A stretch of 64,000 bases of DNA from a virus, in IMG/VR virus record IMGVR_UViG_3300031227_000013. The stretch is one strand, 5' to 3'. Made by a program: the position numbers and the translations under genes. Each line of letters starts with the position of its first letter. The first letter of the stretch is position 1. This document shows positions 1 through 64,000 of the stretch, one piece after another. The notes below the pieces were generated by a model. The model saw nothing but the letters and a program-made list of their open reading frames with translations. It searched no databases and was not told where the DNA came from.

Positions 1-556
1 TACAATTATTAGTATAACTGCGTCTCGCTTCCGAATGTTCTTCAGTTCCTTCTGTAGGGGCTGTATTTCCACCACCATCTTCCGGAGGATTCAGTCTATT
101 CATATACTCACTGAGTTCCTGTTCCAGTTCTGAAGGTCTGATACTTTCCTCGGCGATCTTATTTTCGAAATCAATACGATCCTCTTTATCTTTAACCGAG
201 ATAAGTTTATTGATAATACCCCAACCGATATGTTTCTTATCCATAGCAGAATCAAGTTCCTTACGACTGTATTCCTTAGCAAACTGTGCATACCGGTATA
301 AACGTTTAACATTCATATCCGGAAGTTCCAGCTGTTCAGCAAAATTTTCAATCGTCTTTTCCCCGTATACTGCAGCTTCTTTAATGAGATTAGTTTCATA
401 TCCCATTTCCCAACATACTCTGAGAGTCGATTTAGAAATACCTTCAATATTAGTTTTGAAGTACTCCACCATTTCATCCCAGCCTTTAAATGAGCCTTTA
501 GATTTATCATCGCCCGGCTCTACTACTGCAGCTTCTTGTTTCTTTTCTTCTGACAT
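1..556 (-). CDS. Partial CDS (runs off the left edge); DUF1016_N/YhcG-N-like helical DNA-binding protein
   Basis: Not in the ORF track. Hand translation from ATG at 556 (MSEEKKQEAAVV...CWEMG...YGEKTIENFAEQL...RLYRYAQFAKEY...IGWGIINKLISVKDKEDR...) stays open to position 1. The pattern resembles the WxxG..YG..L..R.FA..Y..LSW..L..VKD layout of DUF1016_N. Confidence 0.55.
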   Translation of the reverse strand, partial: MSEEKKQEAAVVEPGDDKSKGSFKGWDEMVEYFKTNIEGISKSTLRVCWEMGYETNLIKEAAVYGEKTIENFAEQLELPDMNVKRLYRYAQFAKEYSRKELDSAMDKKHIGWGIINKLISVKDKEDRIDFENKIAEESIRPSELEQELSEYMNRLNPPEDGGGNTAPTEGTEEHSEARRSYTNNC

Positions 557-566
557 ATTACTTTCC

Positions 567-1061
567 TTAATTTAATTCGTTCTCTTTTACAAATACACCC
601 AAATTCAAAATATACAAATCTTTTCCTGAATTTCCTGGATAAATAATTCTAGGTTTCTTCAGAATCTCCTCACAGCCCCTTGTGAAGTTATGAAAAATAT
701 GATCCCCACAAAACTTAAGAGGAAAGATAATACCTACTTCCTCATTAGTTTTTAACAGAGACATCATTTCCTTCCACAAGGGTGTAATAGATATTCCCTT
801 ATATAGATTATAAATATACAGATTCGGATACTTATTAATAAATAATTTATTAATAAAAGGATCCCCGGATCTATGCTTTACTTCTTCCAGCTTGTCTTCA
901 ACCCTGTCGTCCTTCCAGATATCAATCAGTGAAACATCTTTAAGTATACTTCCGAAATACTTAGCAAGTATCTTTTTCCGATATGCACTGACCGATACAC
1001 TCTTTTTGGATTCCATAGCTGAAGCAAACCCCTGCATGAAATTATCAGGTTTGAGTCCCAT
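567..1061 (-). CDS. Hypothetical protein
   Basis: ORF track 567..1109; likely start is ATG 1061 (MGLKPDNF), overlapping the recA stop; operon context. Confidence 0.6.
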   Translation of the reverse strand: MGLKPDNFMQGFASAMESKKSVSVSAYRKKILAKYFGSILKDVSLIDIWKDDRVEDKLEEVKHRSGDPFINKLFINKYPNLYIYNLYKGISITPLWKEMMSLLKTNEEVGIIFPLKFCGDHIFHNFTRGCEEILKKPRIIYPGNSGKDLYILNLGVFVKENELN

Positions 1062-2160
1062 CGCCGAATACCTTCCATGTTCTGAAGCCTGCCGCCTTCT
1101 GCAGATCATGCATGTATTCTTTGTCTTCGAACAGAGTCTGTCCCAGTTCCGTATCAGATACCCGGACTTTCCCTAACCGCTGAGAAGAATACTTATTAGC
1201 ATTACATGTGACATCACTGGCTTTCGCCACTCTACCTGATACTTGTTTATCTACCAATAGACGGGCTGTAGCCGCATGCCAGTCCCATACTGTATTCTGT
1301 ATAGGATTTCCATCTTCGTCCTCTTCATCGAAATCCCACAGAACAGGAACACTTATTTTCCTGTTAGCCGGACCCATCCCACACTTCTCAGCTTTCATAC
1401 CTATAAGGTTACCTTCTCTGGATACCAGATCGATAGCCTTTATCTTATTCATATAGATATACTGAGCCGCATGGAAGTCCTGAGATGAACCACCTGACTT
1501 AGTCTTAACCTTAGCTGGACCCGTTGAATCTATCTTGTCTTTAAGATGATTCGTGAACGCCAGTATAATGGGCTGATTAATCAGCTCACTGGATAACGCC
1601 TTGTAGTAGTTTGACCAAAGGAGGGCCGCCTCAGGAAAACTCCTTTCGGCAAATCCTGCTTTACGGATATCGTTCTGAATATCCTCCGTAGTACTACCTG
1701 CCAGACTATCCACACATATTACGAAAGGCAAATCCTTTTCAGGACAATTCTTTTTATAATATGCCAAGGCTCCTGATACTGCTAATTGAGCTTCCTGGAC
1801 TGTAGAAACAGTGTCTATGCGTATACGGTCTCTATTCTTAGACCCTATAATAGAATTCAGAAAATGAAGATTAAGTTTATTCTCCGTTTCTATTAAGTGG
1901 GCTACTCCTCCGGCTTCTATAGCCAGACGCATCGCAAAAAATCCGAATGCGCTTTTACTACTTGCCTGAGGTCCCGCAAGACCCATTATTTTTCCTAACG
2001 ACATTATATTCGAATGAAACAAATACTGCAGGGCGAAGGAGGGGAGTTCCAGGCCTACCTGGTTCTCCTCCTCCTGTGTCCCCACAAGTACTCTGTCATC
2101 TCCGAATTTAGCGCGTCCCTCATCAAGGAATCCTTGAAAAAAAGCACTAACTTCGACCAT
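1045..2160 (-). CDS. recA: RecA/UvsX-like recombinase
   Basis: RecA fold motifs: GKIMGLAGPQASSKS (variant Walker A), LIETENKL, ICVDSLAGS (Walker B), ILAFTNHLKDKI, TKSGGSSQDFHA (cf. RecA TTGG.ALKFYA). Confidence 0.88.
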   Translation of the reverse strand: MVEVSAFFQGFLDEGRAKFGDDRVLVGTQEEENQVGLELPSFALQYLFHSNIMSLGKIMGLAGPQASSKSAFGFFAMRLAIEAGGVAHLIETENKLNLHFLNSIIGSKNRDRIRIDTVSTVQEAQLAVSGALAYYKKNCPEKDLPFVICVDSLAGSTTEDIQNDIRKAGFAERSFPEAALLWSNYYKALSSELINQPIILAFTNHLKDKIDSTGPAKVKTKSGGSSQDFHAAQYIYMNKIKAIDLVSREGNLIGMKAEKCGMGPANRKISVPVLWDFDEEDEDGNPIQNTVWDWHAATARLLVDKQVSGRVAKASDVTCNANKYSSQRLGKVRVSDTELGQTLFEDKEYMHDLQKAAGFRTWKVFGDGTQT

Positions 2161-2170
2161 GATATACCTC

Positions 2171-3430
2171 CTAACCGTTAGCTCTCGCGAGAGCCGCTTC
2201 CTTCTCGGCTATCAGAGATTTCATTATAGGATTTTCATCAAGCGCTGTAGGCTTGACATCCTCGTTATTTGCGGTACCATCATTAACAACTACCGGAGCA
2301 GCGTCTATCTCTGACGGACTTATAATATTAAGTGCAGGTGTTTCAACCGGCACAGCCAGAGGTTCCTGAGGCGTCGCAATAGGCGTTACCGGAGGTGCCG
2401 GAGGCTTTACAACAGGCTTCGCATCAGCAACTGATGAAGAACCTATACTATCAGCAATAGGTCCGGTTGTTCCAGGCACATTAACTGTAGCAGGTTTACC
2501 ATCAAAAGCTCCTTTTACATGTTCCGGAATGAACTGTGCATATTCAGGATCAGACCTGAATGCATAATCCACAGAAGCACTGTCAAACGATTCACACAGT
2601 CTGGCAATCTGCCATGCCGCTGATTCAACTCTCAACAGGTTATCCCACGGTACGAATGTTTCTTTGACATATTTATCTGCCAGTTTAACAGGTTCCCCTG
2701 CTCTTACAGTATACCGCTTACGGCTCTCAGCATTCAGGAAAGAATCCACTAAAACAGTTCTTCCTGTCTCAGGAGTCGTAATATCACCCATCTCTGAATT
2801 AAGTGCTGATAAGGGCTGTGACTTATCTAATATCTGGATAAGTTTATTTTCCATATCCATAGTAGCAGATCTCTGAAACGCCATGATAATAGGAGCAATC
2901 TGAATAACAGCCCCTGTATTTTTATCTGTACACGCTTCCCCGTCCAGCTTAATAAGCACACCCTGCGCCATCATTACACACAGCGGTAAACTTGCCTGAC
3001 CGCCCCACTTTAGCCATTCAGCCCACTCAGGCCTGGCTTTACTTCCTTCTTCCTTTACAAAAGTACCCAGCTTGTTGTAGAATATTTTAGAAGGGCTGTC
3101 TTTGTCAGGGAAGTCAGTTGTATCTGTTACAAACTGAAATTTTCTGGATCCCAGAAAACTTACATACTCAACCGCGTGGAATGCATCTGAAATACCTTCC
3201 ATAGGATCACCGTCTACCGGAACTACCTGCGGAATAAATTCCCCGTCTGTATCGACAGCACAGAACAATTTTATTTCCGTTAGTTTACCAGCGGTACTAC
3301 TTTTAGGAGAATAGACCCTGTGTGGGTGCTGTGAAAGCACCGTGAAATTACCAAAGGCTTCTCTTCCTCCTCCTGCATCTTTTCTTGCATAACTCATTAT
3401 TTGTTTCCTTATTGTTGTGGGGGATCCCAC
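2171..3430 (-). CDS. Putative single-stranded DNA-binding / recombination mediator protein with long Pro/Ala-rich tail
   Basis: Position between polymerase and recA; globular N-terminal part plus low-complexity PVVKPPAPPVTPIATP tail. Function inferred from synteny only. Confidence 0.35.
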   Translation of the reverse strand: MGSPTTIRKQIMSYARKDAGGGREAFGNFTVLSQHPHRVYSPKSSTAGKLTEIKLFCAVDTDGEFIPQVVPVDGDPMEGISDAFHAVEYVSFLGSRKFQFVTDTTDFPDKDSPSKIFYNKLGTFVKEEGSKARPEWAEWLKWGGQASLPLCVMMAQGVLIKLDGEACTDKNTGAVIQIAPIIMAFQRSATMDMENKLIQILDKSQPLSALNSEMGDITTPETGRTVLVDSFLNAESRKRYTVRAGEPVKLADKYVKETFVPWDNLLRVESAAWQIARLCESFDSASVDYAFRSDPEYAQFIPEHVKGAFDGKPATVNVPGTTGPIADSIGSSSVADAKPVVKPPAPPVTPIATPQEPLAVPVETPALNIISPSEIDAAPVVVNDGTANNEDVKPTALDENPIMKSLIAEKEAALARANG

Positions 3431-5178
3431 TTAAGTAGAAATCCCTGTTCATTATGTATCGGTTCCGCCTCTTTGTACCAACGGTCCATCAAAACCGATT
3501 CTGTTCTTATCGCGACGTCCGGAATTACCTTAGTCATTCCTTTAATCATTAACTCTTCTACATGCCCTACCTCTTCAGACATTTGTTGTGGGTTGGTTAT
3601 TTTTATTTCGTTGATTGTCTCATCATGGATAAATGCAACTGTTCGTATACGTTCTTTAAACATTAACCACAGTGCTTCTTTAGCTCCGTCACTGGCTAAA
3701 CTCTGGAAAGAATTATTACAACTCTCTGTGTATGAACACATTCCACGAATTCTACCGGTTAGTGTTTTACTAATATATTTACCGGGATACTCGAGCTGTT
3801 GTTCAGGACAAAGATGTTCTTTCATTTCCGGAAACGCTTTCAACCACATATTCCTCATATGCTCCGCCTCCATATACGAGACAGTTAATCCAAATCCTTT
3901 AGCATACTGAACAAATGTTTTAGCAGATAGGCCTCCTGGAAATCCAAAATTCGGAATCTTAGATTTCTGACGTTCTGATTTTGTTATTTTATCCTCATCT
4001 TTAGAGAATATAAATGAACCTAGATATTTATGACAATCTATACCTTCATTTATTTTATCTGCCAATACACTCTTTCCCTGCTTAATCAAAGTATCCTGTG
4101 CTAAAGCACATAATTCTACCTGAGAGTAATCACTAGCATTAAACCAATGCCCCTCTGTCGGAATAAAGATTCCTCTAAGTCCTTCAGCCTTTGGAAGGTT
4201 TTGGCAGTTAGGCTTTGAGCTGGATGTGCGACCAGTTACAACACAGCTATTAAACCGTGTATGTACCCTACCGTCCTTTCCAATAACATCTTCGCCAAGA
4301 TAAGTCTTAATCATCTTATTGAGATGTGCCTGCTTTGAATAGGCATCCAGAAAGGGATCCGTAATATCCAGCCCGTCCAGTACTTCCTGACCAGTCTTTA
4401 TTTTATTAGTCTTAACAGTACGGGGCAATTTAATATTATACTTAAATTCCAAATCCTCCATATACTGCTGCATAACCAATTGATTGCCCTTCTGTCCCGG
4501 AATGAAGCCATTATCCTCCATTATAAGAAGACAGTCATATAGTGCAGTCTGAAACTTTGTTTCCAAACGACTTCGTTCAGACTCATCAACTCTCAGCCCC
4601 AATCGGCTTATATAGTCAAGAGCGATAGCACCTTTAACCTGTACATCCTCTGTAGCCTGATATTCAAGCTTCATAGCTATATCATATGTATGTACCGGAT
4701 CATCAGCCGCGTATTCAAGATGGGCTGTGCTGGGGTCTTCACTCCTGCTGAATGTAAGACGTATGTCCTCATTCTTATCTATCTCTCTATTCAGAACATG
4801 CTTACATACATATTTCAGAGATCGCTTTGTCAGATAGCCTTGTCGTTCAATCTGCATCAGAACAAATCTAAGCATCGTGTCGACTATTCTTCCTTCATCC
4901 ACAGCTTTTATCAGAAACTCGGGATATCCTAACACAGCCATATCAAATGCCGCGTTATGAAATATGAATCTTCCTTTAGGATTCCACGTATTCAGTTCAT
5001 TCAGATATCCTGGGATATCAGGCCACTCTACCAGATGCACTATATTCCCATCGTATACCTGCATCAGAACTACATTGGGGATTGTATGATCGACGATAAG
5101 TTCTGTCTCGGTATCTATGGCTATGTCCGGAGCACAATGTACACTTTCTCCGGGGCACCACAATACATATTTAGCCAT
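3409..5178 (-). CDS. polA: DNA polymerase family A with 3'-5' exonuclease, no 5'-3' exonuclease domain
   Basis: ExoI IAIDTETE, ExoII FHNAAFD, ExoIII YAADD; TGRTSSSKPNCQNLP; motif A SDYSQVEL; motif B RQKSKIPNFGFPGG; motif C FIHDE. Confidence 0.96.
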   Translation of the reverse strand: MAKYVLWCPGESVHCAPDIAIDTETELIVDHTIPNVVLMQVYDGNIVHLVEWPDIPGYLNELNTWNPKGRFIFHNAAFDMAVLGYPEFLIKAVDEGRIVDTMLRFVLMQIERQGYLTKRSLKYVCKHVLNREIDKNEDIRLTFSRSEDPSTAHLEYAADDPVHTYDIAMKLEYQATEDVQVKGAIALDYISRLGLRVDESERSRLETKFQTALYDCLLIMEDNGFIPGQKGNQLVMQQYMEDLEFKYNIKLPRTVKTNKIKTGQEVLDGLDITDPFLDAYSKQAHLNKMIKTYLGEDVIGKDGRVHTRFNSCVVTGRTSSSKPNCQNLPKAEGLRGIFIPTEGHWFNASDYSQVELCALAQDTLIKQGKSVLADKINEGIDCHKYLGSFIFSKDEDKITKSERQKSKIPNFGFPGGLSAKTFVQYAKGFGLTVSYMEAEHMRNMWLKAFPEMKEHLCPEQQLEYPGKYISKTLTGRIRGMCSYTESCNNSFQSLASDGAKEALWLMFKERIRTVAFIHDETINEIKITNPQQMSEEVGHVEELMIKGMTKVIPDVAIRTESVLMDRWYKEAEPIHNEQGFLLKWDPPQQ

Positions 5179-5181
5179 TAT

Positions 5182-5358
5182 CTACTCCTTTTTAAATTCT
5201 CCACACCATTCGGTACTCTCTGTTTCAAGCCATAGACCTATTAAATTACTCTGCGCTATGGGAGGGGGGTATCTTTTACACTTTCCCCATCTCAGTTGTA
5301 TATTAGCATATTCTTTTTCAAACCAGAATATACATTCAGAACACTCTTCTCTATTCAT
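5182..5358 (-). CDS. Small Cys-containing phage protein (58 aa)
   Basis: Hand translation MNREECSECIFW...WGKCKRYPPP...EWCGEFKKE; GGAGGG upstream; below the ORF-track cutoff. Confidence 0.6.
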   Translation of the reverse strand: MNREECSECIFWFEKEYANIQLRWGKCKRYPPPIAQSNLIGLWLETESTEWCGEFKKE

Positions 5359-5483
5359 CTTCAGCCCGCCCCTCCTTTTTATCTGAATCCATCTTTTCTT
5401 TAATTTTTCCAGTCGTGTAATCCATCAGAAGGTTAAACCCCTTCTTACATAGATCAGCTGCACTGTCTATCAACTGTTGTATA

Positions 5484-5726
5484 CTACTTACTGTCTTGTC
5501 CATTGTTTATTCCTTTTGTTATTTCACCACATCGTGTACATACATCATGCACATATATTTTATCTTGAGAGCGTTCTATTTCATTAGGAGTCTCCCATAC
5601 TATGTTCTTGATATCTTTTGAATCTAGATTATCAGGCCATATACTATGATATCTAGGTTCGAAATTATGACAATCTCCTCCTTGATATATACATTCAGTC
5701 ATTTCAACCACCTTTAACTTTCTCAA
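5484..5726 (-). CDS. Hypothetical protein (C-terminal CTRCG zinc knuckle)
   Basis: ORF track; operon packing. Confidence 0.55.
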   Translation of the reverse strand: MRKLKVVEMTECIYQGGDCHNFEPRYHSIWPDNLDSKDIKNIVWETPNEIERSQDKIYVHDVCTRCGEITKGINNGQDSK

Positions 5727-6732
5727 TTATAAGTTCCCACAGTTCATCAACTGTGTAATCTGCGGGGTCTCCTTTAGATAATTGTACTAAATAGAAACCT
5801 TTATCGAATAGCCCTTCCCTGTACTTCTCGTAGAATTCCAACGCCTCTTCCGCCGCATCTGCATCCAGCAAAAGTACTCCGGCATTACCTCCCAGAGAAT
5901 GCTTAATAATCTGAGCCTGCCGGGTGGAAGGAGATTTACCCAGGCAGCTAATAGCCTTCGCTCCTATCCTGTGTACATCGGTTATACCTTCAACTATGAT
6001 TGTCCACAGTTCCCTGCGATTCATGTCTCTGTTGTATATAACCTGACTTTTAAGAGACCCTTCGGGAAAGTAATACTTGCGAACTCCCTGCCTCTGCTGA
6101 TCCTTTGTTGGCTCCCAACACAGACGAGCCTGCCAAAAGGCCATTTCCCCGTTATAATATACAGGGTAGATAATCTTAGGCCCGTTGTACGGATACTCTT
6201 CCAGAACCTCACAGCAATGTACGTCCCAGCTGTTATACAGAATATCCAGATCAAACTTTCTACCTGTAAGGTATTCTTTGACCTGCCCCGGAGCTTCCGG
6301 AGAGTTTACCGGAATACAATTATCCGGAAATTTAAACGCGGCTACTTTCTTCTTCTTATAATTTGCCGGTAGTATCTCTGCTTTATAATCATCAAAATTT
6401 ATTTCCTTTCCTATCTGTTGTTTAAGTTCATAGTTAGAACATCTTTCATTATGACAGTAGAACAGACTGTTGGTCTTTACTTTGAAATCACCCCTCTGAA
6501 CCTTTTTAAATGCCCAGTGGCTGATAAACAGTCTGTGTTTCCTATCACCGCAGGACGGGCAGTTTACCTTATACTCTTCCCCGTCCTGACACCGTACAGC
6601 CCTTAGAGACTTACCATCCTTAACCGTCTCAAGGGCCCCTTCACCTCCCATGTTCACCACACTCACATCATCATCGAATATTGTGCAGAGCGCATTGAAC
6701 AGGGGTACGTTCATTATATTTTCTTTATTCAT
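5704..6732 (-). CDS. dnaG: DNA primase (Zn-binding domain + TOPRIM)
   Basis: CPSCGD...YCHNERC zinc domain; IIVEGITDV and LLDADA TOPRIM motifs; adjacent to helicase. Confidence 0.88.
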   Translation of the reverse strand: MNKENIMNVPLFNALCTIFDDDVSVVNMGGEGALETVKDGKSLRAVRCQDGEEYKVNCPSCGDRKHRLFISHWAFKKVQRGDFKVKTNSLFYCHNERCSNYELKQQIGKEINFDDYKAEILPANYKKKKVAAFKFPDNCIPVNSPEAPGQVKEYLTGRKFDLDILYNSWDVHCCEVLEEYPYNGPKIIYPVYYNGEMAFWQARLCWEPTKDQQRQGVRKYYFPEGSLKSQVIYNRDMNRRELWTIIVEGITDVHRIGAKAISCLGKSPSTRQAQIIKHSLGGNAGVLLLDADAAEEALEFYEKYREGLFDKGFYLVQLSKGDPADYTVDELWELIIEKVKGG

Positions 6733-6740
6733 AAATACTC

Positions 6741-8234
6741 CTATTCACCGAACTGAGCCGTCGCCGACTCACTGTCCAGCCCTTTAAGATGTCCGACATC
6801 CGCTTTACTGCGGTTACCGGAATTATCACGGTTGTCCATTGTTTTAACTTTAGGAACTATCTTTCCGTTTGTAAGCATAAAATCATTATCCGCTTTCACA
6901 AACTTTATATAATCCCCTCTAAGTTTTACGAGTATATCAGAAGACGCTGTAGCTCTTACTTTAGAAGCACAGAACCATGCTATCTGTTCCTCAGACAATA
7001 CTCCTATCGCAAAACAAACATCCATATACCACGCGAATCCTTTCCATTCAGCCGCATCTGTCCAGTTAGGTTTCCTGTTAGAGGAAGCTCCTGCCTTGTC
7101 AGCTGTCAACTGGTGATTGACTATTATTATTATATTACGGTTGTTCTTCATAACTTTCAGAGCATCCATAAACTGTGTCGAATAGAGACGGAAAGACTCG
7201 TTTGTTAAACTTGTCACTCCTTCTCCCACCATAGCTCTCTGTACCAGAGGAAGCAGCCAATCTATTACTACCAACGTAGGGGGGCCTTCTTCGGGAAGAT
7301 TAAACTGGTCTAGAATATACTGTATATCTTCCAGACCCTTTGTTCCCGCTATCCCCTTACTCATATCCGCCATATGAAATCTACCTTTTATTCCTTCAAT
7401 AGACTTCGTATACTTTTCACGGACACCGTCTTTCAGCTCCTCCATTGTCTTCCCTCTGAATAATTCAGTGGAAAGACCTGTTACAGCCGAACACAGTCTG
7501 GAAGATATATCACCCTCCAGGGGCTGTTCGTACGATAGTAATACAGAGTGTCTGTCCGGATGCTGTCGTATCCATGAGATAAGAACTTGTATAGCAAAGG
7601 TAGTTTTACCTCCGCCGGAGGGTGCCAACAACCCCAGCAGATCGTGTCTCCAGGGGCCTCCTCGAAGCATTGTATCTACAAATTCAACACCAGTAGGAAA
7701 TACTTCACTGTGCGTCATGTACTCCCCCATGTTTTCCAGAGGATTCATAATACTCATCTGATCGGACATCCCCAACCTGCGACTGTCGATCTCCGAAGAC
7801 ATTTCCTTCAATATACTTCCAGTAGTTGTACCTCTTTCAAGAACCATTTCCAGCTTCTTCGTAGTATCCCTGGCTATCTGGTTATTAATAACTTTTTCAA
7901 GTATATTATTAGCTATAGAGGGACTTAGTTCTTCGGTGTCAATTTTGGAAGCGTATTCAAAAGTCTGTTTTACCAGATTTTTTATAGTGTCGTCAAACCC
8001 TGATTCTTCCAGACGTTCATATACTTTATATTTAAGACTTCCTACCGCCATAAACTCATTGTGCTGGTAGTAAATATCCCGGATGACCTTAGCTATAAAG
8101 TCATGGGCTGTATACTTAACCGGATCAAAAACCGGCTCATCTGTTTTCTCAACAAAATTTAAAAATGTCTTAGGGTCTTTCAGAATATGTAGAAGAAGTA
8201 TATCATAATCGCACTTACTTAAAATATCACTCAT
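6741..8234 (-). CDS. dnaB: Replicative DnaB-like (SF4) helicase
   Basis: Walker A LAPSGGGKTT, YEQP, Walker B VVIDW, IVNHQL; adjacent to primase. Confidence 0.85.
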   Translation of the reverse strand: MSDILSKCDYDILLLHILKDPKTFLNFVEKTDEPVFDPVKYTAHDFIAKVIRDIYYQHNEFMAVGSLKYKVYERLEESGFDDTIKNLVKQTFEYASKIDTEELSPSIANNILEKVINNQIARDTTKKLEMVLERGTTTGSILKEMSSEIDSRRLGMSDQMSIMNPLENMGEYMTHSEVFPTGVEFVDTMLRGGPWRHDLLGLLAPSGGGKTTFAIQVLISWIRQHPDRHSVLLSYEQPLEGDISSRLCSAVTGLSTELFRGKTMEELKDGVREKYTKSIEGIKGRFHMADMSKGIAGTKGLEDIQYILDQFNLPEEGPPTLVVIDWLLPLVQRAMVGEGVTSLTNESFRLYSTQFMDALKVMKNNRNIIIIVNHQLTADKAGASSNRKPNWTDAAEWKGFAWYMDVCFAIGVLSEEQIAWFCASKVRATASSDILVKLRGDYIKFVKADNDFMLTNGKIVPKVKTMDNRDNSGNRSKADVGHLKGLDSESATAQFGE

Positions 8235-8730
8235 GCGCTACCTCTTTGTATTCCGGAAAATATCTCTCGCCAAACTCATCAAAGTATTGCCTCAACTCAG
8301 GCATACTTCTCAGCTCATAGATAGCTCCCTCATTATATTTTTCTTTATCCTCCAGCCCTTCTATAGAGGCTAGGATGTATTTGAACAGGGTGAAAAATGT
8401 CTCCAGATTTGAGCTGATTATCTCTTTTACAGACTGTCCTGACTGTAATAAATATCTGAGACGTTTCTTCTCCAGCTCTGTCTTTATTCTATTTTCACCG
8501 ATACGAATATTTCTGAATGCCTGGAATTCCTCCCATGCCTTATCAGAACATACTATACCTTCCACAAGTTTATCAGGCCCCCAGTACCTGTATACATAAT
8601 GACAATACTCGTAGGGGGATATACCTGTAGATTCCAGTTTGACAATAAGCTCTTTCACCTTCTCACTGTCCTTAAGACGGTACGGAACATTGAATTCATG
8701 TACCTCTCTGTTTATATCATTGTATGTCAT
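8227..8730 (-). CDS. Hypothetical protein in replication operon
   Basis: 167-aa ORF overlapping both neighbours. Confidence 0.6.
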   Translation of the reverse strand: MTYNDINREVHEFNVPYRLKDSEKVKELIVKLESTGISPYEYCHYVYRYWGPDKLVEGIVCSDKAWEEFQAFRNIRIGENRIKTELEKKRLRYLLQSGQSVKEIISSNLETFFTLFKYILASIEGLEDKEKYNEGAIYELRSMPELRQYFDEFGERYFPEYKEVAHE

Positions 8731-9602
8731 TATTTATTCCTTTTTTCACCAAACATCACATAGCGGTCCCTATGAAAACTATACTGCAGAGACCCCTCTT
8801 TTTTAATATCTTCGTCCAATAATTCTATCATATCCTTGCTACTGTTTACTATTTTAAGAATATGGCTTAGAAAAGAAGGTATTGAATGAGCCGCTTTCAT
8901 AATATTACACACGGGACAACAACTAACTGTATTATCTGTGGTATATCCTTTTAGAGCATTTTTACAATCTATTCCACTTCTAATTAGCCCAGCGGAATCT
9001 ACTGCGGGAGGTTCACTACAATAAAAACAATCGCCTTTAAAAAGAGACATACATTCTTCTTCTAATAATTCGAAACATCTACCTCTTTTTAATGCATTCT
9101 TTTTATAGGTTCGTATTATTCTATGCCACTTAGCTGCATCTCCCTTTAATAAATTATGTTCTATACGATGTTCTTTTCCACATTTGCGACAACTCTCTTT
9201 ACCACTCACTAAAATAGCTGCGGCAACTAATTCTTTTTCCCCACAAGAGCATCTACACAACCATTGCCAAGGGTGTATAGCATTATCTGTTTTAACAGGT
9301 TTTAGAGCAGTTAAATTACCATATTTTATACCTGTTCTATCAACAAACCTGATATTACAAATACCTTCTTTACAACTAAGTTTACTTTTATCACAAACTA
9401 TTTTTTCATGCCCACATTTCTTACATTTAAGTTTTACCATATGTTGTTTAGCGGGACTAAATTTACCATATTTATCAGTATAGTTATACATTTTAATAGG
9501 TAATTCTTCCAGCAATTCAAACTTAGTATTATCAAATTTATAAGTATATTCCTTCTTTTTACTAACTTCTACAACACCTGCATCAATATTTGTTGTATCC
9601 AT
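8730..9602 (-). CDS. Free-standing HNH-type (His-Me finger) homing endonuclease-like protein
   Basis: TGIKYGNLT...WLCRCSCG and SCRKCG zinc modules; C-terminal CFYC...GIDCKNALKGYTTDNTVSCCPVCNIMK; visibly AT-richer than flanking genes. Confidence 0.75.
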   Translation of the reverse strand: MDTTNIDAGVVEVSKKKEYTYKFDNTKFELLEELPIKMYNYTDKYGKFSPAKQHMVKLKCKKCGHEKIVCDKSKLSCKEGICNIRFVDRTGIKYGNLTALKPVKTDNAIHPWQWLCRCSCGEKELVAAAILVSGKESCRKCGKEHRIEHNLLKGDAAKWHRIIRTYKKNALKRGRCFELLEEECMSLFKGDCFYCSEPPAVDSAGLIRSGIDCKNALKGYTTDNTVSCCPVCNIMKAAHSIPSFLSHILKIVNSSKDMIELLDEDIKKEGSLQYSFHRDRYVMFGEKRNK

Positions 9603-9639
9603 GTCTGTATCCTTTTTATTAATAAATTAATTATAAGAT

Positions 9640-9668
9640 ACAATACACTGTATAAAGAAGGTTGTCAA
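9640..9668 (-). promoter_or_regulatory. Sigma70-type promoter upstream of the HNH gene
   Basis: Minus strand TTGACA (9668-9663), 17-nt spacer, TATTGT (9645-9640), starting right after the uvsW stop. Confidence 0.6.
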
Positions 9669-11084
9669 TTACAATTTATCATCATATATCACTTTCCACC
9701 CTGCCTTTTGATAATGCTTTATACGGCTTTCACTACTTCTTTCCAATGTTTCGTTAAAAGTATCCTTAAAGTCAATAAGAATTCCTTTTTCCTTGTTTTT
9801 GTCCAGTCTGCTTAAACGTCCCGGTATCTGAATGTTAGGAATAGCTCCAGACAGCCCATCTCCCCTCACAAGTGCTCTTAAATGAACAAAATTTACCCCC
9901 TCACGGAACACACTTGTTGAAATCACTTTAGTCAATTCCGCCGTCTCAAACTTATTCTGACACTCCATCATCTCTCTGTCTGACATACGTTTATCGGAAG
10001 TCAGCCCTCTTTTGACGAATCCCGCATATCTCTTCTCAGAGCAATTGGAATATACAACTGTGTAGTCAGGGAGTTCCTTCTTCAGATTCATAGCATGCTC
10101 AAGTGTCTCTACCATTATCAACACCTGCTCGTCGGGACCGTACTTATTAACTATCTCGGCAATCTTTTTATTACGATTGACGTTCTTCCACAGCCCCCAC
10201 CTTTTTATAGCTATTCTGCCTGACGTGTCCAGAGTGTCTCCACGCATTGTATACATATGTACTTCTATAGGTACTACAGAACCTGCGTCAACAGCTTCCA
10301 TATATGTATAATCAAAGCGTACCGGTCCGAACATAGATTCAAGTGCCATATCCGCTCCATCACATCTGCCTTCAGGGGAGGCGCTGAAACCAAACTTCCT
10401 GGCTCTGGAAAACTTAGCCAGCGCTCCTGAAGTTGTAACAGCCCCGACACCGTGGCATTCATCGAACATCAATAGATCAGTCTTCTCATAGTCTGTCTTC
10501 AGAAGAGACTTTACTGTCGATACAACTATCCTCCAGTCAGAACCTGTGTTCTTCCACGAAGATATTATACCCACGTTTTCCTTAAGCACAATATCAGATA
10601 TCAAACGTTCATACAGAGATTTAACTACCGACTTACGTGGAGTACATATTACTATCTTCAGATAGGGATACATCTTACAGATCTGTTGTATCAGATAGGA
10701 TTTACCAAACGATGTCGGAGCCTCTATGACTCCATTGTAGTTCTCAGCTATTCTGACAAGCGCCACATCCTGCCCATCCCTCAGTTCAAGAACATCCACC
10801 TTCGAGAAGTCAGGGACCGGGAGTGTACTCCATACTCTATAATCTTTAAATGTATATACAATATTACGCTTATTCAGATAGTTCCTGACTCTGTCCAGAA
10901 GACCCTCAGGAATATATCCTACCTGTTCGCCATCCACCTCGTGCGTGTAATACATTGTTTCCTTACGCATCTTAGGCTTGCCTCCGGAAGGGCTGAACTC
11001 CCTGCGCCAGAAAAAGAGCTCCCCCTCCAGCTCAGGCATCCAGGGTCTTATCATCAGAAGGTTTCCAGATAGACTCAGTTCCAT
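9669..11084 (-). CDS. uvsW: Superfamily 2 DNA helicase, UvsW-like
   Basis: APTSFGKS (motif I), FDECH (II), FSASP (III), VFREGVNF (V), QIPGRLSR (VI). Confidence 0.9.
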   Translation of the reverse strand: MELSLSGNLLMIRPWMPELEGELFFWRREFSPSGGKPKMRKETMYYTHEVDGEQVGYIPEGLLDRVRNYLNKRNIVYTFKDYRVWSTLPVPDFSKVDVLELRDGQDVALVRIAENYNGVIEAPTSFGKSYLIQQICKMYPYLKIVICTPRKSVVKSLYERLISDIVLKENVGIISSWKNTGSDWRIVVSTVKSLLKTDYEKTDLLMFDECHGVGAVTTSGALAKFSRARKFGFSASPEGRCDGADMALESMFGPVRFDYTYMEAVDAGSVVPIEVHMYTMRGDTLDTSGRIAIKRWGLWKNVNRNKKIAEIVNKYGPDEQVLIMVETLEHAMNLKKELPDYTVVYSNCSEKRYAGFVKRGLTSDKRMSDREMMECQNKFETAELTKVISTSVFREGVNFVHLRALVRGDGLSGAIPNIQIPGRLSRLDKNKEKGILIDFKDTFNETLERSSESRIKHYQKAGWKVIYDDKL

Positions 11085-11101
11085 TTTACTACTCCTTTGT
11101 T

Positions 11102-13120
11102 TTAAACTTCAATTACATAGTCTGCAATATTTGTTATCTTCTCTTCGTGCGTTGCCACTATCATCTGAATATCCTTTATCTTCAAGTACTCCTTGACAAG
11201 ACTGAATGTCTCAGCCAGATAGTCCTTAGAGTCAGAATCCATATGATTAGTAGGTTCGTCAAATATTATCATGTTTATCTTAGAAGCAAGCATTTCTGAT
11301 ATAGCTAAACGAAAAGCGATAGTTAATAACATCCGCTGTCCACCTGATAAGTCCGAAATACTAACTTCGGGATTATCCGGGAACGAGCAGACGACAGCGA
11401 GATCTTCATTGATACTAATACAGAAAGGTTGTTTAAAGACATTAAGATATTTACCGACCAATCCGGTCAGTATACCTCTATATGCCGATATCATCTTTCT
11501 GGGAAAGTTATCAACGTGCAATACTTCACGCACATTTCTGAGAAAGCCACGATATTCTTCGCACAGCCCTCTCAATTGTATATAACCTTCCTTCTCTATT
11601 AGCTGCTTATTAAGCATCTCAATTTCTTTCTCTTTACCTGCCAGCTCACTTGCTGCTGACATTATAAGAGAATCTCTAAGTTCTTCATAATCTTTAATGA
11701 ATTTTATATCGGAGGCACTTATTTCAGTGTGTCCTTTATCTATAAGTTCTTTCAGATTACGTTGATCTATTTCTATCATCATTTTTAATTGGTGTATTTC
11801 TTCAACCAATTGTTTTCTAAGCTCTTCTGTATTGGAGAATGCTTCCGCTTCTCCTACTTTTTCCAGATATTCCTTCTCATTGAAATTTTCTACCATGGTA
11901 GATAATTCAACAAATATTTTTTCTTCTCTTGTACTCTGCTCCGTTAAGGAGTCATACATCTGTCTATTCTTTAGATAAGTTTCCATCTCACCGGAAGCTT
12001 CCTGTTTAGCTCTTTTCAAATGAGAGACAAACCTCTCAGAAGTTTCCATCTCACCACATAATACAGCCAGTTCCCCATCTGGAAGACTTGCTTCCTGATC
12101 GCATGTAGAACAGACACCTCTTGAAAACGCTTCGTATTTCTGTTTGTAATGTATAGCGTTCTTAACAGCTTCCTCCAGCCCTTCTTCGGAAAAAGCATCC
12201 GGCTTTTCAATGAAACCTACCTTTACTAATTCTTCCTGTATACCGAGAAGTCTTCTACCGGCATCCATAGCCTTCGTATACGTGCTGTACACAGCCCTCT
12301 CGGCTTCTGTTACGATTACCGTATCTCCACACCCCTTTAGATCGAGCGCCTTCTGCTGATGCTTAGAAGCCAGTCCTTGGATATCAGCTTCTATACCTTC
12401 TACAGCATCTTCCCATTCCTTCTTTGTATAGGATACAGATACCTGTGTAAGATTCTCGTATCTCTCTTTGAACTGAGCGAGTTGATCTCTGTGTCCAAGT
12501 AAGGTACCTCTGAGAAGATTCGCCTCCAGTTTAAACAAAGCTATGTTTTCCCCGATAGACTGTACTTCTTCTGAGAAATCCTGATACGTATCTACCTGTC
12601 CGCTTAAAGACTGCAGTAACTCTCTGATCTTCTCGAAACGAAGATACCCGAACAGTCTGCTGTATTCCTTAAGACGTTCCATGTTGTTACCGAAAATAAG
12701 TTTCGTAGTCCCTGTCTGAGACATGAAACTGGATAACGTCAATAGTCCTGCATCCGCCTGTAACAGCTCTGATATCTTTTTATTGATATCCGTAGCTTTA
12801 TTAGCAGATAATTTAGTATCGTCTATTTTCCAGGACATAGAAGCAGAAGCATTATGCATGTTACGCTTAACAGTATATTCAACTGTGTCCACTTCGAATA
12901 GTAATTCGATAAATCCTTTTTCAGTACCCCACTTAAGCATGCCTGAACGTGTCTTCTTTTCTGTGAGGCTTTCTCCGGTAAGCGAATAGAATATTGCGTT
13001 CAGCAGATTCGATTTACCAGCCCCGTTACAGCCCGTTAATACTGCCAGACCCTTTTCGAAAGTAATCTCTCTATCGGAGTATTGGCAGTAATTAAACAGG
13101 CGCAGCTTTTTTAATTTCAT
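11102..13120 (-). CDS. sbcC: Rad50/SbcC (gp46-like) SMC-family ATPase
   Basis: TGCNGAGKSN Walker A, central coiled coil with CSTC zinc hook, LSGGQR signature, IIFDEPT Walker B, IVATH. Confidence 0.93.
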   Translation of the reverse strand: MKLKKLRLFNYCQYSDREITFEKGLAVLTGCNGAGKSNLLNAIFYSLTGESLTEKKTRSGMLKWGTEKGFIELLFEVDTVEYTVKRNMHNASASMSWKIDDTKLSANKATDINKKISELLQADAGLLTLSSFMSQTGTTKLIFGNNMERLKEYSRLFGYLRFEKIRELLQSLSGQVDTYQDFSEEVQSIGENIALFKLEANLLRGTLLGHRDQLAQFKERYENLTQVSVSYTKKEWEDAVEGIEADIQGLASKHQQKALDLKGCGDTVIVTEAERAVYSTYTKAMDAGRRLLGIQEELVKVGFIEKPDAFSEEGLEEAVKNAIHYKQKYEAFSRGVCSTCDQEASLPDGELAVLCGEMETSERFVSHLKRAKQEASGEMETYLKNRQMYDSLTEQSTREEKIFVELSTMVENFNEKEYLEKVGEAEAFSNTEELRKQLVEEIHQLKMMIEIDQRNLKELIDKGHTEISASDIKFIKDYEELRDSLIMSAASELAGKEKEIEMLNKQLIEKEGYIQLRGLCEEYRGFLRNVREVLHVDNFPRKMISAYRGILTGLVGKYLNVFKQPFCISINEDLAVVCSFPDNPEVSISDLSGGQRMLLTIAFRLAISEMLASKINMIIFDEPTNHMDSDSKDYLAETFSLVKEYLKIKDIQMIVATHEEKITNIADYVIEV

Positions 13121-14186
13121 CTTGTATTCTTTCCAAACGTTCTATAAACGCTTTATTTATATTCTCCAGAATAACCTGATAATTTCCATCGGTTAATCCC
13201 AGAATCGTTTTATACTCCAGACTGTGTTCATCGATACATTGTTTAAGAATATCTTCCGTAGATGCAGCTATACTTACTTCCACCTCTGAAACATCGGGAA
13301 CCTCTGCAGTCACAGCTTCTATAAACAAGTGGCATCTGGATTTAAACTTGGAGAGTTTTCTGATAAGCTCGATAAGTTCCGAAGCATATCTTATCCTGAC
13401 CAGAGGCCATTCGTCCGGAGATTTATCCTCCAGATATTTAAGACTTTCCAGATATTCCAATACCCCCTGTATATCTTCTTCCTTTTCGATAACCAGCTTT
13501 TTAATAGGTCTGGATACCGGAGTACTGATATGCATGAAAGCAGTGCCGTCGTATTGTATGTACGTTCCGGGAGGCTCTGCTATATTACAGGGGTGTGTGG
13601 CTCCGGGAGACACAATAGATACACCGGCGCTGTTATCCCGCTTGTCGGGAACATGAATGTGTCCTGATACTACCGCTTCCAGAACAGACCCGGGTACATC
13701 CTCTATACTTAAAGAGAATGTGTCGAAGGGACTTAAATGTCTGAAAGCCTGATGTATTACCAATATATCGCACTCAATTTCACCGTCAATACGGTTCAGC
13801 TCGTCAATGATCTTTGTGCCCGGAGTGTAGTCCAGCCCGCACACCTTTCGTCCTTCTATATCGTATACCTTCTCTGTTAAGTCCAGAGCTCCGCAGATAT
13901 GCATCCAGGACAGCCCGCAACATAAATCGTGATTCCCCTGTACCGCATATACTGGAATACCTTTTTCTCTGAAACAATTGATAACATCCGTCATATGCTG
14001 TACATCTTCCGGAGACGGTTTCGGTGTATTGAAATTATCTCCACAGAATATAACAGATCCGGGCTGGTCTTTAGATAAAATATCAGCCGTTATACTATCC
14101 AGTGCCCTGTATGAATCTCCCTTTATAAGCGGACGATGTACATACATTCCTCCGGATAGATGTGCATCCGAGATAAACCATATCAT
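13092..14186 (-). CDS. sbcD: Mre11/SbcD (gp47-like) metallophosphoesterase nuclease
   Basis: ISDAHL, GDNF, GNHD, IHQ, SGHIH motifs; adjacent to the Rad50 homologue. Confidence 0.92.
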   Translation of the reverse strand: MIWFISDAHLSGGMYVHRPLIKGDSYRALDSITADILSKDQPGSVIFCGDNFNTPKPSPEDVQHMTDVINCFREKGIPVYAVQGNHDLCCGLSWMHICGALDLTEKVYDIEGRKVCGLDYTPGTKIIDELNRIDGEIECDILVIHQAFRHLSPFDTFSLSIEDVPGSVLEAVVSGHIHVPDKRDNSAGVSIVSPGATHPCNIAEPPGTYIQYDGTAFMHISTPVSRPIKKLVIEKEEDIQGVLEYLESLKYLEDKSPDEWPLVRIRYASELIELIRKLSKFKSRCHLFIEAVTAEVPDVSEVEVSIAASTEDILKQCIDEHSLEYKTILGLTDGNYQVILENINKAFIERLERIQDEIKKAAPV

Positions 14187-15088
14187 GAGTTAATAACCTC
14201 TATTGGAATATTGTTTGAAATAGCATACCGTATAGCACCCGGTCCGAAAACAATAGAAGCCAGTTCGTCACCTCTTACAATACTTCTGTTTCCTGTAAGT
14301 TCTTCGTTACGGTATAAATAATTGTTATACTGATAACCTGTAGAACGATAAAATGTATAGTGGCCTGAACTTAGTTTAATAACATTCTCTGTATTTGATA
14401 TATATAGACCCCTGTCTAAGGAAGTTCTTAATTTTAACAGATACTTCACAGGTACCCCACATAAAGGACATGTTATCTTAAATCCGACTAAATCCCCCGG
14501 ATTGCTTCTAATCAGACACTGTATATTTGAACTGGCAATATTTCTAATATAAGAGTGTTGTCCTCGAGCACAGTCGTGTAATATAGTATTATAAAACCCC
14601 CGATTATTCATTATAAATTCAGTCCATTTTTCCCAGGTAAAATTAATCTCGCCTGTATTAGATACCAGATAAGGATAATGGGCTGTTAAATCGTATGTAA
14701 CTCTAGCCCTGTACTTTTCTCTGGGTTTATGATTGTATCTAATATATAAAGGTCTTAAAGGAGGAATTCTTACACTATTAAGACAATCCCAGGATTTATA
14801 CTGTGTATGATTACCTCTAGCTAAATATACGTTAAACATCTCTAATCCGTTAAACACAGTTTGTACCGCTCTTTGAGTACGCTGTCTATCATTTGCTTCT
14901 ACACTTGTATATATATGTGCTCTGTCTAAAATTATCCTATGAGAATTATCTAACTGTGTATTACTCAGCTTATTGTCATGATGAAACTTTGATAAATAAT
15001 ACAGATCACCCTTCTTTGTATCACTGTCTGCTTCTAACATATATTCATTACTTTTTATTTTTCTAACTCTTCGCTCAATACTTGTCAT
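14183..15088 (-). CDS. Hypothetical protein, first gene of the replication operon (CPLCG motif)
   Basis: 301-aa ORF overlapping the sbcD start. Confidence 0.6.
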   Translation of the reverse strand: MTSIERRVRKIKSNEYMLEADSDTKKGDLYYLSKFHHDNKLSNTQLDNSHRIILDRAHIYTSVEANDRQRTQRAVQTVFNGLEMFNVYLARGNHTQYKSWDCLNSVRIPPLRPLYIRYNHKPREKYRARVTYDLTAHYPYLVSNTGEINFTWEKWTEFIMNNRGFYNTILHDCARGQHSYIRNIASSNIQCLIRSNPGDLVGFKITCPLCGVPVKYLLKLRTSLDRGLYISNTENVIKLSSGHYTFYRSTGYQYNNYLYRNEELTGNRSIVRGDELASIVFGPGAIRYAISNNIPIEVINS

Positions 15089-15167
15089 ATTACTTCCTCT
15101 CTTTTTTTGTTAAGTTTATATATAGTATATATATAAAGGGCTGTGCTTTTTAACTTCTCCCCCCTGC

Positions 15168-15507
15168 TGATATGAGAGAATCGAAGCGCCCCAAGCGCGG
15201 AGATTCTCGACAATATCATGTCTATATATATTACATATATAGCCGTATTTTTAATACTACAGTTTAGAATACCCTTATGAGTATTTGGGGACGTAGTCCC
15301 CCAAATACGAATATTTCTTTTTTGCTACTTTTTTCTTTTGAAATAATACATCTTGTAAAATACTATTATTATCCCTGTTGTTAAAAAAGATATATTAATA
15401 AACTACACAATCTCTCATACAGCCCTTCTAAGCACCCTCTGAGAAGACTTAACACAGTTCCTGATAACAGTATAGGGTCTGTCCATTAAATAGCTTAGAA
15501 GGGCTGT
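15168..15507. repeat. Cluster of inverted repeats in AT-rich non-coding gap
   Basis: Nested hairpin 15168-15218 (TGATAT..GAGAATC..GCGC-CCCAA-GCGC..GATTCTC..ATATCA); GTATTTGGGGAC-GTA-GTCCCC(C)AAATAC at 15281-15308; perfect 15-bp IR ACAGCCCTTCTAAGC (15419-15433) / GCTTAGAAGGGCTGT (15493-15507). Confidence 0.8.
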
Positions 15508-15523
15508 TACGGCCATGTCTGTT

Positions 15524-15796
15524 TTAGTTCTTTTTTCCGAATATTTTAACAAACTTATTAAGATATACTCTCGCTAAGTCAAAAAACTTTATTACACCTA
15601 CCACTACAGCTCCCACCCATATAATAGGTCCTGATATAAATATTCCCATTACATATTCATATCTTGCTTCCCACTTATCAATGTAATTAGCAAAAAAAGA
15701 CAATCCTAGAAAAGACCATAGAAGGCCTAATATTAATAATAGTTCAAACATAATAGTTTCCTTTTTGGTTTTTATTGGAAAGAAAAAACGAACCAC
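15524..15796 (-). CDS. Small membrane protein
   Basis: Two hydrophobic segments (MFELLLILGLLWSFLGLSFF; VMGIFISGPIIWVGAVVVGVI). Confidence 0.5.
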   Translation of the reverse strand: MVRFFFPIKTKKETIMFELLLILGLLWSFLGLSFFANYIDKWEARYEYVMGIFISGPIIWVGAVVVGVIKFFDLARVYLNKFVKIFGKKN

Positions 15797-15878
15797 CGGC
15801 AGGTATTATTAGAAACAATACCGATCAGCCTGGAGAGAGGGAGAAATTGACTGATATACCGGTGATTCGCAAAATGTA

Positions 15879-16067
15879 CTACTGATTGATGACAATACTT
15901 ATGTTAACTTCTTTATGCATTGTCTGTTTACGGGCTTCGGGTTTTTCGAGATCAGCTGTTTTATCCTCTGTAGGTACAGGTGTACCCCCTTGGAATTGTT
16001 TTATCAGCTCACACAGCTTTGAAAATGAGTTTTCGTTACTCATCGTCTGTAGAAACAGTAAGTCCAC
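15879..16067 (-). CDS. Small hypothetical protein
   Basis: ORF track; overlaps the upstream small ORF. Confidence 0.4.
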   Translation of the reverse strand: MDLLFLQTMSNENSFSKLCELIKQFQGGTPVPTEDKTADLEKPEARKQTMHKEVNISIVINQ

Positions 16068-16221
16068 GTTGATCCGCAGCCCGTGGCAGGATCTCGTCTA
16101 ACTGTTCTGTGTAAGGTCTCTTTGTGGATTTCAATTCTTCCAGGTTATACCTGTCCGTTTCAGAAGGATAGGCGAAATCCAGCCCTTCCCTTCTCATTGC
16201 TTGTCTACTGTTGGTACTCAT
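16036..16221 (-). CDS. Small hypothetical protein
   Basis: ORF track; GGAG ribosome-binding site 5 nt before ATG. Confidence 0.55.
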   Translation of the reverse strand: MSTNSRQAMRREGLDFAYPSETDRYNLEELKSTKRPYTEQLDEILPRAADQRGLTVSTDDE

Positions 16222-16361
16222 TGTTACTCCGATTGGTTACAAGTTAATATACCGCATCTTTCCGCGGATTGCTTGCCATAGTGTCCAATCATAAAGTAAA
16301 ATTCATTCTAAAATTTCATTAAATCTAAAAAGTTTAGCAGATAAACCTCTGCCAGGTAGTT

Positions 16362-16391
16362 TATTATGCCAAAAAAACAGCTTTTTTTTAG
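16362..16391 (-). promoter_or_regulatory. Promoter-like motif copy 1: CTAAA-N15-TGGCATAATA
   Basis: Same motif and spacing at 24442-24471 and 27880-27909, all intergenic and upstream of minus-strand genes. Confidence 0.6.
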
Positions 16392-16424
16392 CATGCGCTT
16401 GTATTTCCCGGAAGGGCTGATATA

Positions 16425-19400
16425 TTGTTTCACATGTCAGAATTATCCACACAATTTAAACAAACTTTACAGGGATATCATAGCGGAGCATACAATTCCT
16501 ACCTCCCAATGCTTCCATATCTGCAGTTAGACGGTAAGCCTATGACTCTTAATCTGCATTATCCACTGGAACCCTTCTTTAAACTTACAATGCCTCGTAG
16601 GGTAGTGTTTATGGTGGCCCGGCAGTTGGGAAAAAGTATATCGCTTGCTTCCAGAGGTCTTTTAGACAGTGCAATGATACCTAATTTCCATACTTTATAC
16701 ATTCAGCCCCGTTATGATCAGATAAAAAGGTTCTCCACTAACTATGTAGGGCCTATTATCAAGGAAAGTTACCTCGGTAGGGTGTTCGAAGACCCAACCA
16801 GAGAGCAATCTATCCTGCAGAAGAGCTTTAGAAACGGTTCTAACATGTATTTCTCGTATGCTTTCCTAGATTGTGAGCGTTGTCGTGGATTTGCGGCAGC
16901 TAAATGTTTAGCGAAAGGTACTTTGATACAGGGGACTCCTATAGAAGATTTAAAAATAGGGAGAATCCTTGAATCGGTCACTAATGAAGGATATATTATA
17001 CATAATAAAGTCCAGAGAGTTGAAAAAACAGGGGTAAGACCTTGTTTTCGTATAACTTTAAATACTGGACATACTTTAACATGTACAATAGATCATAAAT
17101 TATTCAGCGATGTAGGTTGGATAACTATAGAGGAAATGGTGACTCATGCTTTCAGAAAAACAAAGACAGATGTTGTTGGGAACTCTTCTAGGGGACGGAC
17201 ATTTACAAATAGGAAGTTTAAAGAAGAAAACTTGCCGTTATCAATCAGCGCACGGATGGATTCAACACGACTACAATACCCAGAAATACATAATAATGAA
17301 AAATTATTTAACTCCGAGACAATTGGGGCTGGGAGAACCACAGAAAGTCGAGAACAGGGGGTTCGGGGAATGGTCCAGTCGATGGGGCACGACAACCAAT
17401 ACGGATTTGTTCTTTTTACACGAACTGATACACCTCCCTGGAAAGAAAAAGAAGACGATATCTCAGGAATGGTTAGACTTGATAACTCCCGAAGGGCTGA
17501 TGTGGTGGATATGCGACGACGGGAGTTTGCGAACAAAAGATCGACGATCTATACAGATACATACCGAGGGATTTCAAAAAGAAGAGGTAGAGCTCCTTTC
17601 AAAATGGCTCTATCAAAAATTCGATATAGAAAACAATGTTGTTCCTATAAAATCAAGAAGAAATATAGGGAAATATTATTATATTCTATGTTTATCTGTT
17701 CTAGGAACCAGAACCTGCGTGGATTTAATTCGGGAATTTACTCCGAAATGTATGAATTACAAGATAGATTATCGAAAACTACTCTGCGTAGAATGTGGGA
17801 CAGAGATACAGAGCAACAACAAGACATGTTCCGAAAAATGTTTTACCGACCATCATATAAAAAGGACGGCTATTTATACTCAGAAAAACCAGAAGAGAAT
17901 AAACAAAAGAAAGAGGGAATATTATGCCTCTCATCCGGAAATGAAAGAAAAGAAGAGACAATATATACAGGAGTATTTAAAGGATCCTCAGAAAAGAGAT
18001 CTCCACAATGCTACTCGAAGGAAATGGAGACATTCAAAAAAGGGAGACCCTGTATACGAACAAAAACTAAAAGAGGAACGGAAATTTTATTATCAAAGAT
18101 TGAAAGAAGATCCAGAAAAATACAACAAAAGAATAGATCATCACAATGCTTGGCGTCGAGAAAAACGAGTCAAAGGGGATACCTCCGAGACGGATTATAC
18201 CAGGGAATGGAGAAAACGAAACAAAGAGAAAGTAAAGATTCAAAAGCAGAATCAGTACAAGAAATTAAAGAAACGTATGGAGGAGGATCCTCAATACAGA
18301 CAGGAATTTTTAGCTCGGAAGAGGGAAAATTATCACAAGGGGAAAGAATCTCTTCAAAAGGGAAAGTGATTTCTATTGAATATGTGGGTATTAAAGATGT
18401 GTATGATATTCAAATGGAAAAACAACCTAACTTCTTTAGTAACAACATCTTAACTCATAATTGTTGCTTTGACGAGATTTCTGACATACAATACGACTTT
18501 ATTAGTACAATAGGTGAGGTTTTAAGTGCCCAGACCGAATATGGATTTTATCAGTTTACCGGAACCCCTAAAACTATCGATAATACGCTGGGTGTTCTGT
18601 TTTCAGACAGCTCTCAGGCGGAATGGATCATCAGATGTGGGTGCGGTAAACATAATATACCTAGTCTGGACCATGATTTATTACGGATGATAGGAAAGAA
18701 GACCTGTATCTGCGCTAATAAGAAATGCGGTAAGCCTCTGGATATAAGTACAGGAGAATATGTGCATGCGTACCCCGATAGACAGCATTCGTTCGCCGGA
18801 TATCATTTATCGCAGATAACACACCCTCTGCATGCTGAATTTCCTCTTAAATGGAGTGAGATGCTTTATAAGAGGTCTACTTATCCGGAAGCTAGATTTA
18901 ATAACGAGGTATTAGGGGTCCCGTGTGATGAAAATGTTAAACCTCTGACAGTAATGCACCTTAAACAGGCTAGTAACGGGCTTATCAATGATTACTCCAA
19001 GGCTGTTAAAGAACGTAAGAAGTACGATGCTGTAGTTATGGGAGTGGACTGGAGTGGATACGGTGCAGATAGTATATCGACAACGACAGTAGCTGTAATA
19101 GGTATAATACCCGGAAGCGAAACGGTACACTGTATATATGCTGAGAGATTTAAAATAGGGATAAAACCAGAAGACGAAGCTAAGAAACTTATTGAATATG
19201 CTTACCAGTTCGAGATAACATATTTTGCACACGATTTTTCAGGGGCTGGAATGATAAGGGAAGCCACAATAGTCCAACGGGGATACCCCGTGGAGCAAAT
19301 AGTACCCTTCCAAATCGTCCACGCCCCTGTTAACACTAGTATCATCAACTTCTACCAGCCCGCAAATGGTGGTAGAAGTTGTTACAATATAGATAAGACC

Positions 19401-19727
19401 CGTTCTTTACTGGTTCTGTTCGAAATGATTAAGAAACAGCAGGTAACTCTTCCCGACTGGGAAAAGAACGACGGGAAGACTAAGGATGTATTGAGTGATC
19501 TGCTGAATATAATGCAGGAGACGAGAGAAACTCCCCGCGGTAAGGATTATACCCTTATGATTAAAGTCCCTAACAAAACAGATGACTTTGCTTTCTCTCT
19601 TAATCTAGCCTGTTCCGCTATCTGGCATATTAGGGGCAGGTATCCGTCGCTGGTTACCAGTGTACAGGGTCCTTCCTACGAGGATATGGCACTGGCTGAC
19701 CCGCATCTAGCTAACTGGGATGTATAA
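16425..19727 (+). CDS. terL: Terminase large subunit, interrupted by an intein (precursor 1100 aa; about 580 aa after splicing)
   Basis: Walker A VARQLGKS; Walker B restored across the splice junction (RGFAAAK|CCFDEISD); nuclease VMGVDWSG and TDDFAF; likely start ATG 16434. Confidence 0.9.
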   Translation: MFHMSELSTQFKQTLQGYHSGAYNSYLPMLPYLQLDGKPMTLNLHYPLEPFFKLTMPRRVVFMVARQLGKSISLASRGLLDSAMIPNFHTLYIQPRYDQIKRFSTNYVGPIIKESYLGRVFEDPTREQSILQKSFRNGSNMYFSYAFLDCERCRGFAAAKCLAKGTLIQGTPIEDLKIGRILESVTNEGYIIHNKVQRVEKTGVRPCFRITLNTGHTLTCTIDHKLFSDVGWITIEEMVTHAFRKTKTDVVGNSSRGRTFTNRKFKEENLPLSISARMDSTRLQYPEIHNNEKLFNSETIGAGRTTESREQGVRGMVQSMGHDNQYGFVLFTRTDTPPWKEKEDDISGMVRLDNSRRADVVDMRRREFANKRSTIYTDTYRGISKRRGRAPFKMALSKIRYRKQCCSYKIKKKYREILLYSMFICSRNQNLRGFNSGIYSEMYELQDRLSKTTLRRMWDRDTEQQQDMFRKMFYRPSYKKDGYLYSEKPEENKQKKEGILCLSSGNERKEETIYTGVFKGSSEKRSPQCYSKEMETFKKGRPCIRTKTKRGTEILLSKIERRSRKIQQKNRSSQCLASRKTSQRGYLRDGLYQGMEKTKQRESKDSKAESVQEIKETYGGGSSIQTGIFSSEEGKLSQGERISSKGKVISIEYVGIKDVYDIQMEKQPNFFSNNILTHNCCFDEISDIQYDFISTIGEVLSAQTEYGFYQFTGTPKTIDNTLGVLFSDSSQAEWIIRCGCGKHNIPSLDHDLLRMIGKKTCICANKKCGKPLDISTGEYVHAYPDRQHSFAGYHLSQITHPLHAEFPLKWSEMLYKRSTYPEARFNNEVLGVPCDENVKPLTVMHLKQASNGLINDYSKAVKERKKYDAVVMGVDWSGYGADSISTTTVAVIGIIPGSETVHCIYAERFKIGIKPEDEAKKLIEYAYQFEITYFAHDFSGAGMIREATIVQRGYPVEQIVPFQIVHAPVNTSIINFYQPANGGRSCYNIDKTRSLLVLFEMIKKQQVTLPDWEKNDGKTKDVLSDLLNIMQETRETPRGKDYTLMIKVPNKTDDFAFSLNLACSAIWHIRGRYPSLVTSVQGPSYEDMALADPHLANWDV
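16905..18461 (+). mobile_element. Intein (519 aa) in the TerL ATPase domain
   Basis: Block A CLAKGTLI (Cys1 = TGT at 16905), block B TLTCTIDHKLF, block F DVYDIQM, block G NILTHN ending 18461, +1 residue Cys (TGT at 18462). Confidence 0.93.
17146..18369 (+). CDS. LAGLIDADG homing endonuclease encoded in the +1 frame inside the intein
   Basis: Motif 1 MLLGTLLGDGHL, motif 2 LMWWICDDGSL (LAGLIDADG_2 / I-SceI-like pattern); GAGGA and GGTGA SD-like sequences upstream of ATG 17146; C-terminal CVECG..TCSEKC and charged helical repeats. Confidence 0.9.
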   Translation: MLSEKQRQMLLGTLLGDGHLQIGSLKKKTCRYQSAHGWIQHDYNTQKYIIMKNYLTPRQLGLGEPQKVENRGFGEWSSRWGTTTNTDLFFLHELIHLPGKKKKTISQEWLDLITPEGLMWWICDDGSLRTKDRRSIQIHTEGFQKEEVELLSKWLYQKFDIENNVVPIKSRRNIGKYYYILCLSVLGTRTCVDLIREFTPKCMNYKIDYRKLLCVECGTEIQSNNKTCSEKCFTDHHIKRTAIYTQKNQKRINKRKREYYASHPEMKEKKRQYIQEYLKDPQKRDLHNATRRKWRHSKKGDPVYEQKLKEERKFYYQRLKEDPEKYNKRIDHHNAWRREKRVKGDTSETDYTREWRKRNKEKVKIQKQNQYKKLKKRMEEDPQYRQEFLARKRENYHKGKESLQKGK

Positions 19728-19738
19728 AGGAAAATAAT

Positions 19739-20002
19739 ATGAGTGAAGTAAAGATAGTGTGTGGGGACGAAGAATTAGTAATAGGTGATGTTCTGGATAC
19801 AGTTGTCGTATACAGTAAAGATAATAAGGATAATGAGATATGGTTCCAGACACGCTGTAAGGATTATTATAAGAAGGAACATACAGAGGAAGGTTACGAA
19901 AATATGATAGTCATTGAATTTGATAAAAGATTCTGGAAGAATAAAGATGTATTAAAACAAGTCGAAGATAAATTCGGAATAGATAAGGTGGTAGATTTAT
20001 AA
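19739..20002 (+). CDS. Hypothetical protein
   Basis: AAGGA RBS; operon with terL. Confidence 0.6.
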   Translation: MSEVKIVCGDEELVIGDVLDTVVVYSKDNKDNEIWFQTRCKDYYKKEHTEEGYENMIVIEFDKRFWKNKDVLKQVEDKFGIDKVVDL

Positions 20003-20991
20003 TGAAAATAATATCTGAAGAAAGAATAAATGTTCCGACAAACGCCTGTCATGCAGCATCTATTGTATATTATGAGGGAAAGAAAATAACAGCATGGTTC
20101 GGCGGGGAGAGAGAAGGATACCTCTGCTGTATCTATACAAAGGTGGATAATAATCCTATACAGAGAACTTTCAATCCATCGTCGAGAGGCAGCTCCTGCT
20201 GGAACCCTGTTCTATTCACACATAACGATAAATTGTATATGTTTATGAAGGATGGAAGATTCTGTGACTGCTGGCAGACAGTTCTGTTTACGCTGGAGTT
20301 AAAGGGCGGGAAAGTTGTCCCTAAAGATTATATAATGTATCCCGCAGGATTCAACGGCTGTGTCAAGACGAAGCCTATTTTTAAAGGCAATATGATGGTA
20401 TGCGGATCGTCCGTGGAAACTGCTATGAACTGGACATCCTATATAGAGGCTTATAAGGAGCCCTTCAACGACTTTAAGGGTAGAAGGCGCTCTAACCCTA
20501 TAATTGGACCAATCACCTCTCAGGGGCTGTTACAGCCCGCTATATGGTATGCTGATGAAAAGTACCATGCATTAATGCGGAGTTCCCGGGATCTTCCATG
20601 TATATATTACAGCTCTTCCAGTAATCTATATAACTGGGATAAAGCTGTTCCTACAGATGTAATGAATCCTAACAGCTCTATCGATGTCGTCCACCACAGT
20701 TCCGGAAAAACATATCTGGTATGTAATCCGGATAGTAGAAACCGGTGTCCTCTGTCTCTGATGGAATTTACTGTTATACTAAAAAAAGGATTAGTTCTTA
20801 AGAAGATGCGGGCTGATCTGGATATAAAAGAAAGTATTGTTATAGACGACGATACTTCAGATACATTCTATCCGGACGCTGTCAGCAGAGAACTGTCGTA
20901 TCCTTTCGCCATAGAGAATCCGGACGGGAATATAGAAGTCGCGTACACGTACCACCGTTCGGAAATACGTGTAGCGACTATCAAATGTTAA
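20002..20991 (+). CDS. BNR-repeat sialidase/neuraminidase-like beta-propeller protein
   Basis: CHAASI...AWFGGEREG...WNPVLF...KTKPI...LLQPAIW...ALMRS...NPNSSID...RCPLSL...ELSYP...YTYHRSEI, matching the BNR_2 / exo-alpha-sialidase family pattern as recalled. Confidence 0.75.
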   Translation: MKIISEERINVPTNACHAASIVYYEGKKITAWFGGEREGYLCCIYTKVDNNPIQRTFNPSSRGSSCWNPVLFTHNDKLYMFMKDGRFCDCWQTVLFTLELKGGKVVPKDYIMYPAGFNGCVKTKPIFKGNMMVCGSSVETAMNWTSYIEAYKEPFNDFKGRRRSNPIIGPITSQGLLQPAIWYADEKYHALMRSSRDLPCIYYSSSSNLYNWDKAVPTDVMNPNSSIDVVHHSSGKTYLVCNPDSRNRCPLSLMEFTVILKKGLVLKKMRADLDIKESIVIDDDTSDTFYPDAVSRELSYPFAIENPDGNIEVAYTYHRSEIRVATIKC

Positions 20992-21008
20992 GGATTCTTT
21001 AAATATCT

Positions 21009-21257
21009 TTATAGAATCCTTAATAAATCCGCGAAATATACCATGTCACCAGCTTCTGTGTTATCATGGATGTTTATTTTTGATTCCTTTACCAAATTTC
21101 TAATACTATCAATAGAACATGTACCATAGGCATGTTGTTCGTTACCTACTCTTGAAATAATACTGAGTTCTTTTATATCACTGACATAGAGATAATAATC
21201 TCTGTCGTTTCGTGTACCTAAATAGATACATTCCCAATCATGTTTATTCCATTTCAT
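21009..21257 (-). CDS. Hypothetical protein
   Basis: Strong GAGGAGGAG RBS; ORF track. Confidence 0.6.
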   Translation of the reverse strand: MKWNKHDWECIYLGTRNDRDYYLYVSDIKELSIISRVGNEQHAYGTCSIDSIRNLVKESKINIHDNTEAGDMVYFADLLRIL

Positions 21258-21403
21258 CTCTCCTCCTCTTTAGGATTTTCTCTTGTATATAAGTGTGCTA
21301 CAGCTTTTTTAGCATACTTATATAATTCTTTCTTTCTTTTTTTCTCAGCCTCCTTTTTAAAATCAAACACAATAGGAGGTTTTGGTTTATTTTCCATCAC
21401 AAT

Positions 21404-21580
21404 TTATCCTGAGTAGAGTGAAAACCTGTGTCCACAATCACATATACCGACACATTCGCAGCTTCCATATCCTACTCTAAATTTATCCCTACTGCACTCC
21501 GGACATTTCACGTCTGGGTTAATATCTTTAAATTCATTGCGTTTATATATTTTATTAGCTTTTCTTATTTTATTATTCAT
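21404..21580 (-). CDS. Small zinc-ribbon protein (about 58 aa; CPEC...CDCG)
   Basis: Hand translation MNNKIRKANK...KCPECSRDKFRVGYGSCECVGICDCGH; 3' coordinate approximate. Confidence 0.4.
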   Translation of the reverse strand: MNNKIRKANKIYKRNEFKDINPDVKCPECSRDKFRVGYGSCECVGICDCGHRFSLYSG

Positions 21581-21815
21581 TTTTTGCTAACTCTTCTTCG
21601 AGATCACACGTCAAATCATCTGCGTTTCTAATCTCGACCGTTTCATTTAAACCATTTTCCAACACGTTATCCGGTTCAAAGTCGAATAATAAAGCATCGC
21701 ATATTTTATCAATATGATTATCAATCCACTCAGGATTCTTGTCCGATTTGAAATAACCGTAACAACATCCATATTTATGAGTGTGTTTAACCACATACAA
21801 TGTCTTTTTATTCAT
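21573..21815 (-). CDS. Hypothetical protein
   Basis: ORF track; tight packing. Confidence 0.55.
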   Translation of the reverse strand: MNKKTLYVVKHTHKYGCCYGYFKSDKNPEWIDNHIDKICDALLFDFEPDNVLENGLNETVEIRNADDLTCDLEEELAKNE

Positions 21816-22501
21816 TAGCTTCCCCCTAGTGTAATCTGAGTTTTCATTGGTACAATCTTTTTATTACAATAAATATTGTATACCTCAACATTATGTAAGG
21901 AGGGTAGAAAATTATTAAGATAATCTTCTACCTCTTCTTTTTTATTAAATCCCACCACCTTATATGTGTACCTACAGCAGTCTAAAATAATATGCCATTT
22001 TTTTTCAAGCTCTTTAAAACAACCGTTCGCTTTTATATTTGACACTATAGAATCATTCAGATATTCGAACCCTTTAGTTTTAGCAAATAAATATTTACGC
22101 CCTTCATTTATTTCATTTTGTTCTTTATCAATATTTTGTTTTAATTTTTCAATAGATGTATTGTATATTTTTCTGTGCTGCTCTACATTTTCTAATATCG
22201 CAGAAAAAGTTTCCGGTACTTCTCGCTCTAGATCTATCCATATTTTTATAAATCTATCTGCTAGATCTCGGGCATAAACGCACATATCCTGGAAATAGAA
22301 ATTGCGAGGGACAAAATGTACTATATAATGTCCTAGCAAATCAGGAACTAAAGTTTTTAGGCCTTTTTCAGCCATTTCCTCTAGAACATACAAATGACCT
22401 TCTTCTAAACCTCTAATGTGATTTATATCTTCTTTTGATAGTTTTAAATCGAGTTCCCAGTTGTTTTTTTTCATTTTGTTACTCCTCCGTCCCACAGCCA
22501 A
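21815..22501 (-). CDS. Hypothetical protein with central coiled coil
   Basis: ORF track; true start may be the internal MKKNNW. Confidence 0.6.
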   Translation of the reverse strand: MAVGRRSNKMKKNNWELDLKLSKEDINHIRGLEEGHLYVLEEMAEKGLKTLVPDLLGHYIVHFVPRNFYFQDMCVYARDLADRFIKIWIDLEREVPETFSAILENVEQHRKIYNTSIEKLKQNIDKEQNEINEGRKYLFAKTKGFEYLNDSIVSNIKANGCFKELEKKWHIILDCCRYTYKVVGFNKKEEVEDYLNNFLPSLHNVEVYNIYCNKKIVPMKTQITLGGS

Positions 22502-22665
22502 TCTACAGCCGGTTTAATTCCGCCCCACTCTATCACTCCCGGTGTGGGTTTATTTTTATCATCGTCACATGACTTGGCGAATAGCATTATAACAATACAA
22601 ACTATGATAAAAGTAGCACACCCACATCCACAATCTATATTATCTTCTTCAGAATCTTCACTCAT
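22471..22665 (-). CDS. Small membrane protein / possible lipoprotein
   Basis: MSEDSEED...CATFIIVCIVIMLFAKSC; start overlaps the upstream stop (ATGA). Confidence 0.5.
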   Translation of the reverse strand: MSEDSEEDNIDCGCGCATFIIVCIVIMLFAKSCDDDKNKPTPGVIEWGGIKPAVDWLWDGGVTK

Positions 22666-22817
22666 TCTTTCTTCTCCTCTGTTGAAGAATAGGAAGGGAA
22701 TATAAAGAATGCCACAAACAGAAACCAGCCCCAACCTTCTACATCACTAACAGCCAGATATACTGCGGACAGTATACAAATTATACTAGCTGTTGTTAAA
22801 TACATAAATGTCTTCAT
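22662..22817 (-). CDS. Small two-helix membrane protein (GWGWFLF motif), 51 aa
   Basis: Hand translation MKTFMYLTTASIICILSAVYLAVSDVEGWGWFLFVAFFIFP...; coupled to both neighbours. Confidence 0.55.
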   Translation of the reverse strand: MKTFMYLTTASIICILSAVYLAVSDVEGWGWFLFVAFFIFPSYSSTEEKKE

Positions 22818-22945
22818 ATAATCTCTCCGCAGAAAGAACATACAAGATGTACGTCCTCGCCTATCGTTGCCTGCAGGATAGGTCGTTCTTTACGGCATCT
22901 CCTGCATTCCTTCTTTAGGGTTGTTTTCTTAATTACTACCGGCAT
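22814..22945 (-). CDS. Small zinc-ribbon protein, 43 aa (CRRC...CSFCG)
   Basis: Real start probably MPVVIKK at 22945 within ORF-track entry 22814..23158. Confidence 0.5.
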   Translation of the reverse strand: MPVVIKKTTLKKECRRCRKERPILQATIGEDVHLVCSFCGEII

Positions 22946-23184
22946 GGCCTTATCTCCCCCACTACTCCACCCATAATAAAGCATATAAAGAAGGTTATCC
23001 AGCCCGCTACACCTGCAAAGACAATCTTTGCTACACCTAATGCGACATCCATAGGTATAAGAACAGTTGCCCGGGCAGCTTCTACAACATCGATGATGCC
23101 TCCAATAAAACATACCCATACTCCTACATACAGCCCAAGGATAATCCCTATGGTCCATATAATTATTACTATTAACATTTTCAT
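22936..23184 (-). CDS. Small membrane protein
   Basis: Two long hydrophobic Gly/Ile-rich helices. Confidence 0.6.
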   Translation of the reverse strand: MKMLIVIIIWTIGIILGLYVGVWVCFIGGIIDVVEAARATVLIPMDVALGVAKIVFAGVAGWITFFICFIMGGVVGEIRPCR

Positions 23185-23459
23185 TCTTTCCCCCTTAATT
23201 CCTTGAACCGCTCATCGGTCCCCCCGGATGGATCCTTTACCCACCACGAGCCTCCTACCTCTATTCCGCCTTTCTCCTTAAAGCTTTTCTTATTCATTGT
23301 CATGTATCCTGCATACACAGCACATTCGAATGAACAAAAAGCTTTTGCTTCTTCTGGGAAGTCATCTCTGACTTCTACATATTGAGGACCGCGGGGCTTG
23401 AGTGTACTCCACCGCTCTACAAACTCACAGCCCTTTGCTCCGCATTTAATCTTTTTCAT
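23181..23459 (-). CDS. Hypothetical protein with CxxxxC / FCSxxC metal-binding motif
   Basis: CGAKGC...FCSFEC. Confidence 0.55.
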   Translation of the reverse strand: MKKIKCGAKGCEFVERWSTLKPRGPQYVEVRDDFPEEAKAFCSFECAVYAGYMTMNKKSFKEKGGIEVGGSWWVKDPSGGTDERFKELRGKE

Positions 23460-23751
23460 CTAATTCCCAATCGTACATTGTGAAACAATTAAGACGTTCA
23501 TCCTCTTCAGGGAACTGGGCCTTCATTGTTTTTTTTACTTTGGCGCGTTGTTCTTTATCGAGACCAAATATTAATCTCAGCGTACCACAATTTGTACATA
23601 CAACATGAATGGAGGGGTGACTACTACCACCACCTATAGCTCCTCGATCTTCTCTTATTGTTATGTACTTTTCTTTATGGGAACAACTTTCTCTTAATTC
23701 TTTGATATCAAGATTAAGTTTTTTTCTTAATTCACGTAGTTTACTCTTCAT
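23446..23751 (-). CDS. Hypothetical protein (CSH...CTNCG)
   Basis: GGAG RBS directly after the palindrome. Confidence 0.6.
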   Translation of the reverse strand: MKSKLRELRKKLNLDIKELRESCSHKEKYITIREDRGAIGGGSSHPSIHVVCTNCGTLRLIFGLDKEQRAKVKKTMKAQFPEEDERLNCFTMYDWELDEKD

Positions 23752-23762
23752 TCTTTATCTCC

Positions 23763-23786
23763 AATAGTCTACCATGGTAGACTATT
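23763..23786. repeat. 24-bp perfect palindrome AATAGTCTACCATGGTAGACTATT (core recurs at 11889, 48895 and 63783)
   Basis: Read directly from the sequence. Confidence 0.95.
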
Positions 23787-24111
23787 TAGTTTTAAGAAGA
23801 TCGACAGCCTTGTCTATCTTCTCATCTACTTTTGTGAACAACTTTTCCACATTATCTGCGGTTGCCAACTTCGATCCCTCCACCATCAGGTAAGCCTTAA
23901 TGAGACTCTGCTGGGAGGGTATAAAAGCCAAACATATTAAACATAATATCCCAATAGGTATCGAACATCTTAATACCCAGCGATTAATTTCAAAAGGTAC
24001 GTCGCTGCACCTCATGATTACCGTTATTATGGTAATTACAACACAAAAAATAACTGATATTATTAGCACTGCCTGGACTGAATCCAGTATGGATAACATA
24101 TAAGTTTCCAT
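23782..24111 (-). CDS. Membrane protein
   Basis: Two hydrophobic helices; GGAG RBS. Confidence 0.6.
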   Translation of the reverse strand: METYMLSILDSVQAVLIISVIFCVVITIITVIMRCSDVPFEINRWVLRCSIPIGILCLICLAFIPSQQSLIKAYLMVEGSKLATADNVEKLFTKVDEKIDKAVDLLKTK

Positions 24112-24112
24112 T

Positions 24113-24277
24113 TTACTCCTTTGTTTTTAGGTTACAGAGCTCAGCCCTGAGTAGGGTGTTCTCCTCTTTAACCTCTTTAAGCTCTTTTTTAACTAGAACC
24201 AGTTCCAGCTCTGTCTGGTTAAAGTCATCCCTGATTGTCTCGTCCTTCCACCAGGTGTCCTTCCTAACTTGGGACAT
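24113..24277 (-). CDS. Small coiled-coil protein, 54 aa
   Basis: AGGAGGAGGAGGA RBS; MSQVRKDTWW...ELELVLVKKELKEVKEENTLLRAEL; not in the ORF track. Confidence 0.65.
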   Translation of the reverse strand: MSQVRKDTWWKDETIRDDFNQTELELVLVKKELKEVKEENTLLRAELCNLKTKE

Positions 24278-24311
24278 TCCTCCTCCTCCTCCTGTTAATT
24301 GGTGTATTTAT

Positions 24312-24437
24312 AAAAAAGTAGACGGGGATGGGTTCTTACGAACCCCATAACTCTTCCGTAACATCCTCCTGGGTGGTACCCTATTCACAGGGTGTGCCAA
24401 GAGCGTGAATAATGTCTAAGAAGTAAACTCCCCGCCT
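24312..24437 (-). ncRNA. Candidate structured small RNA or cis-regulatory leader (about 126 nt)
   Basis: Begins about 6 nt after the promoter motif; 9-bp closing helix, two internal hairpins, a 7-nt loop complementarity, ends in a U6 tract. Confidence 0.45.
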
Positions 24438-24441
24438 ATTA

Positions 24442-24471
24442 TATTATGCCAATAATATGACATTAATTAAG
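24442..24471 (-). promoter_or_regulatory. Promoter-like motif copy 2: CTTAA-N15-TGGCATAATA
   Basis: Shared motif and spacing; lies just downstream of a terminator. Confidence 0.6.
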
Positions 24472-24475
24472 TAGC

Positions 24476-24500
24476 TAAAAAAAGGGCCTAAGCCCTCTTT
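24476..24500 (-). terminator. Intrinsic terminator closing the radical SAM operon
   Basis: AGGGC-UUAG-GCCCU followed by a U tract, immediately after the stop at 24501. Confidence 0.75.
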
Positions 24501-24863
24501 TTATTCATTACTCCAAACTATCTGAATATTAGGAGATGTTTTTATAATCTCAGTAATATGCTCATCGCAGTACGATACATCCACCCGTACTATCTCATTA
24601 TCCTTAGATAACTTTCTAATCTTTTTCTTTATTTCATTTAGCTTATCTTCCTCCATATAACCTGATTCTAACCACTCTTCCGCCTCTTTAAGACCTTCAC
24701 CCCTAAATTCAGTGTCCGAGTCGTTAGATCCTTCTATCATCTGGATAAAATTATCATATGTTAAATCACTCCTCCCGCAAAGGGAGCAGGGGATAGCTTC
24801 TTTAATAGCGAGTATAAAACTACTGCTCGAACTATTACTTACGAATCCTTTTCTATTCTTCAT
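24501..24863 (-). CDS. FVSNSSSSSF-leader protein 4 (CSLCG motif)
   Basis: MKNRKGFVSNSSSSSFILA. Confidence 0.8.
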   Translation of the reverse strand: MKNRKGFVSNSSSSSFILAIKEAIPCSLCGRSDLTYDNFIQMIEGSNDSDTEFRGEGLKEAEEWLESGYMEEDKLNEIKKKIRKLSKDNEIVRVDVSYCDEHITEIIKTSPNIQIVWSNE

Positions 24864-25320
24864 CTTCTATGATTTCCCATCCTGCACCGCTTCTTGGATG
24901 TTCCAGACAGACTGTGTTATTTCGTCGGTCCAGAGTAAATCCAGCCCCGAGAACTTCTCTGCGAATCCACTCGATTATTTTCTCAGCTTCTCCGTCAGCA
25001 CTAAAGTGTTCCTTCATTATCCATACACCGGCATCCTCCAGCTCATAGTAATCCTTTTCACTATAAGGATGTCCATGTCCACCATCAGCATAAAAGTGTA
25101 TCTTATCTCTCGGAACTTTCAGAACCTCTGTATCACCTTCACAGACGAAGTCAGTTAAGTACACTACTTCATCGTCTGGGATATCCAGCTTAAGATATCC
25201 CAATACTTTTTTACGCTGTTCTTTTTCCAGCAGTACAGAATTACATCTGGAAGGCTCATCCCCAATAACTATAAAACTGCTACTGGAGCTGTTGCTCACA
25301 AATCTTATTCTATTCTTCAT
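24853..25320 (-). CDS. FVSNSSSSSF-leader protein 3
   Basis: MKNRIRFVSNSSSSSFIVI. Confidence 0.8.
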   Translation of the reverse strand: MKNRIRFVSNSSSSSFIVIGDEPSRCNSVLLEKEQRKKVLGYLKLDIPDDEVVYLTDFVCEGDTEVLKVPRDKIHFYADGGHGHPYSEKDYYELEDAGVWIMKEHFSADGEAEKIIEWIRREVLGAGFTLDRRNNTVCLEHPRSGAGWEIIEDEE

Positions 25321-25322
25321 GT

Positions 25323-25598
25323 TTAGTCATCCCATTCAATATGGTCTTCATCAACCTTGACTATCTCGGTAAGGAAGTAATGCATATCGAAATTATCCAT
25401 CATTGTACTTCCTCGAATGTGATCTTTATGATTCTTTATATCCCAGGGCATATCATAATCCATATCTTCCTTTAGGATTCCCTTGGCGACATTGATATGA
25501 TCATAAATCATATTTAACTGCTCATTATTCAAATATTTTTTCTGTATTATAAATGAACTGCTCGAGCTGTTACTTACAAATCCTCTTCGATTCTTCAT
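25323..25598 (-). CDS. FVSNSSSSSF-leader protein 2
   Basis: MKNRRGFVSNSSSSSFIIQ; ATGA overlap with the upstream gene. Confidence 0.8.
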   Translation of the reverse strand: MKNRRGFVSNSSSSSFIIQKKYLNNEQLNMIYDHINVAKGILKEDMDYDMPWDIKNHKDHIRGSTMMDNFDMHYFLTEIVKVDEDHIEWDD

Positions 25599-25894
25599 CC
25601 ATCACGTCCTCCGTCGACACACCAACCTATATCTTTATACTCTACGGCAATTCCAGCACGTGTGAGTTCTTCCATAATTCTTTCTCTAAAAAGGTTGACT
25701 GTTTCATCGTCTTTCATGTTTTCAACATGCATCCCTACAACAACCTGTTCATAAAACTCATCTATTCCATGACAATACGTTAAGGCAGAATCCTGTATAG
25801 ATATATTCTCCCAGACCGATTCTTCTAATACAATTCCCATAATACAGAAACTGCTGCTGGAACTGTTACTTACAAATCCTCTTCTATATTTCAT
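25595..25894 (-). CDS. FVSNSSSSSF-leader protein 1
   Basis: MKYRRGFVSNSSSSSFCIM. Confidence 0.8.
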   Translation of the reverse strand: MKYRRGFVSNSSSSSFCIMGIVLEESVWENISIQDSALTYCHGIDEFYEQVVVGMHVENMKDDETVNLFRERIMEELTRAGIAVEYKDIGWCVDGGRDG

Positions 25895-25905
25895 AATATT
25901 CCCTG

Positions 25906-27021
25906 TTAAATGTTAAATAAAGGACAGTGTCGAACACCATCACGAATTGTTCCCAGACTTATCTTCCTCCATTTATTTACTAGAGGAGAAAACCATACAT
26001 CGTCCAGAAAGTCATTACAATTAATTACATCAATACCTTTATCCCATCCTCCTTCCCCTTCTGCGAAGGAACATGGAAAATATTTTCCTTCCCAGTTAAA
26101 ATAACTTGAGAACAGCCCGAAGCTTTCGCAGGACTCGCTCATCTTAAAATATTCCGGATACATATCACTATCCCGCACAGCATCCAGAAACTTAGGCGCG
26201 GAACAACTGTCGAAGCCGAAATCTATTTTGGCTTTCAAAGCTATATCCACTAATACTTTAAACTTTTCAGCAGATAGAGGTGTAAAATTAACTCCTCTTC
26301 CCTTCTTCTTTAAAGACAGCATCACAACAGCCCCCATCTTACTCAGACGTTCATCACTCTGTATATCTTTAAACAAAGTCAATGTATCTTCAAAACTTTC
26401 TTCATAGATACAGACATGTATATTTGTCTGCTTCAGACCCCTGTCAGTCAGCTTCTTCACTGATTCATAACAGCAGTTCTTATTCTGTGTCGGGTAATAG
26501 GATACACTCACAGCCCCTACATACTCCACTAACTTATCCGCGGTCTCGTCCGATATATCAGCCACGGTTATATTAGGAATTACTTCTGTATAGGGATTAT
26601 TACGGCAGTAATACATCATCCTCCACAAGTCGGGATTAGCTGTAGCCTGTGCATCTGCTCCGAAAGCTATCTGAGTCAATACCTTCCAGGGCTTTATCTC
26701 CCCGTCTATAACTCTGGAACATAGCTTATCAAATAATTGTTTAAATACCTCGAAAGACATATTAGAAGTATTAGACGGATTATTTCCCTTATAGCACATG
26801 GGGCATACCTTACGGGAAGATTCATCGTTAAGATCACATCGCACTCCATGACATATTTCAGTAATCTCAATATCAGCTATCTCCGGACCGTATACAGACA
26901 TATCCGGATCCTCTTCCTCTGTCTCGCCCCAGCGCATAAAATCACCGCTTATCTTATTAAAAACATAATTATACTTTTTTGAGGATAAAACTTTTGTATC
27001 CTCTGTTTCTATAAATTTCAT
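25906..27021 (-). CDS. Radical SAM enzyme with C-terminal SPASM/twitch-like domain
   Basis: DIEITEIC-HGVR-C-DLNDESSRKV-CPMC (expanded CX3CX2C), QIAFG, PNIT, VSVSY, GFDSC, ESC...GKYFPCSF, terminal HCPLF. Confidence 0.85.
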   Translation of the reverse strand: MKFIETEDTKVLSSKKYNYVFNKISGDFMRWGETEEEDPDMSVYGPEIADIEITEICHGVRCDLNDESSRKVCPMCYKGNNPSNTSNMSFEVFKQLFDKLCSRVIDGEIKPWKVLTQIAFGADAQATANPDLWRMMYYCRNNPYTEVIPNITVADISDETADKLVEYVGAVSVSYYPTQNKNCCYESVKKLTDRGLKQTNIHVCIYEESFEDTLTLFKDIQSDERLSKMGAVVMLSLKKKGRGVNFTPLSAEKFKVLVDIALKAKIDFGFDSCSAPKFLDAVRDSDMYPEYFKMSESCESFGLFSSYFNWEGKYFPCSFAEGEGGWDKGIDVINCNDFLDDVWFSPLVNKWRKISLGTIRDGVRHCPLFNI

Positions 27022-27023
27022 AC

Positions 27024-27278
27024 CTATGTAATTTTTCCTTTCTTTTTATTTACCTGCCAGTTCAACCACACAACAAAAGGCTGTTGATTATCTTCACTTA
27101 CCAGACAATCCGAACATGCACCCTGACTACAATTATGACAAATTACTTCATTTATTTTATCGTCCAGATCTGTCCAATCTCTTTTTGTATCCGGACGATT
27201 TAGCTCGTCAAAATATGTAGTTACAAAATCATACATTTCAGAAGGAATTGTTAACCCTTGGAATGCTTCTTTACTCAT
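27024..27278 (-). CDS. Small Cys-rich protein (paralogue of 27271..27528)
   Basis: ICHNCSQGACSDCLVS...FVVWLNWQ. Confidence 0.65.
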   Translation of the reverse strand: MSKEAFQGLTIPSEMYDFVTTYFDELNRPDTKRDWTDLDDKINEVICHNCSQGACSDCLVSEDNQQPFVVWLNWQVNKKKGKIT

Positions 27279-27528
27279 CTGCCTTAACCTTATTCAACTG
27301 CCATTTTATCCACACTAAAAATGCCTTTCTATTTATTGAAGATACCAGGCAGTCGGTGCACTCACATTTTGTACAAACACCGGGACAGCAAAATACATCT
27401 CTCTTTGCCCTAATCCAAGCAGGGTTTGTATTATAATTACAATTACAAAAATCATTAAAAAAATCTAGATTATCCATAAAAAAAGAAGGTAATGCTGGAT
27501 GTATATCTTTATCTTGAAATGTTCCCAC
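27271..27528 (-). CDS. Small Cys-rich protein (paralogue of 27024..27278)
   Basis: CCPGVCTKCECTDCLVS...FLVWIKWQ. Confidence 0.65.
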   Translation of the reverse strand: MGTFQDKDIHPALPSFFMDNLDFFNDFCNCNYNTNPAWIRAKRDVFCCPGVCTKCECTDCLVSSINRKAFLVWIKWQLNKVKADE

Positions 27529-27821
27529 TATTTACTCTCCTCATAGTTTATCTTACCCATTTTCTCCACGGGTACAAATACGTCGTATCCATCATCTTTT
27601 TCCGGATGCTGAATAGTCTCTTCGAATACATGCTTCCACTTATGTCTCCAATAAATAAATTCCTTCCCATCCCATCTGGATACTTCAGCATTCCTGCAAA
27701 TGCCTTTATATACCCCGTCCTTTTCCAGATCCTCAAGAGCTATCATCCCCTGTTTTTTCAACTGCTTTATTACTTCGAGAGTTAATTCCTGCGGTAAACA
27801 TCTAAAATTAATTTCCTGCAT
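27528..27821 (-). CDS. Hypothetical protein, first gene of the radical SAM operon
   Basis: YKGICRNAEVSRWDG...IQHPEKDDGYDVF; AGGGGG RBS. Confidence 0.65.
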   Translation of the reverse strand: MQEINFRCLPQELTLEVIKQLKKQGMIALEDLEKDGVYKGICRNAEVSRWDGKEFIYWRHKWKHVFEETIQHPEKDDGYDVFVPVEKMGKINYEESK

Positions 27822-27879
27822 ATATATCCCCCTGTTAATAATATGTTATTTTTAAAAAATAGTTATATCACTATTAATA

Positions 27880-27909
27880 TATTATGCCAAAAAAAGGGGG
27901 AAAATTTAG
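27880..27909 (-). promoter_or_regulatory. Promoter-like motif copy 3: CTAAA-N15-TGGCATAATA, heading the radical SAM operon
   Basis: Shared motif and spacing. Confidence 0.6.
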
Positions 27910-28094
27910 GTAGAACAGCTTTTAAGCGTATTCCATTTTTGGTGAGTCTAGTTGATGTTCCATTTTCTCAGTGCATGGAACACACACGTGTTTATGGAAC
28001 ATATTATCTGTTGAAGGAGCTTCGACAGATATTAAATACATATCTCCGCAGGTGGGACATAGACATACTATTTTCAGTTTCTTTAAAAGTGTTT

Positions 28095-28763
28095 TCATTC
28101 TGCCGGAAGCTCCACATTTTCTAAGAAAGAGAGGTCCCCATTTTTAATAGGGAGTTGTCTAAGTTGAACAAGAAGTTCTTTGGTTTTATCTATAGCGTCT
28201 TTTTCGGAGTCTTCCAGCAAAGTTTTGTGGCTGTCCCAATAAGACTTAAACGTAAATTCATCTGATGCTAACATAATATCTCTATTATCAATTTCACTTT
28301 CATTAATCTCTGCGAAATTAAGAATAGAAGGGGGTTTCGTCATACCATGCTGAGTGAGGAGAGTTCCTGTATACACAGCTATGTCGTGTGAAAATCCCTC
28401 AGCATCATATGTATCAGGGCCTTCCAAAATACGCGCTTCGGAACAGCCCCATAAAATATCCTCTATCGACGCAGGTACCAGCATCTCGGAAGATATTCTA
28501 CTGAAGTTAAAAATCTGAACAAGATTATTCCAGGTCTCAAAAGATACATGGAATAGGTTAGTACTCATTAGAACGGATACAGCCATTAGCTTATCCATCA
28601 ATCCGGTAGTGACATCAACGCGTAGTCCATGCAGCTCCATCTCAACGGTTTCCGGTTCCCAGTCCACCCAGCCCGCATCAAAATTATCCATCATCAGTGC
28701 TGCGGCACATGTGCTGAATAATCCAGGGTCGTTAAAAGCGTCTTGCTGTGTCCTGTATTCCAT
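28095..28763 (-). CDS. Hypothetical protein (acidic; possible virion protein)
   Basis: 222-aa ORF with GAGGA RBS. Confidence 0.65.
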   Translation of the reverse strand: MEYRTQQDAFNDPGLFSTCAAALMMDNFDAGWVDWEPETVEMELHGLRVDVTTGLMDKLMAVSVLMSTNLFHVSFETWNNLVQIFNFSRISSEMLVPASIEDILWGCSEARILEGPDTYDAEGFSHDIAVYTGTLLTQHGMTKPPSILNFAEINESEIDNRDIMLASDEFTFKSYWDSHKTLLEDSEKDAIDKTKELLVQLRQLPIKNGDLSFLENVELPAE

Positions 28764-28768
28764 CGGTA

Positions 28769-29788
28769 TTAGTCCTCTATGAAATTTAGAAGAGCATCTG
28801 CATCCGGAGATGGTAATGAACTTATAACAGCTAGTTTTTCAGACATATCTCCTTCGGGCATTTCACCGAGGTAGTCTGTGAAGAACTGATTCACCTTATC
28901 TTCAGCTAGTTTAATCAGGGCTACTGATTTACCGTTCTGGAGATTGATATAATCCTTCTTGATTTCGGAAGCTCTTTTTTCTGTAAAACGGAAAAGAGTT
29001 TCTTCGGGAGTATCCAGAATATCTTTATGATAAAATCTGGCACAATTTGATGTATCGTCACATATGTCTAATACACACGCTATCTTGTGTAGTATAGTCG
29101 GAGTAACTTTACTCTCTGTAAGAGTGTCAGCGGCTTCTGCAAGCTTCTCACTCAACTCGGGGTTCTTTCTGTTGTACAGAGCGGCTCTGTCCGCAAGTGC
29201 CGTCAGAACCTGCTTTCTGGTACACATACCGTATCCTGCCGCCTTCTCCAGATATTCAGATACTTCTTCTGTTAAAGAAGCTTCTTTCTGTAAAGGAATA
29301 TTAAGCATTGTTCTTGCTAGTTTTCTACGTTGAGGATAGGTAAATTTTTCTTTATTCTCAAATATCTGGATAGCTGCTTTTTCGAAATCTCTAGGAGTAT
29401 TAAGAATCCACTCGTCTATCTGACCGCCTTGATAATCAACAATAGGTAAATGATAAGCTGTTTTAGTCAGCATTTCCTTTACTGTATAGTCTTTATCCAG
29501 CCCCCAGAATTCAGAGGCCTTATTAATATTCTCACTTACTTCTTCCAATAAAGCCGCGTTTTTATACATATCCTTATTCTTAGTAAAATATAATCGGGAC
29601 AGATAGGTATCCTTTTTTGTATGCACAGGATACTTACCATTGGTTTTATCTGCGAAGCAGTTTGAGGGTATCTGGTCTTTTTCTTCCGGATTACTTGCTT
29701 CCGCAGTCTTGACAAACCCCGGAAGGTCGATTACCTTATAGAAGCCATAAAGTTGTTTTCGACTTCGGTCATCAAATTGATCATACAT
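28769..29788 (-). CDS. Hypothetical protein rich in K-x-A motifs (possible internal head protein)
   Basis: 12 KxA occurrences in 339 aa. Confidence 0.6.
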   Translation of the reverse strand: MYDQFDDRSRKQLYGFYKVIDLPGFVKTAEASNPEEKDQIPSNCFADKTNGKYPVHTKKDTYLSRLYFTKNKDMYKNAALLEEVSENINKASEFWGLDKDYTVKEMLTKTAYHLPIVDYQGGQIDEWILNTPRDFEKAAIQIFENKEKFTYPQRRKLARTMLNIPLQKEASLTEEVSEYLEKAAGYGMCTRKQVLTALADRAALYNRKNPELSEKLAEAADTLTESKVTPTILHKIACVLDICDDTSNCARFYHKDILDTPEETLFRFTEKRASEIKKDYINLQNGKSVALIKLAEDKVNQFFTDYLGEMPEGDMSEKLAVISSLPSPDADALLNFIED

Positions 29789-29801
29789 AACGAGGTACCT
29801 T

Positions 29802-31169
29802 TTGTTAAATTCAAATAATTTTTTAATGGAACTTACTAATACGCGTATATCTTACAATAAACCATGTTACGTCAATTGTCCAGTCTGTACAGGAATAAAT
29901 ACTCTGTTCCTGCTGCATACACCCAAATTAACCTGGGGCTACTGTACAGGATGTTTGAGCGCGGGAGCAGTAAAGGATTGGGAGGACTGCTGTGTACACG
30001 GGAAACCTTTCGATAATTTTTATTACAAAGCAGATAAGATGTTTCGTAAGTATGCAGCTCGGGTAGATAAAAATATAGCTAACCCCCAACAGGTTCAGCT
30101 ATTAAGAAATCTAGGCTACGGTTTATTTGCATCTTCAGCAGAGAGTCCGGTAGGTCTGACTTCAATTACAGAATTTTATGCTGATTTAAAAGATGCTTTA
30201 ATTAATTCAGATATAATCCTCAAAAAAAGAGGGTATTATACTATCGAGGATAAGCCCAGTGTTATTATTCCTTTATATTATAGTAAACATCAAATAGTCG
30301 GATTCACCATATACGATGGAAAATGTTTTCATAGTTTTTATCCTGAAGAGTATAGATACAATATATATTATCAACAAGGAAATCAATATAATGCAAGAGA
30401 GCTTTTTATACCTGAGAATTTAAAAAGTATGCTTCATCTTCAAGCTATACGTGCAGACCTGAATAAAAGCCCGGCTAATTTAATAGTTCCTTTTTATCCA
30501 TTCAATTATATAAATAAAAAAACAGGTAAAACCAGTTCCACTACTCATCTAAGACACACTGATCCTCAGAAAGCTTATTTTATGACCTACAATAAGCCAT
30601 GGGCTATTCAACAAGGTTGTCGACTCAGCCGACATTGTTCTGTTTATTTTTATAAAAATACAATTCCACTAGAACCTGATTTTCCTATGCTGTATGTGAT
30701 ACGGGAGCCTGAGAAATATTTTGAACCTATAGGAGACCACTTTAAAAAATTGGATATGGAAGACAGATTAATAACAGATTACTCAAAGACTCCTAAAGAT
30801 GTACCAAAATATTTTATTCATGAGAATAGTATTTTTCAGAATAGTAAAAAAGGACTTTATAAAGTAACAAAATATGTTATTCATATAGAACATGAAAAGG
30901 ATCCTCAACTATTTTCCTTATATATAAGTACAGATAAGGAAATACAGATTCACCGATATATTAATGTAAGGGTATTTGAAGATATCGAATGTCTTAATAG
31001 TTTACTTAATTTATGTAAAACAGGAAAAAAAGAAGCATACTTCCTTGATTTTCCAAAAAAGCAAAGTATATTGTTAGTGTTACTAAGCCTACAATCCATA
31101 ACCAGGAGATATATTCATGAGCAGAAAAAAGAGAAGAGACAAACGGAGTACCCGAAACCCCTCCCTTAA
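29802..31169 (+). CDS. Large hypothetical protein with N-terminal zinc ribbon (CPVC...CTGC)
   Basis: 455-aa ORF; likely start at ATG 29827. Confidence 0.6.
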   Translation: MLNSNNFLMELTNTRISYNKPCYVNCPVCTGINTLFLLHTPKLTWGYCTGCLSAGAVKDWEDCCVHGKPFDNFYYKADKMFRKYAARVDKNIANPQQVQLLRNLGYGLFASSAESPVGLTSITEFYADLKDALINSDIILKKRGYYTIEDKPSVIIPLYYSKHQIVGFTIYDGKCFHSFYPEEYRYNIYYQQGNQYNARELFIPENLKSMLHLQAIRADLNKSPANLIVPFYPFNYINKKTGKTSSTTHLRHTDPQKAYFMTYNKPWAIQQGCRLSRHCSVYFYKNTIPLEPDFPMLYVIREPEKYFEPIGDHFKKLDMEDRLITDYSKTPKDVPKYFIHENSIFQNSKKGLYKVTKYVIHIEHEKDPQLFSLYISTDKEIQIHRYINVRVFEDIECLNSLLNLCKTGKKEAYFLDFPKKQSILLVLLSLQSITRRYIHEQKKEKRQTEYPKPLP

Positions 31170-31596
31170 ACTCCCTATAAGCGGAGAAACTATCTTTATA
31201 AAAAAGGCTAAGCCGATAAATCCCGGAGATACAGGAAGTATGTTTATAGACCGTATGTATGCTCAGGGAGGTTTTGTTATAGTTCAGATATTGAACTACA
31301 CTACAAATAAAATGCAGAAGAAAATGCTGGATCCTTCTGATGCTGTTCAGAGACTCAATGCTATTCTACAGGGATTCCCCCCGCAGTATGTTCCGGATGG
31401 ATTTAGAGAAGCTGTTATAAAGGCTGTTATTGCTGCTAAGCGTCAGACATTAGAAGGGGAAAACGAACTGTATAAACAGAACCTGGACATAGACGATCTT
31501 ACAGAACAACTCAAAGCGGATATTAAGGCTGAGCGTGAACTTGATCCCGAGCTTGATAAAGAAATGAGAATAATCGAGTTGGCTAATAAACATTAA
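31117..31596 (+). CDS. Hypothetical protein
   Basis: GGAGA RBS; basic N-terminus; stop overlaps the convergent gene. Confidence 0.6.
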   Translation: MSRKKRRDKRSTRNPSLKLPISGETIFIKKAKPINPGDTGSMFIDRMYAQGGFVIVQILNYTTNKMQKKMLDPSDAVQRLNAILQGFPPQYVPDGFREAVIKAVIAAKRQTLEGENELYKQNLDIDDLTEQLKADIKAERELDPELDKEMRIIELANKH

Positions 31597-34235
31597 GTAG
31601 TAGAACTACTGGAAGGCATGGCTTCTGTACTGCTTGAAGTCATTACTTCCGAACTACTAGAACTAACAGTAGGTCCTCCCCATCCCTCAGGTATTCCGTC
31701 CCAGTTAGTTAGACTACTATCGTTATGTCCGGTAAAGGCGTTCGTTCCAGTTAAAGTTCCATGTGCGTTCCATAAGTCAGGTGCAGTTCCGGCAGATGCC
31801 GCTGTACTTGCGCTAACCCTAAAGAAATTAGTAAAACTAACCGTTTGTCCACTAAACCTTGTAGTTTTTGTTACGGCCCCCGATTCATCATAGAATAACC
31901 ACGGAGACATAACTAATTTAGAACAATTTTGGAATGTATTTATAAATGATGGGGCAGTAGTATTGTATTTAAACAATCCATCGGGGACACTCGTTAAACC
32001 ATTACAAGTATAGAATGTATCAGTAAAACCATTATTTGTAACTAATGTATTATAACGGAATAAATCAGCAGGCAATGTTGTTAAACCAATACAATTATAG
32101 AATGTTCGATAAAAACCACCTGATGAAACTTCTGTATTATACCTAAATAAATCAACAGGTAATGTTGTTAAACCAGTGCATCCAAAGAATGTTACATTAA
32201 AACCCGCCCCTGAGACTAACGTATTATATCGGAACAAATCAACAGGTAATGAAGTTAAACTAGTACAAGTATAGAATGTTCCAGAAAAGCAATTTGTTGA
32301 AGCTAACGTATTATATTTAAACAAATCTATTGGTATTGATGTTAAACCACAATTTTTAAATGTCTGTGTAAAACTGTATATTGAACTCAGGGTATTATAT
32401 CTAAACAAATCAGTTGGTAATGATGTTAGGTTAGCACAATTATTAAATGTATAGGCAAAAGCATTTGATGTAACCCCCACATTATATCTGAACAAATCAA
32501 CAGGCAATGAAGTTAAACTAGTACAGCCAAAGAATGTTGAATTAAATGAAGTTATACCTGTTATACCTCTTATTGGACTCAGGATTGCAGTCAGCTTAGA
32601 CGGATTCGTTAAAAATCTAAATACAGTACACTCCCCCCGCATTGTTAGAGTATAAACATTAGTTCCAGAATAAGTATGTTGTGCGGTGCCTGCTCCATTA
32701 ACAGTAACAGGAGCACCTTCTCCCCAATCAATTACTAAATCAACTGCATTAGAATATGAAATACCAACCAAATCTGCGCCCGTAGTTGTTATCTCAAAAT
32801 TACTACGTTCATCGAATGAACTGGAACTGCTGGAGCTGGTAGGTAATACTCCAGGAGTACTGGAGCTGCTGGTGCTTGTTATACCTAAGGAACTGCTAGA
32901 GCTAGGTGAACTGGATGAACTAGATGAACTGGAGCTACTTGTTATACCTTCTGAACTACTGGAACTACTTGAACTAGAGCTGGATGAACTAGAACTGCTA
33001 GAACTACTTGTTATACCTTCTGAACTACTTGAGCTGCTGGAACTGCTAGAACTGCTGGAGCTTGAAGAGCTACTGGAAGAACTGGTACTGCTGGAACTTG
33101 TTGTTAAAGCTTCTGTACTGGAACTTGAAGAACTGCTTGAGCTGCTACTGCTAGTACTACTACTCGAACTAGTTGTTTTTATCTCTGTACTGGAAGAACT
33201 GGCGCAATCCCCGGACGCAACATCAGGTGCAGGAGCCGTACCTGTATAAACAGCCCATGGTAATTCATCAGGAGACACATAGGGATGTGTAACAGGTGTA
33301 TGATAATCCTGAGTTATCCCCCTCTGTCCCAAAGCCCATTGACTTGTAGATGTAAAGTAAAGTTCCTTGCCTTCTGAATTAGTAAAGTATTCATGTGTAT
33401 TATAAATACCCGCCAGCCCATAATCTCCATCATAATCTTCATCCCCAGCCCCACTTATACAATAACTATTAGGGAAAGAGGAACTGCTCTCGCTGGAGCT
33501 TGAATTGGTACTGGAGCTTGTAGCAATACCTTCTGAAGAAGTACTGCTGGAACTGGAGGTCAACTCTTCTGTACTGCTGGAAGAGCTTGTAGTTAATTCT
33601 TCTGTACTGGAACTGGAGCTTGAACTGCTGGAAGACTGTGAGCTTGAGCTGCTTGAAGAGCTTGAGCTGTTCAGACTGCTTTCAGATGCACTGCTCTCGG
33701 ATAAACTGGTTCCTGATAAAGTAGTCTCGCTGGAACTGGTAGAAGAACTACTGCTTGTACTTGTTGTTGAATTAATAGAACTGGAAGAACTGCTGTCATG
33801 TGTACTTTCTGAGTTACTACTCTCGGACTTACTGGTTTCGGAGGCGCTCGAAGGAGTCTCTCCCGAAGATTGAGAACTGCTGGAACTGCATGGATAATTG
33901 GTAAATAAAATCTCGTCAGATACTTCTTCTATCTGATTATAAATAACATATAGTTTATTAAGGTCTACAGTTATAGACGCAAGCATTTCCGTAGCGAAAT
34001 CATTTCTTCTGTAATAGAGATCGATGCTATCTGAGCGATATACATCTCCTGTATCTTCCGGTACCAATAACATATCGGGAAGAGAAGAGACTTGAGCATA
34101 TACTCCGTCTACATAAGTAAAAGGATTAACTTCCGCTACACTTATTCTAAGTCTGGATGTATACAGGTCCGGAGCGGCAGTTACTATACTGGAGGTGATA
34201 GTCCACATACTACACCGTCCTGTCCAGAGCATCAC
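31593..34235 (-). CDS. Poly-serine linker / PKD-like / BspA-like leucine-rich-repeat protein (putative virion adhesin)
   Basis: Two long poly-Ser tracts, VIDWGEG..HTYSG PKD-like module, about 8 LRR units (TF..C..LTSLP.DLFRYNT). Confidence 0.75.
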   Translation of the reverse strand: MMLWTGRCSMWTITSSIVTAAPDLYTSRLRISVAEVNPFTYVDGVYAQVSSLPDMLLVPEDTGDVYRSDSIDLYYRRNDFATEMLASITVDLNKLYVIYNQIEEVSDEILFTNYPCSSSSSQSSGETPSSASETSKSESSNSESTHDSSSSSSINSTTSTSSSSSTSSSETTLSGTSLSESSASESSLNSSSSSSSSSSQSSSSSSSSSSTEELTTSSSSSTEELTSSSSSTSSEGIATSSSTNSSSSESSSSFPNSYCISGAGDEDYDGDYGLAGIYNTHEYFTNSEGKELYFTSTSQWALGQRGITQDYHTPVTHPYVSPDELPWAVYTGTAPAPDVASGDCASSSSTEIKTTSSSSSTSSSSSSSSSSSSTEALTTSSSSTSSSSSSSSSSSSSSSSSSSSSEGITSSSSSSSSSSSSSSSSSSSEGITSSSSSSSSSSSPSSSSSLGITSTSSSSTPGVLPTSSSSSSSFDERSNFEITTTGADLVGISYSNAVDLVIDWGEGAPVTVNGAGTAQHTYSGTNVYTLTMRGECTVFRFLTNPSKLTAILSPIRGITGITSFNSTFFGCTSLTSLPVDLFRYNVGVTSNAFAYTFNNCANLTSLPTDLFRYNTLSSIYSFTQTFKNCGLTSIPIDLFKYNTLASTNCFSGTFYTCTSLTSLPVDLFRYNTLVSGAGFNVTFFGCTGLTTLPVDLFRYNTEVSSGGFYRTFYNCIGLTTLPADLFRYNTLVTNNGFTDTFYTCNGLTSVPDGLFKYNTTAPSFINTFQNCSKLVMSPWLFYDESGAVTKTTRFSGQTVSFTNFFRVSASTAASAGTAPDLWNAHGTLTGTNAFTGHNDSSLTNWDGIPEGWGGPTVSSSSSEVMTSSSTEAMPSSSSTT

Positions 34236-34557
34236 AAAGGTTTTCTATGTCCTGTGCCATCTGCAGTAAAGTATTATATACTAATTTAGAATCCTTTATA
34301 ACGATATCTATATATTCTTTCCGGAAGAAAGAGAAATCTGTTCCCACGGTATCTTCCGGATATTCTGATATATCTGAGGGCTGTGCTATATTTACAAATA
34401 CATTTCTCAGACTTGTGTTATAAGGTACAGGTAGTTTATGCTGATATACAAATATCTTAGCTGTCATATGGTCAGTCTCAGATGTCCAGGCTTGAAGTCT
34501 CCATTGTCCATCTATCTGAAGTGTTAAATTATATTTTACTGTTATTTTGTGTTCCAC
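34210..34557 (-). CDS. Small protein similar to the N-terminal domain of 31593..34235
   Basis: Shared P.D...PED...(F/Y)R...ID(I/L)...L..(I/M)..D(I/L)..L pattern. Confidence 0.55.
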   Translation of the reverse strand: MEHKITVKYNLTLQIDGQWRLQAWTSETDHMTAKIFVYQHKLPVPYNTSLRNVFVNIAQPSDISEYPEDTVGTDFSFFRKEYIDIVIKDSKLVYNTLLQMAQDIENLCDALDRTV

Positions 34558-34820
34558 AATAGTTCCAATAAGGCTGTTGGGAATACCCCTACGAGCATTT
34601 CCTTGTTTCTACCTTCTACAGGTAATTCGAATATCTTAGTTAATATAGCCCGTCTAAGTCTACTTTTCCTGCATTTTCTACATCCGCCCCCTTTATTCTT
34701 TTTTAACTGATCTGAAATTTCAGGGTATACCAGAACCAGAGCCCCTCTATTACTCCAGAGTTGCTCGTAGGTTATCCTATTAATATAGGAGTATTTATTC
34801 TGGGGATTTATCTTGGACAT
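34542..34820 (-). CDS. Hypothetical protein (GGGCRKC)
   Basis: ORF track. Confidence 0.55.
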   Translation of the reverse strand: MSKINPQNKYSYINRITYEQLWSNRGALVLVYPEISDQLKKNKGGGCRKCRKSRLRRAILTKIFELPVEGRNKEMLVGVFPTALLELLWNTK

Positions 34821-35847
34821 TAAGTATGGCTTTCGCTTTATTTAAGAGGTATTTTATAGGAATGTCGTATTTAGCGCTTTCCATGAGCTTCAGGCGCTCT
34901 TCCCTTATTTCCATAGCCAGTTCCGGATATGAGTCTATGCACTCGTCAGAGGCCTCTGCAAGGTGTCCTATGGCGATCCAGATAGATATCCCTATTTCCC
35001 TGTCCAGAAGAGTTAGATTACTCTTTAAATCCATCATTACCTTTCTAAGGTGCTGTACAGATTTATGTTCTAAATCTTTTATGTCTATAATAGCTGTAAG
35101 ATCTTTATGTATCCTTTCAAGATCAGGCTTCCTATCTGCAGGACATACCTCGACAGCCTCTTCTATATGTGTCAGAGCATATTCTACGTGTTCCGGATAT
35201 GTCTGAAGGCTTTCCTTAAGTAAAACATATGCCTGAGCTAAATGCTTTCCGGTACATTCTATACAATCTTCTCTGGGAATTCCTGTCTTATCGTTGATTC
35301 TATTTGTTTCCTGTTTAAGAGATGTAACGTACGGGGCTAATTGACCGTGAATCTCAGCAAGAGGTGTTATATCTATATTCGGGTTTTCTAAAATATACCC
35401 TGATAAAGCCTCTATCAATAATCGTTTCTGACTATTTCTTTTACAATTAGAACAGTTCGGTTTTTCTGTAATTTTTAAAGCTTCTCTAAAGGCTTCTGCC
35501 ATATCTGGAAATAATTCTATTATTTTATCTTTAAAATCCCATATCGTTTTAAAGGGCTGTGGAGGTGCTTCTCCTCTCCTGATAACATATGTATTTTCTT
35601 CATCAGTCTCATATATAGAAAATATACGGATGTGTGCTACTTTTTTTATAACATCTATAGGTATTTCTTTTTCCCCCGAAAACCTAGGCATGTTAGAATG
35701 CTCATCAGTAATAAATTTTTTAGCTTCCAAATCAGCTAATAATATTGGAATATCTGTTATTCTTTTTAATACTTTCATATTAGCTGCCTCGGTTATATTC
35801 CTTTGTTTAAGTATGTTACCAGTCCTTGAAATCGAAATAATCCTCAA
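34795..35847 (-). CDS. Hypothetical protein (CSNC; CIEC..KHL helical repeats)
   Basis: ORF track; 350 aa. Confidence 0.6.
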   Translation of the reverse strand: MRIISISRTGNILKQRNITEAANMKVLKRITDIPILLADLEAKKFITDEHSNMPRFSGEKEIPIDVIKKVAHIRIFSIYETDEENTYVIRRGEAPPQPFKTIWDFKDKIIELFPDMAEAFREALKITEKPNCSNCKRNSQKRLLIEALSGYILENPNIDITPLAEIHGQLAPYVTSLKQETNRINDKTGIPREDCIECTGKHLAQAYVLLKESLQTYPEHVEYALTHIEEAVEVCPADRKPDLERIHKDLTAIIDIKDLEHKSVQHLRKVMMDLKSNLTLLDREIGISIWIAIGHLAEASDECIDSYPELAMEIREERLKLMESAKYDIPIKYLLNKAKAILNVQDKSPE

Positions 35848-36772
35848 ACTTATATACAGCCTGTGCGGTTGTTCCTAAATACCAACCATTACCACCAGTT
35901 ACAGGGGCCGTGCATGTGACTGTCTCAATTTTTCCCATTAACACTGAGGTTATATAAGCACTTGCCGCTATATCAACGCCCGATGCAATTTTCAAATAAT
36001 CGCCCTCACCATAACCAACATAATCATTATTCTCATATACTGCTGGAGTTGGTGCGCCGATTCCACTAAATTGACAATATGCATCGATTGTTGCTATTTC
36101 ACTACGAGTATTTTGAACTTGGTATGTATTACTGTGTCGTGCGATTACCCAACCGCTACTTCTTTTTACAAAATAATGTCCAACCAAAACGCTCTGATTC
36201 CCCCATGGAGCGGCGAACCATTTTATAATTGCTTGTGCCGGTGTTGCGCCTGAAGTTCTACCCTTTACCAGTGCATTAGGGTCTAATAAGCAGTCTTGAG
36301 TTTCATTGGTACTTCTTAAAAGATTTATAATCTTATATTGCTGAACAGCCCAATCAGCATCAACAAACAATCTACCGGGAATTAACCTTGAAACAGCTCC
36401 TATCGCTATCAACATAGTTGCCTCAGACCACATTGGTATAGTTGCTTCATTATCATAATTACCCGGACTTCCAACTGGTAAAGTATGATTTACAAACAAT
36501 GGTATAAGCGCTGTAATCTTTGCCTGAATGGCGGCTTGAATAGCATATAACGTATATAATCTGTGTGTCGTTGATAATAACGCGGTTCCGGTAGCAGTAC
36601 AACGCTCATTCGCGCCAGTAATAATATTATCAAGAACTGAAAACTCAGAGCATAATCGACATTCATTTGTTACAAATATATTAGAATCCCAAGGCATTAT
36701 ACACTCTTTCCTGTTACCAGTGCCGGTCCCGCAATCTGTCGATTTACAGCTGTTATAGCCCCATATGCCCAC
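35816..36772 (-). CDS. Putative virion/tail-tip protein
   Basis: Position in the morphogenesis cluster; Cys-rich N-terminus. Confidence 0.45.
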   Translation of the reverse strand: MGIWGYNSCKSTDCGTGTGNRKECIMPWDSNIFVTNECRLCSEFSVLDNIITGANERCTATGTALLSTTHRLYTLYAIQAAIQAKITALIPLFVNHTLPVGSPGNYDNEATIPMWSEATMLIAIGAVSRLIPGRLFVDADWAVQQYKIINLLRSTNETQDCLLDPNALVKGRTSGATPAQAIIKWFAAPWGNQSVLVGHYFVKRSSGWVIARHSNTYQVQNTRSEIATIDAYCQFSGIGAPTPAVYENNDYVGYGEGDYLKIASGVDIAASAYITSVLMGKIETVTCTAPVTGGNGWYLGTTAQAVYKFEDYFDFKDW

Positions 36773-37593
36773 TCAACCGTTGCTATAATAATCACATCAT
36801 TGCCGTCTTCTAAACCTGTTATTGAATTTTCAAAACTTAATTCCCCTAAATACCCTGAGTCATAAGTCACTGTACATATTACAACTCCTGCCCCTGTTGC
36901 TGTGACAGTATCCTGTGCGACCGCGATAAAATAGTTACCAGCTTTTAAATACCCAATAGCTATTGTAATTTCATTACCTACATACGACAATGAAAAATAA
37001 CCATTATAGAGATCACCAACTTCTTCTAAGCAATGCTCAAATGTTAAAACCTGCGCTTTAGACGATTCATTGGGATATAGATCGCTACATAACTCATTGA
37101 AGTCGTAATAACTCGGAGATAGAATAGCTTTATCATAAGTTTTAGGAGGTGCGGGCTCTATAAATTCATCCCCGGCATATACTTTATTATCATCAACATC
37201 TTTATACCAGGCTCTTCTTTCCCCCGGGGGATCTTCATCTTCGTATTCCCAGCAGGTGCTACAGGTATCTGTCGGCTTCGCTGCGGAAGGGCGTAATGTT
37301 ATTCCACGGGTAGATACAGGAGGTACATCCGGGTATTCGACTTCCAGGTATCCTGTATCTAGTTTATTCTGACAAAGATGTGTATATGCTGTAGGTATAG
37401 GAGTTTCCCGATAATCAGTCCATATTATCTGATCTATAACACTCTCGCATTCGACAGGGACTTTAAGATACTTGTTTCCTGAACAATCCATACAGTATAT
37501 ATGTACCTGCGTAATGCCCAGACATCCATATCCATCAGGATATCCTACTACATCCCCATAGCCTGTTCTATATTCTGCAATTCTTCCACTCAT
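36697..37593 (-). CDS. Putative virion/tail-tip protein
   Basis: Position in the morphogenesis cluster; acidic, Cys-containing. Confidence 0.45.
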   Translation of the reverse strand: MSGRIAEYRTGYGDVVGYPDGYGCLGITQVHIYCMDCSGNKYLKVPVECESVIDQIIWTDYRETPIPTAYTHLCQNKLDTGYLEVEYPDVPPVSTRGITLRPSAAKPTDTCSTCWEYEDEDPPGERRAWYKDVDDNKVYAGDEFIEPAPPKTYDKAILSPSYYDFNELCSDLYPNESSKAQVLTFEHCLEEVGDLYNGYFSLSYVGNEITIAIGYLKAGNYFIAVAQDTVTATGAGVVICTVTYDSGYLGELSFENSITGLEDGNDVIIIATVEWAYGAITAVNRQIAGPALVTGKSV

Positions 37594-37594
37594 G

Positions 37595-38413
37595 TTAAAT
37601 CATCTCTATCTTAAGTTCTCCGTCTCCCGGTACAAAGAATACAGAAGGGCTGTGTTCAAAAGGTATATCTCCATCTTCGTTAGGGAGTATTCCGTTTATA
37701 GATATAATCCCTGTAGCATCCGCCTCCCATACCGGTCCCACATCCCACATATTGTCCGGAGCCAGCCCCAGCCCGTTACTGACGTTTCCATCTATATCCA
37801 GTATATTACTTGCTTTACCGTACCTCAAAGTCACGTTATACCCCGAATTAATTTTTATAGCAGCGGGAGCATCAAATGTTTTAAGATGGGTATTAGCCAA
37901 ATCTATCCTGTCCTGAGTATTATAATTTCTATATTCATTTACAAACGATACAGACTTAATTGTCCTGTTGAACCAGAAATTCCTCGCAGGCTCTATTTCG
38001 TATGCTTCTGTAGCTATAGTAAGATCGCCTGTCTGATAGGTTAATTTATCGTTAAAAACTATATAGCTTTCAGTTTCTTCCGTATTCGAATTATTATATC
38101 CCACCACCCCCTCTGTATCTTTAAGAATAGTAAAAGTAGATAAATAAACATCTTCGTCCCCGTCGTCTTTTTCGTATATAGATTCAAATACATACACTGT
38201 TTTAGGAACAGGAGGAAATCCCGGCACGACTATTTGAGTTATCGATTTTAATATTGTATACGCTTTTTTATACGAAGTACCTGTTGCTCTTGTGGATGAA
38301 GGAACTCCCTGTACCTGAAATCTGGCGTCCAGTATACCTGCTATATATTTTCTGTCCGGAACTTCCGGTACAAAAGGATAGGATATGTCAGATGTTGTCA
38401 GTCTATTAGGCAT
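37595..38413 (-). CDS. Tail-tip paralogue 5 (YPF / SINGILPNEDGD motifs)
   Basis: Motifs shared with the four upstream genes. Confidence 0.55.
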   Translation of the reverse strand: MPNRLTTSDISYPFVPEVPDRKYIAGILDARFQVQGVPSSTRATGTSYKKAYTILKSITQIVVPGFPPVPKTVYVFESIYEKDDGDEDVYLSTFTILKDTEGVVGYNNSNTEETESYIVFNDKLTYQTGDLTIATEAYEIEPARNFWFNRTIKSVSFVNEYRNYNTQDRIDLANTHLKTFDAPAAIKINSGYNVTLRYGKASNILDIDGNVSNGLGLAPDNMWDVGPVWEADATGIISINGILPNEDGDIPFEHSPSVFFVPGDGELKIEMI

Positions 38414-39119
38414 CGCTTATTTTCCATATTTTTATAGCGCTTCCTGTTGTCTCTACTTTCAGAGGAGAGTTGGGGTGTGCCGCCAACCATACATGCTTAA
38501 AAGGTATTCCGTTTACCGTTTTTATAGGCCTGCGAATCACTTCTTCCTCTCCCAGTAGATGTATGAATATCTCTCCGCTCTCCTCAGTAAAATGTACTCC
38601 GTTCGCTCCCACTATATATACTTTATCAGAATAGCTGCTGTTCCCGGATTCGATAACAGATAAACCCGTCGATCTTGTAACATAGCATCTTTCTGCTAAG
38701 AAGGAGGTCTGGTTTTTAATAAACTGGTATTTTAAAGAATTCACTCGCTGTACTAACTGCGACATCGGTGCGGGCTGATATACCAGAGTACCGCTCAGTC
38801 TGTTATATGTGTCATACAGATAAGATGTGTCTATAGGGGCTGCATCTGTTCCGTAATCAACAAGACCTGTACACACTACTTTATTGTTATTATCTTTCAC
38901 AGTCATCTGCATCTGTGTGTCAGTACCTATCGAGCCATCCAGTTCGGCTATAAAAAAGGGAAGAGTCACATCCAGTACAGAATATATAACAGCATCCAGA
39001 AACACATCTGTATTAATAACAATACCCTGTGAATTTACCAGAAGGGAAGTATCCTGAAAAGGGTACATACACTCTTCGGACCAGTCTCTGAATTCTCTAT
39101 CTAATATTGTATTATGCAT
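38406..39119 (-). CDS. Tail-tip paralogue 4 (YPFQD / TVNGIP)
   Basis: Shared motifs. Confidence 0.55.
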   Translation of the reverse strand: MHNTILDREFRDWSEECMYPFQDTSLLVNSQGIVINTDVFLDAVIYSVLDVTLPFFIAELDGSIGTDTQMQMTVKDNNNKVVCTGLVDYGTDAAPIDTSYLYDTYNRLSGTLVYQPAPMSQLVQRVNSLKYQFIKNQTSFLAERCYVTRSTGLSVIESGNSSYSDKVYIVGANGVHFTEESGEIFIHLLGEEEVIRRPIKTVNGIPFKHVWLAAHPNSPLKVETTGSAIKIWKISDA

Positions 39120-40072
39120 TATTCACTTGTACTTTCATCATCACAGCCACAATCTTCTTCCAGATATTGTGGTTTTAATCCCTCTACGACCGAGTCCAGA
39201 GGAAGTCCGTCTTCAATATCTATACCTTCATCACACCTACCGTGCTTAATTTTTGTAAGAGGGTTACTTTCATTACAGACACCCATCCCCACCCCATCCT
39301 CTGAACTCGTCGATTCAGCTTCAGGATGCAGTAACAGCCCTATGAAAGTTCCTCCGGTAGTAATATCTAAAGTGGAACCCACATTAACATCAGGCGATTC
39401 TATATCAACATTATAAGCTATGTCAGGAGATACTCCCCCAATACTGGTAGCTGGAGAAAGAGTCTGTTGAGTACTTTCAGTAAACCCGCCATATATAGTA
39501 TTCAGAGGTACGTTCCCATCGTCCCGACTTAGTACTAGACATTTTTTAGTTGCTGTACCTCCCGGAATACCTGTCAGAACACGATCCTCTTCTGTTATAC
39601 GTATATATGGATTGTTAACTGATATCTTAAGACTGCCTGTTATATCCTCATAAGAGAAACCATCTATTTCCAGAGTATCAAAAAAACTAGTCGATGTCGG
39701 TTTTTTCAGTACAATTGTCTGATCAGGTTCTAAATCCAGTTTTCTATTTTCATAAGGGACACTTTTACCGGGCCCTAATACTACCCATCCGAAAGAACCA
39801 TCCATTGTGGCTGTCATTTCATATATCCTGAATATATAGGGTCTGGATACTGCTACATGCCCTACAGCTAGTCCGGAGACAGAATCCTCAATCGCCATAA
39901 AGAACATAGTCGGAGTCACAGATATCGCAGTTATTATCGGGTTTACGGTATCAGGCACCGACAATGACATATCCAGTACAATATTATCCGGCACATCATA
40001 TTCATGTGTGTCGTCGAAAGGATATTTAATATTCGAATTCGAAGAATATAGTTGTTGTTTATCTAATCCCAT
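39119..40072 (-). CDS. Tail-tip paralogue 3 (YPFDD / SIGGVSPD)
   Basis: Shared motifs. Confidence 0.55.
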   Translation of the reverse strand: MGLDKQQLYSSNSNIKYPFDDTHEYDVPDNIVLDMSLSVPDTVNPIITAISVTPTMFFMAIEDSVSGLAVGHVAVSRPYIFRIYEMTATMDGSFGWVVLGPGKSVPYENRKLDLEPDQTIVLKKPTSTSFFDTLEIDGFSYEDITGSLKISVNNPYIRITEEDRVLTGIPGGTATKKCLVLSRDDGNVPLNTIYGGFTESTQQTLSPATSIGGVSPDIAYNVDIESPDVNVGSTLDITTGGTFIGLLLHPEAESTSSEDGVGMGVCNESNPLTKIKHGRCDEGIDIEDGLPLDSVVEGLKPQYLEEDCGCDDESTSE

Positions 40073-41046
40073 ATCGATCTATTTATAACCACCATTTTGT
40101 TCGTATTAAATGTTGTATTATGAGTTCCTATTCCTGTGCCGTCAGGCATGGTCAGGGAAAAATTAACTGTTACCCGTGTATCTGTATCAGTGTAATAAGG
40201 GCTTAGACTTCCTGCATAAAAGCGTATACCAGCCCCAGGAGCCATTGTGGACGTTGTTGTCAGTTTAGCAGTGTTAGCGGGCCCCCCGCCTCCACCGCCG
40301 TCAGCGGTCGTTGTAACGGTAACTGAGCCCTGTATAGCAGTATCTATAACAAATGCTTTTGTATTAGCAGGGGCTCCTGAAAAATTCATAGACATCTCTA
40401 AACCTGCCGCAATAGTATCCAAGGTATGATTTATAAACTTACAGGAAGAATGTATTTCCTGCCCCTTGGCTTCAGCGTTATATCTCCAGCTCTTAAGATG
40501 AACTATGTAATTCCAGGTTTCCAGAAGTTCCATATATTTATCAAGCATTCCCTCTGGATTTTCCACCGAGGTAAGTTGACTGTCTATAGCAGTCTGAACT
40601 GTTTCTACATTGGTCTGTAATTCATCATAGTCTGCACAGTCTACACATGCCGGACAAGTATCATATACAGATAAGGTATGTCTAACTCCTTCCGGAACTA
40701 TATTATTCCCGAACTGCCCGAAATGATAGCAGTAGTCCACGGTAAGAAAAAAAGCTCCATCAACAGTACCAGCCTGATTAATCTTAGACATCCAGTACGG
40801 AGCTCCTGTAAATAACCCTCCCCCACTGATAATCTGATCGAATTTAGCTTTTGTAACAGCATTATCTGTTCCCAGCCCTGATCCTGCAGTAAGGACTATT
40901 TCGTCCTCTTCAACCTCCATCTCCATATTGATACCGGCCTCCATTACAATATTAGAGCCTATTGTGACAATATTGCCTAAGTCATCTTTTTTTTCGATTC
41001 CGTCGGCATCGACAAATTTTATGGATGTTATGTAATTATGAGACAT
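40063..41046 (-). CDS. Tail-tip paralogue 2 (CPACVDC followed by coiled coil)
   Basis: Shares the C-terminal half architecture with 41047..42006. Confidence 0.5.
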   Translation of the reverse strand: MSHNYITSIKFVDADGIEKKDDLGNIVTIGSNIVMEAGINMEMEVEEDEIVLTAGSGLGTDNAVTKAKFDQIISGGGLFTGAPYWMSKINQAGTVDGAFFLTVDYCYHFGQFGNNIVPEGVRHTLSVYDTCPACVDCADYDELQTNVETVQTAIDSQLTSVENPEGMLDKYMELLETWNYIVHLKSWRYNAEAKGQEIHSSCKFINHTLDTIAAGLEMSMNFSGAPANTKAFVIDTAIQGSVTVTTTADGGGGGGPANTAKLTTTSTMAPGAGIRFYAGSLSPYYTDTDTRVTVNFSLTMPDGTGIGTHNTTFNTNKMVVINRSIWD

Positions 41047-42006
41047 TTAGAAATATCCTGTCTGTGCTTCCAGTAACGCCAGTCTAGCTTGTATCTGACT
41101 GATGTTGGTATCTGTAGCGGTGTAGAAATCAACAAGTCGGGCGTATCTGACGTTTATCTGATTTAACGCTTCATATGCGGCATCCAGATAATCCGTATCA
41201 CAGCAGGGTGTACTGCATGGGTTGCTTATATTTACTCCATTGGTAATATTACCTACTACTACACAATCCTCTCCTTCGATAATAAAATTACCGGAACTGT
41301 CCGGGTCTATACCGTTAACTGTAACAATAGGGGCCCCGTATATATCAGTAATAGCATCTATAATATCGGCATCGGTTTCCAGTTTTATATCGGAAGATGT
41401 TGAAGAAAGTCGGGCGGATACTACAATAGTTGTTGTATCTGTAACAGCATCGTAGGTGGGAGTGAAAATAACGTTGGTTCCTTCTTTGAAAACAACATTG
41501 TTTATAAATCTTTCGGTACCTACCTGTATAGACCTGACCTGTGACAGCCCCTCATCAATAGTTGTCGCCGAGAGAGCTGTAGCTGTTTCATCAAATTCCC
41601 AGGACCCCGGCTCTGTAACAGCTGCTACATTAGTTCCTATAGTCACGGAACCTGACATATCTGTAAAGAACTGATCGCTTAACTGATCCTGAGGGAGAGC
41701 TACAAAGGTGTAGTCTGTATTTACATTAGCTCCTGTATCTATATTGAAGAAAGATCCCAGAGCATACGCAAGTTCCGCGGTAGGTTTATAAGATATCCCT
41801 ATATCCACAGTATATCTGCGTATAACCAGAGACGCTACAAAGAATGTACCTGCGCTTAAGCTTCCCGAAGGAACAGCTAATTGCATATCCACCATCAAAG
41901 AGGTGGGGACATTCATAGAGTCCGTCAGATCACGGGCGTTAAGAGCGTCCTGTATAGGATAATTGCGATGGGAGTTTTCGTTTAAAAATTCTGTAAGTGT
42001 AGGCAT
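41047..42006 (-). CDS. Tail-tip paralogue 1 (RNYPIQD / TVNGIDPDSSGN / PCSTPCC followed by coiled coil)
   Basis: Shared motifs. Confidence 0.55.
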   Translation of the reverse strand: MPTLTEFLNENSHRNYPIQDALNARDLTDSMNVPTSLMVDMQLAVPSGSLSAGTFFVASLVIRRYTVDIGISYKPTAELAYALGSFFNIDTGANVNTDYTFVALPQDQLSDQFFTDMSGSVTIGTNVAAVTEPGSWEFDETATALSATTIDEGLSQVRSIQVGTERFINNVVFKEGTNVIFTPTYDAVTDTTTIVVSARLSSTSSDIKLETDADIIDAITDIYGAPIVTVNGIDPDSSGNFIIEGEDCVVVGNITNGVNISNPCSTPCCDTDYLDAAYEALNQINVRYARLVDFYTATDTNISQIQARLALLEAQTGYF

Positions 42007-42017
42007 GTAGGCTCCTG

Positions 42018-43598
42018 TTATGCATCGTAGATTATAATGCCCTGTCTTACTACAAGATAATCGTAGGCAGTTGCGTTATCAAGGGATATTTTATACTGTA
42101 CCTGATCTTCAGATGTAATACTGATCCGATCGGAAACAGCAGCTTCCATAAGATAATATTTAGTATGGACAGTTGCTCCTACGTAAGTCATAGTATATGT
42201 AGTTGGAACAGTAGGAACTGTCTGCGGAGTGGTTGTAGGTGATGGATAAATTAATACCTCTACCGAGATAGTTGGAAGGGCTGTTCCACCGTCAGGGCCC
42301 CGCATCCATAACCATACAGCTACCTTTTTAGCAGCGGTCGCTGTCCATTTAGAAGCGGTAGCTACTCCCATCATAGAGGACTCTCTACTTGCCGGGAAGG
42401 CTGTGTATATAGCTCCGTCCACTGTATATTCAAGAGCGTTATTAAGATTCAATAACTGAGCATCCATATACTTAGAGGAGAAATCAGTAAGAGCCAGTTC
42501 AATAATACCCTGCCCTGCTACAGTAGCAGAGGAGCTTACTAATGACAGCCCTTCTCCGGCAATTACCTGTTCTACAACAAACCCCCTGCTTTTAGCATTG
42601 GCATTTGTAATATCTTTAACTACATTATATCCGGCAACTGCTCCGGTAGCTACAAAGTCTTTCTTATCCACGGTAGCCAGCCCGTTCACCAGAGTAACAT
42701 CCAGAACATCTGTAGTGGTAGACTGAATAGCCCTCACAATATTAGGTCCGTGTGAGTTAGGGGCTGTTAGCCACATATAAACATCGTCTGCGGGGGCTGT
42801 TGTATCCAACCACCACACGTTATCTTCGTTTATAACAATAAGTGTTTCAGGGATATTAGCCGCTGTTAATACATAGGTGTATGCAGCTATTCCCGGGTAA
42901 AGTGTAAAAATTTCTTTAACTGCTGTGGAAGCATTTGTAAGATCATACCCGAAGTCAGCTCCTGCAGGAATATCCATATCCGGAAAGTTACCCACTGACG
43001 CTGCGATCCACAGAGAATCATCTAAAGTATATTTTTTATGATCATGTGTTGAATGCTCGTAACGTACTGTCGGCAACCATACATTACCATTACCGTCGTA
43101 CGTTACAGTCTGTATAGCCAGTGCCGGAGTAGTTTGAGTTACCTGCCCCGCGACGGAGCCTGAAAGATAGTAGGTTCCTGCGGTAGGAGTCGCTGTACCG
43201 AATAGATTAGCTAAATTAGCGAAATCTCTAAGATATCCGTTTAATACAAGAGACCCTGTATTACTGGTTAATTTTGTTACTAGAATACCTATCACAGCTG
43301 CTGATTCGGCAGGTTTTAAAGTGCCGTCTGAATTAAGCAGAGTATCGTTCCATTGAGCCAGTGCCGGAGTAAACATATTAGTGGTAGAATTCCAATACAC
43401 CAGAGTTCCAGCTACTGTAGCTGTAGATACCGCAACTGTTTTTACATATGTAAATTCGGAAGAATAATCATCGTTCTGTATAGAACGGAGATAGTCTGTT
43501 CTTTCCGCTAAATCGTTTATAGGTTTATTAACTACGGAAGCTTTAACCTGATCTGTCTCAGCTATCTGAGTAATTGTCTGTTTCCAAGATGCTACCAT
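42018..43598 (-). CDS. Putative tail fibre / baseplate-distal protein
   Basis: N-terminal VVNKPINDLAERTDYL, typical of tail-fibre attachment segments; Thr/Ala-rich. Confidence 0.5.
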   Translation of the reverse strand: MVASWKQTITQIAETDQVKASVVNKPINDLAERTDYLRSIQNDDYSSEFTYVKTVAVSTATVAGTLVYWNSTTNMFTPALAQWNDTLLNSDGTLKPAESAAVIGILVTKLTSNTGSLVLNGYLRDFANLANLFGTATPTAGTYYLSGSVAGQVTQTTPALAIQTVTYDGNGNVWLPTVRYEHSTHDHKKYTLDDSLWIAASVGNFPDMDIPAGADFGYDLTNASTAVKEIFTLYPGIAAYTYVLTAANIPETLIVINEDNVWWLDTTAPADDVYMWLTAPNSHGPNIVRAIQSTTTDVLDVTLVNGLATVDKKDFVATGAVAGYNVVKDITNANAKSRGFVVEQVIAGEGLSLVSSSATVAGQGIIELALTDFSSKYMDAQLLNLNNALEYTVDGAIYTAFPASRESSMMGVATASKWTATAAKKVAVWLWMRGPDGGTALPTISVEVLIYPSPTTTPQTVPTVPTTYTMTYVGATVHTKYYLMEAAVSDRISITSEDQVQYKISLDNATAYDYLVVRQGIIIYDA

Positions 43599-43608
43599 TT
43601 TAATCTCC

Positions 43609-44160
43609 TTACGCGGATACGAATGTTATAGTCCAGCGGATACCTATCTGAGCTCCCGCTATCTTAGTGATTTCCGTAGTCAGATCTGAACAGCTGAATA
43701 TTTTATCTTCGTCCTGAGCCGCTCCTTCTACTGAGGCTACAAGGGCTGAATGGTAAAATACTGAGGTACCATCTGTGACAGGTACAGAGGGAACTTGAGT
43801 TGTTCCATCTGTTATACCCAGGAATACAACTTTATTATTAACATAATTAGATGTAGAGGCTGAATAAACAGGTTCCCCTATAGTTGAAACTCTTACAAAA
43901 CTTCTGTTAGGAGAAGTAGCGGCATAAGTTGCTGCATCATTTGCAAGACCTTCTGATATCCGGACAGCTGCCGGGTCATTCTCAAAAACCAGATACATCA
44001 GATTAATATTTAAGTCTCCTGCGAGTGCTTTAGCTAAAACATCCGAACCATCATAGGCTATAAGATTATGCTGTTTGTAATTAAAAGTCCAGACATCGTC
44101 CTGAACACTATACAGTTCTATCTCGCCCTTCATATGAGTGTGTTTAAAAGTATCATTCAT
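43609..44160 (-). CDS. Putative tail collar / baseplate accessory protein
   Basis: MKGEIELY...HNLIAYDG...ITKIAGAQIGIRWTITF pattern; position after the baseplate wedge genes. Confidence 0.45.
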   Translation of the reverse strand: MNDTFKHTHMKGEIELYSVQDDVWTFNYKQHNLIAYDGSDVLAKALAGDLNINLMYLVFENDPAAVRISEGLANDAATYAATSPNRSFVRVSTIGEPVYSASTSNYVNNKVVFLGITDGTTQVPSVPVTDGTSVFYHSALVASVEGAAQDEDKIFSCSDLTTEITKIAGAQIGIRWTITFVSA

Positions 44161-44161
44161 T

Positions 44162-45715
44162 TTAAATTGAAGTCTTTCTAGTTACGTTATCTGTAATATT
44201 AGTGCTGGAATAACTGTCTGAAACGCCCTGCGTGTGAAACGCTTCCACAGTTTCCGATATGTTGGAAGCATTATACGTTAATGTACTCCCAGCTTCCATA
44301 AAAGTCAACATTGTTGTGTACGCGGGAATAGTAAATTTGATATATGTCAGAAAAACAGCCGGATCAATATTATCTGGAACATATTCCGTACTGAGGGTAA
44401 CAAAGAAAGCGTTGTTTAGAAACGCCCTCTGCTGATACTCTGTAAATAGGTTGATAGTATCAGGAACTTTATTGTTATTATCCTCTATAATAATATCTGT
44501 CAGGTCTCTCCCTAGAGAGGCTGACAGCCCTAGTAAATGATTATTGAAAGCAAGGACTGTTGAATCCCGCCCCTTAAAAGGAAGAGAACCTCCTCTGGAG
44601 GTGACAAATGTATATGTAAGAGTTGCATCGCTTACCAGCAAATCTATAATAAACCCACTGACATTATCAGCCAGATATGTATATGCAGTGGCTGATATAT
44701 CTTCGACATAAAAATACCCTGTACCGTCACTGACCAGAATATTATCTTCGGCAGAGGGGAAAGGATAATCTATATTCTCAACCATTACCCCGTCTGTAAA
44801 ACTATCATCCAGAAAGTTATTACTGAGATGTAACGCAGGAAACGAGGAATAAGGTATATCGTCCCGTCCCGTGAATACCTGTACAGAATCAAATATCATT
44901 TCCCCGTCAGTTATTGTATCTAATATATCCTTGGTTATTGATACCCCTGTTGGGGCTGAATAAAGGTTACTACCTATCTCAGCCCATATACGCCCTCCTT
45001 CTGTAAAGGTTCTTGTGTATGTACCTCCGGTAGTAATAAAATCTGTATCCACGGAATGGCATAAAAGTTTATTGACATTATTTATAGTTCCGCCTTCTAC
45101 CCGTAAATCCCATATATCATTAACTATCTTTTTAAAATATTCGGAAGAGTCTCCACCTATTCTAACAACCTCTCCATAGATATCTTCAACATCCTTAAAA
45201 TCTTTATTAGCGCCGAAGAACCACATACTTATACCCAAAATAGGTTCTCCTGATGTATCTATAAACCGTTTATCGAATCCCATATTAAAAGGATTGTCTC
45301 TAAAAAATATTAAATTACGGTCATTATCCACATAATAGTCCACATTACTTTCGAGGACTATTTCAGGGTTTTTAGGACCGGACATTATAAAAGGAATCTT
45401 TTCTATATTTGAATCTATCGGGAAGGTAAAATAATTATGCAGTCGATCTCCGAAATTATAGAGTCCATTAAAATATACAGCTTCCTGATTGAACTGCATA
45501 GCATCCTGATTCATATCATCTTCATCGTACGTGACATAAATCCACTTCTGTTTTCGATAGACATCTATTGTATGTCTGGATAGAGCATTATATAAAGTAG
45601 CTGTATCCAGAGTCTGCTGATCATACATATCCTCTGTGCCTGATAGCAGAGCATTTATAAATAGAGAGTCCGTAAAGATCTGAGTCCAGAATTTAGATAT
45701 ATATTGTTCGAGCAT
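44162..45715 (-). CDS. Baseplate wedge protein (gp7/gpI-like position)
   Basis: Synteny after the baseplate J-like gene; terminal IKFTIPAYT resembles the ..KPAHT ending of such proteins. Confidence 0.5.
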   Translation of the reverse strand: MLEQYISKFWTQIFTDSLFINALLSGTEDMYDQQTLDTATLYNALSRHTIDVYRKQKWIYVTYDEDDMNQDAMQFNQEAVYFNGLYNFGDRLHNYFTFPIDSNIEKIPFIMSGPKNPEIVLESNVDYYVDNDRNLIFFRDNPFNMGFDKRFIDTSGEPILGISMWFFGANKDFKDVEDIYGEVVRIGGDSSEYFKKIVNDIWDLRVEGGTINNVNKLLCHSVDTDFITTGGTYTRTFTEGGRIWAEIGSNLYSAPTGVSITKDILDTITDGEMIFDSVQVFTGRDDIPYSSFPALHLSNNFLDDSFTDGVMVENIDYPFPSAEDNILVSDGTGYFYVEDISATAYTYLADNVSGFIIDLLVSDATLTYTFVTSRGGSLPFKGRDSTVLAFNNHLLGLSASLGRDLTDIIIEDNNNKVPDTINLFTEYQQRAFLNNAFFVTLSTEYVPDNIDPAVFLTYIKFTIPAYTTMLTFMEAGSTLTYNASNISETVEAFHTQGVSDSYSSTNITDNVTRKTSI

Positions 45716-45717
45716 TT

Positions 45718-47322
45718 TTATACCAGATAATCGTTAGTTCGATTTAATGAAATAGATACTGAAGATGAGGTGCAGAAAAAAGAAACTGTATTAGCGCTGA
45801 CAGCCTGAGTCAGATCTGCTTCCACTGTTAAGGTATCTACACTTCTATAATAGTGCTGTTCTCCCGAAGGATCATACAAAAACCCTGTAAGAATCATGGG
45901 GGCGACAACCACAAGATTAGAGTCTGCTTCCAGAATAGCATGCGACAGTTCGGTTGTAGTAACATATCCTCGTTTAAGGGGAGTGCTGTTAACAGCCGCG
46001 GCAACCGCCGCTTTAAGAGTGTTTGCATCCGGAGTATCTCTGTAATCCGGATATTTAATGAGAGCTTCTACACCTACAAACATAGGGATAGGAGCTCTAA
46101 CAAGATAATCTCCAGCCGGGTTACGGAACTCTGGATCTGATATAGCATCCTGCAGTACGCCTATACTGGGGAGAAGCAGTACAGATACACTGAAAGTGGT
46201 AGTCTCCCCGACAGTTGTTCCACTCAGCCCTTCGAATATAAAAGTCGCTTCGGCTGTCTGATACTTAGTATATCGGGCATCTTCCCCTGTAGTACAGTCA
46301 GGAACATATACTTCATTAGATGTATCGCAGGAGAAGGTGTAATCCACATCTCCTGTATATGTCATAACTCCGCTGACATCCGCATGGGATACACTGTTTA
46401 CCATATAGAAACCGGGAGCGTCCGTTTTACTTATAAGGACTTTCCATTTACTTAAAGCAACATCCACCAGTGTTCCTGTCAAAGATAATGTTGTACTGGT
46501 TGGATAACTGGCAGTTCTACTGTATATATCTACTCTTCCTCCGGGATTTACTCCATAAACATTTGCTCGTCCACGAAGCATTTCAGAATCTCCCATTCCT
46601 ATAACTGATACGTCCTGAACATTGACAGAGGTATAGTCAGCAAATAAAGCCTCTACATGGGCTTTTCCGGAAGGTACTTTAGCTGTTACGCCTTCTGTAG
46701 CCCTGGCTTTCATTTCAGTCAAAGTTTCCTGAGAAGTTCCCCCTGAGAATGTGGATGATATTTCAGTACGTACGACATCTTCTAAAGTTATATTTGTTGT
46801 AGCCGTCTGCCCTATGGACAATACATTATTGGTGGGATCAACTGTGTTCGCCGGTATAATCATATACCAGGTAGTTGTATCATATTGTTGTAGAACTCTA
46901 TATCTGGAAGCATCCAGAACATCGGTCACATTAGCTACCCCTATATAAGTGTTGTCAATCTCCAATACATCTGTACCTACTGTGAATAAAGTTGTCGAGG
47001 GAATATATAAATCTGTATTACTAGAGGTGTATACGGCTAAATAACCACTGGATGTAGAACCCTCTTTTCTTGTCACATTATAATTGGACAGAAGAGCTTC
47101 TACCATTGTTTCATTCGTACTTTCAGATAGAGACAAGTTTGTTATAACCGTATTTATATCTTCTTCCTGAGACGTGTAGTATCGGGCAGCGGGCTTTATC
47201 ATCAGCTCCCTTAGGGCTGTACCGACAGATGTATCCAGACTGCTGTTATAGGAGGTCAACCAACCTGACAGAATCTCTTCATTTTCAAAAACTGTCGCAC
47301 TATCTAAATTTTCTAAACTCAT
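45718..47322 (-). CDS. Baseplate J-like (gp6-like) wedge protein
   Basis: SVGTALRELMIKP, VTRKEGSTSSGYL, FSGGTSQETLTEMKARA, GGRVDIYS. Confidence 0.75.
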   Translation of the reverse strand: MSLENLDSATVFENEEILSGWLTSYNSSLDTSVGTALRELMIKPAARYYTSQEEDINTVITNLSLSESTNETMVEALLSNYNVTRKEGSTSSGYLAVYTSSNTDLYIPSTTLFTVGTDVLEIDNTYIGVANVTDVLDASRYRVLQQYDTTTWYMIIPANTVDPTNNVLSIGQTATTNITLEDVVRTEISSTFSGGTSQETLTEMKARATEGVTAKVPSGKAHVEALFADYTSVNVQDVSVIGMGDSEMLRGRANVYGVNPGGRVDIYSRTASYPTSTTLSLTGTLVDVALSKWKVLISKTDAPGFYMVNSVSHADVSGVMTYTGDVDYTFSCDTSNEVYVPDCTTGEDARYTKYQTAEATFIFEGLSGTTVGETTTFSVSVLLLPSIGVLQDAISDPEFRNPAGDYLVRAPIPMFVGVEALIKYPDYRDTPDANTLKAAVAAAVNSTPLKRGYVTTTELSHAILEADSNLVVVAPMILTGFLYDPSGEQHYYRSVDTLTVEADLTQAVSANTVSFFCTSSSVSISLNRTNDYLV

Positions 47323-47324
47323 TA

Positions 47325-47747
47325 TTAAGCTCCACGTAAATTATAGGGTATTGTACTGCTTACAGCATCTCCGGAAACAGTAGTTATTGTTACATCAACT
47401 GAGACCGCCGAAGGATCCACACTGCTGACAGATGCTGTGACGTCAATACTGTCCAGCTGTTCATTCTCGGGAGTCGTGGAAGTCACAGACGATTGAATAT
47501 TTTCCCGAACTACATCAGCGGCTATTATAAATTGATTCTGAAGATCACTGGCTTGTGTAACATTACCTGTGATAAGCTGTATGATATCTGTTCCCATTTC
47601 AGGTATAAGAGCAGTTTCTTTGTCTTTGAATAACAAAGTTATAACTCTCTGTAGTAAAAGGAATGATCCTGTATTAACAGTATTATCGAATGCTAAGTCT
47701 ATCTCTGCCGGAAGAATTGTCGGCTCTGTGTAATTAAGATCCAGCAT
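47325..47747 (-). CDS. gp25-like baseplate wedge / sheath initiator
   Basis: LLQRVITLLF...PEMGTDI; size and position directly before baseplate J. Confidence 0.6.
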   Translation of the reverse strand: MLDLNYTEPTILPAEIDLAFDNTVNTGSFLLLQRVITLLFKDKETALIPEMGTDIIQLITGNVTQASDLQNQFIIAADVVRENIQSSVTSTTPENEQLDSIDVTASVSSVDPSAVSVDVTITTVSGDAVSSTIPYNLRGA

Positions 47748-48156
47748 GAGGTCCCACCTGATCTCCGAGTTTTTTATATTTATTTTCCATAAAGCCGTCT
47801 TTCTGATCTGCCAGTCCAGCTTCCAGTGATTTGTTAACAGCTACCGCTTCTATTCTGCTTCTGGAATATAATCGATTCGCTTTTTTAAATCCCAACAAAA
47901 AATAATAGGAGTTAGAACTAGTGACTAACTTCTCCGCATCCTGCTTACTTTTTTCTTCACTTATTTCCTTTTTGTATAAATCTACCGCCTCTTTCTCAAA
48001 AGTAGTTTCGTCTGTGTTAGAAGGGGCAGTCCATCTAGGATATGGTCTTTCCTGATCTACAGTACTTTCTACAGTTTTATCAAAAAAGTCTATAAATGAA
48101 TTAATAGCAGCTAATGTAGACTTAAGCGCCATATGCTTCTTCCAGTTTTTTAACAA
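47734..48156 (-). CDS. Hypothetical protein
   Basis: ORF track. Confidence 0.5.
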   Translation of the reverse strand: MLKNWKKHMALKSTLAAINSFIDFFDKTVESTVDQERPYPRWTAPSNTDETTFEKEAVDLYKKEISEEKSKQDAEKLVTSSNSYYFLLGFKKANRLYSRSRIEAVAVNKSLEAGLADQKDGFMENKYKKLGDQVGPHAGS

Positions 48157-48880
48157 TCTTATTTATACGAAGGCTTACCGCAGCTGGAGTAATATTTAAC
48201 TTTCGAGCTGTTTCACCTTTGGAAATTTTTCTAGCTCCCCCATATCCCGTAGTCCATTCAAATATTTTCTTATCCAGAGGGTCCATATCAAAGTATACGT
48301 AATCAGTCCAGACCTTTTCGTAATCTGCCCCTTTTGAAAAAAGAGTATCTCCTTTTTCGGTAAGAGCGGATGATGCGGATATTGTTCCTTTGTACTGTCT
48401 GGAATGTTCAATAGCTTTACGGGGAATACTTGTTATATCCGCCAACTCAGTCAAATTAGGTTCACGCCCGTATTCACTTTCAAAGGTTTTAGTTGCCTGA
48501 TATAATCTATTCTTATTAAGAAGTACGTTCTCAGGTACATGTACTGTGTATGTACGTTTGGCCTTTTCTCTATTCAAACCTTTTAGATTCTGATAGATAT
48601 ATGAAGGTAAAGCCATACCTTTTTTTGGGTCATACATATTAAAATAATCAACAGACATAAGTCTTGCTTTAGTTCTCAAAGCGTCCGAAGAAGTCCCACC
48701 GTATGACTTAAGTGCTTTATCTATAACAGGATCCATCTTTTTTAATAGAGGGGATAATGTTTTAGGGGTAGGGTCTGCTTTCCAATCCACATATTCCTGT
48801 GGAAGATCCGCTGTCTTATTTCTGGACGTTATACTCCTTGGAAAAGGATTATGAGTATATGTACTTTTAGTATCTGTCAT
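48122..48880 (-). CDS. Phage-encoded sigma70-family sigma factor (group 3, FliA/SigB/SigF-like)
   Basis: Region 2 YDPKKGMALPSYIYQNL, region 3 YGREPNLTELADIT, region 4 HTH SKGETARKLNITPAAVSLRINKIVKKL. Confidence 0.85.
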   Translation of the reverse strand: MTDTKSTYTHNPFPRSITSRNKTADLPQEYVDWKADPTPKTLSPLLKKMDPVIDKALKSYGGTSSDALRTKARLMSVDYFNMYDPKKGMALPSYIYQNLKGLNREKAKRTYTVHVPENVLLNKNRLYQATKTFESEYGREPNLTELADITSIPRKAIEHSRQYKGTISASSALTEKGDTLFSKGADYEKVWTDYVYFDMDPLDKKIFEWTTGYGGARKISKGETARKLNITPAAVSLRINKIVKKLEEAYGA

Positions 48881-48971
48881 TTTATCTCCGATTTTCTACC
48901 ATGGTAGACTTTCTAATAATGTACTACTTTTTTAGGTATTCTACAATTATTTATGCTAAACAGCCTTATGC

Positions 48972-50516
48972 TTAATCAGTAAATAAAGATACCTTTTTCA
49001 TAGTGTATTGATCATATAGCGGGTGCTTATCGAATCCGAATTCTTCATTCTGGGCTTCATTACGAATATATGCTACATTGGCAGTCAAGCTGAATTGACC
49101 GACAGCTGACCTTATAGACACAGACTGTACCTGTCCATATAAAATGCTGTCTCCAAATATTTCCTGAGCTATCTGATCCCCTGTAATGTCTATTTTTATT
49201 ACCATCCCAGGAGCGCAGTCAAATGTCAGGGGGAGTCCAAGTGTCATTGAATTCTTTCCCCATACTCGGGTATTGTACAAGCTTTTAGCTACTTTATTCA
49301 TAAAGGTATTTACATCTGTCCGAGCTAAATCCTTATACTTATCTTTAACAGTTATATTTTTTGTGTGCTGGGGTTCCCCTTTAGTTCCTACCTGGGGAGG
49401 TTTAGATGATTTACCGCGACTATGTAATCTGGTTAACTGAGCCCACGCTGGCAAAGGTAAATATTCATAAACTCCTGATACTGTAGGATCGGGCCATTGT
49501 ATAAAACCATACGCCAGTGAATTAGTCTTCACTCCCTTATCATTAGAATTATCTCCGAAACATAAACGGACTCCGGCTATGGGAATAGGATCTAACATTG
49601 TACGACTGTTTATACTGAATATATCTTTCGCCTTGACAGTACACATAGCATTTTTACTTAAAGGCATATTAGGGGCTATTACAGCTGAGGTAGCTGTAGG
49701 CATTAAGACTCCTTCATATTTAGTAGTGAGTTTACTCAGCAAAGTCCACCCATTACTATGCATCCACGTTTTTCCCAATGTCTTACATATTTCCTGTTTC
49801 ATGTGCCCATTAGTTGTATTCGTAGGAAGACCTATCCACATATTAGGGGATACTGTAATACCCGCTAATACCGCAAGAGATTTAGGCATAGCAGTTCTAC
49901 CCTTACTTTCCCCAGCCGCGTTTTTAAATTGATCTTTTCCTTCAGATTCATACAATTCTTCTAAAGAATTTACTAAATATTCTCCAACATTAAACCCTCC
50001 TAATTCTGTGTTATTTTTCATACCTGATATAGTCTTAACTATTGTTGACTGACGTCCTTTTTGGTTCTCCCTGTAAGCATCGTATACTACTGTAGCTGTA
50101 TTAGGTATCATCATAGCCCGAGCCATTGTAGCTAGTCCCCCTAATAAAGATAGTTTGTGGGTACAGGTAAGCACAGCCCCAACACTTGTTCCACTGGCAT
50201 TGCTTGCCTTGGAACCCCCTATTCCGGTAACCACTCCTTCAAATAGTACTCCACCAGCCCTTCCACCCCCGCGTACATGATTGTGGTAATACTTTATTTG
50301 TATTTCATCGCCCTCCTCAACTTCTGAAATAGTAAGCACAGGCACGGCATTCTTACCAATAACTTTAAATACATCCTTACCCACAGCCAGACGTATCTGA
50401 CAGGTAGGTATTCTGTTTACATTAAAGTTAACAACGAATCCCGAAACAGCAAACTCTTCATCATTTCGGAAGACGTGTGCCTCGACATTCTCAATATTTT
50501 TAATCGGAGGTGCCAT
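48972..50516 (-). CDS. Baseplate hub protein (gp27/gpD-like)
   Basis: Terminal MTLGLPLTFDCAPGMVIKI...GQVQSVSIRS...FSLTANV barrel pattern; synteny. Confidence 0.5.
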   Translation of the reverse strand: MAPPIKNIENVEAHVFRNDEEFAVSGFVVNFNVNRIPTCQIRLAVGKDVFKVIGKNAVPVLTISEVEEGDEIQIKYYHNHVRGGGRAGGVLFEGVVTGIGGSKASNASGTSVGAVLTCTHKLSLLGGLATMARAMMIPNTATVVYDAYRENQKGRQSTIVKTISGMKNNTELGGFNVGEYLVNSLEELYESEGKDQFKNAAGESKGRTAMPKSLAVLAGITVSPNMWIGLPTNTTNGHMKQEICKTLGKTWMHSNGWTLLSKLTTKYEGVLMPTATSAVIAPNMPLSKNAMCTVKAKDIFSINSRTMLDPIPIAGVRLCFGDNSNDKGVKTNSLAYGFIQWPDPTVSGVYEYLPLPAWAQLTRLHSRGKSSKPPQVGTKGEPQHTKNITVKDKYKDLARTDVNTFMNKVAKSLYNTRVWGKNSMTLGLPLTFDCAPGMVIKIDITGDQIAQEIFGDSILYGQVQSVSIRSAVGQFSLTANVAYIRNEAQNEEFGFDKHPLYDQYTMKKVSLFTD

Positions 50517-51201
50517 TTAAAAGACCATATAGGTTCATACTTACTGTGGCTAGTTTATTTATAGGGAAAGAGTCGTCAAAATAATTTGCTTTGTAGGTTT
50601 CATTACCCCATGGGATTTCTATATTTTCCAAGGAGCTAAGGATTCCCGTTACACTACGGATAAATTTTTGATGATAATCTATTCCTATGACAAAAGAAGA
50701 TGCGGGAAGTGTTCCCTGCATACGTAGATATAATTTATTAGATAGTAGTATCTTATCTGATAAATTATCTGTCATAACAAAAGTATATACTACAGTTCCC
50801 TGTCCTGAACTGGCTACTGTCGCTGTGAGGGCTGTTGGGTCTATATCTACTGAGAATGATTTATCGAGCCATACAGGATCATCGTCCGATTCATTGAGGA
50901 CGTACATCTGCATGTCTGTGCTGTGGATAACTTCATAAGAGTCATCACCCATACTTAGAATATCTACGGCATATGTATTCAGGATGTCATCAGCCAGTAG
51001 CTCGTTCTTGTATATGGATTCCGTGATAGTCTGTAGTAATTGCTCTGTACAGTAGGAACTATATTTAATCTCCCCTACAGGGACCATGAACTGATGTAGC
51101 TCTTTATACTTATCATCATATGTATAGGTATTGGGAGTTACAGCCCTTCCATCCGCACAGGTCTCTCCTCTATTTAATAATGTCCAGAATTTGTTAATCA
51201 T
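50500..51201 (-). CDS. Hypothetical baseplate-region protein
   Basis: ORF track. Confidence 0.5.
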   Translation of the reverse strand: MINKFWTLLNRGETCADGRAVTPNTYTYDDKYKELHQFMVPVGEIKYSSYCTEQLLQTITESIYKNELLADDILNTYAVDILSMGDDSYEVIHSTDMQMYVLNESDDDPVWLDKSFSVDIDPTALTATVASSGQGTVVYTFVMTDNLSDKILLSNKLYLRMQGTLPASSFVIGIDYHQKFIRSVTGILSSLENIEIPWGNETYKANYFDDSFPINKLATVSMNLYGLLNGTSD

Positions 51202-51642
51202 TTACTTTACCTTTCCTAGAAATGAAAATGAAAAAGTATATGTATTATCTTTACCGCCCACCAGATTAATATTAAGACTTACAAAGTACCCAGAAAGAGT
51301 CATACCACCTATTGCTATCCGAAGGGCTCTCCTAGCTTTAGTCGATCCTAGTTTATATTTTTTATAATACTTTACAAAATCTTTAGGGGTGCTTTTTAAA
51401 GTAGTTTTACAGGTTTCGTTCTGGAAAGCTATTCCGGTAATTCGGGACATACTTAGCTTATCCCCGAACATATATGCATATACATCTGAATTAAAAGCGT
51501 AGTTTATCTGGTAATTAAGATCAGTAGATCCCTGAAAATTTGTAAAAAATAAAGTACCTTTCAACCCTTCTATCGACATAGGGAGAATACGCGCTTTAGG
51601 GTATCCTGTAAGTACTTCTTCTGTAAATAAATCAACAGCCAT
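51202..51642 (-). CDS. Tube-fold baseplate protein (tube initiator-like)
   Basis: Follows the tape measure; similar size and pattern to the tube gene (Y...GD...ITG...C). Confidence 0.45.
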   Translation of the reverse strand: MAVDLFTEEVLTGYPKARILPMSIEGLKGTLFFTNFQGSTDLNYQINYAFNSDVYAYMFGDKLSMSRITGIAFQNETCKTTLKSTPKDFVKYYKKYKLGSTKARRALRIAIGGMTLSGYFVSLNINLVGGKDNTYTFSFSFLGKVK

Positions 51643-51643
51643 G

Positions 51644-53962
51644 TTATTCGATTCCCTCTTTTTTAGTTGTTACAACTTTTCCTTCAAGCATACTTTTAAA
51701 TAAATTATATATCTCTTCCAGCCAGGGCCTGGTTATTTCTTCGTTAATAAACTCTTCTTCTTTACCTTTAAATAAATCTTTATTAAGTGCATCCTGCTCC
51801 TTAGCAAAAGTCTGCAGTTCTTCCAGACTCATCTTTTTATCCTTAGTTTCTTTTGTGTCTATCTCAGCATCCGCTAACTTCTCTCTTATATATGCTGCTT
51901 TAGCTTTCCTTTTACCTGCATAGTCCAGCTGACTATATGTTTTACCTTTTTTAATGTTTCCTGAAATTCTGTCCAATGTACCTTCATTGCTGCCCTCATA
52001 ATCTTTAAAATCAGCATCCATATTATCTTTAAGATTATCGATTTCTTCCTGCACATCATGAACATCACCTTTGGAATCTATACCCCCAGCAGCTATAAGC
52101 TGTATTTTTTTCATAACTATCTGTTGTCTTTTAGCCTTTTCAGCTGCAGTACCTCCTTTTTTAATAAAATCAGATATTACTTTTTTACCTTTCCCCTGAA
52201 TCATTTCCTTCATAGCAGCCTTACTCTCATCAGTAGTCATTAATGCCAATAAATCCTTTGTAGCATCTTCCACACTTTCTCCAGCAGCTAATTTTTTTAA
52301 GAATCCGGAAATTCCACCCGATGTTTTCGATAGTTTTGTAGCTACCTCTCCCTGTATAGCAGCTTGTTCTGTCATACGTTTTGCTCTATCTATTTTAGCC
52401 ATGTGTTCAGACATTTGTTCCGCATTATCATACCCCTCATTAGTTGCTTGATAATTGTAGAATTCCCGTATTTGCCCAGACTTTGCTACATCATTTACCT
52501 TTTTTTCTAAATCCACTACATTGAGTTTTTCCATACCTTCTTTATATACACCCATTTCTTTGAGATACTCTATTCGTCTTTTATACATTCTCTGACGGGT
52601 TTGATTTATTGCGGTGTATGTTCCAGTATCATTTTTTGTGGCTTCATCTCTAGCAGCCATAGAAAAACGCCCCATTTCAACATCCCTGGCAGAGACAGTA
52701 CCTGTGGCGGTAGCGCCTTCCCCCGCCAATTCAGCTATTTTTTCAGCATTTAATACTTCTGAAGTAGTCATTGCCTTTTCTGAAAAAGTTTTTATTTCCG
52801 CTTCGGTATATCCTTTTTGACGCATAGCTACTTTAGCTGCTCCAACCATATGGCTCGTAGTACTTAATTGAGCTCCAGTCACACGGGCTGATACTACCTG
52901 GGCAAATCTATTAAGATTAATACCATGTAAAGCTCCCTCTCTGAAGCCCCCTGTCATAACACCTCCTATTATGAGTCCGGCACTTCCAGCCCCCTGAGTG
53001 TGCCCTGATATTTGTTGGGATATCATTCCACTGGCCCGAGCATACTGAGCTATCTGCCCTGTAGTGGTTCCGGTCATTTCAGCCATCTGCCGATATTGCT
53101 GCATCTTATCAGCAGCAGCTCCCAGCCCGAATGTGTTTATAGCCTGTCCACCGAAAGTAGATTCCAGCTGGCGTATAACCTCTGTCATAGGGCCTTTAAT
53201 AATATCACGGATACTGCTTATAGATTTAGCAGTAGCCTTAAGATTGTCTTTTATTTTAGTGGGATCACTTAAATCCCCTAACCCCCCACGCTGTGCCTGA
53301 AATTGTACAAGAGACCCCACATCCCGTCCGGACATATTCCCATACCGGGCTCTATTCTCCATGAAGTCTGTTTCGACCTCTTCTATAAGACCTGCAGTGC
53401 GTTTCTCACCTGTACCTGTACCCAGTAGGCGTTTTAAAATAGTTGTATTAGTAGTGTTGTCCTGAGGTCCTACAGGTGCTCCGTAGGTATATTGCATCGC
53501 GGCTAAGTTATTCCCGAACGCTTTTCCTATATTTGATGCACCGGACATGCCGGTTGTCATTTCTATAAGAGCTCTATTTATATCTGCAGGACCTTTATCC
53601 TCATTACCTGTCCTCTTTAGATATGCCTTAAAAACACGATCTTCTTCAGTTTTTCTGGCTCGGGCACTTTGAAAAGCCACCGATGCATTTACAGTTTGTT
53701 GTTGATGCTGGATTAATTGGGTTGCAGGATTCCAAGTAGAGTTATATCCCCCGACTGCTTTAAAGGGATCATCTCCAAATAATTGCTTACGTACAGCAGG
53801 GGCAAGATCAGACTTTATGATATGACTGCCTATCATACCAGGCAGGGAGTTTGACGGCACCATCATACCCCAGGTTGTCTGCATAGACTTATTTACAATA
53901 TCCTGCCCTCCGACAGGATTCTCGTTCATCATTTGAAGTAATGTGTCTTGCACTTGAGCCAT
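51644..53962 (-). CDS. Tail tape measure protein
   Basis: 772 aa, helical, Ala/Gly/Gln/Lys-rich; directly after the frameshifted chaperone pair. Confidence 0.65.
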   Translation of the reverse strand: MAQVQDTLLQMMNENPVGGQDIVNKSMQTTWGMMVPSNSLPGMIGSHIIKSDLAPAVRKQLFGDDPFKAVGGYNSTWNPATQLIQHQQQTVNASVAFQSARARKTEEDRVFKAYLKRTGNEDKGPADINRALIEMTTGMSGASNIGKAFGNNLAAMQYTYGAPVGPQDNTTNTTILKRLLGTGTGEKRTAGLIEEVETDFMENRARYGNMSGRDVGSLVQFQAQRGGLGDLSDPTKIKDNLKATAKSISSIRDIIKGPMTEVIRQLESTFGGQAINTFGLGAAADKMQQYRQMAEMTGTTTGQIAQYARASGMISQQISGHTQGAGSAGLIIGGVMTGGFREGALHGINLNRFAQVVSARVTGAQLSTTSHMVGAAKVAMRQKGYTEAEIKTFSEKAMTTSEVLNAEKIAELAGEGATATGTVSARDVEMGRFSMAARDEATKNDTGTYTAINQTRQRMYKRRIEYLKEMGVYKEGMEKLNVVDLEKKVNDVAKSGQIREFYNYQATNEGYDNAEQMSEHMAKIDRAKRMTEQAAIQGEVATKLSKTSGGISGFLKKLAAGESVEDATKDLLALMTTDESKAAMKEMIQGKGKKVISDFIKKGGTAAEKAKRQQIVMKKIQLIAAGGIDSKGDVHDVQEEIDNLKDNMDADFKDYEGSNEGTLDRISGNIKKGKTYSQLDYAGKRKAKAAYIREKLADAEIDTKETKDKKMSLEELQTFAKEQDALNKDLFKGKEEEFINEEITRPWLEEIYNLFKSMLEGKVVTTKKEGIE

Positions 53963-54327
53963 TATTTATTTTTCTCGTAGTTTCTGTACATTGCTATTGT
54001 TTTCGATACTTCGTCCTGAGCTTCGTCTGGAACTCCCCTTATATGTGTTTCTTTTTTAACCGACTCAGGTTTTTTCATTATCCACGGAATATTTGTACTT
54101 AGTAGATTTTTTACATTCGCCTGACTTGTAGCCCCATTATCATCTACTGTTATAGAAGTAACAAAGGCTTTAAGTTTGTATACATCAGCTAATAAGTTAC
54201 GCTCCAGATGACTAAATATGAAATGTTCTTTTAAAAGAGAATTTGTATCATTTCTTGATATCTTTGAAAAATCAAGACTTCCACCAGCATGGGCACTGAC
54301 GGCTAAACTCGCCCAGCGCCCTTCCAA
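53962..54327 (-). CDS. Tail assembly chaperone, -1 frameshift extension (T part of G/GT)
   Basis: Reachable by a -1 slip at A AAT TTT (54333-54327); poor independent start (TTG). Confidence 0.6.
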   Translation of the reverse strand: MEGRWASLAVSAHAGGSLDFSKISRNDTNSLLKEHFIFSHLERNLLADVYKLKAFVTSITVDDNGATSQANVKNLLSTNIPWIMKKPESVKKETHIRGVPDEAQDEVSKTIAMYRNYEKNK

Positions 54328-54878
54328 AAATTTTCGTCAAAACAACCCTCCGCGAGAGATACTAGCATTTCATTAAATTCACTATGCAGCTTACCTACTA
54401 TACCACTCAGTGTTTCAGGCCAGTTACCGAAACGCATATTATGTTCTCCCATAACCACTTCCAGATTGGATGTTGCCAGAGCGGATCTGTCAAATTCTAC
54501 CTTTTTATCCCCCTTTATATAATACGTAGAGGAAAATACCATTTTTACTTTAATAGCCTTAAGGACAAAGAACGGATCCTCTTTAATTTCATTAAGGACT
54601 CCCATCATAGCATCCGATTCTCTCGTGGATATATCCGTAAAGCATATTCGGAACATACCATCACCAATAGAATACTCTTTAGTAAAGAAAGTATCTCCCA
54701 GAATAGTTCGGAGATATTCTTTCTTATCTTCTTCACTGACGGGAACTATATTCTGTCTTGTATCCCATTGACATCTCTGACATAATACCTGCCCTCCCAT
54801 TGACGAATCATTCATAGATACTTCATCAACGACAGTCTCCTCAACTTTTACTTCCTTTGCTATATCCTGCTTTTCCAT
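54303..54878 (-). CDS. Tail assembly chaperone (G part)
   Basis: Precedes the tape measure; slippery heptamer near its 3' end. Confidence 0.6.
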   Translation of the reverse strand: MEKQDIAKEVKVEETVVDEVSMNDSSMGGQVLCQRCQWDTRQNIVPVSEEDKKEYLRTILGDTFFTKEYSIGDGMFRICFTDISTRESDAMMGVLNEIKEDPFFVLKAIKVKMVFSSTYYIKGDKKVEFDRSALATSNLEVVMGEHNMRFGNWPETLSGIVGKLHSEFNEMLVSLAEGCFDENFWKGAGRV

Positions 54879-54894
54879 CTCGAGCTCCTGTTTG

Positions 54895-57570
54895 TTATAC
54901 TTGTGTTAAATTCATTGCACTATTTATAATATACTGCGTCGCTAGGTCTTTTTCATCTATTTCATTATTAGCGTACCCTTTAAGAGAACCCTTTTCTTTC
55001 CAACGATCCTTACCCGGGAAAGACATTGTTGTCTGATCTACTCCCTTAACTTCAAGTTCTTTCCATTTAGTACCCCCAGTTATAATAGCCTGCCACGTAG
55101 ATACAGGCAGGTAAAATCCTTCTGTCAGATAATTTAGAGTTCCCGGGAATACGGTACCTATTTTCTTAAGATTCTCCATAGACTCCTGTACAGAATCTTT
55201 GAATATTTCAAAAATAGGTTGGATGCCTTCCGCCTGCCCCTCTATCTGCTCTCCTACCTGATTAGGAATAGTTGCATAGCCTTCCTCTCCCGCATCACCT
55301 ACTTTATCTCTTAGACCGGTAGCTATAATACTGTCTATATTTCCGGTAACTGCAGTAATGCTTTTAAACCTTGTGGGACCCTTACAATCCAATACAGGAT
55401 CACTTGTGGAAACCACAACATTAACATCTTCCCCTTTATGATCCAAAGCCGTAAAATCAGCGATTCCTTTTGTTATTGTTACAGCAGATGTACCTATATC
55501 TACCCTTTTTGTTAATACCTCAAAGATACTATTTGTTAAAGATAATGATCCTCCGCTTAAATGAGTAACAGCGAAGAGACCTCCTTTTTCTATATTAATA
55601 GCATTTACACCCGTATTGGTTATAACACGTCCCGAATTTATCTGGGTAGTAGTTGCATGATAGTTCGAAGAACCCCCATACCCTATATAGTTATGCTTGG
55701 ATAGTACAGCCAGATTAGACGCACTCTTAAGTACAATACCTCCCCCAGCCCCAGTCAACTCCTGTATCCCCCCGTCTTTAGTAAAGGCAGCTATATCCAG
55801 ATTAGATTCGGATTTATTCTCTATAAGCATAGTACCCTGTTTACCCGAAGCGGCAGCTGTTAACTGTACATTCCCTGCTGCTACAATACTAATAGCATTG
55901 TCCGAGGTTATCTCGGTAACTCCTTTACAGGATTTCTGGATATTATGCCGAGGAGCGAAAGTTACTTTATCTCTTCCGGGCTGTTCTACAATATCTCCGG
56001 GGCATGTCAAATATATATTACCTTTAAAAAATCTTATTTCTTCCCCGTACCCCCCGCTTATAACAATGCTCCCATCTTCCAGCTGTCTTATAGCTGTAGA
56101 GACATCAAACACTTCGACTCCGTCTGTTCTCTGTCCGTCCGCATTTACAAAGGGAAGTATAGTAGTTCTTCTCGGAGGTTCCTCGTAATGTGGGAGTTCA
56201 TCGGTTAGTGCGGCTAATGTAAAGGTCGAACTAAAAGATGCATCAGTAGCAGCATTAAATGATTTATATACATCTTCTCTAGAAGTCTTAACATCCCAAT
56301 AATCTTTGGTCTGTGCTCCGGCAAATGAATTCTTTGTAGCTTCGTGTTCGTCGTATTCATCCAGAATCTGCTTACCCAGGAAAGCTAACTCTCCCAGCTC
56401 TTCATGATTCTCAGACCACGCTTCTCTTTCGAATACTGTCTCTGCAGAAGTATCTTCTGTATCTGAATCTTCTTTTTCTTTAGGGGCAACTATATAGACT
56501 GTTTTTTCCAGAGACAATTCTTTAGCTGCTTTAACCCTGAATACTCCATCAGGTCTTTTTTCAACACTTAAGGTTGCGGGGGCTGAAACTGCGTCATTCT
56601 TATAGTAATCTCCGGGAGAGGGTACTGTCATATATTCATAAGATCCGTCTACCAAATATCCCTCCAGAATATTCATAGAGAAATACCCTCGGACAGTATC
56701 TGAATCTTCAGGAGTCCATACTCTGGACTTCTTTAACTTGGGGTCAGACGACTCACTATCTACCAGGGCTGGATTATCAGATAGAGCTCCCAGCCCCTCA
56801 TTTATAGAGGAAGCAACGCTTCGTATACTGGATATACCATATCTGTCATAATATGTCCGTTCGTCGTAAGCGGCATTTTGGGTTATAAGCTTCTCACCCG
56901 TTATACGGACTGTGTTATCAAATAGAAAGCATTCCACACGGGCCATATCGGATGCCTTCATAAATACTGTAAAATCATTAAGCAGCATCCCCCCACCCAG
57001 AGCATTGATTTTACACCACTCCCCGGGAACAGTATCCAGAGGTCTGCCATATGAAAAATCACGAAGCATCAGAGGATATGCGTCTTCAGACAGTGTCTGT
57101 TCTTTCTGATCAGGTCTGTTTAGAGAGGATACTCCGCTTCTTGGAATCAAGTCCGCATATTTATTAAATAGATGTTCGTTATCCGGTTCCAGAGCTATTA
57201 CATTTGCACTACCTAAAATAATATTGGGCAGCATTATATCTGATTCCTTACCGGGGACAAATATCAAAACGTAGGTTCCAGGGGAAAAATTAGTGACGTC
57301 CTTATATCCATATACTCTATCACTGCTCTGATTGAGGAGTATAGCATAGTCATTCATCATCCCTTTACCTACAGACACTCTGTATACTCCAGTGGTGGGA
57401 GCCATTGAGATAACTACAGCCACGGTAATAAATCCTGAAGGTTCCTCGTAATGTTGTATTCTGGACAGATCCTCCATAGCTGCAGCAGCTGTTTCGGATG
57501 CTTGTACGGCATCTCTTCCATCATCTGAAGAAAGAGGGGGATTAATATTGGCAACAATAGTAGGTGGCAT
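54895..57570 (-). CDS. Baseplate spike/hub protein (gp5/VgrG-like)
   Basis: N-terminal OB-like segment (PGTYVLIFVP...ILGS), GGSI/GEEI beta-helix-like segments; 891 aa. Confidence 0.5.
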   Translation of the reverse strand: MPPTIVANINPPLSSDDGRDAVQASETAAAAMEDLSRIQHYEEPSGFITVAVVISMAPTTGVYRVSVGKGMMNDYAILLNQSSDRVYGYKDVTNFSPGTYVLIFVPGKESDIMLPNIILGSANVIALEPDNEHLFNKYADLIPRSGVSSLNRPDQKEQTLSEDAYPLMLRDFSYGRPLDTVPGEWCKINALGGGMLLNDFTVFMKASDMARVECFLFDNTVRITGEKLITQNAAYDERTYYDRYGISSIRSVASSINEGLGALSDNPALVDSESSDPKLKKSRVWTPEDSDTVRGYFSMNILEGYLVDGSYEYMTVPSPGDYYKNDAVSAPATLSVEKRPDGVFRVKAAKELSLEKTVYIVAPKEKEDSDTEDTSAETVFEREAWSENHEELGELAFLGKQILDEYDEHEATKNSFAGAQTKDYWDVKTSREDVYKSFNAATDASFSSTFTLAALTDELPHYEEPPRRTTILPFVNADGQRTDGVEVFDVSTAIRQLEDGSIVISGGYGEEIRFFKGNIYLTCPGDIVEQPGRDKVTFAPRHNIQKSCKGVTEITSDNAISIVAAGNVQLTAAASGKQGTMLIENKSESNLDIAAFTKDGGIQELTGAGGGIVLKSASNLAVLSKHNYIGYGGSSNYHATTTQINSGRVITNTGVNAINIEKGGLFAVTHLSGGSLSLTNSIFEVLTKRVDIGTSAVTITKGIADFTALDHKGEDVNVVVSTSDPVLDCKGPTRFKSITAVTGNIDSIIATGLRDKVGDAGEEGYATIPNQVGEQIEGQAEGIQPIFEIFKDSVQESMENLKKIGTVFPGTLNYLTEGFYLPVSTWQAIITGGTKWKELEVKGVDQTTMSFPGKDRWKEKGSLKGYANNEIDEKDLATQYIINSAMNLTQV

Positions 57571-57574
57571 ATGT

Positions 57575-57609
57575 GTAAAAATAAGGCCACTATTTCTAGC
57601 GGCCTTATT
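57575..57609 (-). terminator. Intrinsic terminator after the tail tube gene
   Basis: AAUAAGGCCGCUA-GAAA-UAGUGGCCUUAUU followed by a U tract. Confidence 0.85.
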
Positions 57610-57632
57610 CCTTTAATTACAGCTTGGTGATT

Positions 57633-58094
57633 TTACTTGAGAGATAAACCGCCTATAACGAGTGTCGTTCCGGCACTCAATATAGCTAGATCCCCGGCCT
57701 GGACAGACGCGGAGAGTCCCTGCAGTAAACAGTACTTACAAACGAACTGAAGACCGCCCCCTGTAGTATCATCGTCACAGGTTACGTTGGCCGCTTTAAT
57801 AGTCAACACATTACCCGCGATTTGACAGGGATCTGTATAGCGTTCCAGGAAGTCTTTAATACCGCCGGAAGGTCCGACGATTATTCCCAGCTGGACGGTT
57901 CCATTACCCCGTCCTGCTATAAGATATTGCTTATTGTTATTCAATGGATTTATTTTGTTAATAGGTCGGTTGTACTGGATAGCGCACGTGTTGACGATTA
58001 GATCGTCGAGCCCGCCTGCCAGAGATATAATAGCTCCGTCGAGTTTCCATGCACCGCCATGTTGTACATCCTGACCGAAAATATCGTTAGCCAT
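57633..58094 (-). CDS. Tail tube protein
   Basis: 153 aa directly after the sheath; IQYNRPINKI...GNGTVQLGII beta pattern. Confidence 0.65.
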   Translation of the reverse strand: MANDIFGQDVQHGGAWKLDGAIISLAGGLDDLIVNTCAIQYNRPINKINPLNNNKQYLIAGRGNGTVQLGIIVGPSGGIKDFLERYTDPCQIAGNVLTIKAANVTCDDDTTGGGLQFVCKYCLLQGLSASVQAGDLAILSAGTTLVIGGLSLK

Positions 58095-58107
58095 TGCCTT
58101 ATCTCCT

Positions 58108-60846
58108 CTATGATATTAACATTGTGATGCTTAGATTATTCAATGGATACGGCAGTGTAGGCTCAATAGTCAGCCAGATATGGTCGCGAAGTACTGCATC
58201 GACTTCCAATCTGGTGATTTCGTAATCCTGTAACTGTGGACCCAATGTCAGAGAATAAGGTAAACCCTCAATATACTCTGCTGTTGAATGCGTACGTGTC
58301 CGTATGATATCAATCATATCTGCGGATACGTTGCCCCTACCTATAATATCGCTGAACCCATCTCTGAAAATTCTGGAAATACTGTCCAGATTAGTCGTGA
58401 TGGTCTGTTCACGCATATTAATATCTGTATTATCAGTAGATACCTGATGTCTGGTATATACCGTTCCTGATAGATCTTTAGTAACAATCCATACTCCATT
58501 ACCTGCCATGATATTCAACTGAGTTGCATTAAACATCAGAGACCTGGTAAGTGTAGCAAATCCCGTTACTGATACATTAGTAAGAGGTGCATGTGGAGCT
58601 ACTCCGGAACGTAATCCGGCTAAAGCAGCACATAGATAAATACCACTTACACTCGCAGTACCGTCGGATACTGTATCAGGCCATACGTAATACATACGTC
58701 TGTTACTGATAGTTCCGGCAGCCTGTCCGATAGCTGTTGCATATTGCGTCAGAGTTAAAGTACTGTATACCTCTATCTTAACTGCGATAGGATACTCAGA
58801 ACTCAACGCTGTTACCAGAGTAAGCTCTTCTTCTGTATCCACACTGTCGATGACAGCTGTATCGTAGATAGTTTCTCCGGCGTATGGACGGTAATTTATA
58901 CGTAGAACATCTCCGGCGACAACGCCGTTTGTAATAAACAGCCCGTCCTCCAGTGTTACTTTAGTATAGTTAGTACCGCTTGAAGGATCTGTAACAGTTG
59001 CTTCCAGATCTTCTCCCGAAGCATCCGCTATATATACAGAAGCAGATTGTTCCTCGTTTGAGTTAACCCATCCGATTCGCCAGTTATTTTTAGTAGCTGC
59101 CGATTGAGCATCAACGTGCCCATCCAGAAGAGTTATGACAGATGCCAGTTTAGTCATCGGCACCAGTGAATAAACATCCTGATTTGAGGATAGAGTATCC
59201 AGAGCCGTAGTATACCCAGCTAAATCATCAGAAGCCGTACCTATATAATATACAGGGGTTCCATTTGAGTTTAGAAGGGCTGAATAAACACCTTTAGCCA
59301 GTGGATTATCCGTTGAAACAGTCCCTAATGTAGCGGCTACTTCTGTTGGATCTGACAAAGTATTTATGGAGGTAGTATTGGTAGTTAATAATTCTCTGTA
59401 CTCAACACACATACCTGAATTTAAAACAGGAAATTGAGCTGATGTTCCTAAGTAAGTTCCGGTAATTTCAGCTGATCCCAGCATAACTATACTGGAGGCT
59501 GCAGTTGTGTAATAAATACTTGGACAGACAACATCATCTACAAGACTGATAGTGACTGATAAAGCATCTCCTACAGCAGCTTCTTCCGAACCTACTACTA
59601 ATTTATCCGCCAGAAGAATTGTTCTGACAGCTCCGTCAGCAGATGCCAGAGCACTTACTGACCATGAATCTCCACCACAATATTGTGCAGCACTAGCGAG
59701 AGTCATTGTTACTCCGTAGTTACCTACCAGAGTTGCTCCAGCTGTGGAAACTACTGTATTACTTTGAACGTCATATCCGTTGTTGGTGATAATATCGTAT
59801 ATAATATTATCTGTTCCGACAACTCCACCCTGTACAATTCGGTAGATATAAGTAGTATCTGTAGCACCTGAGAAAGTTCCACCAGCTACAGGAGTTGGTT
59901 TAACATATAACTGAGTTGCTGACATTACCCAAGTGTCCCCGATCTGAAGATCATTATAATCGTTATCAGAACTGGAACTAACACTTTCTGTAACAGAAGA
60001 AGAACTTTCTGTAATAGAAGAATTACTCTCGCTTTGAGAAGAACTGCTGTGTCCCGAAGAAGAACTGCTTTCCGCGTTAACAAGGGAGCAGGTAATTCCT
60101 CTGGTTCCAATGGCTGTTGATGTATAATTAACAGTTACCAAAGATACATCATCTGTTCCCGATGTGGAAACAACGGATGCTTCAGCTATTCCGGAAGTTC
60201 CGGCCTTTGTGACAGTGACGGTGTATGTATCACTTATTTCTCCTTCATCCAGTCCGTCGTATGTTCCGCCCGCTGATACAGTTAAAGCAATATCCGCGAT
60301 AGTTTGTGAATCTACAGCAGGTGCTACAGCTATGGCAGCATCCTGATTGGATGTGGATGCTGTAGCTGTACCTACTGTAGCTACTGTTTCAGCATCAAAG
60401 CCCGCTACACGGGTGCTTAATACATTAGCGTCCCATGTGACACTGACTCTATCCCCTACAGCTACATCCCTTGTTCCGAATGTTCCTGCAGTACGGGAAT
60501 ACCCGTTAGCTGTTTTTAAAATTAAACTTGCGGCACGTATTTTATTACTGCCTGCAGCTTCCCCGGCGGGTACCGAAAAACCAGTCCCGGAGTAGTATCT
60601 CAGAATAGCATCTGTGAAATTTACTACTACCGTGTCTTGTTCAACAGTACTTCCGGCACTTTTATCCGGCCAGGAATAAGTCGTCGACGTTGTTCTGTCG
60701 TACGCACCAAGAGATTCGCAACCTGTAGTTCCGGTATGCACCCCGTACTGTGGCCCGATAATACAAGCGTACAGAGGAGTGATGCCCGTAGTCAGAGCGG
60801 CTTCGAATTCCTGGAAGATTTTTAATTGGGGCTGAATATATGCCAT
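58108..60846 (-). CDS. Contractile tail sheath protein with inserted surface domains
   Basis: C-terminal sheath core (YLCAALAGLRSG, HAPLTNVSV, NATQLNIMAGNGV, TRHQVST, LDSISR, PYPLNNLSI). Confidence 0.8.
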   Translation of the reverse strand: MAYIQPQLKIFQEFEAALTTGITPLYACIIGPQYGVHTGTTGCESLGAYDRTTSTTYSWPDKSAGSTVEQDTVVVNFTDAILRYYSGTGFSVPAGEAAGSNKIRAASLILKTANGYSRTAGTFGTRDVAVGDRVSVTWDANVLSTRVAGFDAETVATVGTATASTSNQDAAIAVAPAVDSQTIADIALTVSAGGTYDGLDEGEISDTYTVTVTKAGTSGIAEASVVSTSGTDDVSLVTVNYTSTAIGTRGITCSLVNAESSSSSGHSSSSQSESNSSITESSSSVTESVSSSSDNDYNDLQIGDTWVMSATQLYVKPTPVAGGTFSGATDTTYIYRIVQGGVVGTDNIIYDIITNNGYDVQSNTVVSTAGATLVGNYGVTMTLASAAQYCGGDSWSVSALASADGAVRTILLADKLVVGSEEAAVGDALSVTISLVDDVVCPSIYYTTAASSIVMLGSAEITGTYLGTSAQFPVLNSGMCVEYRELLTTNTTSINTLSDPTEVAATLGTVSTDNPLAKGVYSALLNSNGTPVYYIGTASDDLAGYTTALDTLSSNQDVYSLVPMTKLASVITLLDGHVDAQSAATKNNWRIGWVNSNEEQSASVYIADASGEDLEATVTDPSSGTNYTKVTLEDGLFITNGVVAGDVLRINYRPYAGETIYDTAVIDSVDTEEELTLVTALSSEYPIAVKIEVYSTLTLTQYATAIGQAAGTISNRRMYYVWPDTVSDGTASVSGIYLCAALAGLRSGVAPHAPLTNVSVTGFATLTRSLMFNATQLNIMAGNGVWIVTKDLSGTVYTRHQVSTDNTDINMREQTITTNLDSISRIFRDGFSDIIGRGNVSADMIDIIRTRTHSTAEYIEGLPYSLTLGPQLQDYEITRLEVDAVLRDHIWLTIEPTLPYPLNNLSITMLIS

Positions 60847-60868
60847 TTTTTCTTCCTTTTTTAAAAAA

Positions 60869-61531
60869 TTAAGATATATCTGAGTTAATAGCTACTCTCT
60901 TTAAGATAGGTGCATCTTGATACAAAGTCCAGTCATATGAATAATTCCAGGAAAGTTTTATAGAAACCATCCAATTTTCTTTATTTTCGTCAACTTTCTG
61001 CACTGGGGATACTTCCTGAACACTGAATGCTCCAAGTTTAGCTTCCTTCTGCAGAGGTTCTTTGTATGCCAGATACTTAAAAAAAACTTCCAGGCCGATT
61101 CTATCTGCTTCGGCCCCCGACTGTCCTACGCATATAAGAGTATGTCCGCCGGTTACAAAAACGGTATAATCTACTCCTTTATGTGTTTCATTTTTTTCGA
61201 AATGCGAAAGATGTCTACCATGTCCCAGACTATAATTCGAAATAACCTGTATAGCTTCTCTTTTTATATATACCGCAGGTCTCCTCTGAACAACCGTTGG
61301 ATTCCATTTATAAGAAGGTTCAATCTGAATACGGGTAGTTTCATCAACCGTCCACAGATATTCCTTCAGCTGCTCGTTAATAATATTAGCTGCATTAAAA
61401 AAATGATTGCGGGTAAACTGTGTGAACAGCCCTGTTAAAATATAAGGGTCTCTTTTCAAACACAGAGAAGTTTTTTCTGTGTTTATTACCTGTCCGTTAG
61501 GATCCCATGTAGGTTCTGTATGTTCAGCCAC
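60869..61531 (-). CDS. Tail completion/terminator protein
   Basis: RRPAVYIKRE; position between neck and sheath genes. Confidence 0.5.
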   Translation of the reverse strand: MAEHTEPTWDPNGQVINTEKTSLCLKRDPYILTGLFTQFTRNHFFNAANIINEQLKEYLWTVDETTRIQIEPSYKWNPTVVQRRPAVYIKREAIQVISNYSLGHGRHLSHFEKNETHKGVDYTVFVTGGHTLICVGQSGAEADRIGLEVFFKYLAYKEPLQKEAKLGAFSVQEVSPVQKVDENKENWMVSIKLSWNYSYDWTLYQDAPILKRVAINSDIS

Positions 61532-61551
61532 TAATACATCCTTTCTTTAAG

Positions 61552-62562
61552 CTACCAGTTTTCATCTTCCAATCCTCTACGCCAGCCCTTATTGTCTGTC
61601 GTATCTGTTGATTTAATTATATCTGTGGATTCATCAGGGGCTTTTTCTGTAACAGCCACTGTCTCCGAAGGACATTCAGAGGTCTCTATTTCGAATCCTT
61701 CGTCTTCGTCCTCTACAGGGATATCCATAGATATATCTGTTTCCGGAAGTCTCCGCAGACTTAATTTAAATATAATAGGTTTACCTTCTATTTCCGCAGC
61801 GTGTTCTACCTTACGGATAACAAATCTTTCGTTACTCTGTGCATCCACCCATATATCTCCTGAGTCGATCCATGGATATGCTACTGCACGGGCTGTTCTG
61901 TCCTGCATATTCAGCATACCGATACCACCTTCGTTTAACTTGCGGTCTCGGGCTGTCAGTCCTACATCCAGCCAATATTCTATTCCGGGATAATATCCCC
62001 CTATAATGCCTGTACCGAAGCATTCTTCACAAGATCCGTTAACAACTTCCTCGATATCGTAATCTGTGCAGTCAGGGCATTTAGTCCCCCATTCCTTACG
62101 TTTAAGAAGGAACCCCTGTCTACCGCCCTTTTTCTTGAGGCGCAGATATTCTTTACGGACTATTTCTTTCATCACCAGATAATTATCTCTCTGTAATACT
62201 CCCAGAGCCTGTTCCGGTAATGATGTAAGAGTTTCCCAGTCCCCGCTATCCTCGCTGGTCTCACTGTTTGTGGAAGAGCTTGAACTCCCTGTAGCAGGAT
62301 CGGGCCTGATAACAGCCCGCACATGGTAGTAGAGATTCTTCTCCATGTTGTAGTTATACTTAACAGTATCCACCAGAAAACAATCGTCGGTAACAGGGCT
62401 GTCTGGATTAATACAAGTCCACGGTCCCCCTGATCTAGCCATATCCACATAGAAATAAGCTGTATAGCCTGTGTCTACTGAGAAGTTTCTAGCCATCAGC
62501 CAATGGATAATCTTATGATTATCAGGAGTTGTCAATACATCTATGTGATGAAAATTAGCCAT
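61552..62562 (-). CDS. Neck / head-closure protein with zinc finger
   Basis: KCPDC...SCEECFGTGIIGGY, WIDSGDIWV..RFVI; N-terminal Ig-like domain with a Ser-rich loop. Confidence 0.65.
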   Translation of the reverse strand: MANFHHIDVLTTPDNHKIIHWLMARNFSVDTGYTAYFYVDMARSGGPWTCINPDSPVTDDCFLVDTVKYNYNMEKNLYYHVRAVIRPDPATGSSSSSTNSETSEDSGDWETLTSLPEQALGVLQRDNYLVMKEIVRKEYLRLKKKGGRQGFLLKRKEWGTKCPDCTDYDIEEVVNGSCEECFGTGIIGGYYPGIEYWLDVGLTARDRKLNEGGIGMLNMQDRTARAVAYPWIDSGDIWVDAQSNERFVIRKVEHAAEIEGKPIIFKLSLRRLPETDISMDIPVEDEDEGFEIETSECPSETVAVTEKAPDESTDIIKSTDTTDNKGWRRGLEDENW

Positions 62563-62564
62563 TA

Positions 62565-63545
62565 TTAATAGTATATAACTGTACGTACTCCGCCGTAGAC
62601 ACCCTCGGCGTTAATACGAAATTTTTCGTGTTGCATCCATTCCAGATACTGTATGTGTATCTGTTCCGCTAGTTGTACATATACTTCCGCTCGGGACTTA
62701 TCGTTGATTGAAAGTCCTGCAGCCTGATAATCCAGTTTATTCCTCAATAGATTACGGGAGGCCATCTTGAGCAGTTCTCCGGCAGTAGCTTCCATCCAGT
62801 AGTATCTATATGGGAAAGTAGCCGGTGTATACTGTGCATTCATTAAATGGGGCGGTCTTTCGTTCCACTCGTCGACAGGTCTGCGTATAGCGAACGCTAT
62901 CTCGGAGTCAGAAAATTCAAGATCATCCAGAAGAGGATTATCCGCGGGACATCTGTCCAGCAGAAGTATTCGCACTTCGGGAATAGTTATAGTATTATTA
63001 GTCCGTTCCGCGGACGTCAGACTCTTTTCTATATACAGATAAATATCATACTGTGCTATCACTTCCAGAGAAGCGTCCTGTAGATGAAAAGCTCCGAGCC
63101 ATACCCCCGCGTACGGGATATCCACAGCCTTCAGAGACAGCGATATCATTCCTGTAGCGGAATCAGTTATTGTACAAGTCTTATTCAGATAAAAATTCGC
63201 AGCGTCAGATGTTTCCTTAGCAAGGAATTTAACTCTACTTATATCAGTGAGTACTACGGGAGTTCCGTTAGTATGCTGTATCTGAATATTGTATTTACGT
63301 TTAGTCCCCGTGACTGCTGCTATTACAGGTCTGTTACAGGGAGTGCCTCCTATATCTCCGGGATACACTAATCCATCCGAAGGGCTGGTGGGAATTCCAG
63401 GGCCTATTCCGCCCCCTACTCCAGGGGGCTGACCTATTCCAGCCCCTGCGTCGGCGTCTCCGCCTATCAAGCAAATATCTGGTAACATCCTATATATCTC
63501 CAGTGACATGCTCCAGCAATTGTTTCTGCTGTGCACGTTGTTCAA
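62565..63545 (-). CDS. Head-tail adaptor with N-terminal BppU/Ig-like domain (likely start 63488)
   Basis: EVRILLLDR..DNPLLDDLEFSDSEI...ELLKMA...RNKLDYQAAGLSINDK helical adaptor pattern. Confidence 0.6.
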   Translation of the reverse strand: MNNVHSRNNCWSMSLEIYRMLPDICLIGGDADAGAGIGQPPGVGGGIGPGIPTSPSDGLVYPGDIGGTPCNRPVIAAVTGTKRKYNIQIQHTNGTPVVLTDISRVKFLAKETSDAANFYLNKTCTITDSATGMISLSLKAVDIPYAGVWLGAFHLQDASLEVIAQYDIYLYIEKSLTSAERTNNTITIPEVRILLLDRCPADNPLLDDLEFSDSEIAFAIRRPVDEWNERPPHLMNAQYTPATFPYRYYWMEATAGELLKMASRNLLRNKLDYQAAGLSINDKSRAEVYVQLAEQIHIQYLEWMQHEKFRINAEGVYGGVRTVIYY

Positions 63546-63762
63546 TTTTTGATAAAATCCGTCCTACAATAAGCATCTGGTCAGGCGATAGAGGGATAGA
63601 AGATCCCTGCTTACCCCCCACGTACATCTTAGTAGGATATAGATGTACTGTGTTAGCTCCGGAACCTACAGCTAGATGTCTTCCAAATACACTATGTTTT
63701 CCATAATGTACATCTGGTCCCAGTACAAAATGATCGTATTCGTATTTAGGCTTCTTTTCCAT
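63490..63762 (-). CDS. Hypothetical protein
   Basis: AAGGA RBS after a palindrome copy. Confidence 0.55.
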   Translation of the reverse strand: MEKKPKYEYDHFVLGPDVHYGKHSVFGRHLAVGSGANTVHLYPTKMYVGGKQGSSIPLSPDQMLIVGRILSKIEQRAQQKQLLEHVTGDI

Positions 63763-63800
63763 AAATATCCTTATTTAGAAAGTCTACCATGGTAGACTAT

Positions 63801-63983
63801 TTATTTATCTTCCTCATATCGCTGTATATTCTTTCCCGACATTTCTTTATTTTCCTTTAACCACTCTCTTAGTCCGCATTCATTAGCGGAAAACTCTTCT
63901 TTATTCATCCACTTAGTATCAATAACAGCCCCTCCATATCCGTCTTTATCGACTTGATAATACTGACTGAAATCATAACTCAT
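63801..63983 (-). CDS. Small hypothetical protein
   Basis: ORF track. Confidence 0.45.
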   Translation of the reverse strand: MSYDFSQYYQVDKDGYGGAVIDTKWMNKEEFSANECGLREWLKENKEMSGKNIQRYEEDK

Positions 63984-64000
63984 TTGAGTTATACCATATT

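Follow-up and report, generated by a model that had tools for sequence, protein, structure and literature searches.

The window analysed here is a stretch of 64,000 nucleotides of viral DNA (IMG/VR record IMGVR_UViG_3300031227_000013). It contains a gene for the terminase large subunit (terL) which is interrupted by an intein, and within the intein a homing endonuclease gene lies in another reading frame of the same strand. The extein parts of terL are as follows:

16425..19727, plus strand: terL gene, GpA type, including the intein; a single open frame of 1100 aa
16425..16904, plus strand: N-extein, with Walker A RQLGKS at 16620-16637 and the C-terminal end ...RGFAAAK
18462..19727, plus strand: C-extein, beginning with the +1 Cys and the Walker B strand CCFDE (18462-18476)

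The start codon of terL is either TTG at 16425 or ATG at 16434. Both exteins match PHROG 675 (terminase large subunit), at 5.6e-10 (profile 28-140) and 8.8e-32 (profile 159-556), and the two matches cover neighbouring parts of the profile. The TerL motifs GKS (Walker A) and CCFDE (Walker B) are present. The identity of the gene, which had been assumed in a preliminary description of this DNA, was verified by these matches of both exteins. Intein-less homologues of this TerL are 573-584 aa long and contain PF05876. The presence of a second TerL copy was rejected, since the gene is the sole one in a genome that is complete, 185 kb long and bounded by direct terminal repeats. The 1100-aa ORF recurs in identical form on at least 14 JGI contigs, and its cluster representative on 14 Logan/ENA contigs. 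A blastn search of terL against the phage collection gave no match, and neither did a scan of viral contigs with a C-extein pattern.

The intein is read in the TerL frame and consists of two splicing regions with the following blocks:

16905..18461, plus strand: class-1 intein of 519 aa (PF14890, Intein_splicing, 3.7e-12)
16905..17168, plus strand: N-terminal splicing region, intein aa 1-88 (AF2 pLDDT ~90)
16905-16931, plus strand: block A, CLAKGTLIQ; intein Cys1 is Cys161 of the TerL ORF
17073-17105, plus strand: block B, TLTCTIDHKLF, in which TxxH is T-I-D-H (motif match)
18345..18461, plus strand: C-terminal splicing region, intein aa 481-519 (AF2, motifs)
18369-18416, plus strand: block F, ISIEYVGIKDVYDIQM
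18441-18464, plus strand: block G, NNILTHN, ending at 18461, with His-Asn followed by the +1 Cys (NNILTHN|C)

The intein carries every canonical splicing residue (Cys1, TxxH, His-Asn and the +1 Cys). The motifs, together with the PF14890 match, bear out the initial claim that the splicing blocks are complete at both ends of the insert. The insertion point lies between Lys160 and the Cys that opens the Walker B strand (AAAK|C...HN|CCFDE), i.e., within the ATPase core and beside Walker B. In the AF2 model, which was built on just 9 sequences, aa 1-88 and 481-519 form a HINT core with a pLDDT of ~90, and the core superimposes on the Mtu RecA and Ssp DnaB mini-inteins with an rmsd of 1.8-2.0 over 85-87 residues. 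We predict that the intein is competent for splicing, and we infer that it does splice. A split intein in a fractured gene was considered and rejected, as terL is a single 1100-aa ORF and not two ORFs.

Between block B and block F, the +1 frame encodes a protein with the following parts:

17146..18369, plus strand: predicted homing endonuclease gene, 407 aa, +1 frame (LAGLIDADG_2, PF03161, 8.5e-24)
17146..17769, plus strand: I-SceI-like monomeric LAGLIDADG core, aa 1-208 (sequence, AF2, structure match)
17170-17205, plus strand: LAGLIDADG motif 1, MLLGTLLGDGHL, aa 9-20, with Asp17
17497-17529, plus strand: LAGLIDADG motif 2, LMWWICDDGSL, aa 118-128, with Asp124/125
17785..17841, plus strand: CxxC-x10-CxxxC zinc-ribbon-like element, aa 214-232 (weak Zn_Ribbon_1 match)
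17833..18357, plus strand: Lys/Arg/Glu-rich helical C-terminal extension, aa 230-404, nine helices (AF2)

The ATG of this ORF lies 13 codons past block B, and its TGA (18367-18369) overlaps the codons for K-V-I that open block F. Thus, the LAGLIDADG ORF was reproduced as first described, with both motifs, its start past block B and its stop in the KVI codons. The AF2 model of the protein has a pLDDT of 91.4 and is similar to I-SceI (1r7m; Foldseek E 6e-12, TM 0.76). In a phmmer search, I-SceI and I-WcaI matched the endonuclease (6e-7 and 4.5e-6), and the protein also matches PHROG 11023. Residues G12, G16, D17, W121, D124 and G126 are invariant across 36 relatives, and C214, C217 and C232 of the zinc-ribbon-like element are invariant among the sequences compared. 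These data point to a LAGLIDADG enzyme of the I-SceI type, for which site-specific cleavage is predicted from sequence and model. The helices of the C-terminal extension have pLDDT values of mostly 83-97, with one block at 59. The extension has no Pfam or family match, and Tandem Repeats Finder revealed no repeats at the DNA level that would account for the helical tail. It may bind DNA.

In the TerL frame, the same DNA encodes a long stretch of a different character:

17169..18344, plus strand: host-frame filler, intein aa 89-480; stop-free, hydrophilic, predicted disordered

The filler is 25% hydrophobic and 35% charged, whereas the exteins are 37% and 21%, respectively. The AF2 pLDDT is below 50 at intein aa 91-143, 177-392 and 411-480. 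A Pfam search of frame 0 detected no domain besides the splicing domain, and thus no in-frame endonuclease domain. Both the Pfam result and the predicted disorder agree with the earlier impression of a featureless TerL-frame text without endonuclease motifs.

The two frames overlap over 1221 nt, in which the TerL frame has 0 stops and the third frame has 31. Codon shuffles of the endonuclease gave 35.4 ± 4.1 stops (minimum 18-20), and synonymous shuffles gave 27.5 ± 3.3 stops (minimum 14). This analysis confirmed the absence of stops from the TerL frame across the endonuclease, with 27-35 expected; the ~19 stops expected in the preliminary description were too low an estimate. The codon usage of the endonuclease reveals how the stops are avoided. 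Before a codon starting with AA, AG or GA, 0 of 152 codons end in T, as against 95 of 254 elsewhere (P ~1e-31 at the elsewhere rate and 3e-18 at the overall rate). It had been proposed that C-ending codons prevent the stops. This holds in that T-ending codons are avoided, but A- and G-ending codons serve the same role, so the avoidance is not due to C alone. The DNA here is AT-rich (38% GC), yet the +1 ORF of 407 codons is intact.

Related loci were gathered by a homology search with the endonuclease alone. The same nesting was found at 44 distinct loci in unrelated assemblies with a GC content of 29-64%. Summed over these loci, the host frame contains 0 stops, compared with ~290 expected, so the stop depletion suggested as a check in homologues is present in all of them. 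This result bears on the possibility that two compensating indels displaced an endonuclease that is in frame in the real genome, as could happen in a metagenome-derived record. Such errors cannot delete the roughly 30 frame-0 stops expected here, and the artefact is refuted by the sequence itself. The identical ORF on the JGI contigs and the recurrence of the layout at a wide range of GC content also speak against it, and we consider its probability negligible.

The openness of frame 0 also matters for splicing. If the intein did not splice, TerL would have to work with an insertion of ~519 aa beside Walker B, or the gene would be dead and packaging would be achieved otherwise. Several relatives in the clade have non-canonical inteins, with Ser1, Ser or Thr in place of the block-B His, or a terminal Gln, and these are the cases that lend some weight to a loss of splicing. 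The intein of the window, in contrast, is canonical at every residue. Its position inside the ATPase core and the lack of any other TerL in the complete genome are further arguments against this explanation. Moreover, strong selection for an open frame 0 makes sense only if the C-extein is translated. An unspliced TerL is therefore judged to be very unlikely.

Two signals are located directly upstream of the endonuclease ATG:

17130-17134, plus strand: Shine-Dalgarno-like GAGGA; distance to the endonuclease ATG, 11 nt
17140-17142, plus strand: TGA in frame with the endonuclease, two codons 5' of its ATG

The SD-like sequence claimed for the +1 ORF was found. With 11 nt, its spacing is close to the upper limit of what is usual, and several genes of the window have an SD of the form ATAGAGG with the same spacing. 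SD-like sites precede 26 of the 47 long ORFs in the window, against a background of 7%. Since the TGA closes the +1 frame, the endonuclease cannot be an upstream fusion, and the arrangement suggests that its translation is initiated independently from its own SD and ATG. In a scan of the region 15800-20200, promoter and terminator signals did not exceed the level expected from shuffled sequence, and hence the existence of an internal promoter that serves the endonuclease is not supported. Ribosomes on their way through terL could block access to the internal start, and the endonuclease output may therefore be very low. In principle, programmed frameshifting or bypassing might join the endonuclease and the splicing halves into a canonical fusion, given that the endonuclease occupies the exact place of the in-frame domain. 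Two efficient shifts would be required for that, and the TGA shuts the +1 frame ahead of the ATG. In addition, a fusion of this kind does not require a stop-free frame 0, yet this frame was purged in all 44 loci. A Rfam scan of positions 16000-20000 detected no RNA family, and hence no intron or frameshift element. In our opinion, such a recoding event is extremely improbable.

The differences between relatives were then assigned to codon positions and frames. They concentrate at position 3 of the endonuclease codons (e.g., 0.08/0.04/0.20 for the three positions), and the identity of the host frame between relatives is equal to that of the third frame. The comparison of selection in the two frames thus indicates that purifying selection acts on the frame of the endonuclease alone. 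The pile-up at position 3 and the unconserved host frame together mean that the endonuclease is the only conserved protein of the overlap, and the filler was rejected as a conserved protein on the same grounds. These results support the conclusion that the intein frame acts as a stop-free spacer which would be spliced out, and for which the absence of stops is the sole selected property.

No close relative has an element at the exact insertion site, and selection on the endonuclease of the window is consequently deduced from its clade and from its intact motifs. This leaves some room for a relic, i.e., a recently fixed element in which the intein splices and needs the spacer, while the endonuclease is untranslated or inactive and has not yet decayed. 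In line with this, the searches revealed no near-identical copy of the intein within divergent exteins, and the site is not used by any other member. Several observations weigh against it: the ORF is intact over its full length at a low GC content when the third frame has 31 stops, the catalytic and structural motifs are all conserved, and the fold is predicted with confidence. The purifying selection in relatives and an SD like those of the other genes of the phage do not fit a relic either. We regard it as unlikely.

In the phylogenetic tree, the 12 endonucleases nested in TerL in the +1 frame form one clade (support 96/96), in which the branches are longer than 0.5 substitutions per site. 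The 31 endonucleases nested in helicases in the +2 frame form another (support 100/100), and the two clades are sisters (support 93/85). Nineteen free-standing relatives, from loci without an enclosing ORF, are placed outside the nested clades. Judging from the sequence comparisons, the endonuclease is related to free-standing endonucleases, and its closest solved structures are those of intron-encoded enzymes. The locus had been regarded as a possible evolutionary intermediate, which disagrees with a 12-member TerL(+1) clade and its 31-member helicase(+2) sister; the layout is old and stable. The direction implied by the term "overprinted" should also be reversed. As the endonuclease is homologous to I-SceI, it existed before, and it was the intein frame that was superimposed and cleared of its stops.

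Taken together, this single terL very probably contains a splicing intein, a separate endonuclease gene in the +1 frame and a stop-free filler frame. The initial proposal of a separate endonuclease and a spliced-out filler is supported by comparative, structural and statistical evidence. The usual in-frame endonuclease domain is absent, and the space between blocks B and F is occupied by a +1 gene that would be initiated independently. Ribosomes translating terL would decode this DNA in frame 0 and produce ~390 hydrophilic, unstructured residues, and the splicing halves would fold together with this loop between them, like mini-inteins engineered to contain a linker. The filler would then be excised with the intein to give a TerL of 581 aa. 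The endonuclease would be translated separately from the terL transcript, and its presumed targets are the terL alleles of co-infecting phages that lack the intein, whose cleavage would lead to homing.

The general design has already been described in preprints from 2025-26, and the novelty is therefore limited. Gosselin, Arsenault and Gogarten (bioRxiv 10.1101/2025.01.02.630785) reported inteins, in many cases located in TerL, whose endonucleases are antisense (LAGLIDADG, Vsr-like) or same-strand frame-3 (endonuclease VII-like), and proposed that a free-standing endonuclease invaded the intein. As cited in that preprint, Gorbalenya described an antisense LAGLIDADG in the Ssp (Synechocystis) DnaX intein in 1998. 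The accessible part of a 2026 preprint on dnaX (10.64898/2026.09.14.751524) likewise deals with an out-of-frame or antisense intein endonuclease. The statement in the preliminary description that no case was known in a bona fide intein is thus wrong in view of the precedents from 1998 and 2025. The frame-3 inteins of Gosselin et al. resemble ours in that the host gene is an essential one of the phage, frequently TerL, with the intein close to a nucleotide-binding motif, and in having a same-strand endonuclease in another frame between the splicing blocks, with a host frame that is open and structureless in predictions. They differ in the enzyme, which is endonuclease VII-like in frame 3 and not a PF03161 protein of the I-SceI type in +1, and in their hosts, which are actinophages, whereas ours are uncultured environmental phages. 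What is specific to the window is an endonuclease of the I-SceI type on the same strand, the extreme degree to which stops were purged from AT-rich DNA, and the shifted insertion site. To the work of Gosselin et al., we add the statistics of stop purging, the selection tests for each frame and a deep phylogeny of two clades (TerL +1 and helicase +2).

Other systems share single elements of this layout. In the DnaX intein and in the antisense cases from actinophages, as presented in the sources cited above, a LAGLIDADG gene also lies inside a bona fide intein and outside its reading frame. The ORF of the DnaX intein is on the opposite strand, while that of the window is on the terL strand and can be co-transcribed with terL. 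In phage ShiLan, the accessible part of the report (PMC11855218) describes an insertion in a DNA methylase whose stop-free host frame hides an HNH endonuclease that lies out of frame. Like our intein, it is read through, with the homing endonuclease in another frame; in contrast to ours, which has all splicing blocks, its identification as an intein was not possible according to that part. In fractured genes (Dassa et al. 2009, PMC2677866), an endonuclease gene of the free-standing type also separates the N-terminal half of the intein from the C-terminal half, but the host gene there consists of two ORFs and splices in trans, whereas the terL frame is unbroken through the endonuclease gene. 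I-SceI and I-WcaI (PDB 1r7m, 6x1j) have the same fold and belong to the same sequence family. They are encoded by group I introns, unlike the window enzyme, which is encoded in an intein and has a zinc ribbon and a helical tail of 175 aa in addition. The same genome carries a canonical intein in an ORF for RNA polymerase beta/beta' (L003) with an in-frame endonuclease of the PF03161 type. In this and other canonical LAGLIDADG inteins the splicing chemistry is the same, but the endonuclease is fused in frame, whereas in terL it is separate.

The insertion site of the window is located 5 codons (15 bp) upstream of the usual site of the family, and the usual DE| site is empty in this TerL. A Walker-B target, DE|CQ, is common to the TerL(+1) and SF2-helicase(+2) lineages. 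Among the nearest TerL relatives, P0003 (73% identity) has no intein and P0125 (71%) has one at a different site, so the distribution of the intein is sporadic. We tentatively suggest, as a possibility that is somewhat doubtful at present, that out-of-frame nesting is a long-lived end state. A single ancient capture of a free-standing I-SceI-type endonuclease by an intein might have given rise to both lineages, which would have spread from gene to gene via the Walker-B target, and the element of the window might have moved 15 bp upstream to AAAK|C. If true, it would be a natural example of an intein/endonuclease pair that switched its insertion site and kept its dual coding.

The finding has consequences for annotation and application. 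At locus L004, the gene caller gave the endonuclease and a TerL fragment of 414 aa, and missed the ORF of 1130 aa. Nested loci are mis-annotated by gene callers in this way, and in surveys of inteins they would be classed as mini-inteins or as inteins in decay. The clade's I-SceI-like enzymes are candidate meganucleases, and their targets, i.e., the DNA coding for Walker B, can be inferred. With respect to the biology of these phages, the layout would uncouple the expression of the endonuclease from that of the host protein, and it supports the view of intein origins in which the splicing domain came first and the endonuclease invaded later. It indicates that an essential phage gene can hold more than 1.2 kb of two-frame DNA, in which one frame encodes a conserved protein and the other is under selection for nothing but being stop-free and harmless.

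The preliminary description assumed that the interrupted gene encodes the large terminase subunit (TerL). Both exteins matched PHROG 675 (terminase large subunit), at the adjoining profile positions 28-140 (5.6e-10) and 159-556 (8.8e-32), and the host gene is therefore TerL. It is the only TerL in the record, which covers the complete genome (185 kb, flanked by terminal repeats). The locus contains the following features:

16425..19727, + strand: open TerL ORF of 1100 aa (ORF search)
16905-18461, + strand: intein of 519 aa in the TerL frame (splicing motifs)
17146..18369, + strand: nested endonuclease ORF of 407 aa in the +1 frame of the TerL ORF (ORF search; PF03161)

The splicing blocks were complete at both intein ends, as previously described: Cys1 with block A, block B (TIDH), and blocks F/G ending in His-Asn, followed by a +1 Cys. 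The nested ATG lies 13 codons past block B and the nested TGA lies across the initial codons of block F, in agreement with the earlier placement. At least 14 JGI contigs encode the identical 1100-aa product; the representative of its cluster occurs on 14 Logan/ENA contigs.

The +1 frame was confirmed to encode a LAGLIDADG protein with both motifs (LAGLIDADG_2, PF03161, 8.5e-24), whose acidic residues are retained and are invariant in 36 relatives. Its predicted fold has a mean pLDDT of 91.4, and residues 1-213 superpose on I-SceI (1r7m, TM 0.76) and I-WcaI, which were also recovered by sequence search. Beyond the LAGLIDADG part come a CxxC...CxxxC ribbon and a set of nine basic helices. The frame-0 (TerL-frame) reading folds at its ends only: intein residues 1-88 and 481-519 (pLDDT about 90) form a predicted HINT core matching the RecA and DnaB mini-inteins. 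The text between the splicing blocks proved as featureless as proposed, since residues 91-480 have pLDDT mostly below 50 (AF2) and the splicing domain is the sole Pfam match in the long ORF (3e-11). This stretch is hydrophilic (35% charged, 25% hydrophobic residues). At 17277-17430 (intein aa 125-175), AF2 placed a helix spanning aa 125-160, and pLDDT reaches 63-84 around aa 141-170; this long helix may be an artefact of the 9-sequence alignment.

The 1221-nt overlap contains no stops in the TerL frame and 31 in the third frame. Shuffling of the endonuclease codons gave 35.4+-4.1 stops in the TerL frame, and synonymous-only shuffling gave 27.5+-3.3, with a minimum of 14 in 20,000 trials, so the open frame exceeds chance, as had been argued. 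The suggested avoidance through codon endings was also visible: T-ending endonuclease codons occur at 0/152 positions before AA-, AG- or GA-starting codons versus 95/254 elsewhere (P about 1e-31). Two indel errors that compensate each other could not yield this pattern and were ruled out. The window is the extreme case of stop purging, with 27-35 stops avoided.

A TGA two codons ahead of the nested ATG closes the +1 frame, and the endonuclease must therefore initiate on its own. The Shine-Dalgarno-like sequence noted upstream of this ATG, TATAGAGGAAATGGTGACTC, is similar to the ribosome-binding sites that other genes in the window have; such sites precede 26/47 long ORFs there (7% background). 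ATAGAGG at the same spacing is common to several window ORFs; it lies about 11-12 nt before the ATG of minus-strand ORFs of 153, 222 and 364 aa and before the + strand ATG at 17146, and may be the preferred ribosome-binding context of the phage. No internal promoter stood out in a scan around terL, and no RNA element was detected at the locus. We infer that the endonuclease is translated, the intein splices and the target is cleaved.

A profile of three endonucleases retrieved 27 viral and 53 metagenomic loci; in 44 distinct sequences among them, a far longer frame without stops encloses the LAGLIDADG ORF. Stop depletion extends to these homologues, whose host frames together contain 0 stops where about 290 would be expected. 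The hosts of class A (endonuclease in host frame +1) are homologues of this TerL, except for L059, whose +1 endonuclease lies in a helicase gene and branches outside the TerL clade; those of class B (frame +2) are SF2 helicases in which ResIII and Helicase_C domains occur. In the maximum-likelihood tree, 12 TerL(+1) endonucleases (96/96) and 31 helicase(+2) endonucleases (100/100) form sister clades (93/85), outside which the free-standing and most in-frame relatives branch. L009 / L069 (851-aa ORF), which has an in-frame PF03161 LAGLIDADG within an intein (PF14890, 2.5e-11) of its host protein, diverges close to the base of the nested clades. It may represent the out-of-frame lineages' in-frame kin.

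Pairwise differences between relatives pile up at endonuclease codon position 3 (e.g. 0.08/0.04/0.20, 0.12/0.10/0.36), and the host-frame text and the stop-laden third frame show the same identity, far below that of the endonuclease frame (e.g. 0.32 and 0.32 versus 0.61). Hence only the endonuclease is a conserved protein, and the substitution patterns indicate that the intein frame is selected merely to stay stop-free.

Several class A inteins (L001, L004, L008, L032-L034, L054, L058) have Ser1 in place of Cys1, many have Ser or Thr for the block-B His (TSES, TADS, TAES, TADT), and the final residue of L001, L054, L058 and L065 is Gln rather than Asn; these are non-canonical splicing residues, and the gene that carries the inteins is essential. 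In class B loci (L005, L007, L017, L036-L048 etc.) the endonuclease frame opens near block B, and the endonuclease is extended at its N terminus by a conserved stretch of about 80-110 aa that includes a CxCGC motif. For L004:4169-7561, the public gene call gives a 377-aa endonuclease and a C-terminal TerL fragment of 414 aa but not the stop-free TerL ORF of 1130 aa, an example of how nested loci get mis-annotated. Among TerLs of 1056-1139 aa from the protein search (P0126, P0130, P0136, P0140, P0142-P0145), several match PF14890 or PF05876 only and are likely further out-of-frame cases.

In the relatives of class A, and in additional long TerLs which that search returned, the intein directly follows the Asp-Glu of Walker B (xDE|S or C ... 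N or Q|CQD), and in the helicases it follows motif II (DE|C...HN|CQH or CHH). A DE|CQ-type target is therefore common to both clades, which fits the nucleotide-binding-site route of extein switching proposed by Gosselin et al. The intein studied here lies five codons upstream (AAAK|C...HN|CCFDE), and no intein occupies the DE site of this TerL. Among TerLs that lack an intein, the closest is P0003 (73% identical); its sequence at this point is AVAK-CAFDE, which gives it a native Cys at position +1. The closest TerL with an intein (P0125, 1492 aa, 71% identical) reads AKCCFDE|S... and has an in-frame LAGLIDADG_3 intein. The AK|C site is used by none of the other members sampled and is locally novel.

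A second, canonical intein was found in the same genome but outside the window (L003, G000:C1:161559-164816; translation of L003:781-2640), where it interrupts an RNA polymerase beta/beta'-like ORF of 2009 aa. Its sequence is ...GGKSKRIG|CFPAGQKI...TKNH...LYGGMLGDS...CMWVLDDGS...VLVSN|SMEIAAL and carries a PF03161-type LAGLIDADG (6e-15) as an in-frame fusion; one phage thus has both arrangements of one endonuclease family.

The preliminary description regarded the endonuclease as overprinted. Its homology to intron-encoded enzymes would make it the older gene, which reverses this direction: the intein frame would have been laid over a pre-existing endonuclease gene, as classical overprinting in reverse. 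In short, GC-richer members, synonymous shuffles leave the second frame stop-free in up to 1-2% of trials, which makes a chance-open invasion plausible. An endonuclease would have invaded a mini-intein with the host frame open by chance, and would then have spread into AT-rich genomes under continuous stop purging.

The earlier remark that no case was known in a bona fide intein does not stand. Actinophage inteins, many in TerL, carry antisense LAGLIDADG or Vsr-like genes, or same-strand frame-3 endonuclease VII-like genes, for which Gosselin, Arsenault & Gogarten propose invasion by free-standing endonucleases (bioRxiv 10.1101/2025.01.02.630785). The same preprint cites Gorbalenya 1998 for an antisense LAGLIDADG of the DnaX intein, a 2026 dnaX intein preprint names an "out-of-frame homing endonuclease" in its title (10.64898/2026.09.14.751524), and an HNH lies hidden in the ShiLan element (PMC11855218). 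In the literature we found no I-SceI-type LAGLIDADG that is encoded out of frame on the same strand within TerL. The nested arrangement is genuine, under selection and well explained, and its general kind has recently been described.

Follow-up and report, generated by a model that had tools for sequence, protein, structure and literature searches.

The described systems closest to the phage locus reported here are all built around radical-SAM (rSAM) enzymes, and four groups are relevant. The first comprises SuiB/SuiA (streptide) and SkfB/SkfA (PDB 5v1t, 6efn), SPASM/twitch maturases of RiPPs, in which a conserved N-terminal sequence is recognised on ribosomal substrates whose genes adjoin that of the enzyme, an arrangement resembling the one described below. 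They are the best structural matches to the phage enzyme, near full length and including its N-terminal extension. The differences are as follows: the phage enzyme is only 14–15% identical to them; its candidate substrates are folded proteins of 73–273 aa and not short peptides; the phage N-terminal peptide is probably the modified site itself and not a leader that is later removed; no protease or exporter is conserved near the phage enzyme; up to 12 unrelated candidate substrates are found per genome; and the phage system is restricted to viruses. A RiPP precursor is a short leader-core peptide, usually accompanied by a protease or exporter, whereas one of the phage candidates is modelled as a folded ferredoxin-like domain.

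The second group, the anaerobic sulfatase-maturating enzymes anSMEcpe and AtsB (PDB 4k36–4k39), modifies a serine (or cysteine) of an entire protein that has probably not yet folded, a feature that we propose the phage enzyme shares. anSME carries two auxiliary clusters in a full seven-Cys SPASM domain, against four conserved Cys at the C-terminus of the phage enzyme, and it serves a single substrate family, the sulfatases, as opposed to the dozens of unrelated bodies seen here. The third, BtrN (PDB 4m7t), is a twitch rSAM dehydrogenase with a single auxiliary cluster and is the sole PDB entry with a sequence-level match to the phage enzyme (structural Z 15.4), but it acts on the small molecule 2-deoxy-scyllo-inosamine and resembles the phage enzyme only weakly. 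The fourth is the epipeptide epimerase EpeE/YydG with YydF (PDB 8ai1–8ai6), which falls in the same structural group (Z 16.5) and whose epimerisation is one plausible chemistry for the phage tag, although it acts at Val/Ile of a short secreted peptide and has neither a tag-like motif nor multiple substrates. Literature searches on the tag string and on rSAM enzymes in phages (RiPP, SPASM, jumbo, RB16/RB43, Slopekvirus) returned no functional study and no link between enzyme and tag, only one annotation remark. In PHROG the enzyme belongs to phrog_7293 (7e-87; 37–43% identity) and the tagged family is phrog_7397, both as annotation labels only.

Organisation of the locus

The window, that is, the whole stretch of 64,000 nucleotides that was analysed, comes from the 185,256-bp genome of a large uncultured phage, in which the enzyme gene and four tagged genes lie on the minus strand (Table 1). 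As a sequence-only reading had claimed, four closely packed genes with a shared N-terminal motif follow the rSAM gene directly (24501–25894); this is plain from the open reading frames and their translations, and neighbouring genes in this set of five overlap by up to 11 nt or are separated by at most 11 nt. The four proteins begin MKYRRG-, MKNRRG-, MKNRIR- and MKNRKG-FVSNSSSSSF. In a six-frame scan of the genome the motif occurred exactly four times, always at this locus.

Table 1. Features of the unit, in order of transcription (all coordinates refer to the window)
Feature	Coordinates	Strand	Description	Evidence
Promoter-like motif	27878–27889	-	TGGCATAATATA; TGn + CATAAT, extended -10 type; ~55 nt upstream of the unit's first gene	Sequence reading; putative function
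First gene of the unit	27528–27821	-	97 aa; phrog_18490 (unknown function)	ORF; PHROG 3.7e-22
Small Cys-rich protein	27271–27528	-	85 aa; paralogue of 27024–27278	ORF
Small Cys-rich protein	27024–27278	-	84 aa; weak phrog_11284 match	ORF; PHROG
rSAM enzyme	25906–27021	-	371 aa	ORF; phrog_7293; alignment of homologues; AF2 model
Tagged protein 1	25595–25894	-	99 aa; MKYRRGFVSNSSSSSF...; body pI 4.2; body cluster 0 (22 members, 20 loci)	ORF; body clustering
Tagged protein 2	25323–25598	-	91 aa; MKNRRGFVSNSSSSSF...; ferredoxin-like body; body cluster 1 (17 members)	ORF; body clustering; AF2 model
Tagged protein 3	24853–25320	-	155 aa; MKNRIRFVSNSSSSSF...; body cluster 6	ORF; body clustering
Tagged protein 4	24501–24863	-	120 aa; MKNRKGFVSNSSSSSF...; CxxC right behind the tag	ORF; body clustering
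Terminator-like hairpin	24477–24497	-	AGGGC-TTAG-GCCCT, then T run; intrinsic type; directly 3' of the last stop	Read on minus strand; stem also listed by hairpin scan

The promoter motif and terminator that had been put forward as the bounds of the unit were both found, and because of the position of the former the unit also takes in three small upstream genes (27024–27821) that had gone unlisted. The two Cys-rich proteins share the pattern C..C..DCLVS...F.VW..WQ.NK, and the stop codon of the second lies 2 nt ahead of the rSAM start codon; a comparison of neighbour families at 81 loci showed no conservation beside the enzyme in other phages for either the first gene or the first of the Cys-rich pair. 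A second exact copy of the promoter-like motif lies at 24440–24451 on the minus strand, and with up to one mismatch it has 4 matches in the 64-kb window against 0.87 expected. A DNA search of the region against GenBank phages gave no match. The window proteins gave nothing above threshold in Pfam and NCBIfam, and weak matches to DUF7132 (E 0.023) and to guanylate kinase (E 0.078) were taken as noise.

The radical-SAM enzyme

The enzyme is a genuine radical-SAM protein, as its Cys motif and its fold matches both show, and the structures nearest to its model are those of SuiB, SkfB and anSME, which mature peptides and proteins, in keeping with the original assignment. Its cluster motif is C57-x15-C73-x2-C76; in an alignment of 18 homologues C57, C73 and C76 are invariant, C62 is not, and the context C-P-(F/M)-C-Y is conserved, and among 70 enzyme sequences C73 and C76 are at least 95% conserved. 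The spacing C-X4-C-X10-C-X2-C had been read correctly, but its description as an expanded cluster motif does not hold, since the stretch between the first and second Cys is a variable insert of up to 15 residues in a canonical CX3CX2C, the three-Cys motif that binds the SAM-binding 4Fe-4S cluster of rSAM proteins and has an aromatic or hydrophobic residue ahead of its third Cys; it is found uninterrupted in the homologues P0089 and P0106. The C-terminus was similarly half right in the earlier description as SPASM/twitch-like. It contains four invariant Cys (C273, C298, C317 and C366) and not seven, and homologue alignments lack both the seven-Cys SPASM motif and CX2CX5CX3C, so that a full SPASM domain is discounted and the twitch-like part of the description retained. 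Twitch domains are shortened domains that follow the barrel and have 3–4 conserved Cys; judged from the alignments, the C-terminus looks like one, and its four Cys would fit a single auxiliary cluster.

The AF2 model of the enzyme (pLDDT 89.8) has the partial TIM-barrel core of the superfamily. A Foldseek search of the PDB with this model returned 87 chains at E ≤ 0.001, the matches listed being radical-SAM enzymes, and VIA Z values range from 13 to 24 across the rSAM entries listed, with SuiB at 24.3 (residues 4–370), SkfB at 22.0, anSMEcpe at 19.4 (residues 44–371), CteB at 19.0 and ChlB at 18.9. An N-terminal beta-rich domain of about residues 1–45 is modelled as four beta strands without helices, and the SuiB and SkfB alignments begin within it, at model residues 4 and 7 (chain residues 3 and 12). 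A profile search of the window proteins gave no match on the enzyme to the RiPP recognition element (RRE), a winged-helix domain. Sequence similarity to characterised proteins is slight: a single-sequence PDB search found nothing, and the best PDB sequence match is the BtrN twitch domain, in the C-terminal auxiliary-cluster region (E 0.1). The enzyme itself has no Pfam match at E ≤ 0.1; PF04055 or PF13186 is present in homologues about 50% identical to it and in 26–33% of the members of its atlas clusters. A word-indexed search identified at least 1978 homologues, some with PF13186 or PF04055; 172 GenBank phages carry the enzyme, and the family is restricted to viruses.

The tag and the bodies that carry it

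The 16-residue tag has the consensus M-K-x-R-x-G-F-V-S-N-S-S-S-S-S-F, which in this phage takes the form MK(Y/N)Rxx-FVSNSSSSSF; the peptide following R4 is SGFVSNSSSSSF... and the invariant residues include R4, N10, S11 and S12 together with the serine run. Conservation at the level of protein had been proposed from the serine codons of the four copies, in which both AGY and TCN are used, and it is upheld by 208 tags of other phages, in which each serine position draws on both boxes. Codons vary freely over the conserved 48 nt, which rules out that the conservation stems from an RNA or translation-initiation element. The tag profile matches 25,094 protein cluster representatives, and in about 140 of the best 150 matches the tag begins at residue 1. 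Apparently internal copies are, in the examples read, all preceded by Met and point to fused gene calls or upstream start miscalls; likewise, in the examples read of database proteins with two tags the second starts with Met, and these were set aside as fused calls or assembly repeats. Neither Pro nor Arg follows the serines in the tag logo, which hence lacks the sulfatase motif (C/S)xPxR on which anSME acts. The tag is in fact unlike any known rSAM substrate motif, which counts against the idea that it is modified by the enzyme.

Tags tend to resemble one another within a genome, which we count in favour of the enzyme-tag system proposed below. Pairs of tags from one genome agree at position 3 in a fraction of 0.555, against 0.362 for pairs from different genomes, and at position 5 in 0.417 against 0.179, values reached in 0 of 500 permutations. 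Synonymous codons, too, agree slightly more often within genomes than between them (0.536 versus 0.432), and shared ancestry or codon bias could explain part of this homogeneity. Genome-specific variants occur on unrelated bodies, with all tags having T6 in phage L052, H7 in L065 and R2 in L039. The enzymes of the first two have changes at some conserved positions (Y176H and Q198V with the G6T tags, Q117S with the F7H tags), and the number of deviations in these three enzymes, 2–6, lies inside the normal range (median 3; 10th–90th percentile 1–6), so we treat covariation of enzyme and tag in these phages (K2R tags in L039) as a lead and not as evidence.

Behind the tag, the bodies fall into 84 BLAST clusters, and once the tag is removed 119 of 120 pairs of clusters show less than 8% probability in profile-profile comparison; the cluster of tagged protein 4 is related to one other (90% hhalign probability). 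These comparisons show that, as had been suggested, the N-terminus common to these proteins is modular, a tag joined to bodies that have no sequence relationship to one another. Ninety percent of the bodies are acidic, with a median pI of 4.53. Pfam searches with 86 body representatives gave no match better than E 7e-4, no family in more than one representative and no sulfatase domain, and none of nine different single-member matches (E 7e-4 to 8e-3) was convincing; 49 of the 86 match phrog_7397. Structure modelling of the tagged proteins covered tagged protein 2, from a 17-row alignment (pLDDT 83). In this model residues 1–11 have values below 50 and residues 14–19 form the first strand, and comparison with the PDB, viral models and a wide PDB set gave generic ferredoxin-like matches only (Foldseek E ≥ 0.02, VIA Z ≤ 6.9). 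Atlas look-alikes of tagged protein 3 are viral hypothetical proteins only.

These data bear on two other readings of the motif. The first is that the tagged proteins constitute one divergent superfamily, whose conserved first strand, together with a loop for ligand binding or catalysis, makes up the motif. The strand at residues 14–19, the hydrophobic positions that follow the tag in most members and the acidic character common to the bodies are what such a family would show, and whole-protein BLAST with the tag included (alignments of at least 45 aa, single linkage) joins 194 proteins. We nevertheless regard it as quite improbable, given the lack of profile similarity between bodies without the tag, their spread in length from 73 to 273 aa with zinc ribbons in some, and the location of R4, N10, S11 and S12 in the low-confidence, unstructured part of the model; in that single model the invariant residues 1–11 are not a core strand, and a common fold would leave the link with the enzyme unexplained. 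The second, raised earlier as an alternative, is that the N-S-S-S segment processes itself through a pyruvoyl or Ntn-type N-to-O shift, with the enzyme unrelated to that step or acting later. Ser-Ser and Asn-Ser bonds are classical self-cleavage sites and the serine run is invariant, but such chemistry depends on a catalytic fold conserved around the bond to be cut, whereas the bodies are unrelated and the segment is predicted to be flexible; cleavage would free a peptide of only about 10 residues, and the strong linkage to the enzyme would again go unexplained. Self-processing is accordingly very unlikely.

Pairing of tag and enzyme, and its proposed function

The pairing of tag and enzyme recurs in hundreds of phages, cultured coliphages included, and co-occurrence is observed in both directions. 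Starting from the enzyme, 1–12 tagged genes were seen at about 64 of 80 viral loci, nearly all of them on its strand and most immediately downstream; four further loci have variant tags, bringing the total with tagged genes beside the enzyme to about 70 of 80. The tagged family is the sole gene family conserved near the enzyme, every other being present in at most 7 of 81 loci. From the opposite direction, the enzyme lies in the stored piece of 43 of 118 stretches found through the tag alone, and in 22 of 29 further tag-bearing contigs that were searched whole (8 of the 9 at least 90% complete). Two large enzyme-bearing contigs without a nearby tag have tags elsewhere on the same contig. Adjacency is seen in phages whose sizes range from about 130 kb to more than 500 kb and whose enzymes share only 30–55% identity. 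Operon linkage is not universal, because in RB16 and similar T4-like phages the tagged genes lie 12–25 kb (about 20 kb) from the enzyme. One complete genome of 132.5 kb with terminal repeats (G022) has two canonical tagged genes with no enzyme or PF04055 match detected. A leader family occurring independently of rSAM genes had been named as a finding that would speak against the proposal; tags without the enzyme are rare, and the two-way association extends over many phage lineages.

Exceptions of this kind are what would be expected if the tag were independent of the enzyme, as a localisation, packaging, stability or host-factor-binding signal that co-occurs with it through shared lineages and early-gene neighbourhoods; besides G022 and the distances in RB16-like phages, a strict N-terminal position is also typical of targeting signals. 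Such independence seems improbable in view of the same-strand adjacency at some 70 of 80 loci over so wide a range of genome sizes and enzyme divergence, the standing of the tagged family as the only conserved neighbour, the presence of the enzyme in eight of nine near-complete tag-bearing genomes, and its restriction to viruses. A slightly less improbable reading, though still an unlikely one, accepts the same co-occurrence data and takes the tag as a docking handle, the tagged proteins being interchangeable adaptor or specificity subunits that bring host proteins, nucleic acids or small molecules to the enzyme, or that regulate it. It would account for the many different bodies per enzyme (up to 12 per locus), for their uniformly acidic character, as expected of binders or mimics, and for the extra N-terminal beta-rich domain in which the SuiB and SkfB alignments start. 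Against it, conservation extends to all 16 positions of the tag, including a run of small serines, which exceeds usual leader docking and resembles the fit of an active site, and the neighbour comparison revealed no conserved third component or target gene. To our knowledge, protein adaptors have no precedent among twitch or SPASM enzymes.

We favour the explanation that enzyme and tag form a phage modification system, to which we assign a probability of about 0.55. The enzyme, presumably with one SAM cluster and one twitch-type auxiliary cluster, would recognise the invariant N-terminal tag on several otherwise unrelated small acidic phage proteins and attack one residue of the invariant N10-S11-S12 core by hydrogen-atom abstraction, leaving the protein modified. 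The tag would be a portable substrate handle in which the first 11–13 residues are free, and S14–F16 and the hydrophobic residues that follow form the first strand of the body. Support for modification of the tag is comparative throughout, and from it we infer binding and modification by the enzyme, the residue hit and the product. Ranked by precedent only, the chemistry could be, first, oxidation of serine to a formylglycine-type aldehyde (-2 Da), as in anSME/AtsB and BtrN; secondly, epimerisation; and thirdly, a crosslink within the tag. A predicted complex of the enzyme with tagged protein 1, SAM and two 4Fe-4S clusters had a median score of 0.56, compared with 0.41 when the enzyme was replaced, a result that counts neither way. 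We also put forward, tentatively, the broader idea that this is a general-purpose protein-tagging chemistry of phages, in which the enzyme would make the tag reactive or cofactor-like, for instance as an aldehyde or a strained crosslink, and so arm or stabilise dozens of unrelated small acidic effectors per genome.

The recurring pairing is probably a system, as yet undescribed, in which whole proteins are chemically modified by way of a shared tag. If the tag is modified, this would be a widespread and virus-specific protein modification system, on a scale of about 25,000 tag-bearing protein clusters, at least 1978 enzyme relatives and 172 GenBank phages with the enzyme, and the logic of RiPP and sulfatase maturases, which covers peptides and a single enzyme family, would extend to a portable tag borne by many folded proteins of unrelated kinds. 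Were the general-purpose idea also true, modification of whole proteins with tens of thousands of clients would have no described counterpart. A short genetically encoded tag with a dedicated enzyme would also be a possible protein-engineering tool, comparable to the aldehyde tag. Cultured phages of E. coli and Klebsiella have the enzyme, among them RB16 (RB16p156), KP15, Miller and CfP1, and tagged genes, such as RB16p106 and RB16p111, are confirmed in RB16, so the idea can be tested by ordinary methods. Small acidic phage proteins of such kind are often host-takeover or anti-defence factors, and modification of the tag, if true, would offer a first clue to the function of a large set of the 'hypothetical' early genes of T4-like and jumbo phages.

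Organization of the unit and of the phage that carries it

The window derives from a single-contig viral record of 185,256 bp, of which it shows the minus strand. Among the genes of that record are those for tail sheath, large terminase, DNA polymerase and SbcC-like proteins, a content that marks the source as a large myovirus-type phage. An ORF reading of the window and its translations agree with the sequence-only reading that a radical-SAM gene (encoding the enzyme) is followed by four consecutive genes whose products open with a common serine-rich peptide (the tag), although the operon is wider than the unit described there: eight genes lie head-to-tail from 27821 to 24501, including three small ones upstream, and neighbouring genes overlap by up to 11 nt or stand up to 11 nt apart. 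About 55 nt 5′ of the first gene is a 12-nt extended -10-like motif, which is repeated exactly just past the terminator. The motif has four copies (at most one mismatch) in the window, where 0.87 would be expected, and probably serves as an extended -10 phage promoter. The two Cys-rich paralogues have the pattern C..C..DCLVS...F.VW..WQ.NK in common, and they are not kept beside the enzyme in other phages.

Elsewhere in this phage, large ORFs contain very long serine-rich tracts (31593-34235, minus strand, and ~2.6-14.5 kb of C1 in G000, the phage's own genome, outside the window), among them one encoding an 880-aa protein similar to phrog_9915 and others with S/T/N residues in the hundreds. 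The products may be fibre or surface proteins, and no connection between them and the serine tag is evident. A fusion, an intein or a wrongly called start could account for the long N-terminal part of the large-terminase ORF.

Features of the window
Feature	Position	Strand	Remarks
Small gene, 97 aa	first of unit	-	phrog_18490
Cys-rich paralogue 1, 85 aa	27271-27528	-	adjacent to 27024-27278
Cys-rich paralogue 2, 84 aa	27024-27278	-	directly upstream of enzyme gene
Enzyme gene, 371 aa	25906-27021	-	upstream of four tagged genes
Four tagged genes, 99, 91, 155 and 120 aa	last four of unit	-	all open with MK(Y/N)Rxx-FVSNSSSSSF
Hairpin, then T run	24477-24497	-	directly 3′ of last stop codon of unit
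12-nt motif TGGCATAATATA (probable promoter)	27878-27889, 24440-24451, 16360-16371, 1755-1766	-	two exact, two with one mismatch
Intergenic stretch	24312-24437	-	between second promoter-like motif (24440-24451) and next gene
Large-terminase ORF, 1100 aa	16425-19727	+	terminase profile matches residues 681-1075 only

A common tag on dissimilar bodies

Across the whole genome the tag motif is found at four places, all in this locus, and its serine codons are drawn from both codon boxes, so that conservation is at the protein level, as had been proposed. The logo from 212 distinct tagged proteins reads M-K-(I/V/T)-R-x-G-F-V-S-N-S-S-S-S-S-F followed by two hydrophobic residues, with R4, N10, S11 and S12 invariant. 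A tag profile of 30 positions, run against 1.84 billion proteins, matches 25,094 cluster representatives; about 140 of the 150 top-scoring ones have the tag starting at residue 1. All apparently internal copies examined start with Met, and in database proteins with two tags (P0121-P0130) the second opens with Met and heads a second body; true internal tags were thus rejected, the likelier source being gene calls that were fused or given a wrong start, or repeats from assembly.

Stripped of their tags, the bodies form 84 BLAST clusters, and 119 of 120 profile-profile comparisons between clusters gave nothing, which upholds the earlier view of one tag on dissimilar proteins. No Pfam domain is shared among the 86 representatives scanned. 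Of the PHROG families, only phrog_7397 has several of them as matches (49/86), and in the window's tagged proteins its match is confined to the tag region. The bodies have a pI below 5.5 in 90% of cases (median 4.53), compared to 35% of neighbouring ORFs. In the AF2 model of the second tagged protein of the window (pLDDT 83), residues 1-11 are unstructured (pLDDT < 50), and the body, which is generically ferredoxin-like, has residues 14-19 as its first strand. That strand begins within the tag, as expected if the tagged proteins were one divergent superfamily and the tag its first strand; set beside the unstructured residues and the dissimilar clusters, such a superfamily is quite improbable. 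Within genomes, unrelated bodies share variants at the variable tag positions to a degree exceeding 500/500 permutations; synonymous codons are likewise somewhat more similar within genomes, and these genome-specific variants are therefore suggestive only.

The enzyme and its pairing with the tag

Pfam and NCBIfam searches do not recognise the window enzyme, which belongs to phrog_7293 (7e-87) and has 1978 database relatives, mostly at about 50% identity, some of them with Radical_SAM or SPASM Pfam domains; in the protein atlas, clusters resembling it are 97-100% viral. C57, C73 and C76 do not vary across an alignment of 18 rows, in which two members have canonical CX3CX2C spacing, and the others carry a variable insert between the first and second Cys; C62 is not conserved, and the "expanded" cluster motif described from the sequence was rejected as an instance of this insert. 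Four more Cys are invariant (C273, C298, C317 and C366) and the seven-Cys SPASM pattern was not found in the family alignment, which points to one auxiliary cluster in a putative twitch-type domain; the twitch half of the former SPASM/twitch-like description is retained, but not the SPASM label. An AF2 model was obtained at high confidence (pLDDT 89.8), and its closest structures are peptide and protein maturases: SuiB (residues 4-370, Z 24.3), SkfB (22.0), anSMEcpe (19.4), CteB (19.0), ChlB (18.9) and PqqE (18.4). The sole sequence-level PDB match is a weak one to the twitch region of BtrN.

Scanning viral contigs for the enzyme gave 80 loci, about 64 of which have 1-12 N-terminally tagged genes, nearly all on the enzyme's strand and most directly downstream of it. 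Four further loci have variant tags (e.g. F7 to H), and two large enzyme-bearing contigs without a nearby tag carry tags elsewhere. When all neighbouring ORFs were clustered, no family but the tagged one was conserved beside the enzyme. In the reverse direction, a DNA pattern for the tag found at least 118 stretches; the enzyme lies within the stored piece in 43 of the 118 listed, and in 22/29 further tag-bearing contigs searched whole (8/9 of those at least 90% complete). The one clear exception is G022 (IMGVR_UViG_3300024259_000002, complete, 132,519 bp, with terminal repeats), in which no enzyme homologue and no PF04055 match was detected despite two canonical tagged genes (L177, 1199-1931). 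A tag function independent of the enzyme would accommodate this genome and is unlikely in light of the remaining pairings. Tag-enzyme association and modularity of the tag are solid.

Proposed chemistry and cultured relatives

We favor, at a probability of roughly 55%, the reading that the tag is the substrate of the enzyme; the former proposal of a modification system holds for the association and the modular tag, whereas the modification itself is what we infer. The tag would be a free N-terminal arm, the first part out of the ribosome, anchored by the participation of its last residues in the body's first strand, and the maturase-type enzyme would read it and abstract a hydrogen atom in or beside the invariant N-S-S core. 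Ranked by precedent, oxidation of serine to a formylglycine-type aldehyde would come first, since the known radical-SAM enzyme acting on serine within whole proteins is anSME/AtsB, and BtrN represents the dehydrogenases with one auxiliary cluster; epimerisation of the EpeE type would be second, and a crosslink inside the tag third. A docking handle on adaptor proteins would suit the varied bodies and is rather unlikely. Self-processing of the tag could draw on the invariant serines, and next to the conserved pairing it is very improbable.

The logic of a substrate tag is similar to that of RiPP maturases with leader-bearing precursors and of anSME with sulfatases, yet the system is a member of neither. 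Unlike RiPP systems, the candidate substrates are folded proteins (73-273 aa), the conserved peptide is probably where the chemistry occurs and not a removable leader, and a protease or exporter is not conserved beside the enzyme; unlike anSME and its substrates, the auxiliary domain is twitch-like and the tag lacks the sulfatase motif.

Members of the enzyme family occur in 172 GenBank phages, including Escherichia phages RB16 and RB43, Klebsiella phages KP15 and Miro, Citrobacter phages Miller and CfP1, Cronobacter phage leE and Vibrio phage D479, under the labels 'hypothetical' or 'putative radical SAM protein'. RB16p156 is the enzyme of RB16, and the tagged proteins RB16p106 and RB16p111 are encoded about 20 kb away, either side of a vWA-domain gene. 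The enzyme gene is in two pieces or ORFs in RB43 (AY967407.1 92778-93819; genome G021), Citrobacter phage IME-CF2 and Klebsiella phage Kpn35c1. In the related phage Rpl1 a GIY-YIG protein (a putative homing endonuclease) adjoins the N-terminal part of the gene, and Kpn35c1 is without the Rpl1 segment holding it (PMC9960720). Because the gene is split in RB43, RB16, KP15 or Miller are better test phages. The literature on the tag string and related subjects yielded nothing, and the tag-enzyme system appears to be undescribed; it is very widespread and is testable in cultured coliphages.
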